Source of the DNA: an uncultured Fidelibacterota bacterium
GTDB lineage: Bacteria > Fidelibacterota > Marinisomatia > Marinisomatales > UBA1611
Reading direction: 5' to 3'
DNA length: 64,000 nt
Assembly: GCA_902559415.1 (NCBI GenBank)
Contig: CACEHW010000001.1
Span: forward strand, 45,382-109,381
In this document: positions 1 to 64,000 of the stretch, piece by piece
How positions within the stretch are numbered: the first letter of the stretch is position 1
Layout of the letters: the number at the start of each line of letters is the position of its first letter
The notes under the pieces: model-generated
The model's database searches: none
What the model saw: the letters and a program-made list of their open reading frames with translations, nothing else
Told to the model about the DNA's origin: nothing
Made by a program: the position numbers and the translations under genes

Positions 1-974
1 AAACTAGTTTCTCCAACAATTAGCCCGCGATCAAGATCTTGAACTGCACCTGATACGATTTCACTTGCGCTTGCAGAACCTCTGTTTATTAGAATGATTA
101 ATGAAAAATCATTTCGCCCTTTATTTGGGTCAGAAATAAAAGCTTGGTTTGAATCTGTAATTTTACCTTTTGTATAGACTAACGTATCCATTGTTGATAT
201 AAAAAGGTTTGACACCGCTGCTGCCTGCTCAAGATACCCGCCACTATTACCACGAAGATCAAATATTAATTTTTTAAAATTTTGTTTATCTAGTTTATCT
301 ATAGCTTTATTTACTTCATCAATAGTTGTAGCAGAAAATCTTCTTAAAAGTATGTATCCAGTCTCATTGTCAAGCATTGTAGCGGCTCCTACACTATAAA
401 TAGGAATGTCATCTCTGATAATTGTTACATCAAAAGGGTCTTCTAACCCTATGCGTTGGATAGTTATATCTACTCTAGTACCTTTTCTGCCTCTGAGTTT
501 TTTAACAACCTCATCTTTTGTTATTTTGTATGCATCCTCTTGATTGATTGCTATAATTCTATCTCCTGATTGCAAACCAGCATAATCAGAGGGGCTGTCT
601 GGGACAGGTGAAATAACAGTGATGTATCCATGTAAGATATCAAATTCTATTCCTATTCCCTGAAAATTACCCCTAAATAATTCATCTATATTTTCTTGCT
701 CTTTAGCAGGTATATAAGTTGAATGTGGGTCTAGCTCTTCCATCAACCCATGAAAAGCACCATCCATAATTTTGTCCATATCAACGTTGTCAAAATAAAA
801 ATGATCAACATAGGATATAATTTGTTGCATAACCATTATTTTATTTTTTAGCACTTTATATATATTTTTATTTTTTGAATAGGCTTCAGGCATGAAGATT
901 AAAATTGCAAAAATAAAACCAAATAGTGCAGATGTCACCATTGGCCAAATGCGAGTGACGGATTGTTTAGACAT
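1..974 (-). CDS. S41 family C-terminal processing peptidase (Ctp/Prc-like); C-terminus lies outside the window
   Basis: Not in the ORF track because no stop falls inside the window. My translation from the ATG at 974 begins MSKQSVTRIWPMV... It has a hydrophobic N-terminus and a PDZ-like segment (GIGIEFDILHGYITVISPVPDSPSDYAGLQSGDRIIAIN). The S41 hallmarks DLRGNSGGYL and INRGSASASEIVSGA follow. Confidence 0.85.
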   Translation of the reverse strand, partial: MSKQSVTRIWPMVTSALFGFIFAILIFMPEAYSKNKNIYKVLKNKIMVMQQIISYVDHFYFDNVDMDKIMDGAFHGLMEELDPHSTYIPAKEQENIDELFRGNFQGIGIEFDILHGYITVISPVPDSPSDYAGLQSGDRIIAINQEDAYKITKDEVVKKLRGRKGTRVDITIQRIGLEDPFDVTIIRDDIPIYSVGAATMLDNETGYILLRRFSATTIDEVNKAIDKLDKQNFKKLIFDLRGNSGGYLEQAAAVSNLFISTMDTLVYTKGKITDSNQAFISDPNKGRNDFSLIILINRGSASASEIVSGAVQDLDRGLIVGETS

Positions 975-999
975 TGTATTTAGGTATTTTGGAAGGGTG

Positions 1000-1881
1000 C
1001 TATAGACCTAGGTATAACATAGTTCTGAACGTTACACCTCTGAGAGTATATTCTTCTGAGTCTCCAATTAGATATCTGCTGTTGAGCTTCCAACGACCTT
1101 GACCTATAGTGCCTTTATTAAAACCAGCACTAATTCTTAGACCAACCCTGTCAAGTAGTTGCCATTTGACAGCAACATATGGTTGAAAATTAAAAAATGT
1201 ACCACTTAGGTCTGACATTACACCTGGGGCGTTTGAAGCGTTGAAGCCTGCAATAGGGCTCCCAGTATTATCCACAGCGTAATAATAATTTACCGTAGAA
1301 TTAGAGTCAGCATCTAAACCAGTTACTTTATCACCATATGAAAAATCAAACATTTCATTCCATTTTGGGTTAGCAGCATACTGATCAATAGATAGATTTA
1401 ATCTCCCAAGCCCCATCATCGCTCCAGCAGAAATTTCAAGATCTTGGAAGACGGGCATTACGTATTCAATTGATGCTGCTCCTAGAGCAACAGTTACTTT
1501 TGCTTCAATTGAGGGGCTAAAGTTTCCATCGTAATCTACTGTGGCTTCATTCTGATACCCAGGATCACCAGTATCTACAAATAATTTGACATTAGTTACT
1601 GTACTGATACTAGAGCTACCAACACCAGCATAGCTACCAATCCTCCATTTACCCGTCATATGAGCAAAACCTTCTCCACCATGGACAACAAAAGGAGTAT
1701 CAAATTGTTTTGGATCTAGCCCAAGGCCTTCTAGCAAGTCAGTGGCTGGAAATTCGTCTATGTTTATATACATAGGGCTATACCCTATCCCTCCACCAAA
1801 AAAATCAGTAACTGGGTATAAATCAAACTGGCTGTATCCAGGTGATAATAAGATTGTGATATATGTAAGTAATTTTTTCAC
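1000..1881 (-). CDS. Secreted protein, possibly an outer-membrane beta-barrel; function unknown
   Basis: The ORF track gives 1000..1920. I prefer the GTG at 1881 because GGAGAGG lies 9 nt upstream and this start yields a signal peptide (VKKLLTYITILLSPGYSQ). The composition is Gly/aromatic-rich and beta-strand-like. No family recognised. It sits 25 nt upstream of the S41 peptidase gene on the same strand. Confidence 0.5.
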   Translation of the reverse strand: MKKLLTYITILLSPGYSQFDLYPVTDFFGGGIGYSPMYINIDEFPATDLLEGLGLDPKQFDTPFVVHGGEGFAHMTGKWRIGSYAGVGSSSISTVTNVKLFVDTGDPGYQNEATVDYDGNFSPSIEAKVTVALGAASIEYVMPVFQDLEISAGAMMGLGRLNLSIDQYAANPKWNEMFDFSYGDKVTGLDADSNSTVNYYYAVDNTGSPIAGFNASNAPGVMSDLSGTFFNFQPYVAVKWQLLDRVGLRISAGFNKGTIGQGRWKLNSRYLIGDSEEYTLRGVTFRTMLYLGL

Positions 1882-2130
1882 GATATAAGACCTCTCCGCA
1901 TGTATCTGAAATCTAAGCAATTTATGTACTATCCATTAAATACAAAAGAAAATATATGCCAAATTTTAATGAAAAATTAAAAAAACTAATTTTTGGTCTT
2001 TTTCTTGGAAAAAACGGTTCTTTAACCTATATTTTTTGCTAGAGTAAACGAGGTAAGGGAGTCTATTTCTATATTCTCCTGTGAAATAGATACGTCTTGG
2101 TCTCAATAATTAACCAAGACAGAAAGTGTA

Positions 2131-4569
2131 ATGATGCGGAAAAATAACATTATTTTTGGTATTTGCGGGTACATTCTTGTATCTGTACTGTGCTTTGAAT
2201 TTTTGTCCGGTGGTCAATTGAATAGAACTAGTGGTCTTTATGATCTTGATGGAGACGGGCGCAAGGAAGTCCTTGTTATTAGTAGTTCTGATAGAAAAGC
2301 GTCTCTAATAGAGTTTCAAGGTAAAGTAATTAGTGATACTATCTGGTCCTACACACTGCCTAAAGGTGCTTATTTCACGGATGTTGCTATATTAGATATT
2401 GATGAAAATGGGCAACCCGATTTAGTTGCCTCTTCTAAAATAAGTGCAGATAGCAATGATGATGGCTGGTTATATGTCTTTCAAGGTATAATGAGTGGTT
2501 TTTCAAAAGTACCATTAGTAGCAGGTCATTCAGGCTTAGAACTTGATAATATAAGACCTCTAAACCTTTCTAGAGTTTATGGAGGGTCAAATCAACTTTC
2601 TGTTTCATTTGGTACTCCAGTTAGAAAAACTTTGATTTTCAAACCTGAAATTCAAAATAATAAATTAAAAATAGAAAATGCTAGGATATTATCTGACCCA
2701 TTAATCCATAATGGTTTTGGGCACATGTATTCTGGTGGTTTTACTTCATTTGGAGGTAATTATATTGCTCAATTTTCAGCGGAAATAAATACACTAAAAA
2801 TTGCTATTTACAATGCAAATGAGAATTTTAGACATGTTGTAACTGAAATTTTAAGCCTTGGTAATGCTAGGGGTATAATAGGTGCAGAAGTTCAAGCTTA
2901 CAAGAATCTTAAAAAAGGTGAGCAAGGTCTTTTAATCCCATTTAGGACGGGAGAAGTTAAAATATTAAATATTAATTCTGGTGTAATTAGCCTTGATGAC
3001 TCAAAATTTTCGCATGAAGAGTTGTTTTTAGAAATGGAGGACCCTGACAAATCAGATATTTTAGATTTAGTTAGTTCTAGGATTGAATCTGGTTTTTATA
3101 ACAAAACAATTACAAAAGATGATTATGCTCACAACAAAAACGCTAATAGATCAAGCTATAATAAAAAACCAATTGATGGGCCAACGTTAGTTGATTATTT
3201 AAATGATGCAGGTATTATTAAGAAGCCTAAATTACAAAGTAAGGTTGATATTCCGATAGAGAGCTCTGATATGAATAGTGAAATATGGGCTGCTAAAGCT
3301 TCAGTAAAAGTCGAGCAAATAGATTCTACTTTATTATCAATAAATGATTCAATTTTTAAAAACCCGATACCAGATGAAGATAAAGAAATTGCTTTTCATA
3401 AAACTGTTTTTGGGCCTTCTGATTCAGTTGCTGTGGTAGAGACTTGGGAAGATACTTTACGAAATGTCCTAGTACCAGAATCGATAGATTTATCTGATAA
3501 AGAAGAGGATGAAAGAGGCATAGACTTGTATTATGTTATGGTTATGACTCCATCAAAAGGGAATAAAGGTAGGTATGTATTTGATGGTGAATCACCATTT
3601 GGTATAAATGTTACCCAAGTCCCCCCTATGGGAGACCCTACCCATTTCCAACATAGTATATCAGCAAATACAAATTATTTACGAAGAGGGAATGATTATG
3701 ATTTTGCTTATACCTTAAAGGAGCAAGTTTCTGATAGTGTAACTACTCTTACAATGGTTCATGATATGCAAACAAATATAATATTTATGTCTATTTCGCC
3801 TGAAGCTGACTCTGTATCTCAGTCCTACCAGCCAGAAGCTTTTGACCCTAAATTATTTGAGTTTCCTGACTACTTTTTTGAAGGATTCCCAACAAGCTTA
3901 GGGATGGATTTTAAAGATAAGCTTATCAAATTTTCATTTGATGATTCAGGTGATAGTGCTAATTATCAAGGATTATATCTATCAGCTACTACACCATCTA
4001 ATCCTTCTCAATCATTAGCGGTATTTTTAAACGAAGGCACATTACAAGCCATTAGAGGCGAGGTTAAAGTAAGAGAAAATGGTTCTAAAAAGATAACGAC
4101 TCAATTTGATATTGCCGGTTATTTAAAACCAGCAGCAATGTTTTCTAGATTGATTCAAGAAGAATTTTCAGACTCGCTTAAAACTAATTTACTCCAGGGT
4201 GCTTATTTAGAAGAGCCTCTTTTTGGCCCTAATGGACAGTTGCCTAAAGTTTCCCATGAGCGAAGGATTCCTGAAGCTCAATTCGATCAACAAAATCCAA
4301 AAATTCCAGTAAATCCTCTTAAAGGAATTTATCCAGAAGGGCAAGGGGTAACTACAAATTCTAAAGCCAAATTAGAGCTTGCTGCTCCTGATCCGCAAAA
4401 TCCAGTTGATAGTCCAGCCTCAACCGACATTCATGATAGTACGTCTGATAGTCTAAAGCTAGAAAATGCTAAGGTTACACCTAACTTATTAAATAATAAT
4501 AAAAAATTAAATGATGTGCTTCCAGAATCAATGAATATTGATTCTACTAATATGGAATTGAATCAATAA
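2131..4569 (+). CDS. Membrane-anchored FG-GAP-like repeat protein, function unknown
   Basis: 812-aa ORF with an N-terminal hydrophobic anchor (IIFGICGYILVSVLCFEFL). It has two Asp-rich FG-GAP/VCBS-type loops (LYDLDGDGRKEVLVISS; LDIDENGQPDLVASS). The remaining ~650 aa are unrecognised and the tail is P/N/S-rich. Confidence 0.6.
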   Translation: MMRKNNIIFGICGYILVSVLCFEFLSGGQLNRTSGLYDLDGDGRKEVLVISSSDRKASLIEFQGKVISDTIWSYTLPKGAYFTDVAILDIDENGQPDLVASSKISADSNDDGWLYVFQGIMSGFSKVPLVAGHSGLELDNIRPLNLSRVYGGSNQLSVSFGTPVRKTLIFKPEIQNNKLKIENARILSDPLIHNGFGHMYSGGFTSFGGNYIAQFSAEINTLKIAIYNANENFRHVVTEILSLGNARGIIGAEVQAYKNLKKGEQGLLIPFRTGEVKILNINSGVISLDDSKFSHEELFLEMEDPDKSDILDLVSSRIESGFYNKTITKDDYAHNKNANRSSYNKKPIDGPTLVDYLNDAGIIKKPKLQSKVDIPIESSDMNSEIWAAKASVKVEQIDSTLLSINDSIFKNPIPDEDKEIAFHKTVFGPSDSVAVVETWEDTLRNVLVPESIDLSDKEEDERGIDLYYVMVMTPSKGNKGRYVFDGESPFGINVTQVPPMGDPTHFQHSISANTNYLRRGNDYDFAYTLKEQVSDSVTTLTMVHDMQTNIIFMSISPEADSVSQSYQPEAFDPKLFEFPDYFFEGFPTSLGMDFKDKLIKFSFDDSGDSANYQGLYLSATTPSNPSQSLAVFLNEGTLQAIRGEVKVRENGSKKITTQFDIAGYLKPAAMFSRLIQEEFSDSLKTNLLQGAYLEEPLFGPNGQLPKVSHERRIPEAQFDQQNPKIPVNPLKGIYPEGQGVTTNSKAKLELAAPDPQNPVDSPASTDIHDSTSDSLKLENAKVTPNLLNNNKKLNDVLPESMNIDSTNMELNQ

Positions 4570-4582
4570 GAAGATTTAAAAA

Positions 4583-7500
4583 ATGAAATTTATTCTTCAA
4601 AAAATAAAATTATTAGTTCCTTTAATTTGGATTCTAAGTTCAGTTTCTTCACAAAAGATTGTCCATCTAGAGGGATCCTATGATTTAGATGGTGATAATC
4701 TATTTGAATTTATTTCTCTCGAATTAGACCCACAGAAAAATGTGTTTCCTACAATGATAAGGTATAATGAGGTAGATGGTGATGGATATCAAACTCCAAT
4801 TTGGGAATTTGATGCCCCAAAAGAATTAGATGGTTATTTTGTAGATGCAAAGATTGGGGATCTAGATGGTAACGGGGTGCCAGATTTAATTATTGTTATG
4901 AATCTTTCAAGGTTTGGAACAAATGCAACACCCCACGTGTTTGTAGCTGTATATAGTTGGGAAGAAGATTCTTTTTCTGAACTACCATCAGTCACTTTAG
5001 ATATCGGTAAGCAAGATAGGTCTTTAAGATGTAATAATTTTTCAATGCTTGATCAGGATGCTGACGGAGATCAAGAGCTAGTTTTATCTTTAGGTAGCCC
5101 ATACAGAGGATTCGCAATTCTTGATTTAGATAGTCAAGGTAGATTAGTTATCATTAAAAAGATAAGGCCTGATGAGCTTTTAGTAGGCTCTGGCTTATTG
5201 TATTCTGCAATTGTTGATTATGATAACGATGGCTACGAAGACCTATTAGCTATAAGCCCTGAAGGGAATACAATAAAAGCACAACCATTTTATAATATTG
5301 GTGGGATATTTGATTCTGGGCCTCTTATAAGAAAAAACTTTGATGGTATCAGCGGTATTTTACATAATTCATTTCAACTTACTGATTGGGATTCTGATGG
5401 TTTCAAAGATGTATTGGCTTCTTTTAGATCTGGAGATATTATTGCTTTAACTCTTACGCCTGCTACTTTAGTAATCGAGAGAGTCCCGGTTCAGCCTGGT
5501 CCTTTAACTCAAATTGAAATTGCAGATTTTAATCAAGATTCATTTAAAGACCTTCTAATGCTATCATCAGATATTAATGCATTAACGATGGTCTCCGGTG
5601 AAGATGGGGGGATGGAAAGCGTACGAAACGTAATGTCTAAAGTCCCAGAAGAAATGCAAGTTTTTTCTATGTTGCCATTAACCAAGTTAGGTAAATATAC
5701 TGGCAATGTCATGGTCTCGGCATGGGATGGGAAGGAAAATTCAATATATGTATTGGATTTTGGGAAAAAGTCTGCTGAATATGATCAAGGGTTTTTATTA
5801 AGCACAGATTTTATTTCTGAACAATTACCTGATTTACTTTCTAATATTGAAGATGTGCAGCCAGAAGTTCCAGAGATTTATGTTGAAGTTATCCCTGAGC
5901 AATTACCTCAGCTCCCTCAGCCTGAAGAAGAAGTGATAACTGAATTAGGTGAGCAAAGGATAGCCAGCATACCTCAAGCATTAGACCCTTCAGTAATAGA
6001 GGGTGATGTTTTAAAAGAACAACCAAAATCAGTCCCTCCTAAAAAAGTTATTCGCACGCTAGAAAGCCCTAAAACGCTTAAAGAAGAAGAAATGATTGGG
6101 CAACGTTTACCTAAGCATGTTCTTCCTCAATATATTTTGACATTAAATCAACCTTTTGAGTATACGCTATTAAGAGACACATCCGAAGCTTTTCACAGTT
6201 TCAGATGGCAAGTCCCCCCGCCGAAAGGGATGTTTTTTCATTACGAAAGTCAAACTATTAGATGGGTTCCGAATAAAGAACAATTAGATGCTTTCCCTGT
6301 TTCATATTTGGTTAGGGTAAAGGTTGACGAAATCATGGAATCTTTGTCAGCTTCTGGAAGTAAAAATCAAGAATATAAAACGGTCCCTGTTTTAGAAAGT
6401 AGAGATGAGCAAGTTTGGATTTATGTCAATGATCCACCAAGGTTTTTGACTCAGCCATTAGGTACTGAATTTGTTGCTGGAGGCGTGTTTCAATACGAGC
6501 CAATTGTAAGAGATAGAAATAAGGATGCATCTTTGCAATTCTTTTTAGAAGTTTCACCTCCAGGGATGACTATTAATGAAGGAGTATTGTATTGGAAATC
6601 TGATAGTATTAATGCAGACCAATATGATGTTAGACTTGTTGTTTCCGATGGCTTTGAAAGAGATGTCCAGGAGTTTCAGCTGTCTGCTAGATCTGGCATT
6701 AGAATACTATCCAAAGCGCCTACACTAGCAACAGTAGGGGAAAAATATGATTATGATGTAAAAGTCTGGAGACAAAGAACAAGCCAAGAAGCAAATTATA
6801 AATTATTTTTTGGCCCTAGCGGTATGAGAGTAGATAAAAAATCTGGTTTACTTACATGGGTGCCAAATGAAGCACAGATTGACACAGTAGAATATGCTTT
6901 AGTTTCTACTCATGGAGTAGCTTCAGATACACAATTTGTTAAAGTTTTTGTAAATCATCCGCCCATCATTCAAAAAGCTCCCCCTCCAATGACAAAAATA
7001 AATGTAGGGGCGATATGGGATTTTGATTTAAAGACGCAAGACCCAAATAAGGATGATAAATTAATTTATATAGCTCATGTTCTTCCAGAAGGTATGAGGA
7101 TGGACCCACATTCAGGTAGACTCCACTGGGAGCCTTCGACTGCTCAGGTTGATTTTCATAAGCTAAGGATTGAGGTTTCTGATGGGAATCTTAGCAAATT
7201 TATAGATTCAGAATTTTTTGTAAATGCACCTATTAAAATTGTTTCCGTCCCAACTATGACAGCCACGGTAGGAAATGAGTATAGTTATAAATTAATAACT
7301 GTAGATAGAAATAAAGGCGCATTACTTCCTTTTGATAAAGTAGTTAAAGTTAAAGATGTAAGTAACACAAAAATATATAGTATAAATATTTCAGATGACG
7401 TCGTCATTCAAAATATTGATAGATTTCTTGGTGATTGGTACAACGCGAATGAGGTATATTATGTCAACCCTAAATACCCAGCTGATACTTTAGTCTCTAG

Positions 7501-8458
7501 AGTAAATCTTAAAAGGTATGTTCAATCAGTATTTTATGAAGATAACAGATTATGGGTGATTACTTCTACAATTAATGGTCGTACGATAAAGATAAAAGAC
7601 TTTCTTTGGGAATTTTTTCAAGGCAATAAAGGTAAGCCTCCTCGCATCCTTGTTGAGAGAGTCAACCCTGTTCGGTTCACTTTAACAGATTTCCCCGAAG
7701 GAATGGAAGTAGATGAGTCTTTAGGTGCAATAAAGTGGACACCGAAAAAATCTCAAACAGATATGCATACAATATCTGTTATGGTTTCTGATGGATATAC
7801 TAAAGATGAACAAATCTATGAGGTCTATTCAAATCATTTGCCAACAATTATATCAAACACTCCTAGAATGGCTTTAGTTGGAGAATTATTTAAATATCAA
7901 GTAAGAGTTGAAGACTTAAATGAAAGTGCTAATTTAAAATATACCTTGATAAAAGGTCCTCATGGTATGCAATTAGATAAAAGTGGAAAAATTTTATGGG
8001 TGCCTAAAGCGGCCCAAATAAATTATAATGATTTTGAAGTATCTGTTACGGATGGGTATGGTACAGATATTCAAACTGGTAAAATATTTATAAATAATCC
8101 ACCTTCAATTATTTCTACTCCTAAGCCTGTTGGGCTTACAGGTCATACTTGGAGATATAAACTAACGACTGAAGATTTGAACGGTGATAGGGTAACTTAT
8201 CGTGCAGTTAGATTGCCTAAATTTGCAAAGTTTGATAGAAGAACTGCGACTATTGAATGGACTCCAAGGAAGAACCAAGACGGAGTAAATGATTTTATTT
8301 TAATGGCAGTTGATGAACACGGGGCAACAACCACTCATGATTTTCAAGTTCATGTTTTTTATGATCCAAGCGCAAAGCAATTAGTTAATAGTGGGTGGCC
8401 ACTTATGTTAACTTTTGTAGGTGTAGTCTTTGCTTGGGGTGCAGGACAAATGAACTAA
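4583..8458 (+). CDS. Large envelope protein: FG-GAP-type beta-propeller, seven cadherin-like (dystroglycan-type / He_PIG Ig-like) modules and a C-terminal TM helix
   Basis: 1291 aa with a signal-like N-terminus. Six D-x-D-x-D-G loops occur at aa 34, 93, 157, 212, 268 and 315 (e.g. GDLDGNGVPDLIIV, VDYDNDGYEDLLAIS, TDWDSDGFKDVLAS). A P/Q/E-rich linker follows. Seven ~90-aa modules (nt ~6107-8369) share N-x-PP-x-I ... G-x-x-[FWY]-x-Y ... P-x-GM-x-x-D ... G-x-[IL]-x-W-x-P ... V-x-V-[ST]-DG. The terminal hydrophobic helix is WPLMLTFVGVVFAWGAG. Confidence 0.7.
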   Translation: MKFILQKIKLLVPLIWILSSVSSQKIVHLEGSYDLDGDNLFEFISLELDPQKNVFPTMIRYNEVDGDGYQTPIWEFDAPKELDGYFVDAKIGDLDGNGVPDLIIVMNLSRFGTNATPHVFVAVYSWEEDSFSELPSVTLDIGKQDRSLRCNNFSMLDQDADGDQELVLSLGSPYRGFAILDLDSQGRLVIIKKIRPDELLVGSGLLYSAIVDYDNDGYEDLLAISPEGNTIKAQPFYNIGGIFDSGPLIRKNFDGISGILHNSFQLTDWDSDGFKDVLASFRSGDIIALTLTPATLVIERVPVQPGPLTQIEIADFNQDSFKDLLMLSSDINALTMVSGEDGGMESVRNVMSKVPEEMQVFSMLPLTKLGKYTGNVMVSAWDGKENSIYVLDFGKKSAEYDQGFLLSTDFISEQLPDLLSNIEDVQPEVPEIYVEVIPEQLPQLPQPEEEVITELGEQRIASIPQALDPSVIEGDVLKEQPKSVPPKKVIRTLESPKTLKEEEMIGQRLPKHVLPQYILTLNQPFEYTLLRDTSEAFHSFRWQVPPPKGMFFHYESQTIRWVPNKEQLDAFPVSYLVRVKVDEIMESLSASGSKNQEYKTVPVLESRDEQVWIYVNDPPRFLTQPLGTEFVAGGVFQYEPIVRDRNKDASLQFFLEVSPPGMTINEGVLYWKSDSINADQYDVRLVVSDGFERDVQEFQLSARSGIRILSKAPTLATVGEKYDYDVKVWRQRTSQEANYKLFFGPSGMRVDKKSGLLTWVPNEAQIDTVEYALVSTHGVASDTQFVKVFVNHPPIIQKAPPPMTKINVGAIWDFDLKTQDPNKDDKLIYIAHVLPEGMRMDPHSGRLHWEPSTAQVDFHKLRIEVSDGNLSKFIDSEFFVNAPIKIVSVPTMTATVGNEYSYKLITVDRNKGALLPFDKVVKVKDVSNTKIYSINISDDVVIQNIDRFLGDWYNANEVYYVNPKYPADTLVSRVNLKRYVQSVFYEDNRLWVITSTINGRTIKIKDFLWEFFQGNKGKPPRILVERVNPVRFTLTDFPEGMEVDESLGAIKWTPKKSQTDMHTISVMVSDGYTKDEQIYEVYSNHLPTIISNTPRMALVGELFKYQVRVEDLNESANLKYTLIKGPHGMQLDKSGKILWVPKAAQINYNDFEVSVTDGYGTDIQTGKIFINNPPSIISTPKPVGLTGHTWRYKLTTEDLNGDRVTYRAVRLPKFAKFDRRTATIEWTPRKNQDGVNDFILMAVDEHGATTTHDFQVHVFYDPSAKQLVNSGWPLMLTFVGVVFAWGAGQMN

Positions 8459-9501
8459 TTAAATAGAGATTCTATTTTATTTTTCATTTCATCTTCAGGA
8501 TGAAAGGTTAGTTTCATTTTAATAGCAAAAAGAGGTAATTCAGATTCAAAATTTTTCATTTTAATTATATCTTTTTCAGTTGTTATTAAATATTTTGCAT
8601 CAACTTTAATTGCTTCTCGATGTGCGGTTTTTATATCTTTAGCCTTGTAACTATAGTGATCAATAAATTTTTTATGACCTAATATATTGCATCCTGCTTT
8701 TTCTACTGTTTTTTTAAAGCCCTCATTATCCCCAACACCAGAAAGTAAGAAAACATTTTTTGATCTAATTATATCTATGTTCTCCTCTTTATTATTACTA
8801 TCTACTAATTTGTCACTAATATCTATAGCACTTTTTATTTTATTAATTTTAATATGATTTAATGTGTTGATTAAATAATCTGATATATTATGAATATTAG
8901 ATTTTGTATAAATAATTAAATCGGCCCTTTTTAAATTTGAAAGACTTTCTCTTAATGCCCCAAGTGGAATAAGGCGGTGATCTTTTGAAGTGTCTTTACT
9001 ATTTATTAGCACTATATCCAAATCTCTATGCAGCGATCTATGTTGAAACCCATCATCAATAATGATAACGTCAGTATTAAACTCAGTTGTCATCTTTAAA
9101 CCCGATTCATATTTAGACTTACCAACAATTATTGGGACATTATCTAATTTATTTGCCAGTAAGAACGCTTCATCACCACAACTATCCCAAGAAGTTGGTT
9201 TATTAATACCATCTGTTACTATTTTGGTGTTTTTGGATTTTCTACCATAGCCCCTACTTATTATCCCTACATTTTTTCCTAAAGATTTTAAATATAATGA
9301 TAAAAATTCAACAGTTGGTGTCTTGCCTGACCCTCCAGTAGTAATGTTCCCAATACTAATTACTTTGCATGGGAGAGCTCGAACTTTTAAAATATTTGCA
9401 TCATACAAATAATTTCTAATTATAATTATGGCTTTAAAAAAAATAGATAAAGGAAGTTGTAAAACTATAATTAGTTTGTTATTTAATAATGTTTTTAACA
9501 T
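8455..9501 (-). CDS. lpxK: Tetraacyldisaccharide 4'-kinase
   Basis: 348 aa with an N-terminal TM segment and the P-loop GNITTGGSGKTP. Its size and its position beside DUF374 and lpxB also fit. Confidence 0.85.
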   Translation of the reverse strand: MLKTLLNNKLIIVLQLPLSIFFKAIIIIRNYLYDANILKVRALPCKVISIGNITTGGSGKTPTVEFLSLYLKSLGKNVGIISRGYGRKSKNTKIVTDGINKPTSWDSCGDEAFLLANKLDNVPIIVGKSKYESGLKMTTEFNTDVIIIDDGFQHRSLHRDLDIVLINSKDTSKDHRLIPLGALRESLSNLKRADLIIYTKSNIHNISDYLINTLNHIKINKIKSAIDISDKLVDSNNKEENIDIIRSKNVFLLSGVGDNEGFKKTVEKAGCNILGHKKFIDHYSYKAKDIKTAHREAIKVDAKYLITTEKDIIKMKNFESELPLFAIKMKLTFHPEDEMKNKIESLFN

Positions 9502-10180
9502 AGTTCTTATTTCTATTTTCTACGTCATCCATGGCTTGTGATAAGGCTTCCTTGCAGATTTCAAAATCATCATCAAGATTAAATTGAATTGGGTTGCCAT
9601 ATTGTAAAAAGATTTTTCCAAATGGTTTTTCCAAAAAGAACGTATGCCAATTTTTAATTTTCCAATGTTTTGTAGATATTGATGATATTGGAATAATTAA
9701 TGCCCCGGTCTTTTGAGCGGCTTTTATTACACCTGGCTTTGGAATTTTTTCAGGTCCTGTTGGGCCATCTGGTGTGATACCTATTAAACATGGTGGCTTT
9801 CTTAATTTTTTTACTATTTCAACAAATATTTTAGATCCTCCTTTTGAGCTTGATCCTCTAAGCATTTTCCAACCTAATCTACTTCCAACTTTAGAAATAA
9901 GTTCTCCATCTTTATTTAATCCGGCTAACCCGTAATAGTTTTTATCTGCTAGATGCATAAAAGAAGTAAGTAACTGTCCATGCCAACATGATAGAACTAC
10001 GCTTTTATTATCAGCTAAAGCTCTTTCAAAATTTTCTGTACCCCTTATATCCCATTTATTTGTTTTATAAATAAAATACAATATCCATTTTATTATTATA
10101 GCCTGGAAAGTTATAGATAAGTTGTCGTGCTTATTTTTCATTTCCAGGTCCAAACAAAATTCTTTTGGCTGCTCTTTCAA
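9479..10180 (-). CDS. DUF374 family protein (lysophospholipid-acyltransferase-like), typical lpxK/waaA neighbour
   Basis: Motifs CWHGQLL, NKDGELISKV and GITPDGPTGP match the DUF374 signature as I recall it. The true start may be the internal Met at 10141 (MKNKHDN...), which would reduce the overlap with lpxB. Confidence 0.65.
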   Translation of the reverse strand: MKEQPKEFCLDLEMKNKHDNLSITFQAIIIKWILYFIYKTNKWDIRGTENFERALADNKSVVLSCWHGQLLTSFMHLADKNYYGLAGLNKDGELISKVGSRLGWKMLRGSSSKGGSKIFVEIVKKLRKPPCLIGITPDGPTGPEKIPKPGVIKAAQKTGALIIPISSISTKHWKIKNWHTFFLEKPFGKIFLQYGNPIQFNLDDDFEICKEALSQAMDDVENRNKNYVKNIIK

Positions 10181-11261
10181 AAATACCAGCAGGCCCTAAT
10201 TTCAATTTTAATTCTTTGTAACTCTCTATGGTGTTTTTCCTTTTTTGTGATGAAGCATTTAGATAAGGAATAATATTATTCAATAGGTTAATTGGTGTCA
10301 TTTCACCTTGGATTAGTTCAGGTAATATTTTTTTCTCAGCAATTAAATTAACAATTGATATAAAATCTGTTTTTCCAAGAAACTTAAATATTATCCAATT
10401 AATGTAAGAGGTTTTATAACATACAACTGTTGGCAATTTAGCTAGCGCACATTCAAGGGTTACAGTGCCTGAAGAACTAATTGCTGCAGTCCCATATGTA
10501 AGTGCAGACGTTGTAGATTTTTCTACTTTTATAAAATCTGGGATTTCTCTCAAATTAATATTGCTAGACTTCACCACTAAAAATTGGGTTGATGGATTTT
10601 TTTTAATTATTAGAAAAACTGTTTTTAAAAAAATTGGCCAATGATTTTCTATCTCCTGTTGCCTACTCCCAGGTAGAAGAATTAAAAGTGGTTCATTTTC
10701 GTTTAAACTATGTTTTTTAAAAAATTCTTTTCTGTTTTTAGAATCATAAGACTTCTCTATAAAGGGGTGACCTGGGTAGTATGTTGTGAGTCCTTTTGAA
10801 TTATACCAGCTCGCCTCAAAAGGGAAAATAGATATAAAGTCTGAAATTGTATCTTTCATAAATTTGTTTCGATTTTCTTTCCAGGCCCATGTTTGTGGTA
10901 GTATGAAATAAGTAATAGGAATGTTAAGGTTTTTAATTTTTTTTACTAGTCGGAGATTAAAACCTGGGTAATCAATTAATATAATTTTATCAGGCTTAGA
11001 TAGTTTAATTGCTGAGATTGTATTGTTTAAGATGTTTTGTAGTTTTGGTAAATGTTTTACAACGTCAATGAATCCCATAACAGACATACTGCTTATATGG
11101 TTATTAACATTTACACCTGCCTCTATCATTTTATCACCACCATTGCCAATAAAATTAATTTTTGGAGAAAGATTTTTTAAAGATAAAACTAATTCAGCTG
11201 CATGAATATCTCCTGAGGGTTCCCCTGCAGAAATAAAAATGGTACTTATGTCATCGTTCAT
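10131..11261 (-). CDS. lpxB: Lipid-A-disaccharide synthase
   Basis: 376 aa. The N-terminal IFISAGEPSGDIHAAELV matches the GEPSGD motif, and length and context fit. Confidence 0.85.
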   Translation of the reverse strand: MNDDISTIFISAGEPSGDIHAAELVLSLKNLSPKINFIGNGGDKMIEAGVNVNNHISSMSVMGFIDVVKHLPKLQNILNNTISAIKLSKPDKIILIDYPGFNLRLVKKIKNLNIPITYFILPQTWAWKENRNKFMKDTISDFISIFPFEASWYNSKGLTTYYPGHPFIEKSYDSKNRKEFFKKHSLNENEPLLILLPGSRQQEIENHWPIFLKTVFLIIKKNPSTQFLVVKSSNINLREIPDFIKVEKSTTSALTYGTAAISSSGTVTLECALAKLPTVVCYKTSYINWIIFKFLGKTDFISIVNLIAEKKILPELIQGEMTPINLLNNIIPYLNASSQKRKNTIESYKELKLKLGPAGIFERAAKRILFGPGNEK

Positions 11262-11851
11262 AAAAAATTAAATTGAGAAATAATTTGGCTTTTAAATATT
11301 ATGATAAAAAGGATAAATAAGATATTTTGCAAAGTACGTTTTTCAGTTTTCAAAGTTTTAAGCACACTTTGAGGTTTTATTTCATTATCGTTATTCCAAG
11401 GAGTAATTCTAGGTAAGAGTTTTGGGACATTCTTAATATATAAATCATACTGGTCTTTAAATTTTATTTTCAAAGTTTCTTCTTCCAGCGATATTATAAG
11501 ATAGTATTGTAAAATAAAGAAAAGCCCAACCAGAGCAACTAATTTCCACATAAACTCTCCCCCGCCAAGAAATGCCACGCCAGAGTAAATGATTATGTTG
11601 CCCCAATAGAGTGGATTTCTAGTTCTTGAATATGGCCCAGAGGTACATAAAAATGGGGCTCCAACATTCCTGGTCCTAGTTGCGCCACCTGCAAACCTAA
11701 CTGCATTTATTCGAATCAGCTCTCCAATTAAGATTAGGCTAATACCTAAAATACTATAAGGAATTACTGGTGAACTATGATAAATAATAATTAATGCAAT
11801 TGGAATTGGCGTATAACTCCTTAATCTGAAAAATATATCTCTAATATCCAT
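11258..11851 (-). CDS. ICMT/PEMT-family membrane methyltransferase (isoprenylcysteine carboxyl methyltransferase fold)
   Basis: 197 aa and multi-TM. It carries the family motifs TSGPYSRTRNPLYWGNIIIYSG and SLEEETLKIKFKDQYDLYIKNVPKLLP. Start and stop overlap lpxB and the upstream oxidoreductase gene. Confidence 0.7.
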   Translation of the reverse strand: MDIRDIFFRLRSYTPIPIALIIIYHSSPVIPYSILGISLILIGELIRINAVRFAGGATRTRNVGAPFLCTSGPYSRTRNPLYWGNIIIYSGVAFLGGGEFMWKLVALVGLFFILQYYLIISLEEETLKIKFKDQYDLYIKNVPKLLPRITPWNNDNEIKPQSVLKTLKTEKRTLQNILFILFIIIFKSQIISQFNFL

Positions 11852-12843
11852 TATTTTAAATCCTCAAGAATCATCTCGTTAATTTTTATAACTACCTCCA
11901 GAGCATTACGGGCTTCTATTCCATTTACTATAGGATTTTCAATTCTAAGTATTGAGTTTACGAAGTTATTAAGTTCTTCACGCAATGAATCATAATTTTT
12001 AATCTTTGGTTTTTCATAAACTATATATTTTTTTTCATTATCAATAGGGAAAGGTTCAGCTTGGAGTGCGTTTTCAATTATGTTAGGATCTTTCGTTATA
12101 TTGTATACTTCCGTTTGTTCTAATAGTAAATCAATTGTTGAATATAAGTTGTCTTGGAATATTTTTATTTTTCTTACTTTGTCTTTGGCTACTCTACTGG
12201 CTGTCACACTTGATACTGTTCCATTCTCAAATCTAATTCTCGCATGAGCAATATCTACAGAATTAGTTAAAATGGAAACGCCACTTGCATGAATACTTTT
12301 TACCTTAGATTTCACAAGTGATAGGAGTATATCAATGTCATGTATCATTAGATCTAAAACGACAGGGACGTCAGTTCCTCTTACGGTGTAGGGAGCGAGT
12401 CTCTGAATATCAATAAATTTTGGGTTTATGTCATATTTTTCTAAGGCTTTAAGAGCTGGGTTTAGTCTTTCAATATGACCGACTTGAATGATCAAATTAT
12501 TTTTTTGTGCATGATCAATTAAATCGTCTGCTTGCGAAATTGTTTCAGTAATTGGTTTTTCTATGAAAACATTACAACCAAATTCATTTAGTGCTATTTT
12601 TGCTACATCATAATGAGATTCAGTAGGAGTAACAATTGAAACACCGTCACAAGCTTCCATTAAGTTAAACACATTTTCAAAATATTTGGTTTCGTATTTT
12701 TTTGCTATCTCATTACCTCTTTCAGGGTTACTATCATGTAATCCCAGAAAATTTATATTATTCATGCTTTTGTAATGTTTAACATGATATTGACCTAGAT
12801 GTCCAGAGCCAATTACCCCAATATTTATTTTTTTCGAGTTCAT
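11851..12843 (-). CDS. Gfo/Idh/MocA family NAD(P)-dependent oxidoreductase
   Basis: N-terminal Rossmann motif INIGVIGSGHLGQYH and the EKP motif (VFIEKPIT). 330 aa. It is the first gene of the minus-strand lipid A run. Confidence 0.75.
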   Translation of the reverse strand: MNSKKINIGVIGSGHLGQYHVKHYKSMNNINFLGLHDSNPERGNEIAKKYETKYFENVFNLMEACDGVSIVTPTESHYDVAKIALNEFGCNVFIEKPITETISQADDLIDHAQKNNLIIQVGHIERLNPALKALEKYDINPKFIDIQRLAPYTVRGTDVPVVLDLMIHDIDILLSLVKSKVKSIHASGVSILTNSVDIAHARIRFENGTVSSVTASRVAKDKVRKIKIFQDNLYSTIDLLLEQTEVYNITKDPNIIENALQAEPFPIDNEKKYIVYEKPKIKNYDSLREELNNFVNSILRIENPIVNGIEARNALEVVIKINEMILEDLK

Positions 12844-12994
12844 AAATTTTTAAAATTTCTTGGATTTTTAACTGTTCAAACTTGTTAATTAATTAGTGAA
12901 ATCTCTATAAAAATATTTGAGTAAAAAAACTTGCATTTAGAATTTAAATAAATCAATTTTAGATGTAATTCGTGGGTAAAATCGGAGTTTCGTT

Positions 12995-13642
12995 ATGAGT
13001 AACGATATTAAATCCGGGATTGGGTATATAATACCATTTGGAGCTATAATTGGTTTTTTTACGGCTCTCTTCCTTGGTGAGTTTTTAATAAGTATAATTA
13101 TTGCAATGGCAGGTATCCTGGTTTGGTTTCTGTATATGGTAGTTATGGAGTCATCTCCTCCATCTAATTTGGGAAATTTAATCATATTCTTTGGTATTTT
13201 GTTGTCAATTGGTATTTTTATGGGATTTGGTGTTTCTCAAAATATGTGGGGAGGAATAGAATTTGTTTCTGAAGGCTCTCTTTTTGCTTTGGTTATTCTA
13301 TTCTTTTCTATTTTAACAGGAATGTTATTTCGAGGGCAATCTTTCATCCAGCAACCTGCTACATCTTATGATTTAAGCTCTCAAGAAAAAAAATGGGTTG
13401 ATGAAGCTCTTAAAAATAATGGGCAGGATACGGGTTCTTCTGAGCCCAAAGTAATTGTTGTTAAACAAGAGAGTAATTCAGATGATAAGACAGCTTCTAA
13501 TTCAAAAGTCGAAGATGTAAAGCCTGAGGTACCTCAATATAATAATCCTTACGTTTATGCTTATCCACCTGAGTATTATTATGATGAAGATGATTACGAA
13601 GATGAAGATGATTACGAAGATGAAGATGATTACGAAGAATAA
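12995..13642 (+). CDS. Membrane protein with a Tyr/Asp/Glu-rich C-terminal tail, function unknown
   Basis: About five hydrophobic helices in the first 115 aa, then a soluble tail ending YYYDEDDYEDEDDYEDEDDYEE. No family recognised. Confidence 0.5.
   Translation: MSNDIKSGIGYIIPFGAIIGFFTALFLGEFLISIIIAMAGILVWFLYMVVMESSPPSNLGNLIIFFGILLSIGIFMGFGVSQNMWGGIEFVSEGSLFALVILFFSILTGMLFRGQSFIQQPATSYDLSSQEKKWVDEALKNNGQDTGSSEPKVIVVKQESNSDDKTASNSKVEDVKPEVPQYNNPYVYAYPPEYYYDEDDYEDEDDYEDEDDYEE
13583..13636 (+). repeat. Perfect 3 x 18-nt tandem repeat (gatgaagatgattacgaa) encoding DEDDYE x3
   Basis: Read directly from the sequence. The units are 13583-13600, 13601-13618 and 13619-13636, in frame at the 3' end of the 12995..13642 CDS. 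Confidence 0.95.
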
Positions 13643-13664
13643 TCTTAAGGTTTGATCTTAACGA

Positions 13665-14765
13665 TTAGACATTAAATTTAAAAAAGATACAGTCTCCATC
13701 TTTAACAATATAATCCTTACCTTCAGTCCTTGCTAATCCCAAGTTAGACAATGCGTTTTCTGATCCATGTTCTACTAGGTCATCATAACTAAATACTTCT
13801 GCTTTTATAAAGCCTCTTTCAAAATCACTGTGTATTACGCCTGCTGATTGTTTAGCAGTCGAACCTTTATTTATTGTCCATGCTCTAACTTCTGTTGGGC
13901 CTCCAGTGAAGTAAGTTTGAAGTCCTAAAAGATTAAAGCTAGCTCTGACAATTTTATTTAAGCCTGACTCTTTTAAATTATATTCTGTTAAAAAAACTTT
14001 TTCTTCTTCTTCAGATAATGTTGATATTTCTTGCTCAATAGAGGCGCATACTTTTATAACGCTACTGTTTTTAGATGAAGCATAATTTATTAATTCTTCT
14101 AAATTTTTATTAGCTGAATTGTTAGTAATATCATCTTCACTGATATTTGCGATGTATAATATTGGTTTATTGGTAAGTAAATGAAACCCTTTTGCAATTT
14201 CAAATTCTTCTTCTGTGAATTTTATACTTTTTGCCCACAAACCATCCCCACAGTGATCTATAAGTCTTTCCAATAATCCTAACTCAATTTTTAATCTTTT
14301 ATCTCCACCCCTAGCTAGTTTTTTTGTTTTATCTAATTTTCTCTCAAGTGTGTCTAAATCTGCTAGCAATAGTTCTGTTTCAATAATTTCTGCATCTCTA
14401 ATTGGATTGACCTCCCCATTGACATGCACGATATCGGAGTCATTAAAGCATCTTACAACATGGACGATTGCAGAAGTCTCTCTGATTTGTCCCAAAAATT
14501 TGTTACCAAGGCCCTCTCCTTTGTTTGCCCCCTCAACTAATCCAGCGATATCAATGAATTCAACAGTGGCTGGGGTAACTTTATCTGGTTTATAAATTGC
14601 TTTTAATTTGTCAAGCCTACTATCAGGGAGATTAACAATGCCTACATGTGGATCAATTGTACAAAAAGGAAAGTTTTCAGCTGGGGCACTTGATTTTGTT
14701 AGAGCATTAAAAAGCGTTGATTTACCAACGTTTGGCAGCCCTACTATTCCACATTGTAAAGACAT
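13665..14765 (-). CDS. ychF: Ribosome-binding ATPase YchF
   Basis: G1 motif GIVGLPNVGKSTLFNALT. 366 aa with a YchF-type C-terminal region (RAWTINKGSTAKQSAGVIHSDFERGFI). Confidence 0.9.
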   Translation of the reverse strand: MSLQCGIVGLPNVGKSTLFNALTKSSAPAENFPFCTIDPHVGIVNLPDSRLDKLKAIYKPDKVTPATVEFIDIAGLVEGANKGEGLGNKFLGQIRETSAIVHVVRCFNDSDIVHVNGEVNPIRDAEIIETELLLADLDTLERKLDKTKKLARGGDKRLKIELGLLERLIDHCGDGLWAKSIKFTEEEFEIAKGFHLLTNKPILYIANISEDDITNNSANKNLEELINYASSKNSSVIKVCASIEQEISTLSEEEEKVFLTEYNLKESGLNKIVRASFNLLGLQTYFTGGPTEVRAWTINKGSTAKQSAGVIHSDFERGFIKAEVFSYDDLVEHGSENALSNLGLARTEGKDYIVKDGDCIFFKFNV

Positions 14766-15310
14766 TAAAATGAATCCAGAGAAGGGTCTTTCCCAAAATC
14801 ATATACTAGGTTATCAAAAATCCCTACTTGGAGATTTTTTGCTGTATAAATTTTCTTATCATCAGCTTGCATTTCAGCGTCTGCCCATATCATTGATTTT
14901 GATCTTGTAATTAGCTTTTTAACACTTACATTGTAAACTATTTTTTTATGATATGGCCTCACTTGCCCGCGAAATTTTACATCTCCAACTCCTAACGCTC
15001 TCCCTTTTCCTTTTGCTCCACTCCATGTAAGAAAAAACCCAACTAATTGCCACATTCCATCGAGTCCTAAGCAACCAGGCATTACTGGGTCACCTTTGAA
15101 ATGGCAATGAAAAAACCATAACTCGTCAGTTATATCCATTTCTGCTTTGATAGAACCTTTATTATATGTCCCGCCGTCAACTTTTATACTTAAGACCCTA
15201 TCAATCATTAACATAGGCTCAAGAGGTAGTTTAGCATTTTCTTGGCCAAACATATCTCCATTTGCCATGGATAAAAGGTCTTCTTTATTAAATGAATTTT
15301 TTTGATTCAT
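14765..15310 (-). CDS. fabA: 3-hydroxydecanoyl-ACP dehydratase / trans-2-decenoyl-ACP isomerase
   Basis: Colinear by eye with E. coli FabA. The active-site block LWFFHCHFKGDPVMPGCLGLDGMWQLVGF and GKGRALGVGDVKFRGQV are nearly identical. Confidence 0.85.
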   Translation of the reverse strand: MNQKNSFNKEDLLSMANGDMFGQENAKLPLEPMLMIDRVLSIKVDGGTYNKGSIKAEMDITDELWFFHCHFKGDPVMPGCLGLDGMWQLVGFFLTWSGAKGKGRALGVGDVKFRGQVRPYHKKIVYNVSVKKLITRSKSMIWADAEMQADDKKIYTAKNLQVGIFDNLVYDFGKDPSLDSF

Positions 15311-15438
15311 CTGATTATATTTCCTTTATTATACTATTTATTAGACAATTAAATTATTACGAATTTGTGAATTAAACATTTGAATCTATTTACTAATTAA
15401 AATTTTGGTAATTTAAATAATGAATATTTGGAGGAATT

Positions 15439-16221
15439 ATGTCTAATTGGGCATTAATACTTGGTGCGTCTACTGGTCATGGTGGAGCAACTGCTATAAG
15501 TCTTGCTGAAAAAGGATATGGTATTTTGGGGTTTCATTTTGATCGAGGGGACACAAAAAAAGAAGCAGAAAAAACAATTTCTAAAGTAAGTGAATTGAAT
15601 GGCGGTATGTGTCACTATTGGAATACCAACGCAGCTTCAGAAGATACTATGGACAAATACATTCCAGAAATAAAGGAGATAGTAGGTGATAATCCTTTAA
15701 AATTATTACTACATTCGATAGCTTTTGGTACAACAACTAATTTTTTTGGAGACAAACCTGTAACGCAGCGTCAAATGGATATGACGGTTCACGTAATGGG
15801 GAATTCATTACTTTATTGGACTCAAAAATTATTTGATCAAAATCTTATTGGGAAAGGTTCGAGAATTATTGGCTTAACTAGTGAAGGTAATTATCTTGCT
15901 ATGGAGGGGTATGGCCCTGTTAGCGTAGCAAAAGTTGCTATGGAAGCAATCATTAGGCAGATAGGTTGGGAATTAGGGGAATACGGAATCACTGCTAACT
16001 CCATTCAAGCAGGAATAACTCCTACGCGTGCATTGACTAAAATCACAGATCGGTGGGAAACTTGGGTTGAAAATACAAAAAAAAGGAATCCTATGCGTCG
16101 CACAACGACCCCTAATGATGTAGCTAACACTGTAAAATTATTAATGCAACCTGAAGCAGATTTTATTAATTGCTCTACTATTTATTGTGATGGGGGAGAG
16201 CACAGGTCGGGCTCATTTTAA
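15439..16221 (+). CDS. Enoyl-ACP reductase-like SDR (FabI/FabL type)
   Basis: 260 aa. It has Y-x6-K spacing (GYGPVSVAK) rather than the classical Y-x3-K. The blocks LTSEGNYLAMEGYGPVSVAKVAMEAIIRQ and ANSIQAGITPTRAL parallel E. coli FabI. It is divergent from fabA. Confidence 0.55.
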   Translation: MSNWALILGASTGHGGATAISLAEKGYGILGFHFDRGDTKKEAEKTISKVSELNGGMCHYWNTNAASEDTMDKYIPEIKEIVGDNPLKLLLHSIAFGTTTNFFGDKPVTQRQMDMTVHVMGNSLLYWTQKLFDQNLIGKGSRIIGLTSEGNYLAMEGYGPVSVAKVAMEAIIRQIGWELGEYGITANSIQAGITPTRALTKITDRWETWVENTKKRNPMRRTTTPNDVANTVKLLMQPEADFINCSTIYCDGGEHRSGSF

Positions 16222-16228
16222 TTAAATA

Positions 16229-16615
16229 CTAAGATTCGTTTCTATTATTTTGGAGCGCAATTTTTTCTTTAATTAAAACAACTAATTCGTGAGTATCTGG
16301 AGAAGGTGATAGCTCAAAGCTATTTTCTGCTTCTCTAAGAGCATATTCCCACCAACCTTTTTTAGTGTATGAAAGGGCGAGTTTAAAGTGTGCTGTCCCG
16401 AGTATTTTGAATTGATCTCTATCTAGCTTACTATGATCTGGCGGTAGTAATCTACTCACTTCACGATATTCTGTAATAGCGTCATCAATTAGGCCCTTTT
16501 GCAGATACCAATTACCTAGTTCAAGATGTTGCTCTGGGTCTTTTTCACAAGCATATATAGTTAACATGGTAACTGTTATTAATGCTTGTTTTAGATATTG
16601 TTTGTATATATTCAT
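16229..16615 (-). CDS. Small TPR-like lipoprotein
   Basis: Signal sequence ending TIYAC-EKD (lipobox-like Cys). It has TPR-like helical repeats (GNWYLQKGLIDDAITEYREV; AHFKLALSYTKKGWWEYALREAE). Confidence 0.5.
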   Translation of the reverse strand: MNIYKQYLKQALITVTMLTIYACEKDPEQHLELGNWYLQKGLIDDAITEYREVSRLLPPDHSKLDRDQFKILGTAHFKLALSYTKKGWWEYALREAENSFELSPSPDTHELVVLIKEKIALQNNRNES

Positions 16616-16671
16616 AATATTTAACTGTTAATATTGATGTGCATGTATTCTAAAATCAAGAAGAAAATACA

Positions 16672-17919
16672 TTAATGAGATAATTTATTAGGTTTTGGAT
16701 CTTTTACAAAAAAGTGAAGTATTATTATTGAAATAAAAAGGCAGAACCCTACAATATAGAAAGATAATACAAATTTGTTGTCATTAACTAAAAAGCCGAT
16801 TCCTGTTATAAATAAAATAGAAAAAGGTGCTAAAAATGAGTCAATTAAAGCCATATACGTTTTTTTATCACTTGTATCAGCAAAATCATAAATAAGATTC
16901 ATTGCCGAGGGCATAAATGCTCCTTGTCCTGCCCCTAAAGAAATAAATATACAGTAGACCCAAAACATATTTTTTGAAAATATTGCTAAAATTACTGCTG
17001 TAAAATGGAATAAATATGCTAATAACATGCTTGTTTTATGACCATGTTTGTCTCCTATATATCCAGATAAATAACTGAAGACTCCCATTGATATAACATT
17101 TAAAATAGTAAAAGATCCAACTTCACTTATATCAAAATTAAATTTGTTTTGACAATAAACAGCATATAGCCCAATAGCAGGTAGCGTTGCGCAATAAAAA
17201 ACTCTTGAAAAAAGATATCGATGAAAGTTGGGACGATTTATTATTATCTCTTTTGTTTCTTTTTTAAATGTTTTAAATGACTTACGTGGTTTATTATAGT
17301 TTTTTTCTTTATAAAAATAGAAAACTATAGTGCCCAGAGATAGACTGATAAATAATATTATAAACCCAATGCCGAAATTTTTTGGAAATGAGGTTTCTGT
17401 TTCCAATAAATATTTAAGAACTATGCCGCCACCAAATGCACCAAGGCTATTAAAAGCAAATCCAATTCCAAAAAATTTACCTCTTAGTGATCTTTTAGTC
17501 GTTTTTTCTAAGAAGTCTGCCCAAATGGGGACAATTATTCCTATAGATAAAGCATAGGCAATGAAAAGAGAAAAATAAATTTTCCAAGCATTAGGGGTTA
17601 CCCCAAATTTTGAAAATGTAAATACATATCCCATTAGAAAGGCTACTAATAAAATTAAGCAATGAACGATGATAACCATTTTTTTCATATTAGTTATATT
17701 TCTAGTTAGGGCGGCAATAAATAACATTGGCATTGCTATTATAATAGAAAAAAGTCCTGCTGAAGAGGTTGCAATTACGTCTGGGGATCCAAGTTCTTTT
17801 AAAAACAGTGGGACTACTGCATAAACAGTGTGAAATGCACTACCAAACCCCCAAAAAAATTCATGTAAGTTGTTGAATTTTTGGTTTTGGTAGTGATCTT
17901 TTAAACTAAGGTTTCGCAT
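16672..17919 (-). CDS. MFS-type transporter
   Basis: 415 aa with about 12 hydrophobic helices arranged as 6+6 around a basic central loop (KEKNYNKPRKSFKTFKKETK). Loop motif GYIGDKHGHK. The substrate cannot be inferred. Confidence 0.6.
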   Translation of the reverse strand: MRNLSLKDHYQNQKFNNLHEFFWGFGSAFHTVYAVVPLFLKELGSPDVIATSSAGLFSIIIAMPMLFIAALTRNITNMKKMVIIVHCLILLVAFLMGYVFTFSKFGVTPNAWKIYFSLFIAYALSIGIIVPIWADFLEKTTKRSLRGKFFGIGFAFNSLGAFGGGIVLKYLLETETSFPKNFGIGFIILFISLSLGTIVFYFYKEKNYNKPRKSFKTFKKETKEIIINRPNFHRYLFSRVFYCATLPAIGLYAVYCQNKFNFDISEVGSFTILNVISMGVFSYLSGYIGDKHGHKTSMLLAYLFHFTAVILAIFSKNMFWVYCIFISLGAGQGAFMPSAMNLIYDFADTSDKKTYMALIDSFLAPFSILFITGIGFLVNDNKFVLSFYIVGFCLFISIIILHFFVKDPKPNKLSH

Positions 17920-18808
17920 GTGAATTTTCTTGAGTCAATAAAGTCACAGATGATAATAGCATCATAGCACCTAATATTTGAATCAATGATAATGGTTCAC
18001 CGTTTTTGACCCAATCAATAATTACAGCTGATAAAGGCCAAAAGAGTTCGAACAATGTTGTGTGAGATGCTGGTAGTTTATTTAGACCGTAATAATATAT
18101 GAAAAGCGCAACTGTCCCTGTTGATAGAACAATTATTATTATTGCTTTCCATTGATTAATTGAAATATTAGTACTGAAAATTTCTATATTGAAAAAAAGA
18201 ATAATTAAAAAGCTAATTATAGATGTTATAGAGAGTCTTAATCCCGTAACTGCACCATAGTGCAAATCTATCATAGCTTTTTTGCCTATAGCTGTAGAGC
18301 TACCCCAGCAAAAAGCAGCTAACAATGCAAATAATGCAGCTATTAAAGAATTGTCATCCCAGTTTGGTAAAGAATTATTTCCAAAAGTAATAAAGTAGCC
18401 TCCAATGATAGCCATCATAGCAAGAATTATATATCGGGTTGATAATTTTTCTTTTAAAATTATTGCTGCTAATGACATAGCAAAAACAGGTTGAAACTTT
18501 TGTAATAATACTACAACAGATAAATCTATATAGCCAACATAGCTCAATGCCTTAGTGTAAAAATAGGTCCCACATATTCCGCCTAAAAGGGAGATCCATA
18601 ATATTGAAATCCATCCTGATTGGCGTAACTTTTTTATTTCAGGCCAGAATTTTTTCAATAATGGGAGAAAAATTAAAGCACCAATTCCGTGCTCTAAAGT
18701 AATAACAAGTAACGGTGAAATAGCGTATAGTGATTGTCTAAGTAGAGCATCGGCACTCCATAATAATGCAGCAAAAATTATTGCAAGGTAGGGTAGATAT
18801 TTTATCAT
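17906..18808 (-). CDS. EamA/DMT-family transporter
   Basis: 300 aa with about 10 TM helices in two similar halves, the typical EamA duplication. It overlaps the downstream MFS gene by 14 nt. Confidence 0.65.
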   Translation of the reverse strand: MIKYLPYLAIIFAALLWSADALLRQSLYAISPLLVITLEHGIGALIFLPLLKKFWPEIKKLRQSGWISILWISLLGGICGTYFYTKALSYVGYIDLSVVVLLQKFQPVFAMSLAAIILKEKLSTRYIILAMMAIIGGYFITFGNNSLPNWDDNSLIAALFALLAAFCWGSSTAIGKKAMIDLHYGAVTGLRLSITSIISFLIILFFNIEIFSTNISINQWKAIIIIVLSTGTVALFIYYYGLNKLPASHTTLFELFWPLSAVIIDWVKNGEPLSLIQILGAMMLLSSVTLLTQENSHAKP

Positions 18809-18817
18809 TCAGTTATT

Positions 18818-19366
18818 TTAACTTTGCCCTGTGATATTGGGAATATCATTTACTTCTATACCAAGAGAGTTCGCTGCTTTACCCCAAATTTGATCTATCT
18901 TTTTTTCAAAAATTAAAGAATTAATGGATTTTTGGATAAGCCAGTCACCGTTCTCAATTTCTCTTTCAAGCTGACCTCTGCTCCAACCAGAGTGGCCTAG
19001 AAATAATTTATACTGTTCATTACTTGTATTTACTATCGACTTTAGCGTATCAATATCACTAGAAACAGAAACTTCCTTATTAATAGAAATTGATTCATCT
19101 ATTTTTTTAATTGTATGCAAAAAAAGTATTCTATCTGTAAGAACAGGACCACCAATGAAAAGGTTGTTTTCATTTAAAACTTTGATTAATTCTTTATCAT
19201 TTTCTTGATTAGAAAATGAGATGTCATTTTTATTTATCTTTTTATTAATAATTAGACCCATTGCACCATGTTTATCATGTTCACATATAAATATGACCGT
19301 TTTTTTAAAAAGAGTATCATTCATATGTGGTAAGGATATTATAAAATGGTTTTTTAGAGTAGTCAC
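18818..19366 (-). CDS. YqgE/AlgH family protein (UPF0301)
   Basis: FKKTVIFICEHDKHGAMGLIINK ... GGPV ... LFLGHSGWSRGQLEREIENGDW matches the family pattern. 182 aa. Confidence 0.75.
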   Translation of the reverse strand: MTTLKNHFIISLPHMNDTLFKKTVIFICEHDKHGAMGLIINKKINKNDISFSNQENDKELIKVLNENNLFIGGPVLTDRILFLHTIKKIDESISINKEVSVSSDIDTLKSIVNTSNEQYKLFLGHSGWSRGQLEREIENGDWLIQKSINSLIFEKKIDQIWGKAANSLGIEVNDIPNITGQS

Positions 19367-19442
19367 TTTGTTAATGTTACCTTATTTAAAAAGGTTAATT
19401 AAGAGTTTTGGTGCAAGTTTCTTATTAGCTGTAATATAAAGG

Positions 19443-22295
19443 ATGTCTAAAATTAAAAAAACTAATGATAAGGAAAAATCTTTAACACAAATAGTTGTTA
19501 AGGGTGCGCGGCAACACAACCTTAAAAATATTAACGTTAGTATACCAAGAGATAAATTAGTTGTAATAACAGGGCTATCGGGTTCTGGAAAATCATCTTT
19601 GGCATTTGATACAATTTATGCTGAAGGTCAACGTAGATATGTAGAATCGCTGTCTACATATGCCCGACAATTTTTAGGGCTGATGGAAAAGCCGGATATG
19701 GATACAATAGAAGGATTGTCTCCTGCAATTAGTATTGAACAAAAGGCAAATGCCCGAAATCCTAGAAGCACAGTTGGTACAGTTACAGAAATTCATGATT
19801 ATTTAAGGTTATTATTTGCCCACGTTGGGCAACCAATTTGTTGGAAATGTGGCGATCCAATAAAAAAACAATCTGTCCAGCAAATTGTTGACACAATATT
19901 TAAAATTAAGAAAAAGACAAAAATTTTTATTTTGGCTCCAATCATTAGAGGGAAAAAAGGACAACATAAAACTATAATTAGTCAAGTTCAAAAAAAAGGG
20001 TTTCTCCGTATCAGAGTTGACGGGGAAGTTTATAAAGTCGATGATGATATCAATTTAGACAAAAATAAAAAGCATACAATTGAGATTTTAGTAGATAGAA
20101 TAATAATTGAAAAAGATATGCATGAAAGAGTCACAGAGTCTGTAGAGCTTGCACTAGCACTAGGTAAGGGTTTGATTGTCGTTCACGAGCTTAGTGGTGT
20201 AGATCATATTTTTAGCGAAAATTTTGCATGTCCTAAATGCGAAGTTAGTCTTGAAGAATTGACGCCTAGAATGTTTTCTTTTAACTCTCCTTTTGGTGCT
20301 TGCAAAAAGTGTGAGGGCATAGGAACTCATATGGAAGTTAATCCCGATTTAATTGTCCCTGATAAAAACAAGTCTCTTGTGCAAGGAGCAATTGCATCTT
20401 TGGGGGAACAGCCTAGGGGGAATTGGTATGGTAGTATTTTAAAAAGTCTATCTAAGCACCTCAATTTTAGTTTTTCTACACCATGGATAAAGCTAGATAA
20501 AGATACTCGCTATGAGCTTCTTTATGGTTCTGGTAATACTGAATATCAAATGCAATATAGTTCAGATAGATGGTCAGGAACATATAGTGGAGGATGGGAA
20601 GGTGCAATCCCCAATCTGATGAGGAGGTACAAGCAAACAAAATCAAATGGTGTTAGAGAGTGGATTGAACAATTTATGAGCATGCGTGATTGTTCTACTT
20701 GCAATGGGACCAGACTTAAAAGAGAAAGTAGGTCTGTTCTTTTGAGTGGGAAAAATCTGGGAGAAATTTCATCGATGTCTGTGAAAAATTTAAAAGTTTT
20801 TTTCAATAAGATTCGTTTATCAGATAAAGAACAACAAATTGCAAATCAGATTTTAAAAGAAATAAACCAAAGGTTATCTTTTTTAAATAATGTTGGCCTA
20901 GGGTATTTGTCTTTGAGTAGATCTGCAGCTACTTTATCAGGAGGGGAGTCGCAAAGGATTCGTCTTGCTACTCAGATAGGTTCGCAACTAATGGGAGTTT
21001 TATATATTCTTGATGAACCTTCAATTGGACTACATTCAAGAGACAATGCAAGGTTACTTTCTACTTTAAAAACGTTAAGAGATATCGGGAATTCAATACT
21101 AGTTGTTGAACATGATCAAGAGACAATGGAATCTTCAGACTTTATCATTGATATAGGGCCAAAAGCTGGTAAGCTTGGTGGAGAGGTCGTTTTTGCTGGA
21201 GAGCCTAAAGAAATTTATAAATCAAAATCCTCCCTTACTGGTAAATATTTATCTGGTAAAAAGAATATAGAAATCCCAAGGAAAAGAAGATTAGGAAAGT
21301 CTTCATTTATCAAATTATATGGCGCGAAAGGAAATAACCTCAAAAATATTGATGTTAAATTCCCATTGGGGAAATTAATATCAATTTCTGGCGTTTCAGG
21401 AAGCGGTAAAAGCACTTTAATAAATGAGACATTATATCCATTAATTGCTCAACATATAAATGGTTCAAGAGTATATCCATTGGAATATTCATCAATAGAG
21501 GGCCTTAAATATATTGACAAAGTTATCCAAATAGATCAAAAGCCAATTGGGCGGACACCTAGGTCAAACCCAGCTACTTACACAGGTCTTTTTACGTTTG
21601 TTAGAGATTTATTTTCCAAGCTTCCAGATTCAAAAATTAAAGGTTATAAACCTGGAAGATTTTCATTTAACGTAAAAGGTGGTCGCTGTGAATCTTGCGA
21701 AGGGGATGGGATTATAAAGATAGAGATGAATTTTTTACCTGATGTCTACGTAACCTGCGAGATTTGTAATGGAGCAAGATATAATAGAGAGACACTGGAA
21801 ATTAAATACAAAGGTAAATCTATATCAGATGTTTTGGGTATGGATGTAGATGAAGCAATTGGTTTTTTTGAGAATATCCCTGCAATTACAAAAAAGTTGA
21901 AAACATTAAAAGACGTAGGACTAGGCTACATTCATTTAGGTCAGCAGGCGACTACTTTATCTGGTGGGGAAGCTCAAAGGGTAAAACTATCAACCGAACT
22001 CTCTAAAATGAATACGCGAAAGACGTTATATATCCTTGATGAGCCTACAACAGGATTACATTTTGAAGATATAAGAATATTGCTTAAGGTTCTTCAAAAA
22101 TTAGTAGATCGTGGAAATACTGTTATAATTATTGAGCATAATATGGATATAATAAAATCATCTGATTGGGTCATTGACCTTGGGCCTGAAGGTGGTGACA
22201 AAGGCGGAGAAATAATTTCTTATGGAACTCCAGAAAAATTGGCTGAAAATAAAAGATCTTACACAGGGCAATTTCTAAAGGGCATGTTAAAATAA
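19443..22295 (+). CDS. uvrA: Excinuclease ABC subunit A
   Basis: 950 aa. Motifs include [51 protein letters not shown], a second Walker A ([10 protein letters not shown]), LSGGE signatures and CxxC zinc modules. Confidence 0.95.
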
Positions 22296-22379
22296 TTACA
22301 AATAAAATTAGTGTTCTTGGTGTCTAGGGCTTGAGAGCGTAATTTTAATATCTTTAAAAGCAACATTTATTTTCTTTAT

Positions 22380-23408
22380 ATGACAGATATATTTATTACA
22401 GACCCTAGTCCTTTTGAAGAAGATATTAGCGTTGAAAAGTCGCTTAGGCCTGTAAAGTTTGATGAGTTTATTGGCCAAAAAGAATTAGTAGAAAATTTAA
22501 AGTTATATATTGATGCTGCAAATGGTAGAGAAGAAGCATTGGATCATGTTTTATTATTTGGGCCTCCAGGGTTAGGTAAAACCACTTTAGCAAACATTAT
22601 ATCTAAAGAATTAAATGTAAGTATTAAACAAGCATCAGGGCCGGTAATTGATAGAGCAGGTGATTTAGCTGGTATGCTCACTAATATACAATATAGAGAT
22701 GTTTTTTTCATTGACGAAATACATAGATTAAATAGTGTCGTTGAGGAGTATTTGTATTCAGCAATGGAAGATTTTAAAATTGATATTATGATTGATAAGG
22801 GTCCAAGTGCTCGTAGCGTTCAGTTAGACCTTGATCCCTTTACCCTAGTTGGCGCAACCACGAGACTTGGTAACTTGACTTCCCCACTAAGGGATAGGTT
22901 TGGTATTGTTTTAAGAGTAGATTATTATAATGCTAAAGATTTATTTCATATAATTTGCAGATCAGCTGATATATTAGAAGTAGATATAGATGAAAAAGGT
23001 GCAATGGAACTTGCCAAAAGAAGTCGCGGAACACCTAGGGTGGCAAATCGTATTCTAAGGCGTGCAAGAGATTATGCTCAGGTAAAAGCAGGTGGTATAA
23101 TTACTTTCGAAGTAGCAAATAAGGCGTTAAATAAACTTGGCGTTGATAAATTTGGCTTAGATGTTATGGATAGAAATATCCTTGAAGTATTAATAGATAA
23201 ATTCTCTGGTGGCCCTGTTGGAATAAAATCATTAGGTGTCGCTGTAGGTGAAGATCCATCAACAATTGAAGACGTTTATGAACCATATTTAATTAAACAG
23301 GGGTTCATGCAGCGAACTTCCAGAGGAAGGATTGTGCAGGAATCAGCATATAAACTACTTGGGAAACCAATAAATAAAAATAACCAAAAGGACTTATTTA
23401 ATGATTGA
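22380..23408 (+). CDS. ruvB: Holliday junction branch migration helicase RuvB
   Basis: Walker [15 protein letters not shown], Walker [27 protein letters not shown] and [13 protein letters not shown]. Confidence 0.95.
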
Positions 23409-24456
23409 AAAAAAGAAAAAATTTAAACTTGGAGATTTTGATTATCCATTACCAAAAAAGCATATTGCCCAATATCCTGGCAAGAAAAGAGATGACTCTA
23501 AATTAATGGTCGTTAATAGAAAAGAAAAAACAATAGAACATAAAAAATTTAGAAATATTGTTGATCATCTTAGAAAAAATGATTTATTGATTTTAAATAA
23601 TACTAAAGTATTTCCAGCTAGATTATTTGCAACGAAAGATAGGACTGATGCTAAAGTCGAGGTCTTTTTATTACGGGAGCTTGCTGAGAATTTATGGGAA
23701 GTAATGGTCAGACCCGCTAGAAAAGTTAGGATAGGAAATAAATTAGTCTTTACTCCTAAATTAATGTGTGATGTTATAGATAATACCGTTTCGGGTGGAA
23801 GGGTTGTGCGATTTGAATCAGAAAGCCAGCAGGAGCTCCATAAAATTATTGATAAAATAGGGACTTCTCCTCTTCCTCCTTATATCACTAGAGACCCTGA
23901 GCCTAGTGACAAAAAAAGATACCAAACAGTTTACGCATCTCAGCGAGGGGCTGTTGCGGCTCCAACTGCGGGCCTTCATTTCACAGATGCATTAATTAAA
24001 AAAATTGAAAAGAAAGGTGTCAAAATTGAATATATTACTTTGCATATTGGACTAGGTACTTTTAGGCCAGTTCAGGTAGAAGATTTAAATAGGCATCAAA
24101 TGGATTCCGAGTACTTTGAAGTATCTCCAAAAACAGCAATGGCGATTAACGAAGCTAGGAAAAAGCATAGGAAAATTGTTGCAGTTGGGACCTCAACTAT
24201 AAGAGCACTTGAGACAGTTGTAGTTTCAGGGTTTATGGTTTCTCCTAAAAGAGGCTGGACTGATAAATTTATTTACCCACCTTATGAGTACAAAATGGTT
24301 GATTCAATGGTCACTAATTTTCATACGCCTAAGTCAACATTAATGATGATGGTAAGTGCTTTTGCTGATATTAGTTTATTAAAAAAAGCTTATCGTGAGG
24401 CAAAAAAGAACGATTATAGATTCCTTAGCTATGGGGATGCTATGATTATAGAGTAA
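23401..24456 (+). CDS. queA: S-adenosylmethionine:tRNA ribosyltransferase-isomerase
   Basis: 351 aa. [36 protein letters not shown] and [10 protein letters not shown] are present. It overlaps the ruvB stop by 8 nt. Confidence 0.9.
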
Positions 24457-24472
24457 TAGTTTCGTTTTTAGT

Positions 24473-25150
24473 TTGGAAAAAGTTTCTGCAATTATTCTTG
24501 CTGCTGGGTCTGGAAGTAGGTTTGGAGAAAGGAAGCAGTTTAAAAAGTTAAATGGTAGTTCTATTTGGACTTATTCATTAGATACTTTCAACAAGTCCAA
24601 TTGTTTTCAAGAATTTATTTTAATCGTATCAAAAGATTCGTTAAATGAATTAAAAGATTCGGAAGAGTTTTACCAGTTTTCTAAAACAATCAATATTAAA
24701 TTGGCTTGTGGAGGAGAATCGAGGCAAGATTCAGTGTATAATGGTTTGCAATTAGTGGATGAAAATAATAATATTATTTGTATTCATGATGCAGCGAGGC
24801 CATTTGTAAAACAGGAACATATTAGAGCTGTTATCGAAGCATGTTCTATTTATGATGGTTCTATATTAGCTATACCAGCTACAGATACTATAAAGAAAAT
24901 GCAAGGCGGTATTGTTGAAAAGACAATTGATAGAGATTCTATTTGGTTGGCGCAAACCCCACAAGCTTTTCAAAAAGATAAACTTTTACATGCAATTGAA
25001 CTAGGTTCTAATATAAAAATTACTGATGAGAGCACGCTTATGGAGCTCGCAGGTTTTAAAATAAAAATTATTAGTGGAGACTCAAGCAATTTGAAAATCA
25101 CAAGAAAAATTGATTGGGAGTTAGCAAAAATAATTGAAAGTGAAAAATAA
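24473..25150 (+). CDS. ispD: 2-C-methyl-D-erythritol 4-phosphate cytidylyltransferase
   Basis: TTG start. AIILAAGSGSRFG and IHDAARPF motifs. 225 aa. Confidence 0.85.
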   Translation: MEKVSAIILAAGSGSRFGERKQFKKLNGSSIWTYSLDTFNKSNCFQEFILIVSKDSLNELKDSEEFYQFSKTINIKLACGGESRQDSVYNGLQLVDENNNIICIHDAARPFVKQEHIRAVIEACSIYDGSILAIPATDTIKKMQGGIVEKTIDRDSIWLAQTPQAFQKDKLLHAIELGSNIKITDESTLMELAGFKIKIISGDSSNLKITRKIDWELAKIIESEK

Positions 25151-25153
25151 AAA

Positions 25154-25642
25154 ATGGTTCGTTCAGGTATCGGTTATGATGTCCATCAATTAAAAATTGG
25201 GTTAGAATTATATATTGGTGGTGTAAAAGTTGAATCCGATTATGGTTCTCTAGGGCACTCAGATGGAGATGCCTTAATTCATTCAGTGGTTGACTCCTTA
25301 TTAGGTGCTGCTGGTCTTGGAGATATTGGCAAATATTTTCCAAGCGATCAAGAAAAGTGGGCAGGTGCAAAAAGTGAAATATTTTTATTTGAAGCAAAAA
25401 ACATGCTTATTGAACACGGTTTTCAAATAGCAAATATTGATTGTACAATTATATTACAGAGTCCAAAAGTTGGGCCATACATTTCTAAAATCCGTAAAAA
25501 TATTTCAAAGATGCTAGAATTAAATGAAAAAAAAGTGTCTATTAAAGCTACTACCACTGATTATTTAGGCTACATTGGAGAATCGAAAGGCTGGAGCGCA
25601 ATTTCTATAGCAACAATTTTTGAAATTAATGAAAACAGTTAA
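25154..25642 (+). CDS. ispF: 2-C-methyl-D-erythritol 2,4-cyclodiphosphate synthase
   Basis: GIGYDVHQL ... GHSDGDALIHSVVDSLLGAAGLGDIGKYFP. 162 aa. Confidence 0.9.
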   Translation: MVRSGIGYDVHQLKIGLELYIGGVKVESDYGSLGHSDGDALIHSVVDSLLGAAGLGDIGKYFPSDQEKWAGAKSEIFLFEAKNMLIEHGFQIANIDCTIILQSPKVGPYISKIRKNISKMLELNEKKVSIKATTTDYLGYIGESKGWSAISIATIFEINENS

Positions 25643-26477
25643 ACTTAATTCTTATGCAAAAGTCAATATTGGCCTAAAGTTATTACAAAAAAGAATTGAT
25701 GGTTATCATGATATAAGCACAGTTTTTCAGGAAATAGATCTATATGATGAAATAACCATTTCTAAATCTAGTAATAGTGTGTTGGAATTTTATTCTAATG
25801 TTGATTGGTTAAAAAATGATCAACATAATTTATGTATTATAGCATATAATCGTATAAAAGATTTGTATGACATTGGTGGTGTAGATATCAACTTAGTAAA
25901 AAATATTTCAAAGGGAAGTGGCTTAGGGAGTGGCTCTTCAAATGCAGCAGCAGTAATGAAAGGGCTAAGAAAAATTTTTAACCTTGAGGTAACAGATAAA
26001 GAGCTTGAAAAAATAGGTGAAGAAATAGGTGCTGATGTACCTTTTTTTATAAGGGGGGCTACACAAATAGGAGAGGGCATAGGAGAAAAGCTTTCAGATG
26101 TAAAGTGTAGAATAGATGGATCATTTTTAATTATTACTCCAGATATTTCAATTGATACAAAATGGGCTTATTCTCAAATTAAAAATGTTTTGGATAAAGC
26201 CAATTCAGCTACTAAGTTTTCCGACTCATTTTGTGGTGAGACAATTAGTCTTGACACATTAAAGTTTTTTGAGAACGATTTTGAATCTGTTGTTTTTCCA
26301 ACATATCCAGAGATTGGTGTAATAAAAAGCGAACTAATTGCATTAGGTGCAAAGTTTGCCAGTCTGTCGGGTTCTGGCTCGACTGTGTTTGGGATTTTCG
26401 ATGATAATGCTAGAATTAATAAAGCATTTTCTCATTTCTCTCCAATGCATAAGACGCATATTGCTCATCCTGTTTAA
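25629..26477 (+). CDS. ispE: 4-diphosphocytidyl-2-C-methyl-D-erythritol kinase
   Basis: GHMP-kinase motif GSGLGSGSSNAAA and N-terminal AKVNIGLKLL. The track starts at TTG 25620. I prefer the ATG at 25629 (MKTVKLNSYAKVN), which still overlaps the ispF stop. Confidence 0.85.
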   Translation: MKTVKLNSYAKVNIGLKLLQKRIDGYHDISTVFQEIDLYDEITISKSSNSVLEFYSNVDWLKNDQHNLCIIAYNRIKDLYDIGGVDINLVKNISKGSGLGSGSSNAAAVMKGLRKIFNLEVTDKELEKIGEEIGADVPFFIRGATQIGEGIGEKLSDVKCRIDGSFLIITPDISIDTKWAYSQIKNVLDKANSATKFSDSFCGETISLDTLKFFENDFESVVFPTYPEIGVIKSELIALGAKFASLSGSGSTVFGIFDDNARINKAFSHFSPMHKTHIAHPV

Positions 26478-26500
26478 TTATTTGGATTAAATTTAAAAAT

Positions 26501-26571
26501 TGGGGCGTCGTCTAATGGTAGGACACCTGGTTTTGGTCCAGGCAGTTGGGGTTCGAGTCCCTACGCCCCAG
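26501..26571 (+). tRNA. tRNA-Gln (anticodon UUG)
   Basis: I folded the cloverleaf by hand. The acceptor stem is TGGGGCG/CGCCCCA with U1-A72 and discriminator G. The D stem is GTCT/GGAC and the anticodon stem is CCTGG/CCAGG. The anticodon loop is TT-TTG-GT. The T arm is TGGGG-TTCGAGT-CCCTA. CCA is not encoded. Confidence 0.88.
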
Positions 26572-26585
26572 CAACTAATATTAAA

Positions 26586-27530
26586 ATGAAAAGAGAACGT
26601 AAAATATTTAGTGGTAGGAGTAATCCTCCATTAGCAAAAAAAATTGCTCAATCGGCTAATTGTGAATTAGGTGATATTTCAATTAAGACTTTTTCTGATG
26701 GTGAAATTTGGGTTAAGTACGAAGAAAATATTAGAGGTCAGGATGTATTTCTAGTTCAATCAACTAACGGGCCCTCTGAAAATATAATTGAACTAGCGTT
26801 GATGACTGATGCTGCCGTAAGAGCATCAGCTAGCACAGTAAATATTATCATGCCATATTTTGGTTATGGGCGTCAAGACAGAAAAGACCAACCTAGAGTA
26901 CCAATATCTTCAAGGGTTATGATTGATATAATAACTAGTATGGGAGCTGATAGAATTGTAACGATGGATTTACACTCAACACAAATTCAAGGTTTTGCTA
27001 AAATTCCTTTTGATCATCTATATAGTAGAATGGTTTTAATGGATGCTATTTCAAATTTAGGTTTAGATCCTGCAACTTCAGTTGTTTTATCTCCTGACGT
27101 TGGCTCAGCTGCTATGAGCCAAGCGTATGCTAAGCGGTTAGGAATGCATTTTGCATTAATTGATAAAAGGAGGTATGCTCCAAATAAAGCGAAAGTTAGT
27201 CATCTAATTGGAGAGTTAGAAAAAATGGATGTTCTCATAATAGATGACATGATTGATACCGCAGGTACAACAGTTGGTGCTGCAGAGGCAGCAATAAATA
27301 AGGGGGCTAAATCTGTCACTGCAATAGCAACGCATGGAGTTTTATCTGGGCCTGCAATTAATCGATTAAGTAATGCCCCTATAACAAATTTAATTGTTAC
27401 GGATACAATCTTAATTCCTAAGGAAAAAATATTAGATAACATGAAAATTATATCAGTTGCTGATGTATTTGGCGCTGCAATTAATCGTATTCATAATGGA
27501 GAATCTGTTAGTGCATTATTTGAATTTTAA
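26586..27530 (+). CDS. prs: Ribose-phosphate pyrophosphokinase
   Basis: 314 aa. FSDGEIWVKYEENIRGQDVF, PYFGYGRQDRK, DLHSTQIQGF and the PRPP-binding loop VLIIDDMIDTAGT are present. Confidence 0.95.
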   Translation: MKRERKIFSGRSNPPLAKKIAQSANCELGDISIKTFSDGEIWVKYEENIRGQDVFLVQSTNGPSENIIELALMTDAAVRASASTVNIIMPYFGYGRQDRKDQPRVPISSRVMIDIITSMGADRIVTMDLHSTQIQGFAKIPFDHLYSRMVLMDAISNLGLDPATSVVLSPDVGSAAMSQAYAKRLGMHFALIDKRRYAPNKAKVSHLIGELEKMDVLIIDDMIDTAGTTVGAAEAAINKGAKSVTAIATHGVLSGPAINRLSNAPITNLIVTDTILIPKEKILDNMKIISVADVFGAAINRIHNGESVSALFEF

Positions 27531-27539
27531 AAAGGAGAA

Positions 27540-28235
27540 GTGAAGATGGCTACATCTTATTATAAATTAGATATTGAAAGTAGAGAATCAGTTGGTAAGA
27601 AATCAACGAAAGCTATTAGGCGAGAAGGGAAAATTCCTAGTACGCTTTATTTTAAAGGCGAAGAACCAGAAAGTATAGCAATTGATAAAATAAAATTATA
27701 TCAAGCTCTTAAATCTGATCAGCGAGTCTATGAAGTAGAGATAAGTGGTGAATCACAATATGTTATGGTAAAAGCTGTCCAATATCATCCTGTTACAGAT
27801 GAAATTGTACATCTAGATTTCATGCGTGTGCGTAGATCTGAAAAAATGACGATATCTGTTCCGCTAGTGCTTACCGGTAAGCCGATAGGTGTAACGGAAG
27901 GAGGTATTTTATCTCAATCTCTTAATCAAATAGAAATAAGTTGTTTTCCTACAAATGTTCCAGAACAAATAGAGGTTAGTATTGAACATATGGGACTTAA
28001 TGAATCTATAAGTATTGCTGACGTATCTACTGATGATGAAGAAATAGAAATATTAAGTGCTTCTGATATAAGCGTAGCTTCAATAATAACTCCTGTTGCA
28101 GAAGAAGAAATTGCAACTGCTGATAGCGATGAGCCTACTGAAGAGGTAGAAGATGGAGAGAGCACTTCAGATGGAGATAAACCTGATGAGAGTAGTGAAG
28201 AGGCTGAATCTTCTGGTGAGGGAGCTAAAGATTAG
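27540..28235 (+). CDS. rplY: 50S ribosomal protein L25 / general stress protein Ctc, with an acidic C-terminal tail
   Basis: L25 N-terminal domain (RESVGKKSTKAIRREGKIPSTLY ... VQYHPVTDEIVHLDF). It sits in the conserved prs-rplY-pth position. The start is GTG 27540 or ATG 27546. Confidence 0.85.
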   Translation: MKMATSYYKLDIESRESVGKKSTKAIRREGKIPSTLYFKGEEPESIAIDKIKLYQALKSDQRVYEVEISGESQYVMVKAVQYHPVTDEIVHLDFMRVRRSEKMTISVPLVLTGKPIGVTEGGILSQSLNQIEISCFPTNVPEQIEVSIEHMGLNESISIADVSTDDEEIEILSASDISVASIITPVAEEEIATADSDEPTEEVEDGESTSDGDKPDESSEEAESSGEGAKD

Positions 28236-28243
28236 AGTTAGAT

Positions 28244-28798
28244 GTGGTTGTATTTATAGGCTTAGGTAATGTTGGCGAAAAATTTAAAGATACAAAACAT
28301 AATGCGGGGTTTTGGGTAGTAGATGAAATGGCTAATAGGCATAATATATCATTTAAACCAGCACAAGGTGATTATGTGATTGCATCAAAACCAGAGAAGT
28401 TTTTTTTAATTAAGCCAACTACAGGGATGAATCGAAGCGGGATTGCAGTTAAGGAAATAATGGATTCAAAAAATATTTTAATAAATCAAATTTATATAAT
28501 CTATGATGATGTGGATTTACCACTTGGTAAGATTCGTATAAGGCCTAAAGGTGGCGATGGTTCTCATAGGGGTTTAGAAAATATTATTTTTTCAACAAAT
28601 ACAAATGATATTCCTCGCTTAAGATTTGGGATTGGTACTGGAGAAGAGATGAGGCCGGCAGAAAATTATGTTTTAAAACCTTTCTCAAATGATAATGATA
28701 AGAAGGTGTCTATACAAACAGTCACAAAAGCAGTAGATGCCTTAGATAGTTTGATTTTTAATGGTTTGGACAAAACAATGAATATTTATAATTCTTAA
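28244..28798 (+). CDS. pth: Peptidyl-tRNA hydrolase
   Basis: GTG start. VVFIGLGNVGEKFKDTKHNAGF, MNRSG and GGDGSHRGL (GHNGL-like) are present. 184 aa. Confidence 0.9.
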   Translation: MVVFIGLGNVGEKFKDTKHNAGFWVVDEMANRHNISFKPAQGDYVIASKPEKFFLIKPTTGMNRSGIAVKEIMDSKNILINQIYIIYDDVDLPLGKIRIRPKGGDGSHRGLENIIFSTNTNDIPRLRFGIGTGEEMRPAENYVLKPFSNDNDKKVSIQTVTKAVDALDSLIFNGLDKTMNIYNS

Positions 28799-28820
28799 AA
28801 TAATGGAGATATAAAAAATA

Positions 28821-31004
28821 ATGCAAAATGAAGATAATTATATTTTATTTGTGATTTTATCAGGGATAATTGCCATGGGGTTTGCATTTTGGAAAACTTC
28901 TTGGATTAATAATCAAAAAGAGGGTAATGAGCGGATGAAAACCATTGGAGCAAGTATTGCAGATGGTGCTATGGCATTTCTCAGAGCTGAATACAGAATA
29001 TTAGGTGTCTTTGTAGTGGTAGTAGCCTTTATTCTAGCATACATGAATTCAGGAAGAAATGATTCCAGTGCTCTAATATCTGTTTCATTTATTGTTGGCG
29101 CTTTAGCTTCAGGTTTAGCAGGGTTCTTGGGAATGAGAGTTGCTACAAAAGCAAATAATAGGACTACACATGCGGCAGAAACTAGTTTAGCTAAAGCTTT
29201 GAATGTAGCTTTTAGTGGTGGTGCTGTTATGGGTTTAAGTGTGGTTGGATTAGGTATTTTAGGACTAGGAGTTCTATTCTATATTTATAATTTTACAGCA
29301 ATTTTAGGAAATAGTATGGATAAAATTCTGAATGTTCTTTCGGGATTTTCACTAGGAGCTTCCTCTATTGCTCTTTTTGCAAGAGTAGGTGGGGGTATTT
29401 ATACAAAAGCTGCTGATGTTGGAGCTGATTTAGTCGGTAAAGTAGAATCAGGAATTCCAGAAGATCATCCTCTAAATCCTGCAACAATAGCTGATAATGT
29501 TGGTGATAATGTTGGTGATGTAGCTGGCATGGGAGCTGATTTATTTGAATCATATGTTGGATCTATTATTGGGTCAATGGTATTGGGATCTACTATTTTT
29601 GCTTATGGGGTTGGATTTGATATTAGTTTTGTCATCCTTCCTTTAGTAATCGCTGCATCAGGAATTTTAGTGTCAATTATTGGAACGTTTATGGTTTCTG
29701 TTAAAGAAGGAGGGGATCCACAAAAAGGACTAAACCAAGGGGAGTTTGGCAGCGGGATTTTAATGGTAGCTGTGATTTATTTTTTAATTACTTATCTTCT
29801 GCCAGAGAAATTTACTACTCAGGCAGGATCTGGAGTTACTTATAATAGCATAGGCGTATTCTATGCAACTGTTATTGGTTTAGTTGGCGGACTTGGGATT
29901 GGAAAAGTAACAGAATATTATACAGGAACTGGGACTAAGCCTGTAAAATCAATTGCGAAACAATCCATGACTGGACCAGCGACAAATATCATTTCTGGTC
30001 TCGGTGTTGGGATGGAATCTACAGCTGTGCCTATTTTAATATTATCTGGTAGTATTATGGGGGCATATCATTTTGCTGGATTATATGGTATTGCGATGGC
30101 GGCATTAGGGATGTTAGCAAATACTGGCATTCAATTAGCTGTTGACGCCTACGGACCGATATCAGATAATGCTGGCGGGATTGCAGAAATGGCTGAGCTG
30201 CCAAGTGAAGTTCGCGAAAGAACTGATAAGCTTGATGCTGTTGGAAATACTACTGCTGCTATTGGAAAAGGTTTTGCTATAGGATCTGCTGCTTTAACAG
30301 CTTTAGCACTGTTTGCTGCGTTTAAAGTAAAAAGTGGTATAGATATTATTAATGTTTCTGATCCAATGGTTATGGCGGGACTGTTTATCGGAGGCATGCT
30401 GCCTTTTCTTTTTTCTTCAATGGCTATGGGTGCTGTTGGTAGAGCAGCAATGGCAATGATTGAAGAAGTTAGGAGGCAATTTAATGAAATTCCCGAACTG
30501 AAGAAGGCCTTAGAGATTATGAATCTGAAAAAAAAGGAAGACTGGAGTGACGAAGATAATAAAGTTTACAATGATGCTATGGGTAAAGCAGAGCATGGTA
30601 AGTGTGTAGAAATATCTACTGAGTCTGCGATCAGAGAAATGGTTTTCCCAGGACTTTTAGCTATTATAATGCCTGTAGTTGTTGGGTTTTTGCCTAGCGC
30701 TTTTGGTAGTGATCAGGGGCCTGAAATACTTGGAGGGTTACTTGCTGGAGTGACTCTTACAGGTGTATTAATGGCTATTTTTCAATCGAACTCTGGAGGA
30801 GCATGGGATAATGCTAAAAAAATGATTGAAGAAGGAGTTTTAATAGATGGTCAAACCTTAAGTAAGGGGTCTGATGCTCATAAGGCTGCTGTTGTGGGAG
30901 ATACAGTAGGAGATCCTTTTAAGGACACTTCTGGACCATCATTAAATATTTTAATAAAACTTATGTCAGTGGTGTCATTAGTTATTGCACCATTAATTAA
31001 ATAA
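28821..31004 (+). CDS. hppA: Membrane-integral, K+-dependent-type, cation-pumping pyrophosphatase
   Basis: 727 aa with about 16 TM helices. Motifs are [60 protein letters not shown] and [23 protein letters not shown]. Confidence 0.95.
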
Positions 31005-31020
31005 AATTTAGGGAGAACAT

Positions 31021-31482
31021 ATGCGTTACTATGAATTAATATATATCGTAAACTCGAATGTTGAACGAAAAAAAGTCGACGAAGTCATGAAAGATATTGC
31101 AGGAAGATTAGAAAGTACAGGATCAAAAATTATTAATCACACAGTCTGGGGTAAGAAGAAACTCGCTTATCCGATTAAGGGGAATACCTATGGTACTTAC
31201 ATTCTTATTCACTATTCAGGTGGTGATAATGAAAAGTTAAGTGAATTTGATTCTTGGTTGAAACTTAGTGGTTTAACGATTAGACACATGATTGTAAAGT
31301 TAGATAAAGAGCCTGAAGTGGTAGAAAGTTTTTCTGAAACAGATTCTGATGTTGAGTCTGGTAAAAAGAAACCAGAAGAAGATAAAGATAAAAAATCTGA
31401 TAATAAGAAAATTGAAAAAAAAGAAAGTGAAGATAAAACAAAGAAAGAAAAAACAGATAAAGAAGATAAGGAGACAGAATAA
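31021..31482 (+). CDS. rpsF: 30S ribosomal protein S6 with a Lys/Glu/Asp-rich C-terminal extension
   Basis: [12 protein letters not shown] start and a core of ~95 aa, then a ~55-aa charged tail. It sits upstream of rpsR-rplI. Confidence 0.9.
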
Positions 31483-31709
31483 TGGCTTTTCAAACTAGGA
31501 GAAAATATTGTTTTTTCAAGGAGAACAATATAACAATTGTGGATTATAAAGATGTAAAATTATTAAAGAGGTTTACAAATGATAATGGTAAGATTATGCC
31601 TCGTAGGGTAACTGGTACGAGTGCAAAAATGCATAGAAAAGTAGTTGGAGCTATAAAGCGAGCTAGGACTATTGGCTTAATGCCTTTTGTTGATAATGGT
31701 TCTGAATAA
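31482..31709 (+). CDS. rpsR: 30S ribosomal protein S18
   Basis: 75 aa. [22 protein letters not shown] ... [32 protein letters not shown] overlap with rpsF. Confidence 0.9.
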
Positions 31710-31727
31710 AAGTATGGAGATTATGTC

Positions 31728-32171
31728 ATGAAAGTTATTTTACTTAACGATGTTGAAAACTTAGGACTTGCTGGAGATATTGTAACTGTAAAGCCTGGCT
31801 ATGCAAGGAATAAATTGATTCCTCAAGGGTTAGCCTTAAGGGCTTCTAACAAAAATGTTGCTATTTCAATTGAGAGAAAAAAAGTAGTTAGTGCCAAACT
31901 TGAGCGTGAAAATATTGCACAGCAAAGCCTAGCTAAAAAACTTAGCAATGTGGAAATTACTATTGAAGTAAATGTTGGCGAGGAGGAAAAAATGTTTGGA
32001 TCAATCACTAACTTAGATGTTCATAAAGAATTAACTGCCAAAGGTTATGATTTAGAAAAGAGTCAAATAGTTATTGAAGAGCCTATCAAAGCCTTAGGTA
32101 TCTATCACGCAAAAGTCAAAGTATCAAAAGATATTACATCTGATGTCAAATTATATGTTATAAAGGGTTGA
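31728..32171 (+). CDS. rplI: 50S ribosomal protein L9
   Basis: MKVILLNDVENLGLAGDIVTVKPGYARNKLIPQGLA. 147 aa. Confidence 0.9.
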   Translation: MKVILLNDVENLGLAGDIVTVKPGYARNKLIPQGLALRASNKNVAISIERKKVVSAKLERENIAQQSLAKKLSNVEITIEVNVGEEEKMFGSITNLDVHKELTAKGYDLEKSQIVIEEPIKALGIYHAKVKVSKDITSDVKLYVIKG

Positions 32172-32188
32172 TACTGTAAAACTTTCTA

Positions 32189-34426
32189 ATGTTTGCTGAA
32201 GTTTCGCTTCCAATATCTTCATTTCAAACTTTTACATATGCAGTACCTGAAAATCTAAGAAAAGATGCTATCGTAAGCGCTAGAGTTGATGTCCCTTTTG
32301 GAAATAGAAAAGTCAGTGGCATAATAGTTTCATTAATACATAAGAGTTCTTTTGATGGGCAATTAAAATCTATAATAAAAATTGATCCTAGCACTCCAAT
32401 ATTATCCAAAGAGCTTTGGAAATTAGTCAAGTGGATTAGTCATTATTATGTTGCTCCTATTGGTTTAGCGTATAATTCAGTACTACCGTTCTCACTATTA
32501 AAAGATTATTCTCCCCGTAAGTCCTGGTTCGCAAAGTTTAATGAAAGCGCCAATCTTTCTACTTTAGAAAATTTGCAGAAGTCTTCGCCCAAACAGTTTT
32601 TAGTTTATAATATTATTAAAAAAGCTTCACCAAATTGTATGAGGATTTCAACTTTAAAAGATATTACTTCTAATCCTATATCAGTATGTAAGGCTCTAGA
32701 AAATAAAGGGTTTATAAATCTTTTTAAAAAAAGTGAAGAGCATGTGAGGGATAATATAGCTTTTAGTCCTGTAAAGAAAAAAATTATTTATAATAAAGAA
32801 CAAATTGAAGTTATTGACAATATAAAATCCTCACTTAAATTAAAAAAATTTAGTTCTAATCTTTTACATGGAGTAACTGGCAGTGGGAAAACAGAAATTT
32901 TTATTGAATCAATAAAAACAGCAATAGAGATGGGGAAATCTTCTATTGTCTTGATCCCAGAAATTTCATTAACACCTCAAATTGCTGGTCGTTTTAAGGA
33001 TGTTTTTGGTGAGGGTATTTCTCTTTGGCATTCTCAATTAACAAAAGCTCAAAGAGCGAAGACCTGGGATAGTATAAATACTGGAGAGAGTAAAATTGTA
33101 ATTGGAGCTAGAAGCGCAATTTTTTCGCCAATTAAAAATTTAGGACTTATAATTGTTGATGAGGAACATGATGCTTCTTATAAACAAGAATCACCTTCAC
33201 CAAGGTATCATGCTAGAGATGTTGCAATTATGAGAGGTAAAATTGAAAGTTGTTTAGTTCTTTTATCAAGTGCTACACCAAGTTTAGAAACTTTTTATAA
33301 TTATAAAGTCAAAAAACATAATTATTTAAGTTTACCAAAGAGGTATGGATTTGCGGTATATCCAAAAGTTAAAGTTGTGGATTTAATTGATGAAAGTCGA
33401 GAAACTGGAAAATTCAATATCATTATTTCTGGAACATTACAACAGAAAATTGAAGAGAGACTAAATAACAATGAGCAAGTATTACTTATTCAAAATAGGA
33501 GAGGATACTCCCCTACAGTAAAATGCTCAGATTGCGGGAATATAGTTATGTGTGCTGGGTGTAAGACTCCACTTACATTTCATAAGTATGATAATAATTT
33601 CAAATGTCATATATGTGGATTCATTGGTAATAATGAGATGGATAATTGTAAAGAATGTTTTAGTCAGAATTTTTTATATCTAGGAACTGGTACACAAAAA
33701 GTAGAAAATATTTTAAAACAAACTTTTCCAAGCGCTAGGATAGCGAGGGTTGATTATGACAGTACAAAAAAGAATGACTCTTTAGTAAAAGTTTTACAAT
33801 CATTCCTTAATGGTGAAATTGATATATTATTGGGGACACAGATGATATCAAAAGGGTTAGATTTCCCTGGGATTACTTTAGTTGGCATAATTAATGCTGA
33901 TCTTGGATTGCATATACCAGATTTTAGAGCTACTGAGAGGACTTTTCAATTAATCTATCAAGCGGCTGGAAGAGCGGGTCGAGGAGAAAAGGCAGGTGAG
34001 GTTATAATCCAAACTTATGATAAAAAAAATACTGTAATTAAAGCTGCATCTAAGTTAGACTTAGAAAAATATTATGAAAATATGTTAAATGATAGGATTG
34101 GGCTAAATTATCCTCCTTTTAGCTGGGTTACAAAAATTGAATTTATAGGGAAAAATTCTAAATCAGTTTTTTCTCTATCAAATAAAATCAGAAGTAATTT
34201 TTTAGGGGGATATAAAGGACTTGAAGTTTTAGGGCCTGCACCTTGTTTTAAGGAGAAAGTAAATAATCAGTATAGATTTCAAATTATTTTAAAATCTTTG
34301 AAGAAGCATGATACAAATAGTAATAAACTTCATTCTTTTATAAGCCAAAATTTTATTGAAAATAGAGCTTCTTTATCTGGTTCAAATAAAATTCATATCC
34401 ATATTGATCCAATTTCAATGATATGA
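32189..34426 (+). CDS. priA: Primosomal protein N' (replication restart helicase PriA)
   Basis: Walker A LLHGVTGSGKTE, DExH-like IIVDEEHD, Cys-rich zinc region KCSDCGNIVMCAGCKTPLTFHKYDNNFKCHICG and GTQMISKGLDFP. 745 aa. Confidence 0.9.
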   Translation: MFAEVSLPISSFQTFTYAVPENLRKDAIVSARVDVPFGNRKVSGIIVSLIHKSSFDGQLKSIIKIDPSTPILSKELWKLVKWISHYYVAPIGLAYNSVLPFSLLKDYSPRKSWFAKFNESANLSTLENLQKSSPKQFLVYNIIKKASPNCMRISTLKDITSNPISVCKALENKGFINLFKKSEEHVRDNIAFSPVKKKIIYNKEQIEVIDNIKSSLKLKKFSSNLLHGVTGSGKTEIFIESIKTAIEMGKSSIVLIPEISLTPQIAGRFKDVFGEGISLWHSQLTKAQRAKTWDSINTGESKIVIGARSAIFSPIKNLGLIIVDEEHDASYKQESPSPRYHARDVAIMRGKIESCLVLLSSATPSLETFYNYKVKKHNYLSLPKRYGFAVYPKVKVVDLIDESRETGKFNIIISGTLQQKIEERLNNNEQVLLIQNRRGYSPTVKCSDCGNIVMCAGCKTPLTFHKYDNNFKCHICGFIGNNEMDNCKECFSQNFLYLGTGTQKVENILKQTFPSARIARVDYDSTKKNDSLVKVLQSFLNGEIDILLGTQMISKGLDFPGITLVGIINADLGLHIPDFRATERTFQLIYQAAGRAGRGEKAGEVIIQTYDKKNTVIKAASKLDLEKYYENMLNDRIGLNYPPFSWVTKIEFIGKNSKSVFSLSNKIRSNFLGGYKGLEVLGPAPCFKEKVNNQYRFQIILKSLKKHDTNSNKLHSFISQNFIENRASLSGSNKIHIHIDPISMI

Positions 34427-35322
34427 AAATTTTTATAGTTTTTATAGTTTTTATTTCTTCCTCAATCGCGAATGACCTTCCTCCTGGTTTATTTTCTTGG
34501 TTCTCTGCCAGTGAATTATCATATGCTGGTGGGGGAAGCTTGTTGTTGTCTCCAACTTCAAGAAGTATAAATCTGACTGGAACTACAATCGATAAAAGTT
34601 TTTCAACTTCTTATATTTTTTATCCTGCAGGTATTCAAGCTCAATCTGCATCCTTGTTATTACCAATTAATAATAAAGTTATAATTGGCTCAATAAATCA
34701 TATTTCTTATGGTACTTTTAAGGGATATGATGAAAATGCAATCCAAACCGATAATTATACATCTAGCGATACATGGATTAGACTAGGATACACAGAGCCC
34801 TTTAAAAAATTACCTTTAAGATTTGGGATATCTAATCAAGCATATTTTTCAAAATTGGAAAATTATAAATCAATATTTTTATTTTCATCTTTTGGTTTTG
34901 CTTGGGAAATACAAAAATATAAACTAGAAATAGGTGTTATGATTAATGATTTTTTACTTATACATAATGATAATAGTGAAGATAGTATCAATAGATTAGG
35001 AAATTTCAATTTTGGGTTTTGTAAAGAGCTGATTTACTTACCATTAAAAATATCAATTGATTTTCGCACTAATGGGCATACAACTTTTGATGATTGTTAC
35101 ATAAGTGGTGAATTTAAAGTTTCAGATGCTTTTTGTTTTAATTTAGGGACATCGACAAGAAAATACAGTCAAAATACAGGACAAAGTTTATCTCAAACAA
35201 TTTTTGGTTCGAGCGGACTTGGAATTTACTATAAAAATAAAGACTTAATTATTGGATATGGGTTGTATTTATATGGCACAGGTGGTTCTTCAAATGGGTT
35301 TGATCTAAGTATAAATTTTTAA
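34423..35322 (+). CDS. Secreted protein, probable small outer-membrane beta-barrel, function unknown
   Basis: Signal peptide MKIFIVFIVFISSSIA. It has an alternating Gly/aromatic beta-strand pattern and a C-terminal ...GFDLSINF (terminal Phe, as in many OMPs). ATGA overlap with priA and TAATG overlap with the lipase gene. Confidence 0.5.
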   Translation: MKIFIVFIVFISSSIANDLPPGLFSWFSASELSYAGGGSLLLSPTSRSINLTGTTIDKSFSTSYIFYPAGIQAQSASLLLPINNKVIIGSINHISYGTFKGYDENAIQTDNYTSSDTWIRLGYTEPFKKLPLRFGISNQAYFSKLENYKSIFLFSSFGFAWEIQKYKLEIGVMINDFLLIHNDNSEDSINRLGNFNFGFCKELIYLPLKISIDFRTNGHTTFDDCYISGEFKVSDAFCFNLGTSTRKYSQNTGQSLSQTIFGSSGLGIYYKNKDLIIGYGLYLYGTGGSSNGFDLSINF

Positions 35323-36524
35323 TGAAAAAAATTATTTTTTTGTTATTGTTCATTAATATTTCTTTTGCTCAAAATGAATATCCTATAGTACTTATTCATG
35401 GTTTTTTTGGTTGGGGCAACGACGAAATGGGAGATTATAGATATTGGGGTGGCAAAAAAGATATTCAAAAGAAATTAGAAGAAAATGGTTTTAAAGTTAT
35501 TAATGTATCAGTTGGTCCAATTTCATCAAACTGGGATAGAGCTATTGAGGTTTATCATCAATTAAAAGGTGGTCAGGTGGATTATGGATCAAATCATTCT
35601 AAAAAGTACGGTTTAATTCAAAAACCATCTGATAAAATTTATAAAGGTTTATATCCGGAATGGGGTAGTAATAACCCAGTACATCTAGTTGGACATAGTA
35701 TGGGTGGACAGACAGCAAGAATGCTTCAGTATCTTCTTGAAAATGAGTTTTATATTAATGATAGTTTAAATTTAAAAGAAGAATCTGCTCTTTTAGGGAA
35801 TTCTCAAAAAGGTTGGATTTCTAGTATAACATCTTTAGCAACCCCTCATGATGGAAGCACTTTAGCTGATATTGTAACTAAAACTTTTCCATTTATTCAG
35901 TATTTTATTGGTTTGGCTGGTGTAGTTGGTACAAATTTTTATGATTTTGATCTTAGTCAATGGGAAATTAATAGAAAACCTAATGAAAATTGGTATAAAT
36001 ATGTTCAGAGAATGAGGAATCACGAAGCCTGGAATACTAAAAATATTAGTTCCTGGGACTTAAGCCTAGATGGCGCCGCAGAAATAAATAGTTTTTTAAA
36101 TGCTAGCCCCGATGTTTATTATTTTTCATATTCATTTTCTGCGACAAAAAAAGATGAATTAACTGGCTATCATATCCCAAATAAAGATGTCTTCCTATTA
36201 ATTCGTTCCAGAGCAAAATTGTTGGGGTCGAGAGTAGTATTTACTAGTAATGGCAGTGAAACGGATTCCACTTGGTGGGAAAATGATGGCATAGTCAATT
36301 CTAGATCCATGAAAGGGCCTACTACAGGACAAAATGGAGCTGATCCAATCGTCGAATATTCGGCTTCTGAACCATTAATGCAAGGACAGTGGTATACATT
36401 TGAATCAATAAAATTAGATCATTATCAAAGTGTCGGACATATGTTATCAAATGAAAAAAGGGAGATGTTAGATTCAATTTATATTGAGCATGCTCAGTTG
36501 CTATGGTCTTTACCAAAATACTAA
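35322..36524 (+). CDS. Secreted triacylglycerol lipase (Geobacillus/Staphylococcus-type, family I.5/I.6-like)
   Basis: Signal peptide ending SFA-QNE. The block PIVLIHGFFGWGNDEMGDYRYWGG ... VGPISSNWDRAIEVYHQLKGGQVDYG ... LVGHSMGGQTARMLQYLLENEF is colinear by eye with thermophilic Bacillus lipases. The nucleophile elbow is GHSMGG. Confidence 0.85.
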   Translation: MKKIIFLLLFINISFAQNEYPIVLIHGFFGWGNDEMGDYRYWGGKKDIQKKLEENGFKVINVSVGPISSNWDRAIEVYHQLKGGQVDYGSNHSKKYGLIQKPSDKIYKGLYPEWGSNNPVHLVGHSMGGQTARMLQYLLENEFYINDSLNLKEESALLGNSQKGWISSITSLATPHDGSTLADIVTKTFPFIQYFIGLAGVVGTNFYDFDLSQWEINRKPNENWYKYVQRMRNHEAWNTKNISSWDLSLDGAAEINSFLNASPDVYYFSYSFSATKKDELTGYHIPNKDVFLLIRSRAKLLGSRVVFTSNGSETDSTWWENDGIVNSRSMKGPTTGQNGADPIVEYSASEPLMQGQWYTFESIKLDHYQSVGHMLSNEKREMLDSIYIEHAQLLWSLPKY

Positions 36525-36541
36525 TGTACTAAATGTGAATT

Positions 36542-36560
36542 TAGTTGTAATATACAACTA
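36542..36560. promoter_or_regulatory. Candidate MarR autoregulatory operator: 8-bp inverted repeat TAGTTGTA-ATA-TACAACTA abutting the marR-family start codon
   Basis: The palindrome is read directly from the sequence, and its last base is the A of the ATG at 36560. MarR-family repressors commonly bind such dyads at their own promoters. AT-rich dyads can also occur by chance. Confidence 0.35.
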
Positions 36561-36982
36561 TGAATCAGGGTGAATTACTTAACTCCTTCCTAATTGATTT
36601 ACAAAGAATATTTAGAACAAAAATTGTTCCTAAAGAATTATCTTACAGCCAGGCTCTTGCAATTCTAGTAATTCCTGATGGTGGCATCGAGATGTCTGAA
36701 TTAGCATGGGTTATGGGCCTAGAGAATAGTACAGTTACTAGACTTATTGGACGTTTAGAGACTAATGGGTTTATCAAAAGAAAAAAAAGTGAAGTTGACA
36801 AAAGATCAATAATTGTTTTTTTGAAAAATAAGGGCTTAACAATTCAAAAAAATATTGAAAAAAAATCTGATAAAATTGGTCAAGAAATATTTTTAAATGA
36901 TACCGAGAGTCAAAAAGAAACTATTTTAGAAAATTTATCACTATTTCAATGGACGTTGAAAAAAACGTTCTTAAAAAGATAA
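36560..36982 (+). CDS. MarR family transcriptional regulator
   Basis: 140 aa. The winged-helix core is LSYSQALAILVIPDGGIEMSELAWVMGLENSTVTRLIGRLETNGFIKRKKSEVDKRS. Confidence 0.8.
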   Translation: MNQGELLNSFLIDLQRIFRTKIVPKELSYSQALAILVIPDGGIEMSELAWVMGLENSTVTRLIGRLETNGFIKRKKSEVDKRSIIVFLKNKGLTIQKNIEKKSDKIGQEIFLNDTESQKETILENLSLFQWTLKKTFLKR

Positions 36983-36993
36983 ACTTTCAATCT

Positions 36994-38046
36994 ATGGGGA
37001 TATCTAACCCATTATTATCGTGGTTCGATACTAATAAAAGAGCATTGCCTTTTAGAGAAAATAACAAACCCTATAACGTTTGGATTTCAGAGGTCATGTT
37101 GCAGCAAACAAAAGTTGATACAGTTATCCCCTATTTTAATGAATGGATTAAAAAATTCCCGAACATCAAAGCCGTTGCTGATGCTTCTGAAGAAAGTATT
37201 TTAAAATCTTGGGAAGGATTGGGTTATTATTCAAGATGTAGAAATTTTCACAGGGCTGCTAAAATTATTGTTAAAGAATATAATTCAATAATACCTGATA
37301 CTTGGGATGAATTCAGATCTCTTCCTGGAGTTGGTGATTATACTGCGGGGGCTGTACTTTCGATTGCATTTAATAAAAATTATGTTGCTATAGATGGTAA
37401 TGTGAAAAGAGTAATGGCTAGACTTACCAAGAGGAGAAAATTAAGTAAGTATAATCAAAATTATATTAAATCTACTCTAAATAAACATATAGATAAAAAT
37501 CGACCTGGTGATTTTAATCAGGCTTTAATGGAGTTAGGGGCATGTGTATGTTTACCAAAAAAACCTAAATGTGATGAATGTCCTATAAATGGGATTTGTC
37601 TTGGATATAAAAATGGTATTCCTACTAATTATCCAATGACATCAGTGAAAAAACAAATACCCTTACAAATTTATGTTGGAGGTATAATTAAATTTGAAAA
37701 AAAATTTTTGATTCAAAAAAGAGATGGAAAAATGTTAAATGGTCTTTGGGAAATTCCTATGAAAAAAATTACTCGGAAGAGCAACCATATTGAATATTTT
37801 AAAAAATATATTTTTAATAAGTATGGTTACAAAATAAAATTTAAGAAGATTATATCTGAAATTGAGCACGCATATTCTCATTTTAAAATGAAATTAATTG
37901 TTATGGATTTTATTCAGATTGATGATATTATAGGTGTTGGGACTTCTTTTTCTTGGATCTCTAAGTCAGATATTGATAACTATGCTTTTCATAAAGCCAA
38001 TCACAAAGTATTTAAATTATTTAATAATTCAAATTGGGATGTTTAA
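36994..38046 (+). CDS. mutY: A/G-specific adenine DNA glycosylase
   Basis: HhH-GPD core VWISEVMLQQTKVDTV ... GLGYYSRCRNF ... LPGVGDYTAGAV. The [4Fe-4S] loop is CVCLPKKPKCDECPINGIC, and a NUDIX-like C-terminal domain follows. The track start at 36949 overlaps marR. The Met at 36994 (MGISNPLLSWFDTNKRALPFR) aligns with the MutY N-terminus. Confidence 0.85.
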   Translation: MGISNPLLSWFDTNKRALPFRENNKPYNVWISEVMLQQTKVDTVIPYFNEWIKKFPNIKAVADASEESILKSWEGLGYYSRCRNFHRAAKIIVKEYNSIIPDTWDEFRSLPGVGDYTAGAVLSIAFNKNYVAIDGNVKRVMARLTKRRKLSKYNQNYIKSTLNKHIDKNRPGDFNQALMELGACVCLPKKPKCDECPINGICLGYKNGIPTNYPMTSVKKQIPLQIYVGGIIKFEKKFLIQKRDGKMLNGLWEIPMKKITRKSNHIEYFKKYIFNKYGYKIKFKKIISEIEHAYSHFKMKLIVMDFIQIDDIIGVGTSFSWISKSDIDNYAFHKANHKVFKLFNNSNWDV

Positions 38047-38746
38047 AGTTATAATATCTTTAATTCTTTGGCCATTATGGTTTACATATTTGATAGGCAT
38101 ATTCCCAATATTTTTAGTTTTTACTCTTGTAGTAAATAAAAAATATTTTCATTACTTCTTAAGCCCAATGTCTTATTTATTTTGTTTTTTAGGTGGACAA
38201 TTAGTGAAAAGGACTGGGGTAATACCTAACCCAGCAGGAGGCCCTTATTTATATTTAATTAATCACCAATCTCTTTTTGATCATTTTGCATTAGGTAAAT
38301 ATATAAATCACTATGTAACTGCGGTTGCTAAAAAAGAACATCTTAGTTATCCTTTATGGGGGCAAGTAGCAAAATCATACGGAATAGTTCCTATAAATAG
38401 AACAAATATTAAGGAAGCATTATCAAGCTTAAAAATTGTTGAAAAAGCAATAATCAATGATCAGATATCTTTTCTAATTGCTCCAGAAGGTACAAGGTCA
38501 AAAGATGGCAAATTAGGAGTTTTTAAAAAAGGTGCATTTCACATTGCAAAAAATACAGGTGTTACGATTATCCCAGTTGTTATAGATGGTGCATATAAAG
38601 CAAAAAATGTCGGAGATTGGAGATTGACTCCTGGAATAATTAATATCCATTTTGCTGATACCATTGAACATGAATTATATAAAAACATGACAGTTGAAGA
38701 GTTAAGAGATTACACTATTGATCAATATAAAAAAATCCTAGATTAG
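38039..38746 (+). CDS. plsC: 1-acyl-sn-glycerol-3-phosphate acyltransferase
   Basis: HX4D motif NHQSLFDH and APEGTRS, with an N-terminal TM segment. The track start at 37934 lies inside mutY. The ATG at 38039 (MFKVIISL) overlaps the mutY stop as ATGTTTAA. Confidence 0.8.
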   Translation: MFKVIISLILWPLWFTYLIGIFPIFLVFTLVVNKKYFHYFLSPMSYLFCFLGGQLVKRTGVIPNPAGGPYLYLINHQSLFDHFALGKYINHYVTAVAKKEHLSYPLWGQVAKSYGIVPINRTNIKEALSSLKIVEKAIINDQISFLIAPEGTRSKDGKLGVFKKGAFHIAKNTGVTIIPVVIDGAYKAKNVGDWRLTPGIINIHFADTIEHELYKNMTVEELRDYTIDQYKKILD

Positions 38747-38753
38747 TTATGTA

Positions 38754-39155
38754 ATGGGTATTTTTAATTTTAATAATATTGAAATTGCACAGATTTTTGT
38801 ATCTATATTTTTTTCAATTGTTTTTTTTCAGTCGAGCCTTGATAAAATAAACGATAGGCAAGGGAATTTGATATTTTTTAATCAGCATTTTAAAGGGACT
38901 ATCTTTCAAAATTATACTTCAATATCTCTTACTTTCTTGGCATTATTAGAAATTTTTTCCGCATTTTTGTGCTTTTTAGGTGTTTTTTACAAAATTTTAT
39001 ATTTTGATTCGATTTTTATTTTTTATGGTTTATTAATGAGTGCTATTGTTTTGCTATCATTATTACTAGGACAGCGAATGGCGAAGGATTATGTTGGTGC
39101 TGCAGATATCACCATTTATTTTATTTTATGCATTATAACAATTTTGAGTTTTTAA
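38754..39155 (+). CDS. Small 4-TM membrane protein, unknown function (possibly DoxX-like)
   Basis: 133 aa with four hydrophobic helices. LLGQRMAKDYVGAA is reminiscent of DoxX-like families, but this is a weak call. Confidence 0.4.
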   Translation: MGIFNFNNIEIAQIFVSIFFSIVFFQSSLDKINDRQGNLIFFNQHFKGTIFQNYTSISLTFLALLEIFSAFLCFLGVFYKILYFDSIFIFYGLLMSAIVLLSLLLGQRMAKDYVGAADITIYFILCIITILSF

Positions 39156-39171
39156 ATGAAGGATAAGAGTT

Positions 39172-40515
39172 ATGAATAAATCTATTACGAAAAAAATGAT
39201 TAATAATTATCAAGAAGAATTTGATAATGATATAAAATTAAAGATTTCTAGAAATGCTGCAACCCATAATGAAATTACTGATTTAGCAATGGATTGGGAT
39301 GAGTTCAGGAAGATTGACCATTCATTTTCAGAGATAATTACTGGTGAAATGAAAATAACTAATCAGAAGTCAAGCGGTAGATGCTGGGGGTTTGCGGGGT
39401 TGAATCTTTTTAGAGTTTATCTTGGTAGGAAGCATAACATTCGTAATTTTGAATTTTCTCAAACATATTTTATGTTTTGGGATAAATTAGAAAAATCAAA
39501 TTATTTTTTAAATAGTATCATCGGTACTGCTGATAGCTCATGGAATAGTCGGATAATTATGCATCTTTTAGAAAACCCGATACAAGATGGTGGGCAGTGG
39601 GATATGTGGGTGAATCTAATTAATAAGTATGGAGTTATCCCAAAATCTGAAATGCCTGAAACTTATCAATCTAGTCGTTCTATGAGAATGAATAGGATGA
39701 TCACTGGAAAGCTTCGAGAATTTGCAAAAGAATTAAGAGATTCTATTAAAAATAATATTAGTGTTGAAGACTTATATAATATGAAAAATGATATGCTAAA
39801 TGTTGTTTATAAAATGTTAGTTATACATTTGGGCACCCCTCCCAATAAATTTACTTGGCAAATTAGGGATAAAAAGAAAAAATTTCTTCGGTTTGAGGAT
39901 CTAACTCCTCAAGACTTTTTTAAAAAGCATGTAGATCTTAATCTCAATGATTTAGTGTGTTTAATTAATTGTCCTATGTCAGATAAATCATATAAAAAAG
40001 TTTACAGTGTTGAGCATCTTGGGAATGTTGTTGAAGGTCAACCAATTAGATATTTAAATACTAAAATTGAAGTATTAAAAAAAGCAGCTGTTCAATCAAT
40101 AAAAAACGACGATCCTGTATGGTTTGGATGTGATGTTGGTAAATACTTACATCGATCTCATGGTGTGATGGATACTGATTTATTTGATTTTGGTTTATTT
40201 TATGGAACAAAATTTACAATGGATAAAGCAACGCGATTGGAGTATGGTGAAAGTAAAATGACACATGCCATGTTATTTACAGGTGTTGATTTAGATTTAA
40301 ATGGTAAGCCAATCAAATGGAGGGTTGAAAATAGTTGGGGTGATCGAAACGGAGAAAAAGGGTTTTATATAATGTCAGATAAATGGTTTGATGAGTATTT
40401 ATATGAAGTCGTTGTAGATAAAAAATATTTAGATGATGAATATGTAAGATTATTTGAAGAGCAAGAAGCTCAACTATTACCACCGTGGGATCCGATGGGA
40501 GCTCTAGCAAGATAG
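39172..40515 (+). CDS. pepC: Aminopeptidase C / bleomycin hydrolase family cysteine peptidase (C1B)
   Basis: Catalytic Cys block QKSSGRCWGFAGLN, His block THAMLFTGVD and Asn block VENSWG. 447 aa. Confidence 0.85.
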   Translation: MNKSITKKMINNYQEEFDNDIKLKISRNAATHNEITDLAMDWDEFRKIDHSFSEIITGEMKITNQKSSGRCWGFAGLNLFRVYLGRKHNIRNFEFSQTYFMFWDKLEKSNYFLNSIIGTADSSWNSRIIMHLLENPIQDGGQWDMWVNLINKYGVIPKSEMPETYQSSRSMRMNRMITGKLREFAKELRDSIKNNISVEDLYNMKNDMLNVVYKMLVIHLGTPPNKFTWQIRDKKKKFLRFEDLTPQDFFKKHVDLNLNDLVCLINCPMSDKSYKKVYSVEHLGNVVEGQPIRYLNTKIEVLKKAAVQSIKNDDPVWFGCDVGKYLHRSHGVMDTDLFDFGLFYGTKFTMDKATRLEYGESKMTHAMLFTGVDLDLNGKPIKWRVENSWGDRNGEKGFYIMSDKWFDEYLYEVVVDKKYLDDEYVRLFEEQEAQLLPPWDPMGALAR

Positions 40516-40524
40516 AAATAAATT

Positions 40525-42405
40525 ATGGATGCAAAAATATATTGGTTACTTGCATTTGTGGGCCTCTATTGGTCTTACTGTATATTTTGGGGCATCAAAG
40601 GAGCAATTACATCTAAAACATCTGACGATTATTTTATTGCAGGTAGATCAATAGGTACTTGGGTTTTTGTTCTCGCGGCAACTGCTACTAGTTTTTCTGG
40701 GTGGACATTTGTTGGACATCCTGGTAAAATTTTAACTGATGGTTTGCCTTATGCATTTGCCTCATTTTACGCATTAACAATACCATTTACTGGCGTCCTT
40801 TTTTTAAGAAGACAGTGGGTTCTTGGAAGAGTTTATAATTACGTTACTCCTGGGGAAATGTATTCTGACTATTATGGTGGTAATTTAATAAGAGGCTTGA
40901 CAGTTTTAGTTGCGTTCCTTTTTTCCGTACCATATCTAGGCATTCAACTTCGAGCATCTGGAGCATTATTCAATGTTCTTACTGATGGTTTAATCTCAAC
41001 TAATTTAGGTATGATATTATTATCTACAGTAGTTGTTATTTATGTTGCTTCAGGAGGATTGAGATCGGTTGCTTATGTTGACTGCGCTCAGGCAATTTTG
41101 CTGGCTTTGGGTATAGTAGTTCTTGGAATTATTACGATAAAATGGATTGGTGGGTGGAATTTATTCACTGAAGGACTTGGCGTTTTAGTTAAAAATGATT
41201 TAATTAGTGGTAATCGCTTAACATTAGAGGGTTTTTCAAATAGAGTGGCAATGCCAGGCTCCATTCAAATTGTTTCATCAGGTTCAAATGCAATTGGTGG
41301 TGTTTGGACAGGTATGATGTGTATGACATATATGTTCGCTTTAATGGGTATACAATCTTCACCGGCTTTCTCAATGTGGGCGTATGCAAATAAAACCTCT
41401 GAGCCTTTTCGTTGGCAACAAGTAGTCGCATCTTCAATTGTCATAGGTATAATTTTATTTACATTTACAATCATTCAAGGGATGGGGGCAGATGTGTTGG
41501 TTTTAAATGGAGTATTTGAAACTATATCTGACAGTACTTTAGTACCTAAACTCATTAATTTAATGTCCCAGTCAGCACCCTGGTTAGTAGGATTATTAGC
41601 TGTTTGTGCTCTTGCAGCCATGCAGAGTACCGGTTCGGCCTATATGTCTACTTTCAGTGCAATGATAACTAGAGACATATATAAAAATTATATTGATGAA
41701 GAAGTGAGCGAACATAAACAAAAGTTTATAGGACGCTTATTTGTAGTTGTTGTAGCAGCCGCGGCATTAGTTGTTGCAATTATTTCAACAGACGCATTAG
41801 TAATGCTAGGAGGTTTAGCAGTAGCTTATGGATTTCAAATGTATCCAGCTCTTTTTGGGAATCTTTATTGTAAATGGATTTCTCGAGTAGGGGTCACTAT
41901 AGGTTTAATTGCTGGGCTTCTTGCTGTTACCTTAACAGATAAAATGTCTAGTTTATTTTCCTTACCATGGGGAGCTTACCCTCTCACTATACATTCTGCA
42001 GGGTGGGGGATTTTTTTTAATATAATTTTTACTTGTTTTGGTTCTTATTTTTTCCCAGATAGTAATCAAAGGAATGATAACAAAGAAAAAAGACATGCAT
42101 TTTTATCTGAAGTGGCTGGTATACCAAAGTCAAAGAAAAAATTAATTCCTTTGGCATATGGTTTAGTTTTAGTTTGGTTCTTATTTGGTTTTGGCCCTTT
42201 TGCTATGATTGGTAATACTTTATTTTCTGATCCAAACATACCTGCTACTTGGACGCCATTTAATCTGCCATCAATATGGATCTGGCAATTAGTATTTTTA
42301 TTTTTTGGAATATTTGTGATGTGGTTTTTAGCTTTTTATATGGGGTTTTCACAGCCTATTTCTTCAAAAAAGTTAGAGCAAACTTTTAAAAATTATTTTA
42401 AGTAA
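40525..42405 (+). CDS. Sodium:solute symporter (SSS) family transporter
   Basis: 626 aa with about 14-15 TM helices. The N-terminal pattern DDYFIAGRSIGTWVFVLAATATSFSGWTFVG is typical of SSS. The substrate cannot be inferred. Confidence 0.75.
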   Translation: MDAKIYWLLAFVGLYWSYCIFWGIKGAITSKTSDDYFIAGRSIGTWVFVLAATATSFSGWTFVGHPGKILTDGLPYAFASFYALTIPFTGVLFLRRQWVLGRVYNYVTPGEMYSDYYGGNLIRGLTVLVAFLFSVPYLGIQLRASGALFNVLTDGLISTNLGMILLSTVVVIYVASGGLRSVAYVDCAQAILLALGIVVLGIITIKWIGGWNLFTEGLGVLVKNDLISGNRLTLEGFSNRVAMPGSIQIVSSGSNAIGGVWTGMMCMTYMFALMGIQSSPAFSMWAYANKTSEPFRWQQVVASSIVIGIILFTFTIIQGMGADVLVLNGVFETISDSTLVPKLINLMSQSAPWLVGLLAVCALAAMQSTGSAYMSTFSAMITRDIYKNYIDEEVSEHKQKFIGRLFVVVVAAAALVVAIISTDALVMLGGLAVAYGFQMYPALFGNLYCKWISRVGVTIGLIAGLLAVTLTDKMSSLFSLPWGAYPLTIHSAGWGIFFNIIFTCFGSYFFPDSNQRNDNKEKRHAFLSEVAGIPKSKKKLIPLAYGLVLVWFLFGFGPFAMIGNTLFSDPNIPATWTPFNLPSIWIWQLVFLFFGIFVMWFLAFYMGFSQPISSKKLEQTFKNYFK

Positions 42406-42459
42406 AAGGGAATGACATTTTCTTTCATTCTGCATTAAAGAATAAATATATTTAGGCTA

Positions 42460-43848
42460 ATGGATACAAATAAAAATATTGAAGCTAACTCATCATCATT
42501 TGATGATATAGAAGAAAAGATACATGCTAATCAGGTCTTGTATGATCAGCTTCATCAATCTCTGGTAGACGAATCTATAGCTCAAGTAGATGAAGATGAA
42601 AGAAGTGGAAGACATAGTGCATCTGAAATAAGTGATACTGAAACAATTTTTTCTAGATTATCAAATTATTATCAAGCTAATGAATTATTCAGATATGCAA
42701 TTTGGGGCTTTGGTGCTGTATTTTTAGCAACAACTATTTTAACTATTATTGAATATCCTTTATTTAGTGGAAGTGTTAAGGACGATGTTGGTGATGGTTT
42801 TATGTTTGGCGGTAGTGAGCCGAATTGGCTAGATACATTTTTTCATACTTTTTGGTGGGCAGTAGTAACCTTTACTACGGTGGGTTATGGAGATGTAAGC
42901 CCTGAGACACATTTAGGAAAGTTTTTAACTATAATTATAATGATTTTAAATCTAGGCATTGTAACAATGCTTACAGGTGCTGTTTCTTCTGTTTTAGTAG
43001 CAGCACGTTTGAAAGGAGATGATAAATTGGATGAAACTAAATTTCATGGGCATTTGATTATAGCCGGATGGAATCCAGCAGTACAATCAGCGCTAAGATT
43101 GGTTGAGGCAAATGAGGATTCTACTTCTGTTGTAATTTTAATTAATGAGACTGAAGAAGAAATAATTAAAAGAGCCATTTCTGGTTTTGACAGGTTAGAT
43201 ATAACACATTTATCTGAGAATTTTACTCAAGAGGGTGTGCTAAAAAAAGCATATATAGAAGAGTGCGGGACTTTCATGATAGTACCAGATGAGTCTGGAT
43301 TACTCCCAAATGAAAAGCCAGATGAAGATAAAACGGTATTAACAGCTCTCACTGCAAAATCTATACTAGAGGATATTCAGGTTGTAGCATATATTTTAGA
43401 TGAAGAGTACATTTCTCATTTGCATAGAGCAAATGTAAATGAAATTGTTTTTCCTGATGAACATATACCACATATGTTAGCTAAGCATGTTACTGATCCA
43501 GGCGTACCACAACTTTTCGATGAACTTATTACACAAGAAAAGCAAGATAAAGGTATTCAGGTCGTACCTATTCCTAAAGGGTTAGTTGGCTTAACCCACA
43601 ATAAAGTTTCAGCATATTATAAATTCAAGCATAAATGGTTATTAGTTGGTTATGCAATTAAGAAAGCAGGATTCAGTTTAGAAGATCAAATGGGTGAGAG
43701 TGGTAGTCCAATTATTAGAGATATGATCAAAGAACAGTTAGATGGTGCAGGAATAAAGTTGTCAAGTGATGAACATGTAATTGTTGAGATAAACCCTGAT
43801 GATGAATATGTTATCGATGGTAAACATAAAGCTTTAGTATTGAGGTAA
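42460..43848 (+). CDS. Two-TM K+ channel with a C-terminal RCK/TrkA-N-like domain
   Basis: The selectivity filter TTVGYGD (nt 42874-42894) lies between two TM helices. It is followed by the Rossmann-like HLIIAGWNPAVQSALRLV. The acidic N-terminal region is ~90 aa. Confidence 0.8.
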   Translation: MDTNKNIEANSSSFDDIEEKIHANQVLYDQLHQSLVDESIAQVDEDERSGRHSASEISDTETIFSRLSNYYQANELFRYAIWGFGAVFLATTILTIIEYPLFSGSVKDDVGDGFMFGGSEPNWLDTFFHTFWWAVVTFTTVGYGDVSPETHLGKFLTIIIMILNLGIVTMLTGAVSSVLVAARLKGDDKLDETKFHGHLIIAGWNPAVQSALRLVEANEDSTSVVILINETEEEIIKRAISGFDRLDITHLSENFTQEGVLKKAYIEECGTFMIVPDESGLLPNEKPDEDKTVLTALTAKSILEDIQVVAYILDEEYISHLHRANVNEIVFPDEHIPHMLAKHVTDPGVPQLFDELITQEKQDKGIQVVPIPKGLVGLTHNKVSAYYKFKHKWLLVGYAIKKAGFSLEDQMGESGSPIIRDMIKEQLDGAGIKLSSDEHVIVEINPDDEYVIDGKHKALVLR

Positions 43849-43852
43849 AATT

Positions 43853-44416
43853 ATGAGTGTTAGCGCTAGTCAAATACAAAAAATAAATTATTTTAGTAAA
43901 GTGCCTGAAAAACTTTGCTCTGAGATTGCAGAGGCAGTAATTGAAGAAAAATGTTCTCCGGGGACTGTTTTACTTAAGGAAGGTGAAGCAGGAGATACAA
44001 TGCTTTTAATTTTTCAAGGTCAAGTTGAAGTATCTAAAAATATGATGGTTAAAGCTTCTAGTGGATTTACTATGTCAACTAAGTCAATAATAAGATTAGA
44101 GACAACAGATCCAGCTCCATCAAATGACCCAATTACTCAACCAACTGTATCAGTAGTGAAGGCACCTGCTTTTGGCATCGGAGAATTTTCTTTAGTTCTT
44201 GATGACGCTAAGCGCACATCCCATGTTACGGCAATGACAGACGTAAAGTATGGAATTTTAAGTTTAGAGCATTTTTCAAGGATTGTAGATAAAAATCCTT
44301 CTATTGGGGGAACAGTCTATTTTGAGGTAGCAAAATCAGCAGTTAATAATTTAGCAACTGCTACTCAAGATATATCCAATTTGACACAGGCATTCTTTTT
44401 TGCTTTGACCAAATAA
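43853..44416 (+). CDS. Stand-alone cyclic-nucleotide-binding (CNB) domain protein
   Basis: 187 aa. GTVLLKEGEAGDTMLLIFQGQVEV is followed by a phosphate-binding-cassette-like FGIGEFSLVLDDAKRTSHVTAMTD, with the G-E and R-T pairs retained. It starts 4 nt after the channel gene stop. Confidence 0.7.
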   Translation: MSVSASQIQKINYFSKVPEKLCSEIAEAVIEEKCSPGTVLLKEGEAGDTMLLIFQGQVEVSKNMMVKASSGFTMSTKSIIRLETTDPAPSNDPITQPTVSVVKAPAFGIGEFSLVLDDAKRTSHVTAMTDVKYGILSLEHFSRIVDKNPSIGGTVYFEVAKSAVNNLATATQDISNLTQAFFFALTK

Positions 44417-44419
44417 TAT

Positions 44420-46222
44420 CTACTTTATAAAAAACGTCTTTCTCCTAGTATTTATTTTTTCTTCAAGATCAATTATTTTTTCTTTTTCTAACGGTGTTTT
44501 TTCTTCTTTAGAATTTAATTTATCCAATTCGAGTCTTAAAAATTGAACGTCACGATCAAGTTTTTCAAGTCTACTCTTCATTTGTTTCGATAATATCTTT
44601 TTAAAATCATCGATTTTATCACTGTCTGGAGAGTAGTAAATATTAGTATTCCCTCTATCTGTATCTTCCCAAAATGTTGGCCCACTGAATCTGATTCTAT
44701 TATATAGTCCCTCCATTAAATTCAGGTAGGTTTGATTATCAAAATAAGCAAGGTCATCAAGTACATCTGCGACAATAGTTTCTGCGAAATCAAAGTTTTC
44801 AATTTTTATATAATGAAGAGCTAAACCAATTTGCAATACTCGCACACCATTATTTACAGTCTGATCTAAATCATCTTTTGGATAATCTGGAGGATTATCA
44901 AGTTGTAAAATTTCTTTTAATAAATGTTCCTGCAGCTCAATATCCCAATTTTTTTCAGATATAAGGATGGATATCTTTTTTAGTTCAGTAGTTAAAACAT
45001 CTACAATAAAATATAGTGAAGGGTTGTTAGCTGCTTGTTTATAAATTTCATTACTATAAAATTTGAAATAGAAGTATCCCATTTTTAATAAATCAATTTT
45101 ATTTTTATCTACGTAGCCTTGTAACAAAGTAGAATAGTGGAATGCTAAATTGTATAAGTTTCTAGGTTCATTATTCTTCACTGCATGCTTTATTGCAAAT
45201 CTCATGAATGTATTAAATCTTATATTGATATCCGTTATTAAGTTATCTTGTTTAAGTTCTAAGGCTAAAAGCCCGACTGAGCTAATTTCATTAGCAATAA
45301 GTGACGCCAGTTCATATTCGCCATTTTCCATTTTTCTTATATATGCATTACCCATCATTTTAAAAGATTTTACCTCATAAAACGTTTTTCTATCTTCTAT
45401 ATCTTTATATTGATGCTCGATATATGTTCTGAAAGTTGGATTGTTTCTAATAGTATCTGTAGCAGTGAAAAATTTTGCGTCATAAGAGTCTTTGTTCATC
45501 ATATACACTCTCACAGTATCGCCAACTCTGCGAATAATTTCTGTCTGAGCTTCTTTGAAAGATATGTACTCAAGTAAATCATCGAATTGGTCTATTGTGG
45601 ACATTAGTTGATACTGATAATGTTCAATGACTTTAATATTATTCATTGTTAATTGGATGGGCTTTTGCTTTAATCTTTTAATATCAGAAATGTTTAACGA
45701 ATATAGTTTTTTAATAACATTATCTGTCTTGGAATAAAGCAAGATGTAAAATATATATGGCAATGATAAAATAGATGATAAAGGCAAGTAGATATAAGTA
45801 TTTAACATCACACTAGATAATCTATTCATTGGCTCAAAATAGTACATAATTATTGTCGAATGAATTGATGCAAGAATTAAGAACCATATAAAAATAAGAC
45901 TTATCCAATCCCTTACAAATAAATCCATTAGTTTTGGAGTAGATTCTGCTGCTATCGCAATAACAATTATTAATGTACCCAAAACCGTAGCTAATACTCC
46001 TCCCCATATTTCGGGAGCAAAAGTAAGATCTACAGCACCATGAGCATCTTTGTTAATATTAAAGAATTGCTCAAGTAATGAAATGATTTGTGGATAAAGC
46101 TGATGAAATAAAGAATCACTTATGAGGATGATGGATAATACGATTACCGATGAAGCTAGTGATCTGTTTTTATTTATCAGATTTAATATGCTTGCAAAAA
46201 ATATTGTAATATTATTGTTCAT
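44420..46222 (-). CDS. Membrane protein with a large helical cytoplasmic domain, function unknown (N-terminus DUF2254-like)
   Basis: 600 aa with four or five N-terminal TM helices. The segment IAIAAESTPKLMDLFVRD resembles the Q-x-SPR-x-x-x-F-x-x-D signature I recall for DUF2254. The ~420-aa helical domain ends in a coiled-coil-like tail. Confidence 0.4.
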   Translation of the reverse strand: MNNNITIFFASILNLINKNRSLASSVIVLSIILISDSLFHQLYPQIISLLEQFFNINKDAHGAVDLTFAPEIWGGVLATVLGTLIIVIAIAAESTPKLMDLFVRDWISLIFIWFLILASIHSTIIMYYFEPMNRLSSVMLNTYIYLPLSSILSLPYIFYILLYSKTDNVIKKLYSLNISDIKRLKQKPIQLTMNNIKVIEHYQYQLMSTIDQFDDLLEYISFKEAQTEIIRRVGDTVRVYMMNKDSYDAKFFTATDTIRNNPTFRTYIEHQYKDIEDRKTFYEVKSFKMMGNAYIRKMENGEYELASLIANEISSVGLLALELKQDNLITDINIRFNTFMRFAIKHAVKNNEPRNLYNLAFHYSTLLQGYVDKNKIDLLKMGYFYFKFYSNEIYKQAANNPSLYFIVDVLTTELKKISILISEKNWDIELQEHLLKEILQLDNPPDYPKDDLDQTVNNGVRVLQIGLALHYIKIENFDFAETIVADVLDDLAYFDNQTYLNLMEGLYNRIRFSGPTFWEDTDRGNTNIYYSPDSDKIDDFKKILSKQMKSRLEKLDRDVQFLRLELDKLNSKEEKTPLEKEKIIDLEEKINTRRKTFFIK

Positions 46223-46476
46223 GCTGATGTAAAGTAGTAAAACATTGTCAATGGAAACTACGATTTTGATATATGTTTTTCAATATTGAAGAAGATTTTA
46301 TATCTATATATTATTTAAAATCATATATGTGAGTTGAATCGGTTTTTATTGCTCTTTCACATAAACCGATGATAACTTCTAATTAGCTCCATTGAGTTTA
46401 GAGGTTCGTAGACTCATCATAGAGGAGTAATAGTAATTACGAACTATAAATGTAAATTAATTCTAACGAGGTAATT

Positions 46477-46908
46477 ATGTCAGATTGGACAAATAGTCAC
46501 GACTTAGTATATGCATTTGTTTGTGTTTCTTTTTTAGCAGATGGAGATGTTGACGAGTCTGAAAAAGAAGCAATGCGTGGCAATGTTAAGGTTATGCTTC
46601 CAGATATGGGGGATGATGAGTATCATCAAGTTGAAAAAGAAGTAATTGATAAATTTATTGCCCTTGGCGATGAAGCTTCTCGTTTTGATCAATATGGTTC
46701 TTCTCTCAGTGCAATCAAAGAAATGTTTTCTTCTGATGATGATCGTTATAAGGTAATTAAAAACCTTGCTTATATTGCTAGAGCTGATCAATTCATTCAT
46801 GAGAATGAAATGAAAATGATTGAGCAAGCAGTCAGCGATCTAGATATGGAAGATAAAGTTAGTTTGGTTAAAACTGAATCTACTCTTTTTGTTGATTTTA
46901 AAGGGTAA
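46477..46908 (+). CDS. TerB-like (tellurite-resistance TerB / DjlA-N fold) small acidic protein
   Basis: 143 aa. FLADGDVDESEKEAM and IARADQFIHENEMKMIEQ resemble the paired A-D-G ... E-x-E helices of TerB-family domains. GAGG lies 7 nt before the ATG. Weak call. Confidence 0.45.
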   Translation: MSDWTNSHDLVYAFVCVSFLADGDVDESEKEAMRGNVKVMLPDMGDDEYHQVEKEVIDKFIALGDEASRFDQYGSSLSAIKEMFSSDDDRYKVIKNLAYIARADQFIHENEMKMIEQAVSDLDMEDKVSLVKTESTLFVDFKG

Positions 46909-46928
46909 TTAATAAAAAAATATATTAC

Positions 46929-46962
46929 GATGCCTGGGTTTCTTCCAGGCATCGTTTTTATT
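46929..46962 (+). terminator. Rho-independent terminator of the TerB-like gene
   Basis: Perfect 9-bp stem GATGCCTGG / CCAGGCATC (46929-46937 and 46945-46953) with loop GTTTCTT, followed by GTTTTTATT. It lies 21 nt after the stop at 46908. Confidence 0.75.
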
Positions 46963-46977
46963 ATAATAGGAATAAAA

Positions 46978-47133
46978 ATGTCTGATAAAAGAACACATAG
47001 CGATGATAGACGAAGTGATGATCGCAGAAATACAGAACGAAGAGTAAATAATTTATCAGTTGAAACTGATAGAAGAGCTGAGGGCGATAGAAGGCAAGAT
47101 GAGCGCCGCTCTGAAAAAGACCGACGCTCTTAA
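46978..47133 (+). CDS. 51-aa (D/E)RR-repeat mini-protein, function unknown
   Basis: MSDKRTHSDDRRSDDRRNTERRVNNLSVETDRRAEGDRRQDERRSEKDRRS contains seven x-[DE]-R-R units. The track ORF starts at 46930, but its first 16 codons are the terminator hairpin. The ATG at 46978 is preceded by AGGAATAAAA. Expression is unproven. Confidence 0.4.
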   Translation: MSDKRTHSDDRRSDDRRNTERRVNNLSVETDRRAEGDRRQDERRSEKDRRS

Positions 47134-47146
47134 TATTAATTTCTAC

Positions 47147-47821
47147 TTAACAGTAGACCCTTTCCATTCCTGAGAGGAAGTTATTTAAAGAATGTAATGC
47201 AAGCTCGATGGCGTCGAGCGCTTCTTCCTTCTTTTTATCAGTATCACAAACATCACCAATTAAATCTTTAATAACTTGCCTATGAATGATATCCGCTGAT
47301 TGATGAACTTCAAAGAACTTTAATGTATCTTCGCCATTTTTAGCACCGTAGTATTTTTTCAAACCATCAATTTTATTTTCAGCAATTTCAGGAATCATAG
47401 ATTCGTAACAATAAAGAGCACTGAATCCAACATGGTAGCGTTCATCTTTTGATAGTTTCATAAAATTATTTACTAATTCTTCAGTTTCTTTAATCGCAAC
47501 AGTATCTTTTACATCTTTTCTCTTTTTACCCATGCCTTCTGCAAAACGCATCCATAATTCTGGATGGTTTTCTTCACCACGCTCTTCATCGATCAAGTTT
47601 TCTAGAATCTCTTGTCTTACAGATATATTATCACAGTTTGAGTGAATTGATGATAAGTATCTTGGGAAAGCAGAAACATGTTTAAAATATTGAGCAGCAT
47701 ATTCTTGAATGACAGACTTATCAAGTTCGCCAGCATTCCAAGCTTTATAAAATGAGTGATTTAATAAATGATGCTTTTCAATTTTATCTTCAACTATATT
47801 TAAAAATTCAGTTTTATTCAT
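47147..47821 (-). CDS. CADD (Chlamydia CT610)-type heme-oxygenase-like di-metal oxidase (PqqC/TenA superfamily)
   Basis: 224 aa, colinear by eye with CADD as I remember it. Shared blocks are HLLNHSFYKAWNAGEL, YFKHVSAFPRYLSSIHSNCD, NLIDEERGEENHPELW, ALYCYESMIPEIAENKI and FFEVHQSADIIH. The full E/H, E and H-x3-D-x2-H ligand set is present. Confidence 0.75.
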   Translation of the reverse strand: MNKTEFLNIVEDKIEKHHLLNHSFYKAWNAGELDKSVIQEYAAQYFKHVSAFPRYLSSIHSNCDNISVRQEILENLIDEERGEENHPELWMRFAEGMGKKRKDVKDTVAIKETEELVNNFMKLSKDERYHVGFSALYCYESMIPEIAENKIDGLKKYYGAKNGEDTLKFFEVHQSADIIHRQVIKDLIGDVCDTDKKKEEALDAIELALHSLNNFLSGMERVYC

Positions 47822-47850
47822 ACATTACTCCAAAGGTTTAATGATTTAAA

Positions 47851-49131
47851 TTATCCTAGCCATATACCGGCACAGAAAAATAACCCCGTTAGGAAGTGTA
47901 ATCCAATAGTTCCTGCATTAGCAGGTTGTAATAATCTATTATCATAATGTTTGTATAATGTCTTTATTGTAAAGATACTATATACTGATGTTATCAGCGA
48001 CACAAGTGATAATGTTGGGAAGGTAAGTGGATTAGTCCAAGATAATGCAATGATACTAATAAATGCTCCTATAATTAAAGCAACATATCCTATTCTTGCT
48101 TTTTCTGGTCCAAAAACAACAACCAAATTATTTTTACCAGTTGCTTTATCACCATCATGATCAGGAAATTGATTTACAAATACTATTGCAGCTACTAGAA
48201 AACCTATTGGTATACCCGCTAATACTGCATCCATAATGTGGGTCATATCACCGCCTGTTTGAACTAGAAAACTGCCCGCGACCATTAGTGGCCCAAAATT
48301 CAGACCAATTAAAAGCTCTCCCATTCCTTTTCTAGATGCAAACCTGAATGGGGGAGCTGTGTAGAACAGGCCAGATAAAAATCCAATGATTCCAAGGTAC
48401 AGAATGTTTATACCTGCCTTGTAGATGAGCGGTATACCAACAATAGCACTTAAGGCAAAAGTTATTACAGCAACATTTAACATGCCTTTAGCTGAGATGA
48501 GTCCCATTTGAATACTCCTACTACCTCCAGAAAAAGGTACCATGTAGTTATAATTTGCCTCATCTGTTCCACTAGTGTGATCGTAATAGTCATTAGATGT
48601 ATTGGTACCGATATGTAAGAAAAAACCACCTAGCATTGTTAAAGCAAAGTAAATCCAATCAATACTTACAAATTTACTTGCTACAGCTGCTCCCAGAAGG
48701 ATAGGAACAATTGTTGCAGTTAAAAATGGTAGTCTCATTATTACCATCCAACTGAATAGTTTTGTTCCAAAACTAATTTTTGGACGGACTTCATCAGCAG
48801 ATTTATCAGCAAGCGGCGATGTTACTCCACAATAGCCAATGTGGTTTCCTTCTTTATCTTTAGTAGGTGTGATTTTAATCTTACATGGCATTTCAGTTCC
48901 ATCCTTATGCAGAAATACCGTGTTTCCCTCCCACTTTCCTTTTTCAACTGATTCTGCAAGCCAATTAACAACATGCCCTAGCACTATCTGACCAGCACTA
49001 AAATCACTTACTCTACCTTTACCAATAATTTCTTGTTCTGAATAGCCAAATAATTGCTGCGCGCCCTCACTAAAAGTTTCGATCTTACCATCAAGATCGC
49101 AGGTTATTACGCTTTTTAAATTCTTGCTCAT
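47851..49131 (-). CDS. PAS domain fused to a UbiA-superfamily (MenA-like) aromatic prenyltransferase
   Basis: The N-terminal ~110 aa are PAS-like (SVITCDLDGKIETFSEGAQQLFGYSEQEIIGKG ... FLHKDGTEMPCKIKITPTKDKEGNHIGYCGV). Eight or nine TM helices follow, with the Asp-rich motifs NDYYDHTSGTD and NQFPDHDGDKATGKNNLVV. The track start is 49185. I prefer the ATG at 49131 (MSKNLKS), which has AAGGAA 10 nt upstream. Confidence 0.7.
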   Translation of the reverse strand: MSKNLKSVITCDLDGKIETFSEGAQQLFGYSEQEIIGKGRVSDFSAGQIVLGHVVNWLAESVEKGKWEGNTVFLHKDGTEMPCKIKITPTKDKEGNHIGYCGVTSPLADKSADEVRPKISFGTKLFSWMVIMRLPFLTATIVPILLGAAVASKFVSIDWIYFALTMLGGFFLHIGTNTSNDYYDHTSGTDEANYNYMVPFSGGSRSIQMGLISAKGMLNVAVITFALSAIVGIPLIYKAGINILYLGIIGFLSGLFYTAPPFRFASRKGMGELLIGLNFGPLMVAGSFLVQTGGDMTHIMDAVLAGIPIGFLVAAIVFVNQFPDHDGDKATGKNNLVVVFGPEKARIGYVALIIGAFISIIALSWTNPLTFPTLSLVSLITSVYSIFTIKTLYKHYDNRLLQPANAGTIGLHFLTGLFFCAGIWLG

Positions 49132-49218
49132 TTTATGTAATTCCTTTATCATTAAAAATATTAAGCGTTTAAATTTAAGTATCAATATTTTCTTAGAACG
49201 AAACTTATTTTATTTTTT

Positions 49219-50526
49219 ATGAGCACAGTTGCAAAAAAGATAGCCTTTCACACATTAGGTTGTAAATTGAATTTTTCAGAAACATCTTCATTATCAAGAG
49301 ATTCTCTTAAATATGGTTATGAGAATGTTAATTCGAAAGAGTTTGCAGATATTTATGTTTTTAATACGTGTTCTGTAACAGAAAATGCAAACAAAGAAAC
49401 CCTTAAACTTATTAGAAGGAGTAAGCGGCTAAACCCAAATGCTTTTATTACTTTGATAGGCTGCTATGCTCAATTAAAACCTGAAGAGCTTATCGGGATT
49501 AAAGATGTTAATCTAATTTTGGGTACTGCTGATAAATTTGACTTACTAAGTCACTTAGATAAAGTAGATATCTCAAATGATATAAAATCAAGTATAAGTG
49601 GGAATATTGATGATGTAGAGATATTTAATCCTTCTTTTTCAAACGATGACCGAACTAGATCTTTTTTGAAAGTACAGGATGGATGCGACTATAATTGCAC
49701 ATTTTGTACTATCCCGCTTGCTAGAGGAAAAAGTAGAAGTTCTTCAATTAATAAAACCATCAATATTGCTAAAGATATTTCTAAAACAAACACTAAAGAA
49801 ATTGTGCTAACTGGAATAAATATTGGTGATTTTGGAAAAGGCACTAATGAAACTTTTTATGATTTGATAAAACAAATGGATTCTAGAATAGATATAGAAA
49901 GATTAAGAATTTCATCTATCGAGCCTAACTTACTCACCGATGAAATAATTGAGTTTTGTTTTTCATCAAAAAAGTTTATGCCTCATTTTCATATACCCTT
50001 GCAATCAGGGTCAAATAAGATGCTTAAGTCCATGAAGAGGAGATACACTGCGCAATTATATTATGATAGATTAAATAAAATAAAAAGTTTTGATGAAGAT
50101 GCATGTATCGGTGTAGACGTTATTGTAGGCTACCCCTCAGAATCTGAGCAGGATTTTCTTGAAACTTATAATTTTCTGAAGAATCATGATGTTTCTTATT
50201 TACATGTTTTTACATATTCTGAAAGAGAAAATACAAAAGCCATAAAGCTTGAACCCGTTGTGCCTTGTGAAGAAAGGTCCAGAAGGTCGAAAATTTTGCG
50301 AGAGCTTTCTGATCAAAAAAGAGATAATTTTTATGAACGGTCTGTTGGGCAAATAAGACCTGTATTAGTTGAAAAAAGTAAAAATGGGATACTTTTCGGC
50401 TACACCGACAATTATATTAAAACAAGAATCCAAGGGCCTATTTCTTTAGAAAATACAATACAAAATGTTTTTATTTCAGAAGCTAAATCCGGTTATGTAG
50501 AAAGTGAGGTAGTATCAGTTAATTGA
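49219..50526 (+). CDS. mtaB: tRNA (t6A37) methylthiotransferase MtaB (radical SAM MTTase)
   Basis: N-terminal UPF0004 Cys triad (HTLGCKLN ... FNTCSV ... GCYAQ), radical-SAM motif CDYNCTFCTIP and a TRAM-like C-terminus. 435 aa. MtaB versus MiaB is judged from size and N-terminus only. Confidence 0.8.
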   Translation: MSTVAKKIAFHTLGCKLNFSETSSLSRDSLKYGYENVNSKEFADIYVFNTCSVTENANKETLKLIRRSKRLNPNAFITLIGCYAQLKPEELIGIKDVNLILGTADKFDLLSHLDKVDISNDIKSSISGNIDDVEIFNPSFSNDDRTRSFLKVQDGCDYNCTFCTIPLARGKSRSSSINKTINIAKDISKTNTKEIVLTGINIGDFGKGTNETFYDLIKQMDSRIDIERLRISSIEPNLLTDEIIEFCFSSKKFMPHFHIPLQSGSNKMLKSMKRRYTAQLYYDRLNKIKSFDEDACIGVDVIVGYPSESEQDFLETYNFLKNHDVSYLHVFTYSERENTKAIKLEPVVPCEERSRRSKILRELSDQKRDNFYERSVGQIRPVLVEKSKNGILFGYTDNYIKTRIQGPISLENTIQNVFISEAKSGYVESEVVSVN

Positions 50527-51310
50527 TATCTGTTTTTTTTATTTCAAACAAAATTTGATCCCAAAACTTTATTCTTGACTGCATTACATTTTTTCCACAA
50601 TCAATACTTTCTTTCCACTTTTTCTCATCATCTCCGCATATTTCTTTAATCATCTTTAGTGCTAATGGTGTATGTTCATTTTCATCAAGACCTATATGTC
50701 TATCAAGATAATAAATGAAAGATTTAAATTTACCAGAAGAATTACTTTCAAGATCTTGGACAAGCTCACGGAACATATCAGGAATTATTTCTTCTCGACC
50801 CAAAGTAAAGATAGTCGCATTGAGATGTGGAGCATCCATGGTTATATATTTAAAGGTATCAAGAACAAATTCTTGAGCAGCTTTTGGAGCCTCGCTTTTC
50901 ATCAATGAAGTATGTAGATCTGAATTATCAAGTTCATTTAGAAATTTTTCTATCTTTTTTGTATCTGCTCCTGCTTCTTTCATAGCATGGTAATATATTT
51001 CAAAATGGCTAAGGTACTGTCCATATCGATCAACATCTGACTCTTCAGCAAGAACTATTTCATTCAACATTCTAGATAAGTTCCCATTTGTTTTTGGGCG
51101 CCATGGTATTTCAACACATGTAAATTCTTTTTGAAGAGATTTCAAAACAGACATGAAGTCCCATACTGCAAAAACATGGTTTTCCATAAAAACGTGTAAA
51201 TGCTTTTCTGTTTTAATAGAATTATATATAGGGTGATTTTTTAACTGGTTTCTTTCACTTTGAGTTTCATCAAGAATGTTAAGTAGATTATTTTTTAGCA
51301 GTTTGAACAT
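50519..51310 (-). CDS. DUF3050-like heme-oxygenase-fold protein
   Basis: 263 aa. HPIYNSIKTEKHLHVFMENHVFAVWDFMSVLKSLQ ... NEIVLAEESD ... YLSHFEIYYHAMKEAGADT matches my memory of DUF3050 (MgoB/PvfA-like). Not verified. Confidence 0.55.
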   Translation of the reverse strand: MFKLLKNNLLNILDETQSERNQLKNHPIYNSIKTEKHLHVFMENHVFAVWDFMSVLKSLQKEFTCVEIPWRPKTNGNLSRMLNEIVLAEESDVDRYGQYLSHFEIYYHAMKEAGADTKKIEKFLNELDNSDLHTSLMKSEAPKAAQEFVLDTFKYITMDAPHLNATIFTLGREEIIPDMFRELVQDLESNSSGKFKSFIYYLDRHIGLDENEHTPLALKMIKEICGDDEKKWKESIDCGKNVMQSRIKFWDQILFEIKKTDIN

Positions 51311-51312
51311 TA

Positions 51313-54051
51313 CTATTTGTATTCATCAATCGATGGGCATGTGCATATAAGGTTTCTATCTCCATAGGCATTATCTATTCTGCCTACAGATGGCCAATAT
51401 TTATGTTCTTTTTGATATTCTGTTGGGAAAGCAGCCACTTCTCTTGAATATGAATAATCCCAATTCCTAGCAGCAAGATGAAGTGCAGTATGTGGAGCAT
51501 TTTTTAATGGAGTATCAGCGGTTTTAAAACTATCAATTATTTCCCTTTTGATAGAAATAAGCGCATTGCAGAATGCATCGAGTTCATTTTTTGACTCGCT
51601 TTCGGTGGGCTCAATCATCATCGTGCCAGGTACTGGCCAAGACATTGTTGGTGCATGATATCCGTAGTCCATAAGTCTTTTTGCAACATCTTCTTCGCTA
51701 ATTCCATATTCTTTTTTAATTGGCCTGATGTCAATAATGAACTCATGTGCATTGTAACCATTTTTTTCTCTAAAAAGAATATCAAAATGGGGGCTTAGCT
51801 TTTCCGCCATATAATTAGCATTAAGTATTGCAATCTTAGTTGCTTTAGTGAGTCCTTTTGTATTTAGCATTGCAATATAAGTCCATGAGATAAGTAATAT
51901 ACTACTACTGCCATAAGGTGCTGCAGAAACTGAACTAATTGCATTTTTATTTATATTTTCTGAATGAAAATGGGTTGGTAAAAATTCAGAGAGATGCTTT
52001 TTACAAACTATTGGTCCCATTCCTGGACCTCCACCACCATGAGGTATACAAAATGTTTTGTGAAGATTAATATGCATCACATCGCCACCAAATTCACCAG
52101 GTTTACATAGGCCAACCATAGCATTCAAATTTGCGCCATCAATATAAACTTGGGCTCCATATTGGTGCACTATCTCACAAGCTTCTTGAATTTTATTTTC
52201 AAAGATACCATGAGTAGAGGGGTATGTTAACATTATAGCTGATAAATTTTTTGAATGTATTTCTGCTTTATTTTTTAAATCTTCCAGATCAATATTACCA
52301 TTTTGATCACACAAAATTATTTCAACTGACATGCCAGCCATTATTGCACTAGCAGGGTTGGTCCCATGAGCAGATTCAGGAACAAGGCAAATATTACGAT
52401 GTTTTTCACCCCGACTAATATGGTATGCTCTTATAACAAGTAATCCAGTATATTCGCCTTGCGCCCCGGAATTTGGCTGTAAAGAGCAGTCATCAAAACC
52501 AGTAAGTAGTGAAAGCCAACTTCTTAAATCATTAAAAACTTGTATATACCCTTTTGCCTGATCAAGAGGTGCAAAAGGATGAAGTTCGCTAAACTCAGGC
52601 CATGTGACAGGGATCATTTCAGAAGTAGCATTTAGTTTCATTGTACATGAGCCTAGAGGAATCATGCTAGTATTTAATGATAAATCTTTTGTTTCAAGTT
52701 TATGTATATAACGAAGCATCTCTGTTTCTGAATGATAGCTATTAAAAACATCATGAGTTAAGTAATCAGTTTTTCTCTTAAACTCTAAAAGAAAATCAAC
52801 ACTTGATTCATCTTTTTCGACATCAAATATTTTACATATTTTTAAAATATCGATTTCTTTAGTTTGTTCATCAATTGAAATACCGATACTACCATCTTCA
52901 TATATTCTAAAATTAAATTTTTCTTTTTTTGCTAATGCTTCCCAGTCATTATTTGGGAAAAAACGAATTGTATCAAAAAATTTATTGTGGAAAAGCTTAA
53001 TGCCTGCTTTTGAAAGAGATATAGCTAATTGATTACAAAGTTTATTAACTCTGCAGGCAATGTTTTTTATATTTTTTGGGCCATGATAAACCGCATACAT
53101 TGATGACATTATCGCTAATAAAACTTGCGAAGTACATATATTTGAAGTCGCTTTTTCTCTACGGATGTGTTGCTCTCTGGTTTGTAGTGCCATTCTAAGA
53201 GCTCTATTTCCATGGACGTCATTTGAAACACCAATTATGCGCCCAGGGATCTTTCTTTTGAATTTTTCAGTTGTCGCAAAGAATGCAGCATGGGGGCCAC
53301 CATAACCAAGTGGCACGCCAAATCTTTGTGCATTCCCTACTGCAGCATCCGCACCCATCTCTCCGGGTGTTTTAATTATACTTAAAGCTAAAATGTCTGT
53401 AGCAAGACAAGTAAATATGCCGAGGTCTTTTGCTTTATTTATTATGTTAGAATAGTCAGTGAGCTTTCCATCTGTTGTGGGGTATTGAAGAAGTAATCCA
53501 AATATAGAATTATCAAAGGTGAATTCATTTTCATCTTTAATAATAAGATTTATATTTAATGGCTCAGCTCTTGTTTTTAAAATATCAATTGTTTGGGGAT
53601 GACAGTATTTTGAAACAAAAAACTTATTTTTTGTTTTTGTTGTATTGAAAAACATTGTCATCGCTTCAGATGCCGCAGTTCCTTCATCAAGTAGTGAAGC
53701 ATTCGCAATGGGTAGATCAGTTGAGCTTGAAATTAGAGTTTGAAAGTTTAATAAAGCTTCCAAGCGTCCTTGACTTATTTCTGCTTGATAAGGTGTGTAC
53801 TGCGTGTACCAGCCGGGGTTTTCAAATACATTTCTTTTGATAACATTTGGGATTATTGTACCATTATATCCCATACCAATAAATGATTTAAATACAGAAT
53901 TATTTCTCGAGTAGTTTTTTAATTTAATAAGTGCTTCTTCTTCAGATAAGTTTTCTTCAATTAAATTATCAGATAATGGAGAATATATATTTTCTGGGAT
54001 TACTTTTTTAATTAGTTCATCAAGAGAACCTAATCTCATATCTTGAAGCAT
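51313..54051 (-). CDS. gcvP: Glycine dehydrogenase (decarboxylating), single-chain P-protein; the ORF as called lacks its conserved N-terminus (see 54052..54118)
   Basis: 912 aa. FKSFIGMGYNGTIIPNVIKRNVFENPGWYTQYTPYQAEISQGRLEALLNFQT and the PLP-Lys region MHINLHKTFCIPHGGGGPG are present. Confidence 0.9.
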   Translation of the reverse strand: MLQDMRLGSLDELIKKVIPENIYSPLSDNLIEENLSEEEALIKLKNYSRNNSVFKSFIGMGYNGTIIPNVIKRNVFENPGWYTQYTPYQAEISQGRLEALLNFQTLISSSTDLPIANASLLDEGTAASEAMTMFFNTTKTKNKFFVSKYCHPQTIDILKTRAEPLNINLIIKDENEFTFDNSIFGLLLQYPTTDGKLTDYSNIINKAKDLGIFTCLATDILALSIIKTPGEMGADAAVGNAQRFGVPLGYGGPHAAFFATTEKFKRKIPGRIIGVSNDVHGNRALRMALQTREQHIRREKATSNICTSQVLLAIMSSMYAVYHGPKNIKNIACRVNKLCNQLAISLSKAGIKLFHNKFFDTIRFFPNNDWEALAKKEKFNFRIYEDGSIGISIDEQTKEIDILKICKIFDVEKDESSVDFLLEFKRKTDYLTHDVFNSYHSETEMLRYIHKLETKDLSLNTSMIPLGSCTMKLNATSEMIPVTWPEFSELHPFAPLDQAKGYIQVFNDLRSWLSLLTGFDDCSLQPNSGAQGEYTGLLVIRAYHISRGEKHRNICLVPESAHGTNPASAIMAGMSVEIILCDQNGNIDLEDLKNKAEIHSKNLSAIMLTYPSTHGIFENKIQEACEIVHQYGAQVYIDGANLNAMVGLCKPGEFGGDVMHINLHKTFCIPHGGGGPGMGPIVCKKHLSEFLPTHFHSENINKNAISSVSAAPYGSSSILLISWTYIAMLNTKGLTKATKIAILNANYMAEKLSPHFDILFREKNGYNAHEFIIDIRPIKKEYGISEEDVAKRLMDYGYHAPTMSWPVPGTMMIEPTESESKNELDAFCNALISIKREIIDSFKTADTPLKNAPHTALHLAARNWDYSYSREVAAFPTEYQKEHKYWPSVGRIDNAYGDRNLICTCPSIDEYK

Positions 54052-54118
54052 TAATTCTATGTCTGATCTGTTTACTCCAAGGTGTCTTTTTTAAAAAGCT
54101 AATTTTATTTTTGGGCAT
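54052..54118 (-). other. gcvP: Displaced 5' end of gcvP: ATG at 54118 opens a different frame that encodes the missing N-terminus up to a homopolymer run
   Basis: The minus strand reads atg ccc aaa aat aaa att agc ttt tta aaa aag... = MPKNKISFLKK. In the gcvP frame a TAA at 54093-54091 is followed by KRHLGVNRSDIELMLQDM. Removing one A from the A6 run (plus-strand T6, 54087-54092) gives MPKNKISFLKRHLGVNRSDIELMLQ..., matching the conserved F-x-x-RH-[IL]-G ... ML GcvP N-terminus. Confidence 0.8.
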
Positions 54119-54292
54119 ATAATGTTAAGTGTTTTTAGTTTTTCTTTAAAATAATGAATATGAATTTATAAATATAATAGCACCAGATTCGAAATATATA
54201 ATTATGAAATTAAAATTTCAGATATAGACCTTAATGAGATAAGTTTACCATGTCATATTTACAAATAAACATCATTACAGTTAGGAACCATA

Positions 54293-54991
54293 ATGTCAAT
54301 TACAAGGCTTGTTGAGTTACAAGATATAGATTCACAGCTAGAAGATTTAAATGCTCTTCTTGGTGATTTACCTAAGATGGTAGATGAGTTAAATGAAAAA
54401 GAAGATAATCTTAAGAGTAAAATTGAATCATATAAGGCTAGTTTAAAAGAAATAACTTTAAATACTAGCAAATCAGAGACAATTAATACAGAAATTCATG
54501 AGAAAAAAGATAAATTAAAAGATCAGTTATTTTTAGTAACAAATAATAAACAATATGATGCTTTATCTAGTGAAATTGAGCACTTACAATTGCAACAAAA
54601 AGAACATGAGGATCTTTTAATATCTTATCTTGAAGAAAAAGAAAATTTAGAAGATGACATCAAAGAAAATGAGGCTTTATTAGAAGATTTAAAAACAGAC
54701 CTTAATATTAGAAGAAATAAATTAGATCAAGCTCTTTCAGAGACTGCCGAGGAGAAAAAATTGCTAGAAAATTCTCGTCAAAAGCAAATAGTGGAAATTG
54801 ATGAAGGGATAATGTTTGTTTATAATAAAGTGATATCTGCAAGATCTGGGATTGCAGTTGTCCCGCTTTCGGGGAATTCTTGTGGAGGTTGTGGGGCAGC
54901 GCTTCCTTTGCAAATGGTTTCTGAAATTAGATCAGGTGACCTTCATAATTGTCAAAGTTGTGGGAGATTTGTATACAACAAAAAAAATTAA
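54293..54991 (+). CDS. Coiled-coil protein with a C-terminal C4 zinc ribbon (COG1579 / DUF164-like)
   Basis: 232 aa. A long heptad-rich region is followed by GNSCGGCGAALPLQMVSEIRSGDLHNCQSCGRFVY (two CxxC pairs). Confidence 0.7.
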   Translation: MSITRLVELQDIDSQLEDLNALLGDLPKMVDELNEKEDNLKSKIESYKASLKEITLNTSKSETINTEIHEKKDKLKDQLFLVTNNKQYDALSSEIEHLQLQQKEHEDLLISYLEEKENLEDDIKENEALLEDLKTDLNIRRNKLDQALSETAEEKKLLENSRQKQIVEIDEGIMFVYNKVISARSGIAVVPLSGNSCGGCGAALPLQMVSEIRSGDLHNCQSCGRFVYNKKN

Positions 54992-54997
54992 ATTCAT

Positions 54998-55357
54998 GAG
55001 TTAGTCGGATGATTGCTCTGTAAAAACTAAATAGTTTTATGGAGAGGAAAGTCCGGGCACCGCAGAACATAGAGCCTTTTAACAAAAGGAGTCTGAGAGG
55101 ACATGGAAAGTGCAGCAGAAAATAAACCGCCTAATTTTAGGTAAGGGTGAAAAGGTGGTGTAAGAGACCACCAGTCTTTCTTTAAATAGATTGAGCTTGT
55201 AAACCCCTCTTGGTGCAAGATCGAATAGTTTCAGAGATGTTGTTCGCATCGTTTGATGGATGGGTAGATCGCTTCAGCCTATTGGCAACATTAGGCGCAG
55301 ACAAATAATCATCTATCCTCTTTAGAGGTGGACAGGACTCGGCTTACAGACTAGCTC
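54998..55357 (+). ncRNA. rnpB: RNase P RNA, bacterial type A
   Basis: The P1 helix pairs GAGTTAGTC (54998-) with GACTAGCTC (-55357). The universal GAGGAAAGTCCGGGC lies at 55044-55058. The block GGTAAGGGTGAAAAGGTGGTGTAAGAGACCACC parallels the E. coli J11/12-P12 region. The 3' P4 strand is ACAGGACTCGGCTTACAG. Confidence 0.9.
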
Positions 55358-55385
55358 TAAAAATTTAAAAATAAGATAAAAACAT

Positions 55386-57695
55386 ATGAAAAAAGATAAC
55401 CTGCCATTCTCTTTTTTAGAAAAAGAAATAAAATTTTTTCAACAAAATTTAAAACAGATTGGGATCATTTTTTTTCTAGTGATATTAATTTCTCTATTAT
55501 TCCCTGGGGGTGAAACTCTCAAGTATTCTTATAAAATTAATGATATTACCAGAGAACCGATTATTGCCCCTTACACTTTCCCAATTTTAAAAACAGAAGC
55601 AGATTATGAAGAAGATAAAAAAACAGAAAAGAAATCTGTTGCTTATATTTTTAATAGGGACCAAAGCATATCAAATTCTCAATTAAAAGAATTAGATAAA
55701 TTTTTTAAATCAATTAATGATTATAGATCTGCAAAATGGAGATTTAATGAATCAAAGCAGTTGTATTATGAGCGTAAATATCATCCTACAGCAGAAAAAG
55801 CAAAAAATGAATTTATTGCTGATAGTACTAGTCTTGTAATTATTACAAATGATTTTAAAACTGATTATCCATTTACGACTTTGAAAGACTCTTCATGGAA
55901 TAATTATTTAACGACTATTGATGACCCAAGAATTCTTAATGACTGGTCTTCGCATAAAAAAATTGTTAGTCAGATTTGTAAGAATAGGTGGTCTGAAGGT
56001 ATATATGATATATCAATTGATAGTATCATAAGTGATAAAGTAAAAATCAATCAAGGTGATGTACCCATACTTACAAAAAAAATAGATTTTAATAGCTTGG
56101 AAATTGCTTGGATTAAAGCAAAAGAAGAGTATATAAGTAAAGTGGATTTAAAAGACATTTTTTTTGATATTGGATATGATATAATTGTTGAGCATATGAT
56201 CCCTAATTTGATATATGATAGGAAATTGACAGAATCAAATCAAAGGTCAAATATTAAGCAGGTTCCTAGAAGCAAGGGGGTGGTATTAGAAAATGAATTG
56301 ATAGTTGACGCAAATATCAGAATTACTGAGGATGTGCTTCAAAAATTAAGTTCTCTTTCTGCTTCTATTGATAATATGAATGAAGATAAGCCCTTAGATG
56401 ATATATGGAATTATTTAGGGGGAGTTATCCTTATATTAATAGTTATTTCTTTATTTTTTACCTTTTTGTATATGTATAGAATAGATGTCTTTTCAGATTG
56501 GAAAATGATTTTATTAATGTCTATTATAATTTTATTTCAGATGTTACTTGCTTCACTTATAATAAATTATTTTCAATTTTCAGAGTATCTAGTTCCGGTA
56601 TCTGTTGGTGCACTCACATTAACTATTTTATTTGATGCAAGAATTGGTTTCATGTCCACAGTTGCTGTATCGATTCTTGTAGGGTTGATGATGGGGCAAA
56701 ATATTGATTTTGTAATTACTTCTTTATTTATTGCTACTGTTGGAGTTTATAATATTCGCAAATTAAGAAAAAGGAGTCAGTTATTTACAACAATGTTTGC
56801 TCTTATTGGCGCTAGTATCATTGTGATTATTGCTATTGGTTTGTTTAAGGAGCAGTCGTGGTCAAAAATTATTATTGATTTGCAAATTTTAACATTGAAT
56901 AGTTTTTTAGCCCCTATTATCACATATGGTTTGATTGGGCTTACTGAGATGGTTTTTGAAGTGACTACTGATTTAACATTGATTGAATTACTCGATTATG
57001 ATAGGCCATTATTAAAAAGAGCTCAAAGAGAAACAAATGGGACATTTAATCACAGTATTGTCGTTGGTAATTTGGCTGAAGCTTGCGCAACAGCTATTGG
57101 TGCTCATTCACTTTTATGTAGGGTAGGTGCTTACTATCATGATATTGGTAAAATGATAAAGGCAGATTATTTTATTGAAAACCAATATGCATCTGATAAT
57201 AAGCATGATGCCATTAAGCCAACAATGAGTGCAAAGATAATTAGAAGCCATGTGAATAATGGTTTGCAGTTAGCTAAAGATTATGGTTTACCTAAAATTG
57301 TCTCTGATTTCATTCCTATGCATCATGGGACTACAAGAGTAGAATATTTTTATCGTCAAGCATTAGAGGCTGTTGATGGCGATGAATCAAAAATCGATGA
57401 AAGTCAATTTAGGTATCCTGGTCCTAAGCCAAATACAAAAGAAACAGGGATATTAATGATATGTGAGGCCATTGAAGCTGCTGTTCGTTCCATTAAAAAT
57501 CCAGATATAATGAAAATTGAAAATATGATTGATAAAATTATAAAACAGAGAGTTGATGACGGTCAATTAAGTGAGTGCCCATTGACACTTGATGAATTAA
57601 ATAAAATAAAGGGGACTGTAGATGGTAACACTGGAATGCTTCATGTATTGAGAGGAATATATCATATACGTATTGAATATCCAGATGATAAATAA
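55386..57695 (+). CDS. 7TM-HD membrane phosphohydrolase (PgpH/YqfF-like, HDIG domain)
   Basis: 769 aa. It has an N-terminal extracytoplasmic domain, a seven-helix block, and an HD domain (HSIVVGNLAEA ... YYHDIGK ... IPMHHGTTRVEYF). It lies directly upstream of ybeY, as in the conserved phoH-yqfF-ybeY arrangement. Confidence 0.8.
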   Translation: MKKDNLPFSFLEKEIKFFQQNLKQIGIIFFLVILISLLFPGGETLKYSYKINDITREPIIAPYTFPILKTEADYEEDKKTEKKSVAYIFNRDQSISNSQLKELDKFFKSINDYRSAKWRFNESKQLYYERKYHPTAEKAKNEFIADSTSLVIITNDFKTDYPFTTLKDSSWNNYLTTIDDPRILNDWSSHKKIVSQICKNRWSEGIYDISIDSIISDKVKINQGDVPILTKKIDFNSLEIAWIKAKEEYISKVDLKDIFFDIGYDIIVEHMIPNLIYDRKLTESNQRSNIKQVPRSKGVVLENELIVDANIRITEDVLQKLSSLSASIDNMNEDKPLDDIWNYLGGVILILIVISLFFTFLYMYRIDVFSDWKMILLMSIIILFQMLLASLIINYFQFSEYLVPVSVGALTLTILFDARIGFMSTVAVSILVGLMMGQNIDFVITSLFIATVGVYNIRKLRKRSQLFTTMFALIGASIIVIIAIGLFKEQSWSKIIIDLQILTLNSFLAPIITYGLIGLTEMVFEVTTDLTLIELLDYDRPLLKRAQRETNGTFNHSIVVGNLAEACATAIGAHSLLCRVGAYYHDIGKMIKADYFIENQYASDNKHDAIKPTMSAKIIRSHVNNGLQLAKDYGLPKIVSDFIPMHHGTTRVEYFYRQALEAVDGDESKIDESQFRYPGPKPNTKETGILMICEAIEAAVRSIKNPDIMKIENMIDKIIKQRVDDGQLSECPLTLDELNKIKGTVDGNTGMLHVLRGIYHIRIEYPDDK

Positions 57696-57710
57696 TTTAA
57701 TTTTTATTCA

Positions 57711-58157
57711 ATGAAAAATATTCATGTTTTTATAAACCCAAAGTATGAAAAATTAAATGAGGGCCTTTGTATTACAATAGTTAAAAAAGTATTAACTCAT
57801 TATAATTTTAAATCTATTGATGTAAATCTAATTTTTACTTCAGATATTTACGTTAGTGATCTAAAAAAAGAGTTTTTTTCAAAAAATCAATGGACCGATG
57901 TAATTGCATTTCCAATAAACATTAAAAATGAAAAATCTGTTGAAGGGGAAATATATATTAGTATGCCAACAGCAAAAGAAAATGCAAAGCGTTTTAAACA
58001 GTCATATAGTAAAGAGTTAGCAAGATTAATTATTCATGGTTCTCTTCATTTATTAGGGATTGAAGATGATACAGTAGAGAAAAAAGGAAAAATGAGTAAG
58101 TTAGAAGAGTATTTTTTAAAAGAGATATCATGGAAAGAATTAATTGAAAAAAAATAA
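57711..58157 (+). CDS. ybeY: rRNA maturation endoribonuclease YbeY (variant metal motif)
   Basis: 148 aa. The motif HGSLHLLGIED appears where the canonical one is H-G-x-L-H-L-x-G-x-D-H. Context with pgpH and mazG fits. Confidence 0.8.
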   Translation: MKNIHVFINPKYEKLNEGLCITIVKKVLTHYNFKSIDVNLIFTSDIYVSDLKKEFFSKNQWTDVIAFPINIKNEKSVEGEIYISMPTAKENAKRFKQSYSKELARLIIHGSLHLLGIEDDTVEKKGKMSKLEEYFLKEISWKELIEKK

Positions 58158-58929
58158 CAATAATGAATTTTCGCAATTTGGGGATCTTGTAGAAATAGTT
58201 AAAAAATTAAGAAGCCCTAACGGTTGTGATTGGGACAAAACTCAAACTAGAAATTCATTGATACCATATTTTATTGAAGAAGTATATGAATTAATTGAAA
58301 GTATAGATAAAAAAGATGCAATAGATATTAGAGAAGAATTGGGGGATGTTTTATTACATGTAATTTTTCAATCTCAAATTGCATCTGAAAAAAGTGATTT
58401 TGACATAAATGATGTGGTCCATGATATAAATGAAAAATTAATAAATAGACATCCACATGTTTTTGAAAAATCATTATTATTAAACGATAAAATAAGCAAT
58501 GAGCCCTGGGAGGAGAAAAAATATAAAGAAAAAGGCAGACAATCTAGACTTGATGGTATCCCTAAAATATTGCCATCTATAATATCTTCTCAAAGAATCC
58601 TAGATAAAGCTTCTTCTGTGGGTTTTGACTTTGAGGAGATAAGGCAAGTTTGGGAAAAATTAGATGAAGAAATATCAGAAGTAAAATTTGCTCAAAAAGA
58701 AAATAATTTAAAGAATATTGAAGGTGAGTTAGGTGACTTACTTTTTACGGTGATTAATTTATGTCGTTTTTTTGATGTTTCAGCAGAAAACGCCTTAAGA
58801 AAATCAAATAAAAAATTTATTAAGAGATTTCAGTCATTAGAAAAAAAAGTATCGAATTCTAATAGGGATTTTGAAAAATATTCACAAAATGAATTGGATA
58901 GTATTTGGATTAAGGTTAAAAAAGAATAA
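58144..58929 (+). CDS. mazG: Nucleoside triphosphate pyrophosphohydrolase MazG
   Basis: TTG start. Tandem MazG domains with EEVYELIESI ... ELGDVLLHV and LDEEISEV ... ELGDLLFTV. CDWDKTQT near the N-terminus. Confidence 0.85.
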   Translation: MKKNNNNEFSQFGDLVEIVKKLRSPNGCDWDKTQTRNSLIPYFIEEVYELIESIDKKDAIDIREELGDVLLHVIFQSQIASEKSDFDINDVVHDINEKLINRHPHVFEKSLLLNDKISNEPWEEKKYKEKGRQSRLDGIPKILPSIISSQRILDKASSVGFDFEEIRQVWEKLDEEISEVKFAQKENNLKNIEGELGDLLFTVINLCRFFDVSAENALRKSNKKFIKRFQSLEKKVSNSNRDFEKYSQNELDSIWIKVKKE

Positions 58930-58930
58930 A

Positions 58931-59356
58931 TCATTCTCCATTAATTGTCACAGTTATTTTTCTAGACTTAATTTTATTCCGATGTTCACACAAGAAAATA
59001 CCTTGCCACATACCTAGGTTAAGATTCCCATTTTTTATAGGGATGGAAAGAGAATTTCCTAGGATAGCTGTTTTTAAATGCGCAGGCATGTCATCGTTCC
59101 CCTCATATGTGTGCGTGTAAAATTCTTTTTTTTCTGGTACTATTCTATTAAAGTGAGATTCAAAATCAGTTCTTACATTACTATCTGCATTTTCATTTAT
59201 TGTTAATGAAGCTGATGTATGATTTATAAAAATATGAAGTATGCCAATATTGATTTTTTTTAATTCTGGTAGGTTTTTTAAAATTTCATCAGTTATTAAG
59301 TGGAACCCTCTAGGGTTATTTTTAATAATAATTTCTTTTTGTATCCAGATATTCAA
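58931..59356 (-). CDS. YjbQ/UPF0047 family protein (secondary thiamine-phosphate synthase-like)
   Basis: 141 aa. GILHIFINHTSASLTINENADSNVRTDFE ... DDMPAHLK ... LGMWQGIFLCEHR matches the family pattern. Confidence 0.75.
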   Translation of the reverse strand: MNIWIQKEIIIKNNPRGFHLITDEILKNLPELKKINIGILHIFINHTSASLTINENADSNVRTDFESHFNRIVPEKKEFYTHTYEGNDDMPAHLKTAILGNSLSIPIKNGNLNLGMWQGIFLCEHRNKIKSRKITVTINGE

Positions 59357-59359
59357 ATA

Positions 59360-60622
59360 CTAAGTCTTTTTCTCTTTTTTCTTAGCAGCTGGGAAAAGAA
59401 TATTATTTAATATTAACCTATAGCCTGGAGAATTTCTATGCAGAGATAAATCAGTTGGTGGGTCACCAACAAAGTGTTGATAGTCTTCAGGGTCATGACC
59501 TCCATAAAAGGTATATGTCCCTCTCCCTAAATTACCATGGAGGTATTTAGCTTGTTCTGAGGCTGGATCTTCTCCCATTATAGTAACATGATTTTTAATC
59601 ATATTTTTATTAAATCCAGTAGTTTGGCCCATAAAACCTTTCACTACTGGGACGTGGTTTTGAGTTAACATAGTTGGCACAGGGTCATATTTTGCCGAAA
59701 ATTCGAATAAAGAAAAATAATCTGCCTCGGCTCCTCTAGTTACTGGATTATGACTCGGAGGGTAATCTATATCAGAAAATTCATAGATCATTGGATCTGT
59801 GTACAGAGAGAAATCTTTAAATGCTAATGTTTTGGAAAAATCAATTTTATTAGAAAGATTTTTATCAACTGGTGTACCATCGAAAACACTATGAACACCA
59901 TCAACACCTTCTAATGACAAAGCTATATCATAAGAATCTGTTGCAGAACACATAGCAAATAAAAACCCACCATTAGATATATAATTTTTAATAATTTTAG
60001 CAATTGTTTTTTTTTCTTCATGCACACTTGCCATCCCATATTTTCTTGCTAATGATTCAAATCTATTTTTTTGGTCTATGTACCAAGGAGCATTGTGATA
60101 ATTACGATAAAACTTTCCGTATTGACCTGTGAAATCTTCATGATGCAAGTGTAGCCAATCAAAATTATCTAAGCCATTGTTTAATACTTCTTCATCCCAT
60201 AACGTCTCATAATCGACTTCAGCATATGCCAATGCTAGAGTTACTGCATCATCCCAGGGTTGCTTATTTGGAGGTGTGTAAATAGCTATTTTAGGAGCTT
60301 TCTCTAATAAAACAATATCCATATTATTTTTTTCTATAGTAGAATAAATTTCTAAGACCTCGTTATTGACTTCGATAAAAGTGACACCTCTGATTTTACA
60401 TTCAGCCTTTATTGAAGTTTGACTATCTATTAAAAATGAACCGCCTTGAAAATTTAAAAGCCATTCTACATTAATATTTCGCTTTAATGCATAATATGCT
60501 ATCCCATATGATTTTAAATGATCATTTTGAGTTTGGTCCATTGGGATTAATATTTTTTGAGAAAAGCTAACGCTGATCAAGGCTAAGCATAATAATTTTA
60601 TTTTATATTTATATTTTTTCAT
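59360..60622 (-). CDS. Secreted protein with a DUF4159-like (class-I glutamine-amidotransferase-like fold) region, function unknown
   Basis: The track start is 60685. The Met at 60622 gives the signal peptide MKKYKYKIKLLCLALISVSFSQ. KIAIYTPPNKQPWDD ... FDWLHLHHEDFTG ... ISNGGFLFAMCSA resembles DUF4159/ThuA-like layouts. Weak call. Confidence 0.4.
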   Translation of the reverse strand: MKKYKYKIKLLCLALISVSFSQKILIPMDQTQNDHLKSYGIAYYALKRNINVEWLLNFQGGSFLIDSQTSIKAECKIRGVTFIEVNNEVLEIYSTIEKNNMDIVLLEKAPKIAIYTPPNKQPWDDAVTLALAYAEVDYETLWDEEVLNNGLDNFDWLHLHHEDFTGQYGKFYRNYHNAPWYIDQKNRFESLARKYGMASVHEEKKTIAKIIKNYISNGGFLFAMCSATDSYDIALSLEGVDGVHSVFDGTPVDKNLSNKIDFSKTLAFKDFSLYTDPMIYEFSDIDYPPSHNPVTRGAEADYFSLFEFSAKYDPVPTMLTQNHVPVVKGFMGQTTGFNKNMIKNHVTIMGEDPASEQAKYLHGNLGRGTYTFYGGHDPEDYQHFVGDPPTDLSLHRNSPGYRLILNNILFPAAKKKEKKT

Positions 60623-62468
60623 TATCTTTAATTTTTCTAAGGTGGTATCTGATGGGTTCAGAAAAAATTGAATCTGAATAATCATTAATAATTCGCATAT
60701 AATATTCTAGAGCTTTAGATGGGTCACCATAAAATTGTTCATATATTTGTCCTGACATTATTATACCTCTATCTGAATAAATTGAGCCATTCAAAGTACT
60801 TAGTTGGGTTAGTGCCTCATCATATTTTCTTAATCTCATTAGTATTATTGATCTTCTTAAAGAAATAAGGGGGGAAATTATTTCATTATTATTATTATTT
60901 TGAATGTATTCAAGCAGTTGGTTGGCTTCAAATACTTTTCTTTGTTTTAAAAGCGATTCCGATCTTAAATAATTTTTGAAAACTTCTTTACCCTTAGCAT
61001 CTACTTTAACATAATAATAATTAATAAAATCTCTTAATTCCATCAAGTCATTAAAGTATTTATTTGTTGGTATTATTGTTTTGAATGAGTTATTTATTAT
61101 AGTCAGAGCTGTATCAGGCGATCCGGAAAATAAATACATTTCGATTAATTTATTTTTTATCTCAGGTGTCTCATGAGCACTATAGCTTGAGTCTAAAAAT
61201 TTGATTGAAGATATAAAATCACCTTTGGCTAAATAAACATCTGCTATTCTTAGGATGTTTTGCTCTTTTAATATTTTTGAACGACATTTTGATAACGATG
61301 ATTTATATAATTTTAGAGCTTTATCAAAATCTTCTATAATTCTGTACTGTATTTCAGCAAGTCTAAATTCTGCTTCACATGCAATTGCCGATTCTGGTAT
61401 AGATGTTAGGACAGAATCGTATATTGATAGGCTATAAGCTAGATTCTCTGAAGATATATTTGTGTAAAGTTGAAAAGCATCTTCAAAAAAAATATTATCA
61501 TTATAAAAAAAAGGTATAATATCATTTTTTTCAATTGGAAAAATCTGATCTTCAAAAGTCTTAGCTAAACCTAGTAGCCCTTCTCCATATTGATAGGTTT
61601 TTAAATCTTTTTTTAATGAAAATTGATATGACTTAACGGCTAAAGAATATGCCTTTTCTTTTCTTAAATTATTACTGAAGCTGAGCCATTTTTTTGCACT
61701 AAAATTTTCTATTTCGCTCAATTCTAATAATGTATCAAAAGATTTTTTAAACTCTCTATGCTTAAAATAGTGATCAGATAAAATAGGTAAGAATAATACT
61801 GGATTGCTATTACTCATCTCTAATAATTTTATTTCAATTATGTTTTTTGAATCAATATCATCGCCCATTATCAGAATTCTTCTTGATACAGAAGAGATGT
61901 TTCCAGGGTTAGAAAAAAGAGAAAGGACATATTCTTCTATTGCGTCTTCAAACTGCTTTCTTTTTTGGTAGTAATTACCTAGTTCAATTGATAAAAAGCT
62001 ATTATTAAACTCTTCTCTTCCTTTTTCAATCATTTGAAATAGTTCATCGCCTAAACTATATTTATCATAAGTCGAGAATAATAATCTGTAATAGGATCTA
62101 TTATTTGAAAATAATAATAAACCATCAGACCAAACTTTTTTAGCATCATTTATTTTTTCGTTTAAAAAGTAAAACTCTCCTAGCTCTATAGTGAGTTGTA
62201 TGTCTTTAGGATTTCTTGAAAGTTGATATATAAGAAAATTAATCCCGTCGCCATATCTCTGACTTTTTCTATATATGTTCTTAAGACTGCGAATGGCCTG
62301 ATAATTATTAGGACTTTTGCTTAGCATATCATTGTAGATTGATATCGCAGCATCCCAATTTTTTTGAATTTCGTACATTCTAGCAGTTTTAATTGAGCCA
62401 GTATACTCACCGATTGCAATTGAGCATAAACCTAAAATTAAAGCTAATCTAAGGATTAATATCTTCAT
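60609..62468 (-). CDS. Secreted TPR-repeat protein
   Basis: 619 aa with the signal peptide MKILILRLALILGLCSIAIG. It has many TPR-like helix pairs (e.g. WDAAISIYNDMLSKSPNNYQAIRSLKNIY; FEDAIEEYVLSLFSNPGN). Confidence 0.6.
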   Translation of the reverse strand: MKILILRLALILGLCSIAIGEYTGSIKTARMYEIQKNWDAAISIYNDMLSKSPNNYQAIRSLKNIYRKSQRYGDGINFLIYQLSRNPKDIQLTIELGEFYFLNEKINDAKKVWSDGLLLFSNNRSYYRLLFSTYDKYSLGDELFQMIEKGREEFNNSFLSIELGNYYQKRKQFEDAIEEYVLSLFSNPGNISSVSRRILIMGDDIDSKNIIEIKLLEMSNSNPVLFLPILSDHYFKHREFKKSFDTLLELSEIENFSAKKWLSFSNNLRKEKAYSLAVKSYQFSLKKDLKTYQYGEGLLGLAKTFEDQIFPIEKNDIIPFFYNDNIFFEDAFQLYTNISSENLAYSLSIYDSVLTSIPESAIACEAEFRLAEIQYRIIEDFDKALKLYKSSLSKCRSKILKEQNILRIADVYLAKGDFISSIKFLDSSYSAHETPEIKNKLIEMYLFSGSPDTALTIINNSFKTIIPTNKYFNDLMELRDFINYYYVKVDAKGKEVFKNYLRSESLLKQRKVFEANQLLEYIQNNNNNEIISPLISLRRSIILMRLRKYDEALTQLSTLNGSIYSDRGIIMSGQIYEQFYGDPSKALEYYMRIINDYSDSIFSEPIRYHLRKIKDNEKI

Positions 62469-64000
62469 TATTATTAGTTGAATTGGATTTAACTTGGCTC
62501 ATGGCATTAAAATATCTTTTAATCATAGTTTGATATTCTTTTGAATATCCAGAATTAAGGGATCGATTTAATGCTTCTAAGGCAATACTTTGTCTCTGTC
62601 CCAGATTATCGGGCAGTCCTTTTGAGGATAAGTAAATTGTTGAACCTTTATTTGTGTAAGATTTCCTTTTTTCTTTATACCCTCTTTGAGCTAGTGAAGT
62701 TTGGCTATCAAGCATTCTAGAAAGAATTCTTCGTTGTTTATATTTAGTATTTCTATTGTAATTCATCTTCGATAAGTCAGCGATGACATCATTTATATCA
62801 TTTGAAATTCCTTTTAAATCTCCTTGTCCTTGATTATTCCCCGACTGTCTCATTTCTTCTATTAGTTGCTGTAATGATTTTTGGATTCCTTTTTGTCCTT
62901 GAAGCATAGATTGCAACATTTGTTTTTTCCCCGCTTCAGACATTTGCCCCAAGCTTAAACCCATCCCTTTTTGATTTAAACCTTGCTGTTGGCCAGCCAT
63001 TTGTTGCATCATTTTTAAAAACTGTTCAAATCCACTAGCAGAACCAGATGATTGCATTTGCTTGATGCTTTGGAACAAATATAATGCGGTTTCATTCAAA
63101 CCTTTAATTGCAATATCTTGATTACCAATTGCATCACGGATATTCCTATTTGTCAGGTCAGATTTTGTTTTTTCAATTGCATTATTTACCAAACCAACTG
63201 CCTTACCAATTTCGGGCGTTATTGAGAAGGTTTCTTTAGATAACTCAATCATTTGTTTGGTAGTTCGACGTAACTGATCTTGAATAAGTTGTTGATTATA
63301 TGTCATTGCTTTTAGCCTTGATGAGTTCCTAGATAATGAAGAGGTTTTTTCTTTTAAATTTTCTTGTTTTTTTGATAGAAAAAGAAAATCTCGCATGATT
63401 TTTTCTAGTTTCGCTGACATCTCAGAAACTGTTTCATTTTGGAATTGTTGCTGTATCATTGATAGAGTGTTTTGTAGGTTATATAAACTATTTAGTGCTT
63501 TTTGGCTTGAGGACCGTGCTTTTTTATTATTACTTTTTTGAAGATTTGAAATTGTATTTTGAATATTATTTCTAGCATCTTCATAATCTTCGCTTTTGCT
63601 CAGTTCTTCTATTTTTTCTGCTGAATTTTGACTGAATGGCTCTATTAATTCAGAGGATTGATTCATCTCATCATTTAGTTGTTTTAATTCCTCAAGTAAT
63701 CGTTGTTCTTCTTGTGCAATTCTTTGTTCATTAGTTGCGCTAGGTTCATCTTTAATATTCTTAATATCATCATCAAGTTTATTTTTTTGTTGAATTAATT
63801 TTTCTAGTCTATTTTTTAATTCATCTAGTTTTTGCTCTGCTTTTAATCTTTTAAAGATATCAATGTACCGGTCTAACTCAGATTCAACTTCATTCATATT
63901 TTGAGCCATTTGCTCTAATGATTTTTGTATATCTTCTAGATTCATATCATCAAGTGAGTTTTGAATTTTATTTAATTCTTCCATTATGGTTTTTGGTATT
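62449..64000 (-). CDS. Gln/Lys/Glu-rich coiled-coil protein (DUF4175-like C-terminal part); the frame stays open to the window edge, so the N-terminus may lie outside
   Basis: More than 511 aa. Upstream of the Met at 63984 the frame reads ...IPKTI with no stop before position 64000. The protein has long heptad-rich and Q-rich (MQQMAGQQQGLNQKGMG) regions. The tail RRILSRMLD ... YSKEYQTMIKRYFNAMS resembles DUF4175-type endings as I recall them. Confidence 0.45.
   Translation of the reverse strand, partial: IPKTIMEELNKIQNSLDDMNLEDIQKSLEQMAQNMNEVESELDRYIDIFKRLKAEQKLDELKNRLEKLIQQKNKLDDDIKNIKDEPSATNEQRIAQEEQRLLEELKQLNDEMNQSSELIEPFSQNSAEKIEELSKSEDYEDARNNIQNTISNLQKSNNKKARSSSQKALNSLYNLQNTLSMIQQQFQNETVSEMSAKLEKIMRDFLFLSKKQENLKEKTSSLSRNSSRLKAMTYNQQLIQDQLRRTTKQMIELSKETFSITPEIGKAVGLVNNAIEKTKSDLTNRNIRDAIGNQDIAIKGLNETALYLFQSIKQMQSSGSASGFEQFLKMMQQMAGQQQGLNQKGMGLSLGQMSEAGKKQMLQSMLQGQKGIQKSLQQLIEEMRQSGNNQGQGDLKGISNDINDVIADLSKMNYNRNTKYKQRRILSRMLDSQTSLAQRGYKEKRKSYTNKGSTIYLSSKGLPDNLGQRQSIALEALNRSLNSGYSKEYQTMIKRYFNAMSQVKSNSTNNNEDINP

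Follow-up and report, generated by a model that had tools for sequence, protein, structure and literature searches.

We found that the 64,000-nucleotide stretch of DNA from a marine Marinimicrobia (SAR406) genome analyzed here (the window) carries a two-gene unit, in which a gene fusing a PAS domain to a MenA-like membrane prenyltransferase is followed by a homologue of the CADD family of 4-aminobenzoate synthases. On balance, we think that the unit encodes two separate cofactor-biosynthesis enzymes, brought together by a common neighbourhood history and not by a common pathway. The fusion would be a membrane polyprenyltransferase of a clade that is sister to MenA. Its substrate would be an aromatic acid derived from chorismate, most probably 1,4-dihydroxy-2-naphthoate, to which it would add a polyprenyl tail in the synthesis of (demethyl)menaquinone. 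The CADD homologue would act as a single-turnover dimetal oxygenase that excises its own Tyr25, takes an amine from Lys150 and so makes p-aminobenzoate (pABA) for folate. Their adjacency may be ancestral to one Marinimicrobia order, as the remnant of a wider chorismate and aromatic-cofactor neighbourhood that held CADD, aromatic amino-acid, shikimate and men genes together with the prenyltransferase; co-transcription would then serve co-expression, not substrate channelling. Both reading frames lie on the minus strand, as the original prediction made from this DNA had stated, and the features of the locus are collected in Table 1.

Table 1. Features of the fusion-CADD locus, in window coordinates.
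Feature	Positions	Strand	Basis
Fusion coding sequence, 426 aa, PAS plus MenA-like UbiA-superfamily body	47851..49131	-	Open reading frame; Pfam UbiA and PAS_9 above cutoff
PAS domain, N-terminal, cytoplasmic, residues ~5-108	48808..49119	-	PAS_9, Foldseek
Linker and amphipathic helix from PAS to TM1, residues ~109-133	48733..48807	-	AlphaFold2 helix 121-132
Nine-TM prenyltransferase body, residues ~134-426	47854..48732	-	AlphaFold2 helices
First Asp-rich motif NDYYDHTSGTD, residues 180-190	48562..48594	-	Sequence
Second Asp-rich motif NQFPDHDGD, residues 320-328	48148..48174	-	Sequence; clade signature N[EQ]FPDxxxD
Intergenic spacer, 29 nt, GGAG 6 nt before the CADD ATG	47822..47850	-	Sequence
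CADD-family 4-aminobenzoate synthase homologue, 224 aa	47147..47821	-	TIGR04305, PDB matches, residue mapping
Divergent intergenic region shared with mtaB, 87 nt, probable promoter and leader	49132..49218	.	Weak
Strong bidirectional hairpin, 11-12 bp stem with 7 G-C pairs, candidate terminator	46927..46955	.	Structure

The fusion gene starts at the ATG at 49131 and its stop codon occupies 47851-47853. Homologues are 422-429 aa long, and a TTG at 49185 was therefore ruled out as the start; positions 49132-49185 are 5' leader or promoter, outside the coding sequence. The combination of a PAS domain with a MenA-flavoured UbiA body, read originally from the letters of the sequence, was borne out by both Pfam models, with 106.6 bits for UbiA (PF01040; cutoff 34.2; match over residues 159-414 of the reading frame when extended to the TTG) and 47.2 bits for PAS_9 (cutoff 27; 3e-12), as well as by the presence of both Asp-rich motifs. 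In an AlphaFold2 model of the protein (pLDDT 89), residues ~5-108 form a PAS fold and residues 121-132 an amphipathic helix; the model also has nine TM helices, in agreement with the eight to nine first proposed, and its pTM of 0.85 measures the confidence in PAS and body as a single unit. Among 22 diverse fusions, N180, D181, D184 and D190 of the first motif and N320, P323, D324 and D328 of the second are invariant. By its PF01040 score, its two Asp-rich motifs and its nine TM helices, the fusion belongs to the UbiA superfamily.

Within this superfamily the body lies close to MenA and outside it. The best NCBIfam matches of the fusion are all MenA models, and all fall below their cutoffs: NF004751 gives 149.6 bits (cutoff 264) and the MenA equivalog TIGR00751 gives 91.1 bits (cutoff 102.15), other MenA models scoring lower. 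The MenA encoded in Marinimicrobia men operons reaches 253 bits on TIGR00751. The body is 25-26% identical to both E. coli MenA and this operon-encoded MenA, which share 44% with each other. Canonical MenA (E. coli b3930; TIGR00751, PRK06080) has the UbiA fold and two Asp-rich motifs in common with the fusion, but these read NDYGDxxKGxD and NNxRDxxxD and are absent from the fusion, in which Pro takes the place of the conserved Arg in NNxRD; the fusion differs further in its extra N-terminal PAS domain of ~125 aa. Given the scores below the MenA cutoffs, the Pro in place of Arg and the 25-26% identity, 1,4-dihydroxy-2-naphthoate is to be taken as a predicted substrate only. MqnP, UbiA and ChlG identities were ruled out by model scores (below 42 bits for ChlG and UbiA-type models, with 18 bits or less for the UbiA type) and by the tree. 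Foldseek matched the body to UBIAD1, DGGGPS and AfUbiA, and its best PDB match is UBIAD1 (8djk; E = 4e-11 by sequence, TM 0.76 on target by fold). UBIAD1, the human MenA homologue, retains NNTRD where the fusion has NQFPD; it lacks a sensor domain, its regulation running via its partner HMG-CoA reductase and not via a fused domain. Taken together, these comparisons place the body outside canonical MenA, in what appears to be a sister clade, here called the NEFPD clade, with the motifs NDY[FY]DxxSGxD and N[EQ]FPD. Plain, unfused members of this clade mostly score above the TIGR00751 cutoff of 102, at 107-132 bits, and many clade members are already annotated as MenA by public pipelines.

The setting of the gene bears on what it does. 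Canonical Marinimicrobia men operons have the order MenG-TE-MenF-MenD-MenB-MenA-MenCE, where TE is a thioesterase; unlike the MenA gene of these operons, the fusion gene stands outside any men operon, and the 64-kb window contains no men-pathway genes. A search for the men genes of the window clade across 80 metagenome loci brought up nothing that matched the window apart from the fusion. In 16 related loci, a hotdog thioesterase gene lies 3-40 nt upstream of the fusion and is 54-59% identical to that of the canonical men operons. The same thioesterase family is also found within purine operons and is therefore not men-specific, so that its adjacency is supportive, not decisive; used as a lineage probe, it gave three clear context classes. 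Furthermore, in another Marinimicrobia clade a complete shikimate operon ends with a 43%-identical fusion, and elsewhere an operon runs from MenG/UbiE through a polyprenyl synthase to a UbiA gene that encodes a plain member of the clade.

These surroundings have to be weighed against the possibility, which we consider doubtful while giving it some weight, that the fusion is a paralogue present alongside canonical MenA, under PAS control, which has a different aromatic head group as its substrate or makes a second quinone or a prenylated aromatic lipid, the CADD homologue being an unrelated folate gene. The altered motifs of the sister clade and the scores of the fusion under the MenA cutoffs are what such a paralogue would have. 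In addition, the lineages L038 and L047, which have a canonical men operon and plain MenA, interleave phylogenetically with fusion lineages, so that the fusion may coexist with canonical MenA and act otherwise; between L038 and L039, for example, identity reaches 71% in GcvP and 83% in CADD, which makes these two closer relatives than L039 and the window. At comparable distances, the fusion also changes far less than GcvP or plain MenA does (84-92% identity between lineages whose GcvP is ~62% identical), and in other lineages its neighbours are not men genes (one lineage has CYTH, a CREG barrel and flavodoxin, a second has YjeF_N and a Rieske-TPP enzyme). However, plain MenA and the fusion do not occur together at any of the loci or contigs examined, and a search for plain-MenA homologues found, at an identity of at least 71%, only the lineage of the L038 type. 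A men operon that lacks MenA does exist (L104). Moreover, the men-type thioesterase, the shikimate operon and the pairing of MenG with a polyprenyl synthase are the partners that a MenA needs, and the plain members of the clade pass the MenA equivalog model.

The PAS domain is closest in fold to the uncharacterized PAS structure 3lyx (TM 0.82, rmsd 1.3 Å; Foldseek), followed by the flavin-binding PAS domains of NifL, Aer and LOV proteins. LOV domains contact their flavin through the Cys of the consensus GxNCRFLQ, two Asn and one Gln. These contacts are not kept in the fusion, in which the aligned positions, read from the sequence, are GKGRVSDF, His, Lys and Thr; an identity as a LOV or flavin sensor was ruled out on these residues, and the resemblance is one of fold only. 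The fusion also differs from the NifL, Aer and LOV type in its output, which is an enzyme on the same polypeptide and not a kinase or transcription factor. Between clades, the PAS domain is 80% identical, the membrane body 71% and the linker, the least conserved segment, 59%; 51% of PAS columns are invariant, and Cys11-Asp12 and Arg40 are almost so. The higher identity of the PAS domain than of the body, the invariant columns and the confident model argue for the PAS domain being a functional part of the protein. Active sites of the UbiA family open on the cytoplasmic face of the membrane. The PAS domain would lie on this same side and may gate or tune catalysis through a ligand or redox signal.

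The PAS domain might instead be no sensor but serve only in dimerization or folding, or let a soluble pathway partner, such as the thioesterase or MenB, dock onto an otherwise ordinary MenA-type enzyme. PAS domains frequently mediate dimerization, the present one has no recognizable flavin- or haem-binding residues (the LOV set of Cys, Asn, Asn and Gln among them), and elsewhere in the clade PNPOx domains or extensions of 160-200 aa of unknown nature take the same N-terminal position. We nevertheless regard this reading as unlikely: the conservation of the domain, including the near-invariant Cys11-Asp12 and Arg40, exceeds that of the catalytic body, and in the fusion of MGII archaea EF-hands precede the PAS domain, which indicates signal input. 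In marine bacteria and archaea the clade repeatedly bears N-terminal PAS, EF-hand or PNPOx domains, with the PNPOx-like fusions (a quinone-reductase fold) found in Nitrososphaerales. No paper on a PAS-MenA or PAS-prenyltransferase protein was found in the searchable literature, in keeping with the original remark that no characterized fusion of this kind was known, and nothing useful was found there on quinone synthesis in Marinimicrobia or MGII.

The second gene of the unit encodes a CADD-family protein. It scores 269.4 bits on the NCBIfam model of the CADD family (TIGR04305; cutoff 200), and its PDB matches include 9pj4, a '4-aminobenzoate synthase' (E = 1e-52), and CT610 (1rcw; E = 4e-44). 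The full metal-ligand set that had been claimed for a CADD/CT610 homologue is in place, E79, H86, E140, H173, D177 and H180 corresponding to E81, H88, E142, H174, D178 and H181 of CT610 (6/6 kept). In CADD, a sacrificial Tyr27, an amine-donor Lys152 and the essential or relay residues Tyr43, Tyr47 and a Trp have been described, and enzymes of this type are single-turnover (PMC9522330, PMC11965152). The counterparts here, Y25 (sacrificial), K150 (amine donor) and Y41, Y45 and W90 (relay), are conserved in 120/120 homologues, and all 13 of 13 functional positions of the solved 4-aminobenzoate synthases are present and conserved in the 120 homologues. The protein thus belongs to the same family as CADD/CT610 of Chlamydia trachomatis and NePabS of Nitrosomonas europaea, with the same ligands, Tyr, Lys and relay residues. 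Its two metal-preference positions are mixed: Tyr139 matches CADD (Mn/Fe), whereas Phe169 matches NePabS (Fe/Fe) (PMC11965152). Judged by its residues, the CADD homologue appears intact as a self-sacrificing pABA synthase. No folate genes had been seen next to it, and we found none anywhere in the 64-kb window, so that it lies outside any folate cluster.

The two genes are probably co-transcribed, as first proposed from the 29-nt gap. No terminator-like hairpin lies between them on the minus strand, and in all of the relatives that keep the pair (16/16) the spacer is short, at 26-46 nt. The GGAG before the CADD start codon was confirmed, although its distance, originally given as 7 nt, counts as 6 nt. 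Upstream, the unit diverges from mtaB (49219-50526, plus strand). Promoter-like hexamers occur at 49185-49158 on the minus strand and at 49235-49207, the latter overlapping the mtaB start; their number does not exceed that expected from shuffled sequence, which makes the promoter evidence weak. An Rfam scan of positions 46000-50000 for a riboswitch or leader matched no family. Downstream, the hairpin of Table 1 lies ~190 nt beyond the CADD stop codon and is a candidate terminator that may end both the fusion-CADD unit and a convergent terB-like gene.

A co-transcribed pair of this kind invites the idea of a joint pathway, and the original prediction had the CADD product prenylated by the fusion. 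In this scheme the product of CADD, either pABA or a 4-hydroxybenzoate-like intermediate derived from tyrosine, would receive a polyprenyl tail from the PAS-gated fusion, yielding a prenylated aminobenzoate or a new quinone. UbiA-superfamily enzymes and CADD both act on aromatic carboxylates, the body is not canonical MenA, the window is devoid of folate genes, and the pair is tight: 10 loci have the order fusion then CADD and 6 have CADD then fusion. UbiA and Coq2, 4-hydroxybenzoate polyprenyltransferases of the same superfamily, can use pABA as acceptor; against this analogy, the identity between the body and E. coli UbiA is only 16%. In the context tree, the window clade and L021 have fusion then CADD and one clade has the reverse order, the gene order having been swapped once. 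That the pair came through this swap with short spacers in 16/16 loci also fits selection for co-expression.

A survey of neighbourhoods, while recovering the pair in these 16 loci, showed it to be limited to one order and repeatedly lost. Fusion-CADD adjacency is confined to Marinisomatales, where CADD was lost from the locus on at least five occasions (it is missing in L010/L019/L020, in L022, in the thioesterase clade, in L018 and in the L009-L016 clade) and the fusion has stayed under strong constraint, without relaxation. In 16 loci the thioesterase stands upstream of the fusion instead of CADD, and in MGII archaea and the P0287 and P0273 lineages no CADD was found next to the fusion. The informative partners of the fusion are quinone- or chorismate-related. 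CADD, which retains every pABA-synthase residue, leads the operon CM-PDT-TyrA-DAHPS-EPSPS-SDH beside a canonical men operon in sister lineages (L047 and L038/L053), and ThrC-MetC precedes the fusion in L022 and CADD in L047. As a single-turnover enzyme (PMC9522330), CADD would also suit vitamin-level demand better than the supply of a membrane lipid. The restricted adjacency, the repeated loss of CADD and the continued constraint on the fusion disfavour a joint pathway, to which we give little credence.

The same low estimate covers a broader version, in which the NEFPD clade consists of unrecognized ligand-gated prenyltransferases with PAS, EF-hand or PNPOx inputs that were transferred among abundant marine plankton (SAR406, Chloroflexota, MGII archaea and Thaumarchaeota), coexist with canonical MenA in Marinisomatales and act on an aromatic acid supplied by a variable operon partner. 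In the window clade CADD would supply this acid, as pABA or an intermediate derived from tyrosine, and elsewhere it would be the product of the thioesterase, giving an undescribed prenylated aminobenzoate or quinone.

If the PAS domain, or the EF-hand and PNPOx domains of its relatives, truly controls prenylation, this would be a direct, post-translational and signal-dependent control of respiratory-quinone synthesis, and quinone control by a fused sensor would then operate in very abundant ocean heterotrophs (SAR406 and MGII archaea). The conservation of the fusion makes the clade a good candidate for structure-function work. In addition, the presence of an intact CADD-type pABA synthase across Marinimicrobia suggests wide use, in the marine water column, of this self-sacrificing and O2-dependent way of making folate, which bears on models of B-vitamin and pABA exchange. 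Both points, on sensor control and on the CADD route to folate, are independent of the joint pathway that the evidence disfavours.

Two ORFs lie on the minus strand of window region 47147-49185. The first joins a PAS domain (Pfam PAS_9, 47.2 bits; cutoff 27) to a UbiA-superfamily prenyltransferase body (Pfam UbiA, 106.6 bits; cutoff 34.2), as the original prediction had it, and carries both of the motifs named there, NDYYDHTSGTD and NQFPDHDGD. ATG 49131 was preferred as the start of this fusion because its homologues are 422-429 aa long. The second ORF encodes a CADD homologue; the proposed 29-nt spacing between the genes was confirmed, whereas the GGAG ahead of the second ATG lies at 6 nt and not at 7 nt. 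No terminator-like hairpin was found between the two genes on their strand, and an Rfam scan of the region gave no family match. We infer that both genes are on one mRNA.

Features of the window in and around the fusion/CADD pair
Feature	Position	Strand	Remarks
PAS-UbiA fusion	47851-49131	minus	426 aa
CADD homologue	47147-47821	minus	224 aa; begins 29 nt past fusion stop
Strong bidirectional terminator-like hairpin	46927-46955	both	downstream of CADD homologue; overlaps orf67 start
orf67	46930-47133	plus	Arg/Asp/Ser-rich, low complexity
600-aa protein	44420-46222	minus	syntenic in all close relatives (82-94%)
DUF3050 protein	50519-51310	minus	PF11251, 312 bits; flanked by gcvP and mtaB; pair 1.4 kb away
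IspD, 162-aa ORF in IspF place, IspE-like GHMP kinase (MEP-pathway cluster)	24473-26477	plus	~22 kb from prenyltransferase

Of related functions, the one nearest to the pair in the window is the MEP trio IspD/F/E, where the IspF label comes from position and size only. The 64-kb window contains none of the men, mqn, ubi, pab or fol genes, in agreement with the earlier remark that no folate genes are adjacent. The DUF3050 protein, presumably another one with the haem-oxygenase-like fold, is encoded only in the window clade (loci L001-L006 and L024) and is missing at the same position in loci L010, L019-L021 and L039. Conservation of orf67 is 59-72% versus 93-99% for its neighbours, and this stretch could be part of a 3'UTR or terminator instead of a gene. 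The 600-aa protein had no Pfam or NCBIfam matches.

The prenyltransferase belongs to an uncharacterised, MenA-like sister clade and has a sensor domain fused to it. For its enzyme identity (PRENYLTRANSFERASE), MenA models were by far the top family matches, all under curated cutoffs (TIGR00751, 91 versus 102; NF004751, 150 versus 264), and the best solved relative by both sequence and fold was UBIAD1. A canonical Marinimicrobia MenA from a full men operon scored 253 bits on TIGR00751; it shares 44% identity with E. coli MenA and just 25% with the fusion body, while E. coli UbiA is 16% identical to that body. All relatives recovered around the query, PAS-fused or plain, share NDY[FY]DxxSGxD and N[EQ]FPDxxxD (the 'NEFPD' clade), unlike canonical MenA and UBIAD1 with NDYGDxxKGxD and NNxRDxxxD. 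A neighbour-joining tree, whose deep split is clear and whose internal branches are not robust, places the fusion group as sister to canonical MenA and leaves E. coli UbiA outside both. A position squarely inside canonical MenA was among the outcomes named as refuting the original prediction; the transmembrane body, with its 25% identity and sub-cutoff scores, does not fall there. Plain clade members mostly score just above the TIGR00751 cutoff (107-132 bits) and PAS-fused members just under it (79-93 bits). Other cytoplasmic N-terminal domains in the clade are a PNPOx-like barrel (Nitrososphaerales) and EF-hand plus PAS (MGII), and further extensions of 160-200 aa have no domain assignment.

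An AlphaFold2 model from an alignment of 22 diverse fusions was confident (pLDDT 89, pTM 0.85), and predicts nine TM helices preceded by a PAS fold (residues ~5-108) and an amphipathic helix (121-132). Between clades, identity is 80% in the PAS domain versus 71% in the catalytic body, with 51% versus 44% invariant columns. The nearest folds of the PAS domain are the uncharacterised PAS 3lyx, then the flavin-binding PAS of NifL, Aer and LOV. The flavin contacts of LOV are not kept in its sequence.

We assign the fusion as a DHNA prenyltransferase with moderate confidence. Locus L038, with a canonical men operon, and locus L039, where CADD precedes the fusion, share 71% identity in GcvP and 83% in CADD; for L039 and the window the values are 59% and 68%. 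L038 is thus nearer to L039 than the window is, and therefore men-operon and fusion arrangements interleave. Either many genomes carry canonical MenA alongside the fusion, which would then be a paralogue and might act on a different substrate, or lineages differed in how they resolved the redundancy between the two. Among the loci and contigs examined, none held both canonical MenA and the fusion. The men operon of locus L104 (3456-8442) reads thioesterase-MenF-MenD-MenB-MenC/E, and its MenB and MenC/E genes lie too close together to leave space for MenA.

The related genomic loci are all from Marinimicrobia (SAR406; Ca. Neomarinimicrobiota), for example MED-G177 (97% identity) and TMED217 (90%), and marine metagenomes are rich in the fusion. 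Among cluster representatives, an exhaustive search recovered ~20 more full-length PAS-UbiA clusters at 30-50% identity, with named members from a second Marinimicrobia lineage, Chloroflexota/Dehalococcoidia, marine Euryarchaeota (MGII-type, with extra EF-hands) and a Micrarchaeia MAG. Since it occurs in several phyla, this domain arrangement is not unique and is not restricted to one lineage. We found no publication on it in the searchable literature, and likewise no characterised PAS-prenyltransferase fusion, as had been supposed; public pipelines variously label the protein MenA, 'UbiA family prenyltransferase' or hypothetical. In MGII-type loci L031-L034 (8001-9626), the 541-aa EF-hand, PAS and UbiA protein has a CYTH-domain gene upstream and CREG/DUF2470 FMN-barrel and flavodoxin genes downstream. 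In loci L044 and L045, from a different lineage, the genes downstream of PAS-UbiA encode a YjeF_N protein and a 648-aa Rieske and thiamine-diphosphate-enzyme fusion with only weak likeness to MenD (22% identity).

The CADD-type identity predicted for the 224-aa protein held: it scored 269 bits on TIGR04305 (CADD family; cutoff 200) and matched solved 4-aminobenzoate synthases with E = 1e-52 (9pj4) and 4e-44 (CT610, 1rcw). Mapping onto CT610 and NePabS located its functional residues; PMC9522330 and PMC11965152 supplied their roles. The sacrificial Tyr is Y25 (CT610 Y27), the amine donor K150 (CT610 K152), the essential or relay residues Y41, Y45 and W90, and the six metal ligands E79, H86, E140, H173, D177 and H180; these are kept in essentially all 120 Marinimicrobia-type CADD homologues examined. 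At the reported metal-preference positions the pair is mixed, Tyr139 matching CADD and Phe169 matching NePabS. Every sequence-defined criterion marks the protein as an orthologue of self-sacrificing pABA synthase, and of the family's features it lacks only a place within a folate gene cluster. The gene adds one more ordinary member to a family already known.

Synteny was compared across 30 genomic loci, further contigs and 80 metagenome loci placed on the fusion tree. The window's order, mtaB< | fusion> CADD>, is seen in the window clade (8 loci and partial L023) and in deep-branching L021, and is probably ancestral for the order Marinisomatales. The adjacency sought in relatives was swapped in one clade (L008, L013, L017, L039-41; mtaB< CADD> fusion> <carB), a change that easily arises by tandem duplication and reciprocal loss with no selection required. 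CADD was absent from the fusion locus in L010/L019/L020, L022 (MetC upstream of the fusion), L018, the L009-L016 clade and a large 16-locus clade with a hotdog thioesterase 3-40 nt upstream; none was found near the fusions of MGII archaea or the P0287 lineage. Among lineages L010, L039, L017, L022 and L007 the fusion is 84-92% identical, with GcvP only ~62% and CADD 75-83%, so either the constraint on it is unusually strong or it was transferred recently inside the phylum. Since the fusion stays this similar where CADD is lost or swapped, its function is independent of CADD being adjacent.

The upstream thioesterase is 54-59% identical to that within canonical Marinimicrobia men operons (MenG-TE-MenF-MenD-MenB-MenA-MenC/E, TE being the thioesterase). 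This adjacency is supportive, not decisive, because the same family also lies between purN and purH in purine operons of low-GC marine lineages (L082, L085, L088, L092, L094-L097, L109, L111). In another Marinimicrobia lineage a 43%-identical fusion closes a complete shikimate operon, and a plain 'NEFPD' member is located behind MenG/UbiE and a polyprenyl synthase. In sister lineages CADD comes first in an aromatic amino-acid/shikimate operon that converges on, or is broken by, a canonical men operon with plain MenA. ThrC-MetC precedes the fusion in L022 and CADD in L047, with MetC 92% identical between them. In the Marinimicrobia loci L053 (1-20888), L077 and L105, a complete men operon (TetR, MenG, thioesterase, MenF, MenD, MenB, MenA, MenC/E fusion) splits the shikimate operon, sitting in inverted orientation between shikimate dehydrogenase and chorismate synthase; CADD marks the outer edge of the cluster in L053. 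With CADD absent from many fusion loci, a thioesterase instead in 16 and quinone/chorismate-type partners elsewhere, the joint pathway first proposed, in which the fusion prenylates the CADD product, was not borne out and is very improbable.

Domain content, key residues, gene spacing, synteny and clade separation were observed directly; as a mechanism, we propose that the fusion would act as a nine-TM prenyltransferase, its Asp-rich motifs toward the cytoplasm by analogy with UbiA-family structures, and would move a polyprenyl group onto an aromatic acid derived from chorismate, with DHNA the likeliest. The PAS domain, presumably held at the same face by the amphipathic helix, may tune access or catalysis on a ligand or redox cue. 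CADD, presumably from the same mRNA, would use O2 and its dimetal centre to build a single pABA from its Tyr25 and Lys150, which would go to folate. The simplest reading is that fusion and CADD are old residents of a repeatedly reshuffled chorismate/aromatic-cofactor neighbourhood that remained side by side in the window clade.
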